Part shown: piece after piece, positions 1-2,393 of the stretch | Numbering within the stretch: position 1 is the first letter of the stretch | Layout: each line of letters opens with the position of its first letter | DNA from: Naegleria gruberi | Taxonomy: Eukaryota | NCBI GenBank assembly: GCA_000004985.1 | Contig: GG739265.1 | Length of the DNA: 2,393 nt | Reading direction: 5' to 3' (one strand) | Made by a program: the position numbers and the translations under genes | The notes under the pieces: model-generated | Databases searched by the model: none | What the model saw: only the letters and a program-made list of their open reading frames with translations | Told to the model about the DNA's origin: nothing

Positions 1-565
1 ATCTACATTATTGTTAATAATTAAATTGTTATAAGGTGCAAAAAACTGTAGATCAGTTCAAACTCAAAAGGTTCTCTCCTATATCTAAATCAACCTTTCC
101 CAATTATAGTCAATTCAGATGCTTCTCCTCAAGGATATGGCGTCCACTCCTCAAACACTGTTGTTATAGGAAGATCTCACACCAACGATCATATCGATTC
201 GAAAGAAATGATGGCAATTCTTCAATTCTTCAGAAGCAAGATCACAAAAGCTCTATCTTGAAATAGGAAGGGCCAATTCAACTGCCCTCTCATACATAAG
301 AAAAAGATATGGAACTTTCGAACCTCGCTCAAATAGCAAGGAAAATTTGGAAATAGAATGTGGCTTGAGAATTGCAAAAGTAATCTACATTCCCTCAGAG
401 AAAAATTACAGACAAACTGAGCGGTTTAAGTGATTAGAAATCATCACCAGAATTGATAAGTATGGTAGAAAAAGAATTCAGAACCACATCATCGACAGAT
501 TTGCAATATCAGAGTCAGCAATAAATAAACCAATGTTAGATATTAGTTGTTCCATTTATTTTTAA
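1..565 (+). mobile_element. Older, decayed DIRS-like retrotransposon fragment: RNase H remnant plus a possible trace of the start of the recombinase region. Oriented convergently to the minus-strand copy.
   Basis: RNase H homology 85..433 as above. After the TGA at 431 the same frame continues as 'LEIITRIDKYGRKRIQNHIIDRFAISESAINKPMLDISCSIYF*'. This weakly resembles 'ELINLVEDR' at the minus copy's RH end and 'AYRRTIHGIIQQIRES' at its YR-frame start. Upstream 1..84 has stops in all frames. Base composition changes abruptly to about 80% A+T after about 565. Confidence 0.45.
85..433 (+). pseudogene. Degenerate second copy of the retrotransposon RNase H domain. It carries a frameshift, a nonsense codon and substitutions at catalytic residues.
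   Basis: Hand translation of the plus-strand frame with codons at 100,103,... gives 'LNQPFPIIVNSDASPQGYGVHSSNTVVIGRSHTNDHIDSKEMMAILQFFRSKITKALS*' (stop 259..261). This aligns with the minus copy 'AVIINSDTTLSGFAIHSSNLVIVGQF...SSINVKELKAIYQFFKKASQQKL'. After a +1 shift near 232-236 the next frame gives 'ARSQKLYLEIGRANSTALSYIRKRYGTFEPRSNSKENLEIECGLRIAKVIYIPSEKNYRQTERFK*' (TGA 431..433). This aligns with 'ASQQKLFPPGTHFEIRGDNQPSLVYVRKGYGSIEHLSSIARDLWTILKLKDWHISKTVYIPSEVNNIADRLSRL'. By eye, identity is about 45-55% over about 110 aa. The catalytic D of 'IRGDNQ' is A ('IGRANS') and the D of 'ADRLSR' is E ('QTERFK'). Confidence 0.7.
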
Positions 566-984
566 ACTTATCACTACATCAACCTCCATGAATCTAGTTG
601 TCTATTTCTTGTTGTAAGAGTTTTTCTTTGTTTTAATAAACAACTATCAAACTCTACTTTTACTACTTCTAATAACAGTGTTTTTGTAATATTTTTACAA
701 AGTTTGTTCTTTCTTTGAATTCATTTTCTTTGGATTTACCATAAAGATTATTACTTCCAATCAATAATCTTCATAATGATAACACCAACTTTAGCAGATT
801 TTTAAAAATTAATCGTTTTTTATATTTTATATTACTTTGTTAAGCTTTTCTAAATTTCAAATCGATAAAATTTTTGAAAATTTATTTGTTACATTGCAAA
901 TTAATAAAAACAAGATTGAGAACAAGTAATTATACTAATGGGTATTAAAGCTCAGAGACTGTTTCACCTTTAAGGTGATTCAGC

Positions 985-1032
985 CTTGAGACCTGCTTTA
1001 ATGGATATAAATCTTTATTAGCAGGTCCCGAG
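985..1032. repeat. Imperfect inverted repeat (stem-loop): 13-nt arms 985..997 and 1020..1032 with a perfect 8-bp core gacctgct/agcaggtc (990..997 / 1020..1027) and a 22-nt AT-rich loop.
   Basis: Read directly. The reverse complement of 990..997 'gacctgct' is 'agcaggtc', found at 1020..1027. The outer extension ccttga/ctcggg pairs with one mismatch and one T:G. It lies in a locally GC-richer island (940..1035) inside the AT-rich spacer. A second small palindrome 'tcacctt-t-aaggtga' lies at 964..978. Confidence 0.6.
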
Positions 1033-1144
1033 ATTAATAAATATGGCTCTTATAAAAAAACTTATCAATAGTATTAGTAAAGATAAGAAAAAAATTAGGA
1101 GATGCGAGTAGGAGGCATAAACTAAAATGAAATTAAAATAAAAA

Positions 1145-1165
1145 AGATATCATTTGATGATATCT
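1145..1165. repeat. Perfect palindrome agatatcat-ttg-atgatatct (9-bp arms, 3-nt spacer, contains two GATATC sites). It sits 23 nt past the stop of the truncated recombinase ORF. On the minus strand it is followed by the T-rich run ttttttattttaatttcatttt.
   Basis: Read directly. The reverse complement of 1145..1153 equals 1157..1165. Low GC content (2 of 9 pairs). Confidence 0.6.
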
Positions 1166-1187
1166 GAAACCTCACTTCAACGAACAC

Positions 1188-1817
1188 TTACCAAGAATCA
1201 TTGAGAGCGTAAAAAAGGTTGAATAAGGTCATAGGACAGTATTTCTTTTCACCACAGTAAGGTTCGATTGGGGTTGGATTGTCAATCATGAAAAAATCAG
1301 TTTTGTGGTCTGATAGATCAAATGTAAACCAATTTTTCTTTGGATCATTTGGTTTCACAGAAGACCAAGAGAGATCGCAAAGATCACCAGGTCTTACTAG
1401 AAGTCTGAAACCAATAACCAGTACAGCAGTGGTTAAATTATAGGTATATTCATCATGTGATGAAATCGAATCAATATATGATTTAATATCATAAGAGGAG
1501 AAACCATTACGTTTGAGTTTAGAACGATCCACAATATAGTAGGCTTTAGTAAGACCTTTCTTAACTCTTGAAAAACTACTATCTACATTGAGTTGCCAAC
1601 CTTCCACGTCTGCAAAGAATTGAATGGCTGGTTTCAATGTATTAATATCATAACTTTTCTTATTAATAGAAAGGTATGCAGCAAAACATTCGAGTGCATA
1701 TGGGTTTGTCTTTGGAATATTCTGAATTACCAGGAACCATTGAAAAGCACCATAAAGTTTAGAATATTTCTTAATTGTGGAATCAGTAAGGGAGATTGAC
1801 AGGCCAAAATTTCTCAT
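1188..1817 (-). CDS. DIRS/Ngaro-type tyrosine recombinase, C-terminally truncated. It has the N-terminal core-binding/SAM-like domain and the first part of the catalytic domain only. It lacks the HxxR box and the catalytic Tyr, so it is likely non-functional.
   Basis: ATG at 1817..1815 and stop at TAA 1190..1188. The frame is also open upstream to 1967 (stop TAG at 1968..1970 on the minus strand), giving a 20-nt overlap with the end of the RNase H ORF. N-terminal segment 'STIKKYSKLYGAFQWF...ALECFAAYLSINKKSYDINTLKPAIQFF' fits the YR core-binding domain pattern (ST...Y...W..F ... FL..L ... S.STI....A). 'VIGFRLLVRPGDLCDL' fits box I with the conserved Arg. 'FDLSDHKTDFF' fits the beta-hairpin Lys region. 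'KKYCPMTLFNLFYAL' fits the ..CPV..L..YL segment that normally precedes the HxxR box. No HxxR or Tyr follows. All three minus-strand frames below 1188 are stop-rich and AT-rich. Confidence 0.68.
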   Translation of the reverse strand: MRNFGLSISLTDSTIKKYSKLYGAFQWFLVIQNIPKTNPYALECFAAYLSINKKSYDINTLKPAIQFFADVEGWQLNVDSSFSRVKKGLTKAYYIVDRSKLKRNGFSSYDIKSYIDSISSHDEYTYNLTTAVLVIGFRLLVRPGDLCDLSWSSVKPNDPKKNWFTFDLSDHKTDFFMIDNPTPIEPYCGEKKYCPMTLFNLFYALNDSW

Positions 1818-1944
1818 TGATAATAAAGTTGACCGTTCACTTGAGCTACCAGAAAGGTGTGATTCTCGAATTTGTTGAATAATTCCGTGGATGGTTCTAC
1901 GATAAGCAGTTTTCTTGGAACACTTTGAATTTTTACGGATATCT

Positions 1945-2393
1945 TTAACAGAATTGGGTACGGTCTTCTACCAAATTTATCAATTCTTGAGAAGATTTCC
2001 TATCTCCCAGTCTGCTTAGTCTGTCGGCAATGTTGTTTACTTCTGATGGAATGTACACTGTTTTGGAAATGTGCCAATCTTTCAACTTGAGAATGGTCCA
2101 CAAGTCTCTTGCTATTGATGAGAGGTGTTCTATTGAACCATAGCCTTTTCTTACATAAACTAAGGATGGTTGATTGTCTCCTCGGATCTCAAAGTGAGTT
2201 CCTGGAGGAAACAACTTCTGTTGGCTTGCTTTTTTGAAGAATTGATAGATTGCTTTCAATTCTTTCACGTTTATAGAGGATTCTTCTTGGAATTGACCCA
2301 CAATGACAAGATTTGATGAATGGATGGCGAATCCTGAGAGAGTTGTGTCTGAATTGATTATTACTGCTTTGGGAGATTCCAGTTCTAACCACG
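1945..2393 (-). CDS. Retrotransposon Pol fragment: RNase H domain (partial CDS; the N-terminus with reverse transcriptase lies beyond the window edge). The 'M' at 2301 in the ORF track is a GTG inside an open frame, not a real start.
   Basis: Hand translation of the minus strand shows the ORF2 frame stays open from 2391 down to the TAA at 1945..1947. The translation begins ...WLELESPKAVIINSDTTLSGFAIHSSNLVIVGQFQEESSINVKELKAIYQFF... The track's ...IRGDNQPSLVYVRKGYGSIEHL...DWHISKTVYIPSEVNNIADRLSRLGDRK... supplies the canonical RNase H landmarks. These are D in 'SDTT..G.GA' (motif DAS..G.GA), E in 'VKELKAI', D in 'IRGDNQ', and D in the C-terminal 'N..ADRLSR'. That last motif is typical of DIRS, Ty3/gypsy and BEL RNase H. 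Codon 2299..2301 is cac on the plus strand, i.e. GTG, so it is an alternative-start artefact of the ORF caller. Confidence 0.8.
   Translation of the reverse strand, partial: WLELESPKAVIINSDTTLSGFAIHSSNLVIVGQFQEESSINVKELKAIYQFFKKASQQKLFPPGTHFEIRGDNQPSLVYVRKGYGSIEHLSSIARDLWTILKLKDWHISKTVYIPSEVNNIADRLSRLGDRKSSQELINLVEDRTQFC

What the first reader, a model, noticed from the sequence alone, without database searches (positions are those of the whole stretch)
1..565. Second, convergently oriented RNase H copy that is diverged, frameshifted and catalytically dead: a nested or clustered retroelement graveyard
The plus strand 85..433 encodes a clear homologue of the minus-strand RNase H (shared IIVNSDxS.GYG, AIxQFF, EIxR, YVRK.YG, KxxYIPSE strings). 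It has a +1 frameshift near 232-236, an in-frame TGA at 431, a 5-aa and a 3-aa deletion, and loss of two catalytic Asp. About 50% protein identity means this is not a recent duplication of the other copy. It is an old insertion of a related family member. Two DIRS-like fragments tail-to-tail within 2.4 kb is the kind of self-targeted, nested accumulation reported for DIRS1 clusters in Dictyostelium centromeric regions.
Basis: partly seen in the sequence, partly recalled or inferred. Interest (0 to 1): 0.5.

Follow-up and report, generated by a model that had tools for sequence, protein, structure and literature searches.

The report
Dead retrotransposon RNase H fragment in Naegleria
The plus-strand stretch is a real but broken 473-base leftover of the RNase H gene of a tyrosine-recombinase (DIRS-type) retrotransposon, lying next to a second, also defective, copy from a sister family in a Naegleria-like amoeba genome; this is ordinary transposon debris.

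Summary
Window 52-524 (+) is homologous to the minus-strand RNase H at 2391-1964 (tblastx sum E 2.8e-21; 45% protein identity). The details need correcting.

- **Origin:** the fragment is not a diverged copy of its neighbour. It is 93.9% nucleotide-identical to an intact element of a different family (L005, a metagenome contig).
- **Damage:** it differs from L005 by 29 substitutions spread 10/9/10 over codon positions, which is the neutral pattern. It also has six deletions of 2, 15, 2, 7, 5 and 1 nt, five of them frameshifting.
- **Stops and active site:** the RNase H-frame stop is TAG 435-437. The TGA at 431 lies in a different, overprinted frame. Only one catalytic Asp is lost (GAC to GCC, 272-274).
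- **Extent:** homology ends sharply at 52 and about 524, so this is a short internal fragment.
- **The neighbour:** the minus copy is also defective. It has a 225-nt deletion in the methyltransferase-like domain and lacks the C-terminal catalytic part of the recombinase.
- **Family and host:** relatives encode gag, RT-RNase H-Dam-like and a tyrosine recombinase, which is the DIRS order. The host is almost certainly Naegleria, where such degraded copies are already reported.

Nested insertion and a wider "graveyard" cannot be tested in 2.4 kb. Interest is low.

The parts
52..524 (+). Family-B pol pseudogene fragment: the RNase H domain plus the first ~15 codons of the Dam-like (MT) domain. It reads in frames +1, +2 and +3, with six deletions.
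   Evidence: blastn to L005 2092-2596: 444/473 aligned bases identical and 32 gap positions. The repaired translation is 76.6% identical to the intact pol P0028.
272..274 (+). Lost catalytic Asp: GAC to GCC, so 'EIRGDN' becomes 'EIGRAN'.
   Evidence: The column is invariant in 42 pol sequences (D72).
435..437 (+). TAG stop in the RNase H frame, derived from TGG (Trp).
431..433 (+). TGA stop (from CGA) in the overprinted gag/recombinase frame.
   Evidence: alt-frame column.
525..860 (.). AT-rich spacer with no recognisable element sequence and no ORF. The right-hand limit is approximate.
   Evidence: No significant match to L001-L011. No recombinase trace in any frame.
867..1046 (-). Region downstream of the recombinase stop codon (3' untranslated region) of the family-A copy. 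It carries the conserved motif TAATCTCGGGACC ... TACCCATTAGTATAA, split by about 80 extra nt that contain the hairpin 985-1032.
   Evidence: Matches to L002 2718-2777 and 2693-2717 and to L008 4068-4114. Tail comparison. Hairpin I21.
1047..1205 (-). Unrecognisable sequence where the recombinase C-terminal catalytic part (HxxR, W, Y) should be.
   Evidence: The YR profile match stops at about 1206 and no C-terminal part is found in any frame. Relatives continue for about 107 more residues.
1206..1817 (-). Tyrosine recombinase ORF (frame -1, ATG at 1817), covering the N-terminal and core-binding part through Arg-I and the Lys hairpin. It is truncated, and the ORF runs on to the stop at 1188.
   Evidence: Representative search: 84% identity to P0001, E 4.6e-111. 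tblastn to the L001 YR residues 1-195, 77%. About 97% identical to the overlapping part of N. gruberi P0025.
1817..1960 (-). C-terminal 48 codons of pol (frame -2), overlapped by the upstream extension of the recombinase frame.
   Evidence: tblastn to L002 pol 392-439, 96%.
1961..1964 (-). Junction of a 225-nt internal deletion that removes most of the Dam-like domain and shifts pol from frame -3 to -2.
   Evidence: blastn: window 1964-2391 aligns to L002 1428-1001 and window 1233-1961 aligns to L002 2382-1654. L002 1429-1653 is absent from the window.
1964..2391 (-). Family-A RNase H domain (frame -3), open and with an intact D-E-D-D tetrad. The element continues upstream (RT) beyond the window edge.
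   Evidence: 81% identical to L002 pol. AlphaFold model with pLDDT 89.6 matches RNase H1 structures at E 3e-7. Invariant D15, E44, D72 and D123.

Best explanation
Window 52-524 is a non-functional relic. It is an internal piece of the pol gene (RNase H domain and the start of the Dam-like domain) of a DIRS-order, tyrosine-recombinase retrotransposon of 'family B'. It sits in a Naegleria-type genome.

Inferred history: a family-B element integrated here, lost selection, and was whittled down by deletions. Six small deletions lie inside the surviving piece, and larger ones presumably removed both flanks. It also collected neutral substitutions, including one catalytic Asp-to-Ala change and premature stops in both overlapping frames.

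About 335 nt away, in convergent orientation, lies a separately inserted copy of sister 'family A'. That copy came from an actively selected lineage but is itself crippled by a 225-nt deletion in the Dam-like domain and by loss of the recombinase catalytic C-terminus.

Neither piece can encode a working protein. The ~45-50% protein identity between them reflects divergence between families, not the age of the insertion.

Shown: homology, family assignment, the lesions and the neutral substitution pattern. Inferred: the order of events and the reason the two pieces are neighbours.
For: - Homology between the two copies: tblastx sum E 2.8e-21.
- The plus fragment is 93.9% identical to the intact family-B locus L005, with six deletions and no insertions. 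Its 29 substitutions fall 10/9/10 on codon positions, 18 non-synonymous and 11 synonymous.
- By contrast, the minus copy against L002 shows a third-position excess: 21/8/46 in RNase H and 17/11/65 in the recombinase.
- The repaired plus translation is 76.6% identical to pol P0028, against 45-52% to family-A pols.
- Sharp ends of homology at 52 and about 524.
- Lesions of the minus copy.
- Domain identity: RVT_1 E 1.9e-23, a weak Dam hit, and Phage_integrase above its cut-off in the reference element. The pol profile matches Ty3 RT/RNase H 4ol8 at E 2e-46. The RNase H fold is confirmed.
- Host: a Naegleria gruberi protein is about 97% identical over the shared recombinase part, and there is a Naegleria fowleri pol relative.
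- Literature: degraded DIRS1-like copies in N. gruberi (PMC3266345); DIRS makes up 0.32% of the N. lovaniensis genome (PMC6125883).
Against: - L005 comes from a metagenome sample, not demonstrably from the same genome. The 6% divergence therefore mixes post-insertion decay with differences between copies or species, and the direction of each change is not known.
- The source genome and the wider locus were not available, so flanks 1-51 and 525-860 remain unidentified.
- Assembly chimerism cannot be formally excluded.
Confidence: 0.9

Rival explanations
1. Nested insertion. The family-A element integrated into an older family-B element, splitting it. The rest of the B element (Dam-like domain and recombinase) would lie beyond the far (right-hand) end of the A copy, outside the window.
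For: The two pieces are convergent and close together. DIRS sequences occupy only about 0.3% of a Naegleria genome (PMC6125883), so two fragments within 1 kb of each other is unlikely under uniform scatter. DIRS1 of Dictyostelium is known, from established literature, to insert into its own copies.
Against: The B fragment's right end (about 524) and the last recognisable A sequence (about 867) are separated by about 335 nt that match no element. The B fragment is also cut at its left end, at 52. A single nested insertion does not explain that.
Confidence: 0.15
2. Local inverted duplication of the neighbouring RNase H region, followed by long divergence.
For: The two regions form a colinear inverted repeat.
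Against: The fragment is 94% identical to family-B L005 but only about 68-79% identical to the neighbour and its family. It also keeps the start of the Dam-like domain, which the neighbour has deleted.
Confidence: 0.02
3. Assembly artefact: a chimeric contig that joins reads from two repeat families.
For: Related elements sit on short contigs that break just past the recombinase stop codon, and one contig is circularly permuted. These repeats clearly trouble assemblers.
Against: The two pieces are not joined at a shared repeat. They are separated by unique AT-rich sequence. The fragment carries its own set of deletions, as expected of a real decayed locus.
Confidence: 0.05
4. The fragment is functional, for example as a domesticated RNase H-like gene or as a source of antisense or small RNA against active elements.
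For: None directly. The convergent arrangement could in principle give overlapping transcripts.
Against: There are five frameshifts, a stop in each overlapping frame, loss of a catalytic Asp and a neutral substitution pattern. Identity to the neighbour is only about 70%, too low for a perfect duplex.
Confidence: 0.02

Closest known systems
DIRS1-like / PAT-like retrotransposons (DIRS order, tyrosine-recombinase retrotransposons), as surveyed by Piednoel et al. 2011 (PMC3266345)
   Same: Intact relatives encode gag, then pol with RT, RNase H and a Dam-like methyltransferase domain, then a tyrosine recombinase. The recombinase ORF overlaps pol extensively and only its catalytic part is non-overlapping. 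That paper lists degraded copies with many frameshifts for Naegleria gruberi.
   Different: The terminal repeat structure that separates DIRS1-like (ITR plus ICR) from PAT-like (split direct repeats) could not be established. One relative assembles as a 4097-nt circle with a head-to-tail junction. A N. fowleri copy has only a weak 28-nt inverted repeat.
Ty3/gypsy-type RT-RNase H (e.g. PDB 4ol8) and cellular RNase H1
   Same: The pol profile matches Ty3 RT/RNase H at E 2e-46. The modelled domain superposes on RNase H1 structures, and the D-E-D-D tetrad is invariant in the family.
   Different: The element has no DDE integrase or protease and uses a tyrosine recombinase instead. The plus-strand copy has lost one Asp and its reading frame.
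DIRS1 clusters at Dictyostelium centromeres
   Same: Two defective DIRS-order fragments lie side by side in opposite orientation.
   Different: Only two pieces in 2.4 kb were seen. They come from different families, they do not abut, and there is no evidence of repeated self-insertion or of a centromeric location.

Membership tests
RNase H (type 1) domain of retroelement pol | RNase H fold (five-stranded sheet with flanking helices) | tested here: met
   The minus-copy domain was modelled with a 42-sequence alignment at pLDDT 89.6. Top PDB matches are RNase HI/H1 and retroviral RNase H at E 3e-7 to 1e-4. The plus fragment is assigned by 94% nt identity to the L005 pol.
RNase H (type 1) domain of retroelement pol | Intact D-E-D-D catalytic tetrad in one reading frame | tested here: not met
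   Plus fragment: D 118-120 and E 205-207 are kept, the third residue is D to A at 272-274, and the fourth D (411-413) sits in another frame after frameshifts. The minus copy keeps all four.
DIRS order (tyrosine-recombinase retrotransposons) | Reverse transcriptase in the same pol ORF as the RNase H | tested here: met
   RVT_1 E 1.9e-23 in the L001 pol; also present in the L005 pol P0028. The window itself lacks the RT part, which lies off its edge or has been deleted.
DIRS order (tyrosine-recombinase retrotransposons) | Tyrosine recombinase instead of a DDE integrase | tested here: met
   Phage_integrase 28.6 bits, above the 27.1 cut-off, in the L001 YR. The window's minus copy matches the N-terminal 195 residues, and its catalytic HxxR and Y are missing.
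DIRS1-like / PAT-like superfamilies | Dam-like methyltransferase domain after RNase H | tested here: inconclusive
   PF05869 scores E 6.4e-4 at 19.9 bits, below the 28.1 cut-off, in the L001 pol. Many more distant pol homologues carry precomputed PF05869 hits.
DIRS1-like / PAT-like superfamilies | Long overlap of the recombinase ORF with pol | tested here: met
   0-1 stops in the recombinase frame over 439-668 pol codons in six elements, against 25-40 expected from synonymous-codon shuffles.
DIRS1-like sensu stricto | Inverted terminal repeats plus internal complementary regions | tested here: inconclusive
   No full-length family A or B copy with flanks was obtained. A weak 28-nt inverted repeat was found around a N. 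fowleri copy, and an inverted repeat in the L008 tail. L009 is circularly permuted, which fits split direct repeats, tandem copies or circles better.
Ngaro / VIPER | No methyltransferase domain and usually no ORF overlaps (PMC3266345) | tested here: not met
   Relatives have a Dam-like segment and a whole-pol overlap, so this is not Ngaro-like despite the RNase H-then-recombinase order seen in the window.
Self-targeted DIRS cluster (Dictyostelium type) | Many nested copies over tens of kb, with insertions inside other copies | not testable with these tools
   Only 2393 bases are available. The source genome is not in the searchable collections: the exact-protein look-ups failed, and the two metagenome scans returned nothing and one distant locus.

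The most novel reading that the evidence does not exclude
Both RNase H copies would be made of dual-coding DNA. In intact relatives from five families, the gag ORF and the recombinase ORF share one reading frame across the whole element. They are interrupted by a single stop codon, which is always TGA followed by C. The entire RT-RNase H-Dam pol is overprinted on that frame.

This would mean a Gag-X-recombinase polyprotein made by stop-codon readthrough, with pol reached by a frameshift. I did not find that expression strategy described for DIRS-type elements.
Probability: 0.35. Interest if true: 0.5.

Novelty: already known. Interest (0 to 1): 0.12.

Why it matters
It matters little in itself. 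The result shows that the flagged feature is routine transposon debris in a genus where degraded DIRS-type copies are already on record.

Its practical value is in annotation. The window holds two different Naegleria DIRS-order families, and intact reference copies (L001/L002 for one, L005 for the other) are now identified for masking and dating.

The by-product is more interesting than the finding. The whole-element gag/recombinase frame with a conserved TGA-C stop bears on how these poorly understood elements express their proteins.

Tried and rejected
- Pfam on the window's own peptides gave nothing useful.
- The word-indexed protein search with the RNase H peptide found nothing, although relatives exist in the collection. 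The exhaustive representative search with the recombinase peptide opened the case instead.
- Exact-sequence look-ups of the window ORF and of the N. gruberi protein failed.
- The single-sequence AlphaFold model was too poor to use (pLDDT 52).
- No tRNA was found. Rfam gave only sub-threshold noise.
- The metagenome scan with the RNase H alignment found nothing. The recombinase alignment found one distant locus, L004.
- Intron hypothesis: the recombinase ORF stops at TGG|TAAGTG, which resembles a 5' splice site. I tested whether the missing catalytic exon lies downstream. No HxxR...Y segment exists in any frame on either strand, so I rejected it.
- I looked for a continuation of the plus fragment into Dam-like or recombinase sequence after 524, and for its upstream RT before 52. 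None was found.
- The global nucleotide alignment of 860-1260 to the L001 and L002 tails was ambiguous. Only the post-stop motifs are convincing.
- Low-penalty nucleotide alignments between families over-gap and inflate identity (last three lines). I did not use them.
- A literature search for readthrough in DIRS elements returned nothing relevant.

Full report
**Observation**

The window is AT-rich (33% G+C). On the minus strand, frame -3 is open from 2391 to 1945 and reads as an RNase H-like domain. Frame -1 holds a 209-codon ORF (1817-1188) that looks like the first two thirds of a tyrosine recombinase.

The plus strand 52-524 is homologous to the minus-strand RNase H region:

- tblastx gives four colinear HSPs with a sum E-value of 2.8e-21.
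- blastn gives colinear inverted HSPs of 73-79% identity, and these also appear as inverted repeats I1-I4.
- The repaired translation is 45% identical to the neighbour.

**What the sequences are**

Pfam on the window peptides was silent and a word-indexed protein search found nothing. An exhaustive HMMER search with the recombinase peptide found 22 relatives, the best 84% identical. One named relative is a Naegleria gruberi 'predicted protein, partial'. Over the shared part it differs from the window at about 3 of 104 positions.

The contigs behind these proteins gave intact reference elements. In L001, a 668-codon pol is followed by a 302-codon recombinase that overlaps it by ATGA. Domain evidence for this reference is:

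- RVT_1 at E 1.9e-23, a weak RNase H-like RVT_3 hit, and a sub-threshold Dam hit in pol.
- Phage_integrase above its cut-off in the recombinase.
- A 42-sequence pol alignment has the RNase H D-E-D-D residues as invariant columns.
- As a profile, that alignment matches Ty3 RT/RNase H (PDB 4ol8) at E 2e-46.
- With that alignment the window's minus-strand domain models at pLDDT 89.6. It superposes on RNase HI/H1 and retroviral RNase H structures at E 3e-7 and weaker.

More distant pol homologues commonly carry RVT_1 plus Dam, the signature of DIRS1-like and PAT-like elements. A Naegleria fowleri protein is among the hits.

Degraded DIRS1-like copies 'with too many frameshifts or indels' are listed for N. 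gruberi by Piednoel et al. 2011 (PMC3266345). DIRS makes up 0.32% of the N. lovaniensis genome (PMC6125883).

**The plus-strand fragment**

Its repaired translation is 76.6% identical to pol P0028, against 45-52% to the neighbour's family. At the DNA level, window 52-524 aligns to L005 2092-2596 with 444 of 473 aligned bases identical (93.9%).

The window copy carries six deletions and no insertions:

| Position | Length |
|---|---|
| 232 | 2 nt |
| 253 | 15 nt |
| 322 | 2 nt |
| 352 | 7 nt |
| 408 | 5 nt |
| 482 | 1 nt |

The 29 substitutions fall 10/9/10 on codon positions. Eighteen are non-synonymous and 11 synonymous, with 23 transitions and 6 transversions. This is the pattern of unconstrained decay. 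They include:

- Trp to stop (TAG 435-437) in the RNase H frame.
- Asp to Ala at the third catalytic position (272-274).

The first Asp (118-120), the Glu (205-207) and the last Asp codon (411-413) survive.

Homology stops abruptly at 52 and at about 524. Window 1-51 and 525-860 match nothing in any reference locus, and no recombinase trace follows the fragment. The feature is therefore a 473-nt internal scrap covering RNase H and the first ~15 codons of the Dam-like domain.

**The minus-strand copy**

It belongs to a different family, being 82-85% nucleotide-identical to L002. Its differences from L002 are concentrated at third codon positions: 21/8/46 in RNase H and 17/11/65 in the recombinase. 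It therefore descends from a lineage under purifying selection.

It is nevertheless dead:

- L002 1429-1653 (225 nt, most of the Dam-like domain) is missing at window 1961-1964. This shifts pol from frame -3 to frame -2.
- The recombinase match ends at about 1206-1233. The HxxR and Tyr catalytic part is absent in every frame.
- The frame that overlaps the RNase H region has two stops, where L002 has none.

Sequence typical of the region just after the recombinase stop codon reappears at 1046-1030 and 944-867. It contains the motif TAATCTCGGGACC ... TACCCATTAGTATAA, which is shared with L001, L002 and L009-L011 and, for its second half, with L004 and L008. In the window about 80 extra bases, including a hairpin, lie between the two halves of the motif.

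**Interpretation**

The ~50% protein identity between the two copies is divergence between families, not age. The fragment is a moderately diverged (about 6%) but heavily deleted relic of a family-B element. It lies about 335 nt from the 3' end of a defective family-A copy, in convergent orientation.

A local inverted duplication is excluded by the 94% match to L005.

Nested insertion is not supported by the geometry, because the pieces do not abut and the fragment is cut on both sides. It cannot be excluded without the wider locus.

Two DIRS pieces within 1 kb is more than uniform scatter would predict, given occupancy of about 0.3%. However, this is one post-hoc observation.

**Classification**

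The relatives have gag, RT-RNase H-Dam-like and a recombinase with a long overlap. They are therefore DIRS1-like or PAT-like, not Ngaro-like as the domain order in the window alone might suggest (PMC3266345).

The terminal repeats that would decide between DIRS1-like and PAT-like were not recovered. L009 is a circular contig with a 30-nt terminal overlap and a 4097-nt unit. L010 and L011 run from the recombinase through about 140 nt into gag. This hints at split direct repeats, tandem copies or circular forms.

**Side observation**

In six intact elements the recombinase frame has 0-1 stops across the whole pol ORF. Synonymous-codon shuffles predict 25-40, with a minimum of 13-26 in 2000 shuffles.

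The single stop is the gag stop. It is always TGA followed by C, and gag and the recombinase share that frame in all five families examined.

A long overlap between pol and the recombinase ORF is known for DIRS1-like elements. I did not find the same-frame gag/TGA-C arrangement described in the searchable library.

**Verdict**

This is ordinary, already-known transposon debris, so interest is low.

Noticed in passing
L001 956-958, L005 1062-1064, L007 1106-1108, L008 1198-1200, L009 1037-1039; the same frame in window 2392-1964 (-2) and 1964-1188 (-1): In five families, gag and the tyrosine recombinase lie in one frame over the whole element. A single stop interrupts it, always TGA followed by C. 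The entire pol ORF is overprinted on this frame, with 0-1 stops against 25-40 expected. This suggests a readthrough Gag-X-recombinase protein.
   Followed up: partly
L009 1-30 and 4098-4127; L010 3-1028; L011 1-723: L009 is a circular contig with an exact 30-nt terminal overlap and a 4097-nt unit. L010 and L011 run from the recombinase through about 140 nt straight into the gag start. This is a head-to-tail junction, as expected from split direct repeats, tandem copies or circular DNA forms.
   Followed up: partly
window 1046-1030 and 944-930 (minus strand); L001, L002, L004, L008, L009-11 just after the recombinase stop: A conserved non-coding motif, TAATCTCGG(G/A)ACC..(T)ACCCATT(A/T)GTAT, follows the recombinase stop codon in several families. 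L004 and L008 share only its second half. In the window the two halves are separated by about 80 extra nt that contain a 13-nt-arm hairpin (985-997 / 1020-1032) and the palindrome TCACCTTTAAGGTGA.
   Followed up: partly
window 1961-1964: A 225-nt internal deletion in the minus-strand copy removes most of the Dam-like domain and changes the pol frame.
   Followed up: yes
window 1186-1196 (minus strand): The truncated recombinase ORF ends at TGG|TAAGTG, which resembles a canonical 5' splice site. No downstream exon with the catalytic residues exists, so this is taken as coincidence.
   Followed up: yes
window 1145-1165: A near-perfect palindrome, AGATATCAT-TTG-ATGATATCT, lies in the unrecognisable stretch after the recombinase remnant. 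Its significance is unknown.
   Followed up: no
L006 8440-12669 (Naegleria fowleri VFQX01000017.1): A ~4.2-kb relative (gag-like ORF, 728-codon pol frame, short recombinase ORF) is bounded by a weak 28-nt inverted repeat (75% complementary). It sits between ordinary host genes, so it looks like a solitary insertion rather than a cluster.
   Followed up: partly
L003 and L005: Family-A-like (L003) and family-B (L005) elements come from the same sequencing run (ERR1078381). The two families therefore co-occur in at least one sample, as they do in the window.
   Followed up: no

Follow-up and report, generated by a model that had tools for sequence, protein, structure and literature searches.

Intact DIRS elements are transcribed, and their reverse transcriptase (RT) and RNase H make cDNA. 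Their terminal repeats permit the formation of closed circular DNA, and the tyrosine recombinase (YR) inserts this circle through site-specific recombination that leaves no target-site duplication; we infer that the family described here transposes in the same manner. The combination of gag, RT–RNase H–MT and YR constitutes the architecture of DIRS1/PAT-type retrotransposons (PMC3266345). Moreover, an overlap between YR and pol is a DIRS1-like trait, and DIRS1-like elements have been reported in heteroloboseans, including Naegleria gruberi, whereas Ngaro and VIPER elements contain no MT domain and their ORF overlaps are usually absent (PMC3266345). In Dictyostelium discoideum, copies of DIRS-1 are enriched in heterochromatic centromeres (PMC7192593, PMC3950715).

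The stretch of DNA analysed here (2393 nucleotides, hereafter the window) is very probably eukaryotic repetitive DNA, most likely heterolobosean, that holds two dead copies of MT-bearing DIRS1/PAT-type elements. These broken copies are convergent, one on the minus strand and one on the plus strand, facing each other across a spacer of 78% A+T. The homology, the anatomy, the positions of the deletions and the occurrence of relatives were observed directly, and the features are as follows, with the evidence for each in brackets.

1-525, plus strand: degraded second DIRS-like element, with the end of the RT–RH linker, RNase H and the first MT residues (translation, blastn, DNA alignment).
526-886, no strand: AT-rich spacer, 77.8% A+T (ORF list, RNA scans, blastn, composition).
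887-1034, minus strand: 3' tail of the minus-strand element (alignment A3, motif search across loci, weak colinear blastn to L002, L005 and L010).
1035-1232, minus strand: 198 nt of unrelated sequence, 73% A+T (blastn, tblastn, alignment A2).
1233-1964, minus strand: YR frame, N-terminal (core-binding) half through the first catalytic Arg, GFRLLVRPGDL (translation, homology, dN/dS).
1814-1961, minus strand: remnant of the MT-like C-terminus of pol, YPILLKISVKIQSVPRKLLIVEPSTELFNKFENHTFLVAQVNGQLYYQ and then a stop (translation, P0054, junction sequences of relatives).
1962-1963, minus strand: internal-deletion junction (the same break in two blastn segments against L002, L005, L008, L004 and L003).
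1964-2393, minus strand: RNase H domain of pol, cut by the right edge of the window (translation, blastn, protein identity, dN/dS).

The window has an overall G+C content of 33%, and its longest stop-free stretch is 259 codons, compared with a mean of 81 and a maximum of 157 in 1000 shuffles. An initial sequence-only reading had proposed that coding parts contain about 60% A+T against about 80% in non-coding DNA; the direction of this difference is correct, although its size was somewhat overstated, since coding parts reach 61-66%, the spacer 77.8% and all non-coding DNA (526-1187) 74.6%. The same reading had recognized a layout of RNase H followed by YR and attributed it to eukaryotic DIRS-order elements. 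This layout is real and the attribution holds, as intact relatives encode gag, RT–RNase H–MT and YR, but the MT remnant, the restriction of YR to its N-terminal half and the second RNase H copy at 1-525 (plus strand) had been overlooked. The ciliate code (TAA/TAG = Gln), considered because of the A+T richness, was rejected, since the two frames together contain no in-frame TAA or TAG over about 400 codons and, with the standard code, the 271-, 645- and 302-aa ORFs of relatives are uninterrupted and terminate normally.

The RNase H frame of the minus-strand copy comprises 148 codons and is open to the right edge of the window; therefore, the RT (and gag), if present, lie beyond it. The motif YIPSEVNNIADRLSR, on which the initial identification had relied, is indeed present within this frame (2055-2011, minus strand). 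All four acidic residues of RNase H are in place, namely the D of NSDTT (2355-2341), the E of VKELK (2268-2254), the D of RGDNQ (2184-2170) and the D of IADRL (2031-2017), and these positions are kept in an alignment of relatives (A4). The domain shows 82-84% nucleotide identity to L002 and L005 (blastn) and 69-76% amino-acid identity to the proteins P0003 and P0005, both of which carry RVT_1 upstream, with dN/dS values of 0.05-0.10. Likewise, Pfam places RVT_1 directly upstream of the aligned region in intact relatives (L004, L005 and L008; P0005 and P0053). A gag ORF is present in L004, L009, L006 and L010, and the gag of L004 gave no tblastn match in the window. In the PDB, profiles built from relatives find the RT/RNase H of Ty3 and of caulimovirus; the RNase H profile has its best matches in the viral 'Enzymatic polyprotein' 8r0s and in Ty3 RT/RNase H, the latter (4ol8) being matched to its last residues. 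The ORFs of the window itself gave only chance-level matches and no domain in Pfam and nothing in a PDB sequence search, and the RNase H query, run against 5.8 billion proteins in a word-indexed search, returned nothing, so that the family was overlooked entirely. Among the searches with the window's own ORFs, an exhaustive HMMER search alone detected the family. The 118-aa GTG-initiated ORF at 1945-2301 corresponds to a segment within the RNase H frame, and such GTG starts are an artefact of ORF listing under table 11, as had been suspected.

Downstream of RNase H, about 225 nt are absent at the junction 1963/1962, corresponding to 75 codons of the MT domain (1429-1653 in L002). The net loss caused by this deletion shifts the pol frame and, therefore, the RNase H frame reaches a stop at 1947-1945, 16 nt beyond the junction. 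The remnant beyond it encodes the C-terminal 47 residues of the MT-like domain and is near-identical to the C-terminus of P0054. An MT-like domain downstream of RNase H is, thus, a feature of both copies, represented by these 47 residues on the minus strand and by its first residues on the plus strand; in relatives, the matches of this domain to Pfam Dam score 23-27 bits, just under the cut-off of 28.1. The MT remnant and YR are read in different frames and have 148 nt in common, and the stop of pol overlaps the ATG of YR as ATGA. Conservation of this overlap of the pol and YR frames extends to N. gruberi, and the YR frame of L006 and L001 runs without a stop through the whole of pol.

A gene caller would be expected to start YR at the ATG at 1817, and the open frame extends upstream to 1964. 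The peptide encoded by this extension, within the pol overlap, is conserved in N. gruberi, where the alignment begins 30 residues before the ATG. The YR is 84% identical to P0001 and 47% identical to N. gruberi XP_002672924.1 over 209 residues (E 1e-68), and dN/dS against L002 and L005 is 0.07-0.08. The mechanically listed ORF spans 1188-1817 (209 aa), and its last 15 codons lie within unrelated sequence. The catalytic set of the recombinase (R...HxxR...Y) is incomplete: the first Arg box alone is present, and the region of GHSLRIG and the RY motif is replaced at 1232-1035. This segment stands where L002 has 324 nt for the catalytic half of YR, in which HxxR and the nucleophilic Tyr are located; the homology detected by blastn against L002 and L005 ends at position 1233, and a tblastn query made of the last 107 residues of the L002 YR found no match in the window (best E 1.3). 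A heavily mutated YR C-terminus, e.g., one altered by a RIP-like process, was considered for this segment and rejected, as residual similarity is absent at both the DNA and the protein level. Full-length YR proteins of relatives match Phage_integrase in Pfam, at or below threshold, and Cre recombinase in the PDB.

The element resumes in its 3' tail, which contains the motifs ATCTCGGGACCT (1034-1023), TACCCATTAGTATAA (944-930) and TTTGCAATGTAACA (900-887). In relatives, these conserved motifs come directly after the YR stop codon; here, a 78-nt insertion with two palindromes (1022-945) parts ATCTCGGGACCT from TACCCATTAGTATAA. The spacer at 526-886 contains neither an ORF of at least 60 aa nor an RNA gene and resembles none of the loci retrieved, and it probably includes the actual 3' end of the minus-strand element.

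The plus-strand fragment is older than the minus-strand element. It is cut by the left edge of the window and breaks off near 525, shows 68-78% identity to L004, L008 and L002 (blastn), and contains at least three frame changes as well as in-frame stops. Its RNase H keeps IYIPSEKN (383-406) and has lost the third catalytic Asp (EIGRANS, 260-280); the first MT residues follow as IDRFAISESA (491-520). The two RNase H copies share 40% amino-acid identity (E 1e-28) and constitute the only long inverted match in the window. They were considered as inverted terminal repeats of a single element, a possibility rejected because both are coding, differ at this level of protein identity and belong to different subfamilies.

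The window contains no host gene, intron or rRNA and, therefore, its origin has to be deduced from the element alone. The 209-aa ORF had no identical counterpart in an exact-product look-up, and an exact 40-mer taken from the window did not occur in genome, viral or metagenome contigs. The exhaustive HMMER search, in which the RNase H and YR of the window were compared with 1.84 billion representatives, returned 49 matches, and sources were looked up for 30 of them. Four of these 30 are named proteins, from N. gruberi, N. fowleri, Willaertia magna and Acrasis kona, all of them Heterolobosea; furthermore, every named match to the RT–RH–MT region of a relative is eukaryotic. The initial view that the sequence is eukaryotic is, thus, borne out by the element family and by its named relatives. 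Intact relatives (L002, L005, L008 and L004; 72-85% nucleotide identity) encode gag, RT–RH–MT and a 302-aa YR, and Pfam recognizes RVT_1 in them, together with a sub-threshold Dam-like match and with Phage_integrase at or under its cut-off. The closest ones (82-85%) are located on short metagenome contigs of 1.6-4.3 kb without host context, and a scan of JGI metagenomes added one further short contig and no more. Genomic context is available for the W. magna copy, in which pol is followed by YR and which lies in a 520-kb contig of 28% G+C among tubulin, SF3A3, Utp21 and ALG-type genes, and for the more distant relative L001, which is flanked by an RCC1+EGF gene. The family appears to be typical of heterolobosean amoebae, and the host is most likely a free-living member of this group, kin to Naegleria and Willaertia.

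A eukaryotic host outside Heterolobosea, such as an AT-rich protist, an amoebozoan, a fungus or an invertebrate, possibly reached by horizontal transfer between eukaryotes, is unlikely, yet it is the alternative that retains the most weight. The closest named protein shares 47% identity, the look-up covered 30 of the 49 matches and most of those 30 are metagenome proteins. DIRS1-like elements are, moreover, patchily distributed across 61 eukaryote species (PMC3266345), and N-rich gag tails such as those of L001 and L006 occur in amoebozoans too. However, all four named relatives matching the window's own domains are heterolobosean, and metazoan DIRS pol proteins are only about 28-30% identical to the window's relative P0053, compared with 39% for the W. 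magna copy.

Within the preferred reading of a heterolobosean repeat, neither copy is expected to be active. The minus-strand copy would be unable to move unaided, having lost 75 MT codons, the pol frame and the catalytic half of YR, and the plus-strand copy, a frameshifted stump, would be equally incapable of doing so. It is improbable that the minus-strand copy still works, perhaps as a non-autonomous element, although both of its frames are stop-free with dN/dS of 0.05-0.10 against relatives, the RNase H catalytic residues are intact and the 3' tail keeps the conserved motifs of the family. Against this, pol is frameshifted through the MT deletion, YR is devoid of HxxR and the catalytic Tyr, and the low dN/dS reflects selection on ancestral active lineages and not on the copy itself.

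No Shine–Dalgarno sequence precedes the YR ATG at 1817, and the single AGGAGG in the window (1110-1115) is ahead of a 4-codon ORF. No tRNA was found in the window, and no Rfam match reached its gathering score; the sub-threshold matches to CRISPR-DR25, PrrF and UCA1 are far under their gathering scores and were discarded as chance. The absence of Shine–Dalgarno-spaced starts and of prokaryotic RNA genes, both claimed beforehand, is therefore confirmed for this stretch. Promoter-like sites occur at the shuffle expectation, without enrichment, and no terminator-like sites were found in the window.

The possibility that the DNA truly resides in a prokaryote, e.g., in a bacterial symbiont of a heterolobosean amoeba after transfer of a DIRS element from eukaryote to prokaryote, was also considered, and it is very improbable. 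A scan of GTDB with one representative genome for each of 185,579 prokaryotic species, based on two short peptide patterns that divergent copies could escape, gave a single match, a contig of a metagenome-assembled genome (MAG), and the ATGA overlap between the pol stop and the YR start superficially resembles prokaryotic translational coupling. However, this contig (JAJNPV010000040.1; 4418 bp, about 37% G+C) consists of the element alone, without any bacterial gene, and no relatives were found in collections of plasmids, phages and viral contigs. Thus, among the GTDB representatives, plasmids, phages and viral contigs searched, no relative stands beside prokaryotic genes. Moreover, two decayed and oppositely oriented copies across AT-rich filler have the look of eukaryotic repeat clusters, and the window offers no Shine–Dalgarno site, RNA gene or terminator-like site. 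If prokaryotic residence were true, the locus would be a record of DIRS-type retrotransposon DNA passing from a eukaryotic host to a bacterium. A retroelement of prokaryotic or phage origin, with an RT of the group II intron, retron or DGR type beside a phage-type integrase and resembling DIRS by chance, is scarcely credible in spite of the distant relationship of this YR family to Cre and phage integrases and the empty Pfam search on the window's own ORFs, given that the RNase H of relatives comes after an RT of the LTR-retrotransposon type with its best PDB matches in 8r0s and Ty3, that relatives carry an MT domain and a gag ORF, and that phages and plasmids yielded no match.

Therefore, should the source assembly or bin carry a prokaryotic label, the contig most likely represents mis-binned eukaryotic DNA, in line with the contamination proposed by the sequence-only reading: the prokaryote, plasmid, phage and viral collections are empty save for that element-only 4.4-kb MAG contig. 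The main value of the finding lies in quality control, as this contig ought to be taken out of any prokaryotic bin or set labelled 'viral' in which it sits. Members of the family have already found their way into the GTDB representative MAG that holds JAJNPV010000040.1 and into records that label the recombinase 'integrase'. No open biological question is touched by this locus. The intact relatives from metagenomes sketch a family of YR retrotransposons with an MT domain for which no named record exists, a minor point that may interest transposon taxonomists.

Among known systems, Ty3/Gypsy LTR elements provide the nearest solved structure to the RT/RNase H of the family, in agreement with the literature on DIRS, but the family has YR in place of their DDE integrase and protease. 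Ngaro and VIPER are retrotransposons that use a YR, as does the element in the window, which differs from them in its MT domain and ORF overlap. The founding member DIRS-1 of D. discoideum likewise has three coding regions, gag, YR and RT–RH–MT, with a YR frame that overlaps pol; DIRS-1 also has inverted terminal repeats together with internal complementary regions. Such features were not seen here, where the window shows no recognizable termini of the element, and no DIRS-1 protein was among the matches. PAT-like elements, the sister group of the DIRS1-like ones, have in common with this family an MT-bearing pol followed by YR. The end repeats of the family look more PAT-like than DIRS1-like, as the W. 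magna copy (L011) shows the split-direct-repeat pattern A1...B1-A2...B2 and L009 carries a 246-bp direct repeat at both ends; these repeats are seen in distant relatives only, the contigs of the 82-85% relatives ending too early. The closest systems are the DIRS1-like elements of Heterolobosea (XP_002672924.1 of N. gruberi, XP_044569001.1 of N. fowleri and KAL9658538.1 of W. magna), whose YR belongs to the same family as that of the window. The likeness to the N. gruberi protein extends into the part encoded in the pol overlap, and W. magna shares the same RH–MT block (35% identity), a similarly low G+C content and the gene order of pol and then YR. With 35-47% identity to these heterolobosean proteins, the deleted and truncated copy in the window represents a different family from theirs.

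The window carries retrotransposon copies that have decayed and whose family belongs to a well-known eukaryotic kind. Its 2393 bases have a G+C content of 32.9%, and six-frame translation together with the ORF list reveals two long open frames, both on the minus strand, encoding an RNase H and a tyrosine recombinase (YR).

Features of the window
1-525, plus strand: second RNase H-like sequence, sharing 40% identity (E 1e-28) with that of the minus strand
900-887, minus strand: motif TTTGCAATGTAACA, recurring in the window
944-930, minus strand: motif TACCCATTAGTATAA, recurring in the window
1034-1023, minus strand: motif ATCTCGGAACCT, recurring in the window
1964-1188, minus strand: YR frame, open for 259 codons, ATG at 1817 (209-aa ORF in the ORF lister)
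Third minus-strand frame, from six-frame translation: methyltransferase-like (MT) remnant, YPILLKISVKIQSVPRKLLIVEPSTELFNKFENHTFLVAQVNGQLYYQ followed by a stop
2391 (right edge)-1945, minus strand: RNase H frame, reading WLELESPKAVIINSDTT...YIPSEVNNIADRLSRLGDRKSSQELINLVEDRTQFC

The succession of RNase H and recombinase noticed in the sequence-only reading is borne out; both frames are open and the C-terminal motif YIPSE.N..ADRLSR lies at 2055-2011 on the minus strand, within the RNase H frame. This layout is real, but that reading missed the MT remnant, the truncation of the recombinase and the second, inverted fragment. A run of 259 codons without a stop far exceeds what chance gives at the window's composition (1000 shuffles: mean 81, maximum 157), and the stop of the MT remnant and the YR start codon overlap as ATGA.

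Direct searches with the window's ORFs returned nothing from Pfam, PDB sequences or a word-indexed protein search. With the RNase H and YR frames concatenated as query, HMMER, run exhaustively against 1.84 billion cluster representatives, gave 49 matches, 11 of them below 1e-30. Relatives sharing the RNase H carry Pfam RVT_1 upstream of it and, downstream, a Dam-like MT match that falls just short of threshold, and those sharing the second frame are proteins of about 302 aa with a Phage_integrase match, at or below threshold, in the C-terminal half. In the PDB, the profile of the RNase H-bearing relatives matched the Ty3 RT/RNase H and a viral RT/RNase H polyprotein, and the recombinase profile matched Cre across the HxxR...Y region. 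The related contig L004 carries gag (271 aa), RT-RH-MT (645 aa, hereafter pol) and YR, the latter two sharing an ATGA overlap; the related contigs L002, L005, L008, L009 and L010 agree with it in gene set.

Against L002, a close relative on a metagenome contig, the minus-strand copy aligns by blastn in two minus-strand blocks (window 2391-1964 with L002 1001-1428, 82%; window 1961-1233 with L002 1654-2382, 85%), and the break is identical against L005, L008, L004 and L003. At 1963/1962 the MT domain has thus lost about 225 nt (75 codons), a deletion that throws pol out of frame; the RNase H frame meets its stop at 1947-1945, 16 nt beyond the junction. Homology to L002 ends abruptly at window 1233, and the L002 recombinase runs 324 nt further. 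Its missing C-terminal part has no tblastn match in the window, and in the YR protein alignment A2 the window's protein ends just past the conserved KYCP, GHSLRIG and the RY motif being absent. A palindrome with a 9-bp stem, AGATATCAT-TTG-ATGATATCT (1145-1165), lies within the unrelated sequence replacing the recombinase C-terminus and may be due to chance in AT-rich DNA.

In L002, L005 and L008, ATCTCGGAACCT and TACCCATTAGTATAA directly follow the YR stop, and the element's 3' tail is present in the window despite the lost recombinase end. A 78-nt insertion (945-1022, minus strand) parts ATCTCGGnACCT from TACCCATTAGTATAA, a pair contiguous in the same three relatives. It holds a perfect 15-nt palindrome, TCACCTTTAAGGTGA (964-978), and the left arm of an 8-bp inverted repeat, GACCTGCT...AGCAGGTC (990-997, 1020-1027), whose right arm straddles the boundary 1022/1023. 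The 78 nt may have arisen as a tiny insertion of hairpin type or by duplication of neighbouring sequence. Taken together, the blastn breaks, the missing YR end and the tail motifs show a copy truncated 5' by the window edge, with a small insertion and two lesions in its interior, which can encode neither a working pol nor a working recombinase. The substitutions that separate it from L002 and L005 are overwhelmingly synonymous (dN/dS 0.05-0.10); its lineage was thus under selection, i.e., active, until shortly before the damage.

The plus-strand fragment shows, in order, IIVNSDASPQGYG, IDSKEMMAI, IYIPSEKN, DKLSGLSD and IDRFAISESA, and at least three frame changes and passage through stops are needed to read it. 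Between the two copies lie neither tRNAs nor ORFs of at least 60 aa, and no Rfam family scores above threshold there, in agreement with the earlier remark that prokaryotic RNA genes are lacking. The A+T contrast proposed between coding (about 60%) and non-coding DNA (about 80%) holds in direction but is somewhat smaller, 61-66% in coding parts against 77.8% at 526-886.

Sources were looked up for 30 of the 49 matches through cluster look-ups, and the four species-assigned ones among these all belong to Heterolobosea: Naegleria gruberi XP_002672924.1 (47% identical across 209 residues, E 1e-68, aligned from within the part of the YR frame that overlaps pol), Willaertia magna KAL9658538.1 (35% identity over RNase H), and Naegleria fowleri XP_044569001.1 and Acrasis kona KAL0488065.1, both matching the concatenated query. 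Most other looked-up matches are proteins from 1-7 kb metagenome contigs. The W. magna pol, 39% identical to that of L004 along a single unbroken segment, sits with its YR in a 520-kb contig (local G+C 28%) among genes for an ALG-type glycosyltransferase, SF3A3, tubulin, a Utp21-like protein and others. With a close relative's RT-RH-MT as query, the named matches came from insects, molluscs, coral, fishes, frog and tuatara, and none was prokaryotic. Heteroloboseans are listed among the taxa with DIRS1-like elements (PMC3266345). The gene set of the relatives and the Heterolobosea matches thus support the eukaryotic DIRS-order interpretation; the family, which has no named record, most probably comes from a heterolobosean amoeba. 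Beside the distantly related copy on contig L001, a minus-strand gene (5603-6700) encodes RCC1 repeats, teneurin-type EGF repeats and a C-terminal hydrophobic stretch resembling a membrane anchor; it looks like a eukaryotic (protist-like) surface protein, fitting a eukaryotic host of L001.

That the sequence truly resides in a prokaryote is unsupported and very improbable. A pattern scan with tblastn confirmation, covering 185,579 bacterial and archaeal species by one genome apiece, found a single relative, JAJNPV010000040.1 ('MAG: Ohtaekwangia sp. isolate MAG_016', a GTDB species representative). This contig (1-4418; 4418 bp, about 37% G+C) holds solely gag with an N-rich tail, RT, RH-MT and YR; it is eukaryotic contamination in a reference MAG, just the kind suspected in the sequence-only reading, and no evidence of bacterial residence. 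No relatives were found in plasmids, phages or viral contigs, and none of the collections searched contained the window's own contig. The related recombinases P0004 and P0058 are labelled 'integrase' in NCBI/IMG records of 2.1-kb contigs. As the sequence-only reading had stated, no Shine-Dalgarno sequence precedes the window's sole plausible start; its only AGGAGG (within 1110-1129) is a chance look-alike 11 nt upstream of an ATG opening a 4-codon ORF (MKLK). Promoter-like sites in the window match shuffle expectation, and terminator-like sites are absent. The ATGA overlap resembles bacterial coupling but is common to the intact L002, L004 and L005, and it lies within a longer conserved two-frame overlap.

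Further observations concern the relatives' ends. L003 and L004 are copies 99.4% identical but wholly divergent upstream of L004:113 / L003:454 (L004 1-112, L003 1-453), a point that probably marks the 5' end of the element in two separate insertions; the L003 flank has an open frame with no Pfam match. The recombinases of the three closest intact relatives end at a TAA, after which come six in-frame codons, SRNLTH (in L008, SRNFTH), and then a further stop, TAG in L002 and L005 (L002 2704-2727; L005 2795-2818; L008 3719-3742). These codons match the ...NNTH C-terminus of the more distant P0008 and P0058, and the TAA could be a young premature stop or a site of readthrough.

Among known systems, DIRS1-like and PAT elements have the same composition as the relatives, pol/YR overlap included, whereas Ngaro and VIPER have no MT domain and usually no overlaps (PMC3266345), both of which the relatives carry. 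In the more distant relatives JAJNPV010000040.1 (1155-4382) and L001 (1303-3945), the YR frame is open across the entire pol in an alternative frame (ORFs 1075 and 880 aa long, respectively), an extreme form of the DIRS1-like overlap. Relatives whose ends are visible show direct repeats: L009 carries a 246-bp repeat at each end (61-306 and 4079-4324, 97% identical), and the W. magna copy (JBEGDK010000002.1; locus 9820-14743) has split direct repeats (9820-9997 = 14180-14357, 99%; 14137-14182 = 14698-14743, 100%). Unlike the inverted repeats of DIRS-1, these termini look PAT-like, although MT-bearing Naegleria elements have been classed as DIRS1-like (PMC3266345).

What the first reader, a model, noticed from the sequence alone, without database searches (positions are those of the whole stretch)
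1188..2393. Tyrosine-recombinase (DIRS-order) retrotransposon fragment with RNase H running directly into the recombinase and no methyltransferase domain
The minus strand encodes a catalytically complete RNase H domain (DEDD present, C-terminal YIPSEVNNIADRLSR). It is immediately followed by a tyrosine recombinase ORF with SAM-like N-terminal domain and box I 'LVRPGDL'. The RT-RH-YR order with a tyrosine recombinase in place of an integrase defines DIRS-order elements. The absence of any methyltransferase domain between RH (ends 1948) and YR (frame opens 1967) points to the Ngaro/PAT-like branch rather than DIRS1 itself. This family assignment is inference from motif layout, not from a database hit.
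Basis: partly seen in the sequence, partly recalled or inferred. Interest (0 to 1): 0.6.

Follow-up and report, generated by a model that had tools for sequence, protein, structure and literature searches.

The report
Dead DIRS1-like retrotransposon fragment in Naegleria
This is a broken, internally deleted copy of an already-reported kind of tyrosine-recombinase retrotransposon (DIRS1-like) in the amoeba Naegleria gruberi. The "missing methyltransferase" that made it look unusual is a 225-base deletion private to this copy, so the finding is ordinary.

Summary
The minus strand carries a retroelement RNase H (2391..1948, all four catalytic residues kept), followed by a tyrosine-recombinase (YR) reading frame (1967..1188). 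The window is a whole 2393-nt Naegleria gruberi scaffold, and its 209-aa ORF is the annotated protein XP_002668155.1.

- **Family layout.** Intact relatives (L001, L003, L004, L005, N. fowleri L008) and a 99%-identical sibling (L009) are gag / pol (RT–RNase H–Dam-like methyltransferase) / YR. The YR frame overlaps pol.
- **The "missing" methyltransferase.** The window copy has lost 225 nt (junction at 1962-1963). That stretch encodes the Dam-like segment, and its loss frameshifts pol. RNase H abutting YR is therefore a private deletion, not an Ngaro-type architecture. PAT elements also carry the methyltransferase domain.
- **Incomplete recombinase.** YR homology stops at 1233. The HxxR, Trp and Tyr catalytic residues are missing.
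- **Second fragment.** An older, frameshifted RNase H fragment lies inverted at 52-526, beyond a 700-nt AT-rich spacer.

DIRS1-like elements riddled with frameshifts and indels were reported in N. gruberi in 2011. Verdict: a dead relic of a known family, low interest.

The parts
1964..2393 (-). Pol fragment of copy A. It holds the retroelement RNase H domain (equivalent to L001 pol residues 403-545) and runs off the scaffold end at 2393. Catalytic D15/E44/D72/D123 are retained. The last ~12 codons (SSQELINLVE) are the start of the Dam-like segment.
   Evidence: tblastn gives 69% identity to L001 pol 403-545. It is 98.8% nt identical to L009 2180-2609. Alignment A2 shows the conserved residues. 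The PDB profile hits are CaMV and Ty3 RT-RH.
1962..1963 (-). Deletion junction. Two filler bases (CC on the minus strand) replace 225 nt that are present in relatives (L003 1429-1653, L001 2444-2668). The net loss of 223 nt frameshifts pol and removes most of the Dam-like methyltransferase-like segment.
   Evidence: blastn breakpoints, junction sequences and protein alignment A3. The Pfam Dam matches in relatives cover the deleted residues.
1814..1961 (-). C-terminal tail of pol (YPILLKISVK...QVNGQLYYQ*), now in a different frame from the RNase H because of the deletion. Its TGA stop (1816-1814) overlaps the ATG (1817-1815) of the annotated YR ORF.
   Evidence: tblastn gives 83% identity to L001 pol 621-668. 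The same ATGA overlap is seen in L001, L003 and L004.
1233..1817 (-). Tyrosine-recombinase ORF, residues 1-195 only: the N-terminal domain plus the first half of the catalytic domain. The box I Arg is at 1394-1392 and the beta-hairpin Lys at 1304-1302. The YR frame is also open upstream to 1967, the deletion junction.
   Evidence: It is 77% identical to L001 YR 1-195 and 98.7% nt identical to L009. Homologues P0001 and P0003 reach Pfam's threshold for PF00589.
1188..1232 (-). Unrelated read-through tail (MTLFNLFYALNDSW plus stop) after the 3' truncation point of the recombinase gene. The HxxR, Trp and Tyr motifs of homologues have no counterpart anywhere in the window.
   Evidence: Alignment A1, the breakpoint sequences, and tblastn of the full 302-aa YR, which finds only residues 1-195.
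527..1232 (.). AT-rich (20-29% GC) non-coding spacer between the two element fragments. Its origin is unknown. It contains a ~100-nt stretch (940-1040) with above-chance folding and a 9-bp palindrome (1146-1166).
   Evidence: Composition. No blastn or tblastn match to any fetched locus. No Rfam or tRNA hit. Fold z-score -4.1.
52..526 (+). Copy B: a second, older fragment of a related element, in inverted orientation. It covers RNase H plus the first ~18 residues of the Dam-like segment (...IDRFAISESAIN). It is spread over three frames with in-frame stops, and two catalytic Asp are lost (GRANS for RGDNS; QTERFK for ADRLSR).
   Evidence: tblastn HSPs fall in frames +1, +2 and +3. blastn identity to L001/L002/L004 is mostly 66-69%. 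Inverted repeats I1-I3 pair it with 1966-2266.

Best explanation
The window is a complete 2393-nt unplaced scaffold of Naegleria gruberi that holds two dead fragments of DIRS1-like tyrosine-recombinase retrotransposons, arranged tail to tail.

Copy A (2393..1233, minus strand) is a young copy, about 99% identical to a sibling. Its family has the layout gag / pol (RT - RNase H - catalytically degenerate Dam/PCIF1-like methyltransferase-like domain) / YR. The pol stop overlaps the YR ATG, and the YR reading frame stays open across most of pol.

Intact family members would work as DIRS elements do. This step is inferred from Dictyostelium DIRS-1, not shown here. The element is transcribed, RT/RNase H copies it into extrachromosomal cDNA, and the tyrosine recombinase inserts that cDNA by site-specific recombination, without an integrase.

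Copy A cannot do any of this, for four reasons:
- The scaffold end cuts it inside pol.
- A private 225-nt deletion removed the methyltransferase-like segment and frameshifted pol.
- The recombinase gene is truncated after codon 195, so HxxR, Trp and the Tyr nucleophile are gone.
- Point mutations have put two stops into the overlapping YR frame and changed conserved residues.

The annotated 209-aa 'predicted protein' is therefore a pseudogene remnant. Copy B (52-526, plus strand) is an older, frameshifted RNase H remnant of a related family.
For: Provenance: the 209-aa ORF is exactly XP_002668155.1 / NAEGRDRAFT_76934, on a contig of length 2393.

Family architecture:
- L001 has gag 44-958, pol 810-2816 with RVT_1, RVT_3 and Dam matches, and YR 2813-3721.
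- L003, L004 and L005 have the same layout.
- The N. fowleri genomic copy L008 has Dam at 43.1 bits against a 28.1 cutoff, and P0015 has 31.2 bits.
- Roughly half of the 120 listed pol homologues carry precomputed PF05869.

Deletion:
- Window 1964-2391 matches L003 1428-1001, and window 1233-1961 matches L003 2382-1654. The same 225-nt gap appears against L001.
- The junction reads GGTAGAAGA-CC-GTACCC.
- Sibling L009 has 10 mismatches in 1143 nt. It keeps the segment EFGHHTVDRFARSESAV...KAKGT and carries a different ~43-nt deletion, so the window's deletion is private.

Truncation: homologues continue ...YCPSFILKRY...GHSLRIGAATELA...AGNW...KRY, whereas the window diverges after YCP at 1233. 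The Cre box II match lies in the missing part.

Decay:
- All 5 substitutions against L009 in the YR part are non-synonymous, and at four of the five positions the window departs from the family consensus.
- There are two stops in the overlapping frame that L009 lacks.

Literature: N. gruberi has 7 DIRS1-like sequences in 6 families, with 'too many frameshifts or indels' (PMC3266345).
Against: - No terminal repeats are present in the window or in the closest relatives, so the Dirs1-like versus PAT-like choice rests on the literature (TBLASTX in PMC3266345) and on weak indications from more distant relatives.
- In the closest relatives the Pfam Dam match is below the gathering score (14.6-26 bits). 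It exceeds the cutoff only in N. fowleri L008 and in P0015.
- A profile of the region found nothing in the PDB.
- L009 comes from a metagenome, so its organism is inferred from 99% identity.
- I could not search the N. gruberi genome itself, so I cannot exclude that other copies share the same deletion.
Confidence: 0.9

Rival explanations
1. One reading: a naturally methyltransferase-less, Ngaro (or 'Ngaro/PAT-like') element in which RNase H runs directly into the recombinase.
For: In this copy only 18 nt separate the RNase H-frame stop from the opening of the YR frame, and no MT-like sequence is present.
Against: - The 99%-identical sibling L009 and all intact relatives carry about 75 extra codons at exactly this point, and these match Pfam Dam.
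- The pol tail continues in a shifted frame after the junction, which is what a deletion would leave.
- The pol homologues are MT-bearing, with PF05869 throughout.
- PAT elements have MT; only Ngaro and VIPER lack it.
Confidence: 0.03
2. The deletion derivative is a non-autonomous sub-family that spreads in trans using proteins from intact copies. DIRS-1 proteins are known to act in trans.
For: The copy is young, at 99% identity to a sibling. The section headings of PMC7192593 state that DIRS-1 reverse transcriptase and proteins act in trans.
Against: - The only close sibling available (L009) does not share the deletion.
- The junction 22-mer has no match in JGI metagenome contigs.
- The copy is also 3'-truncated inside YR, so it lacks the 3' end, and in DIRS-1 the ICR there is essential for retrotransposition (PMC7192593 abstract).
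Confidence: 0.04
3. The 209-aa ORF (NAEGRDRAFT_76934) is an exapted host gene that keeps the recombinase's N-terminal DNA-binding domain. This would parallel the origin of ALOG domains from DIRS1-type recombinases.
For: The ORF is intact from ATG to stop and is annotated as a protein. The ALOG precedent is described in PMC3537659.
Against: - All 5 differences from the sibling are non-synonymous. At four of the five positions the window departs from the family consensus, for example A to V next to the box I Arg and G to D before the hairpin Lys.
- The ORF ends in 14 unrelated read-through codons.
- At 99% identity to transposon copies there has been no time for domestication, and no expression data are available.
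Confidence: 0.02

Closest known systems
DIRS1-like retrotransposons (DIRS order; type element Dictyostelium discoideum DIRS-1), as already reported in Naegleria gruberi (Piednoel et al. 2011, PMC3266345)
   Same: - The family has gag, then pol with RT, a Ty3-like RNase H and a Dam/PCIF1-like methyltransferase-like domain, and a tyrosine recombinase instead of an integrase.
- The YR and pol reading frames overlap extensively.
- The N. gruberi copies are degenerate, with frameshifts and indels, as the 2011 survey described.
   Different: - This copy lacks RT (scaffold end), the MT-like segment (225-nt deletion) and the catalytic half of YR.
- ITRs and ICR, which define Dirs1-like as opposed to PAT, are not in the window. 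Among relatives they are seen only as a weak ~32-nt inverted repeat around the N. fowleri copy.
[quoted passage not shown]
   Same: They have the same domain set, including the MT domain.
   Different: - They are defined by split direct repeats (A1-B1...A2-B2), which cannot be assessed here.
- The 4097-nt circular assembly of the more distant relative L005 would be compatible with such repeats, but equally with circles or tandem copies.
- The 2011 survey assigned the N. gruberi elements to DIRS1-like rather than PAT.
Ngaro elements
   Same: They are tyrosine-recombinase retrotransposons with the order RT-RH then YR. The window copy superficially has the Ngaro layout.
   Different: - Ngaro elements naturally lack the MT domain and usually lack ORF overlaps.
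- This family has both. The MT-less state here is a private deletion.

Membership tests
DIRS order (tyrosine-recombinase retrotransposons) | Retroelement RT/RNase H pol together with a tyrosine recombinase (no DDE integrase) on the same strand | tested here: met
   In the window, RH lies at 2391..1964 and YR at 1817..1233, both on the minus strand. In relatives, RVT_1 pol is followed by a PF00589 ORF. The RH profile hits CaMV/Ty3 RT-RH, not cellular RNase HI.
DIRS group (Dirs1-like + PAT) | Methyltransferase-like (Dam/PCIF1-type) domain after RNase H | tested here: met
   The feature is met for the family. PF05869 matches directly after RH in L001, L003, L004, L005, L009, L008 (43.1 bits, above the 28.1 cutoff) and P0015 (31.2 bits). 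It is absent from the window copy only because of the 225-nt deletion. Copy B still keeps its start, IDRFAISESAIN.
Dirs1-like | Extensive overlap of the YR and pol reading frames | tested here: met
   The YR-frame ORFs are 905, 793, 907 and 927 aa long and span pol in L001, L003, L004 and L005. In the window this frame has two stops and is shifted by the deletion.
Dirs1-like | Inverted terminal repeats plus an internal complementary region | tested here: inconclusive
   No termini are present in the window, which is a whole scaffold, or in L001, L003 or L009. The N. fowleri copy L008 is flanked by a ~32-nt imperfect inverted repeat, scoring 38 against shuffles of 20.6 +/- 2.7, maximum 30. No ICR was identified.
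PAT-like | Split direct repeats (A1-B1 ... A2-B2) | tested here: inconclusive
   No direct terminal repeats were found around L008. L005 assembles as a 4097-nt circle, which is compatible with split repeats but not specific to them.
Ngaro | No MT domain as the native state; ORFs usually not overlapping | tested here: not met
   The family carries the MT-like domain and overlapping ORFs.
Active tyrosine recombinase (Phage_integrase PF00589 catalytic set R-K-H-R-H/W-Y) | All catalytic residues present | tested here: not met
   The window keeps only the box I Arg (1394-1392) and the hairpin Lys (1304-1302). GHSxRIG, the AGNW Trp and the KRY Tyr of homologues lie beyond the truncation at 1233. Pfam gives no PF00589 hit to the window ORF.
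Retroelement RNase H (Ty3/caulimovirus-like) | DEDD catalytic residues and the N-x-x-A-D-x-L-S-R motif | tested here: met
   D15, E44, D72 and D123 are present in the window. Of their alignment columns, E44 and D123 are invariant, D72 is at least 90% conserved and D15 is at least 70% conserved across 19 sequences.
Tyrosine recombinase N-terminal SAM-like/core-binding domain (PF02899) | Detectable similarity or fold of the N-terminal helical domain | tested here: inconclusive
   No Pfam hit in the window ORF or in P0001/P0003. AlphaFold pLDDT was 38.8. hhalign against a DIRS protein that has PF02899 (P0139) gave probability 1%.

The most novel reading that the evidence does not exclude
The residual 209-aa ORF is annotated as NAEGRDRAFT_76934. 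It keeps the recombinase N-terminal DNA-binding domain, the box I Arg and the hairpin Lys. It might be expressed and on the way to exaptation as a DNA-binding protein, as proposed for the ALOG domains derived from DIRS1-type recombinases. Alternatively, the tail-to-tail pair of DIRS fragments on an unplaced scaffold might mark a DIRS-rich, centromere-like repeat region like that of Dictyostelium.
Probability: 0.04. Interest if true: 0.4.

Novelty: already known. Interest (0 to 1): 0.12.

Why it matters
It matters little biologically. DIRS1-like elements in N. gruberi, including their degenerate state, were described in 2011. The practical points are these:
- A protein model in the N. gruberi annotation (XP_002668155.1) is a truncated transposon pseudogene.
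- Domain-absence arguments drawn from a single degenerate copy are unsafe for classifying tyrosine-recombinase retrotransposons. One 225-nt deletion made a DIRS1-like element look like an Ngaro.
- The 99% identity between two independently damaged copies suggests the family was active recently, so an intact master copy may exist in a complete assembly.

Tried and rejected
- **Pfam on the two window products:** no relevant hit.
- **Word-indexed protein search with the RNase H fragment:** nothing. The exhaustive HMMER search was needed instead.
- **Intron hypothesis.** The YR ORF ends at TGG|TAAGTG, a good 5' splice-site look-alike. I rejected it because homologues are continuous ORFs, and tblastn of the full 302-aa YR finds only residues 1-195 in the window, so no downstream exon is present.
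- **Extending the contig beyond 2393:** impossible, because the window is the whole scaffold. The exact-product look-up in the contig index found nothing.
- **AlphaFold model of P0001 from a 6-sequence alignment:** pLDDT 38.8, unusable, so no fold search was run.
- **hhalign of the YR alignment against P0139,** a DIRS protein with PF02899: probability 1%.
- **PDB profile search with the RH-tail/MT-like/pol-tail alignment:** only noise.
- **JGI metagenome scans** for the deletion junction and for YR relatives: empty.
- **Rfam and tRNA scans of the window:** only sub-threshold chance matches and no tRNA. The hammerhead-like CUGA...GAAAC string in the spacer lacks the essential core G8/A9 (my reading) and has no Rfam hit.
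- **Spacer 527-1232:** no blastn or tblastn similarity to any fetched locus or to gag/pol/YR proteins.

Full report
**What is in the sequence**

The window is AT-rich, at 20-40% GC. On the minus strand one frame is open from the scaffold edge (2391) to a stop at 1947-1945. It reads WLELESPKAVIINSD...VKELKAI...EIRGDNQPS...YIPSEVNNIADRLSRLGDRKSSQELINLVEDRTQFC*. A second frame opens at 1967 and runs to the stop at 1190-1188, and it contains LVRPGDL. Pfam, however, gives no relevant hit to either product.

**Provenance**

The 209-aa ORF 1817..1191 is exactly the Naegleria gruberi protein XP_002668155.1 / EFC35411.1 (NAEGRDRAFT_76934, 'predicted protein'). It lies on a contig of length 2393. The window is thus an entire small scaffold and cannot be extended.

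**The recombinase**

The 259-aa frame finds five homologues at E 1e-119 to 3e-62. Three carry PF00589 and one is another N. gruberi protein. On re-scanning, P0001 and P0003 pass Pfam's Phage_integrase threshold.

The homologues continue after '...EKKYCP' with SFILKRY...SGHSLRIGAATELA...AGNW...KRY, which are the HxxR, Trp and Tyr motifs. A profile of the family aligns this stretch to Cre box II. The window diverges right after YCP, at position 1233, into 14 unrelated codons and a stop. tblastn with a full 302-aa homologue finds only residues 1-195 anywhere in the window. The ORF end resembles a 5' splice site, but there is no downstream exon and the homologues are uninterrupted.

The window therefore keeps the box I Arg (1394-1392) and the hairpin Lys (1304-1302) but not the catalytic C-terminal half.

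**The RNase H**

A word-indexed search found nothing. An exhaustive HMMER search found 43 proteins, the best at 1.9e-72. In most of the longer hits scanned, the matched stretch lies downstream of an RVT_1 domain.

In a 19-sequence alignment the window retains D15, E44, D72 and D123 and the N-x-x-A-D-x-L-S-R motif. The profile hits the caulimovirus 'enzymatic polyprotein' (8r0s, 3.5e-12) and Ty3 RT/RNase H (7q5b 4e-6, 4ol8 7e-6), well ahead of cellular RNase HI at 0.005 or worse. This is a retroelement RNase H.

**Family architecture from related loci**

| Locus | Source | Layout |
|---|---|---|
| L001 | Logan, 3759 nt | gag-like ORF; 668-aa pol with RVT_1, a sub-threshold RVT_3 (RNase H) match and a Dam (PF05869) match at residues 533-594; 302-aa YR whose ATG overlaps the pol stop (ATGA) |
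| L003, L004, L005 | ENA, ENA, Logan | Same layout |
| L008 | N. fowleri genome | Dam match at 43.1 bits, above the 28.1 cutoff |

A more distant homologue, P0015, has a Dam match at 31.2 bits. Roughly half of the 120 listed pol homologues carry precomputed PF05869.

In L001, L003, L004 and L005 the YR frame stays open across about 600 codons of pol, giving ORFs of 905, 793, 907 and 927 aa. This is the pol/YR overlap described for DIRS1-like elements (PMC3266345).

**Why RNase H abuts the recombinase here**

- blastn aligns window 2391..1964 to L003 1001-1428 and window 1961..1233 to L003 1654-2382. The same gap appears against L001 (2444-2668).
- That is 225 nt replaced by two bases, a net loss of 223 nt and hence a frameshift. 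The junction reads GGTAGAAGA-CC-GTACCCAATTC.
- The lost codons (EFGHHT[V/I]DRFARSESA...NYCVPPLGLI...KAKGTFVVPDWPTSHW) are the Dam-like segment.
- After the junction the pol tail continues in the third frame (YPILLKISVK...LYYQ*, 1960..1817) and ends in the ATGA overlap.
- 'RH ends at 1948' is the frameshifted read-through, and 'YR frame opens at 1967' is the junction itself.

**The deletion is private**

L009 (ENA metagenome, 4239 nt) differs from the window by only 10 mismatches in 1143 aligned nt. It retains the Dam-like segment and has a different deletion of about 43 nt, which removes bases the window still has. It also has a 4-nt deletion and a different 3' truncation. The two are independently damaged copies of a recently active family.

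In the YR part all 5 substitutions are non-synonymous, and at four of the five positions the window departs from the family consensus. The window also has two stops in the overlapping YR frame that L009 lacks. This is the pattern expected of neutral decay.

**Surroundings**

On the plus strand, 52-526 holds a second RNase H fragment plus the first residues of the Dam-like segment. It is spread over three frames with stops, and two catalytic Asp are lost. Its nt identity to relatives is mostly 66-69%. It is inverted relative to copy A.

Between the two fragments lies a 700-nt AT-rich spacer. It has no similarity to any fetched locus and no Rfam or tRNA hit. One 100-nt stretch in it folds better than shuffled sequence, with z = -4.1.

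**Comparison with known families**

The literature defines the DIRS group (Dirs1-like plus PAT) by the MT domain. Ngaro and VIPER lack it and usually lack ORF overlaps. Dirs1-like and PAT differ in their termini: ITR plus ICR in the former, split direct repeats in the latter (PMC3266345, PMC4157794). The DIRS1 MT domain is regarded as catalytically inactive (PMC4738411, PMC3537659). The VPPL motif standing in place of (D/N)PPY in the Naegleria sequences fits that view; this last point is my own reading.

Piednoel et al. found 7 DIRS1-like sequences in 6 families in N. gruberi. These had 'too many frameshifts or indels' for phylogeny, and were confirmed as DIRS1-like rather than PAT by TBLASTX.

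Termini cannot be tested in the window. Among relatives there are only two indications:
- The N. fowleri copy is flanked by a ~32-nt imperfect inverted repeat, scoring 38 against shuffles with a maximum of 30.
- L005 assembles as a 4097-nt circle.

**Mechanism**

Intact members would presumably replicate like DIRS-1. Transcription is followed by RT/RNase H-made extrachromosomal cDNA, which the ICR helps complete, and the tyrosine recombinase then inserts it (PMC7192593 abstract). This is inferred by homology and is not shown here. The window copy lacks RT, the MT-like segment, the pol frame continuity and the recombinase active site, so it is inert.

**Verdict**

The DIRS-order assignment is right. 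The MT-less 'Ngaro/PAT-like' reading is wrong. The object is a dead fragment of a family already reported in this species.

Noticed in passing
window 52-526 (+): A second, older and frameshifted RNase H / MT-start fragment of a related DIRS-like element lies inverted (tail to tail) relative to the reported one.
   Followed up: yes
window 940-1040 and 1146-1166: Inside the AT-rich spacer, a ~100-nt stretch folds into a multi-hairpin structure better than all 200 shuffles (-15.9 kcal/mol, z = -4.1). Nearby is a perfect 9-bp palindrome, AGATATCAT-TTG-ATGATATCT. Neither has an Rfam or tRNA match, and their identity is unknown.
   Followed up: partly
window 1188-1817 (-): The N. gruberi annotation carries this truncated transposon ORF as a protein-coding gene (XP_002668155.1, NAEGRDRAFT_76934). 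A second N. gruberi entry (XP_002668087.1, P0005) is another partial copy that does keep the HxxR/W/Y half.
   Followed up: yes
L001 1004-3721; L003 325-2706; L004 1258-3981; L005 1067-3850: In four relatives whose pol proteins are 49-73% identical, the recombinase reading frame stays open for about 600 codons on top of pol. That is far longer than chance allows in AT-rich DNA. It matches the DIRS1-type pol/YR overlap, but the function of the overlapping N-terminal extension is unknown.
   Followed up: partly
L005 1-30 and 4098-4127; L006: The L005 contig ends repeat 30 nt exactly, and L006 is a circular permutation of it. This relative therefore assembles as a 4097-nt circle (gag-pol-YR with only ~137 nt non-coding). 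That is compatible with extrachromosomal circles, tandem copies or split direct repeats.
   Followed up: partly
L008 6440-6475 and 10635-10669 (N. fowleri VFQX01000017.1): The N. fowleri genomic copy (~4.2 kb, frameshifted) is bracketed by a ~32-nt imperfect inverted repeat (score 38 against shuffles 20.6 +/- 2.7, maximum 30). This is a candidate short ITR. No direct terminal repeats were found.
   Followed up: partly
L009 3720-4239: The 99%-identical sibling copy is also 3'-truncated inside the recombinase gene, at a different position. It abuts an unrelated minus-strand ORF that runs off the contig. Two young copies have thus both lost their 3' ends.
   Followed up: partly
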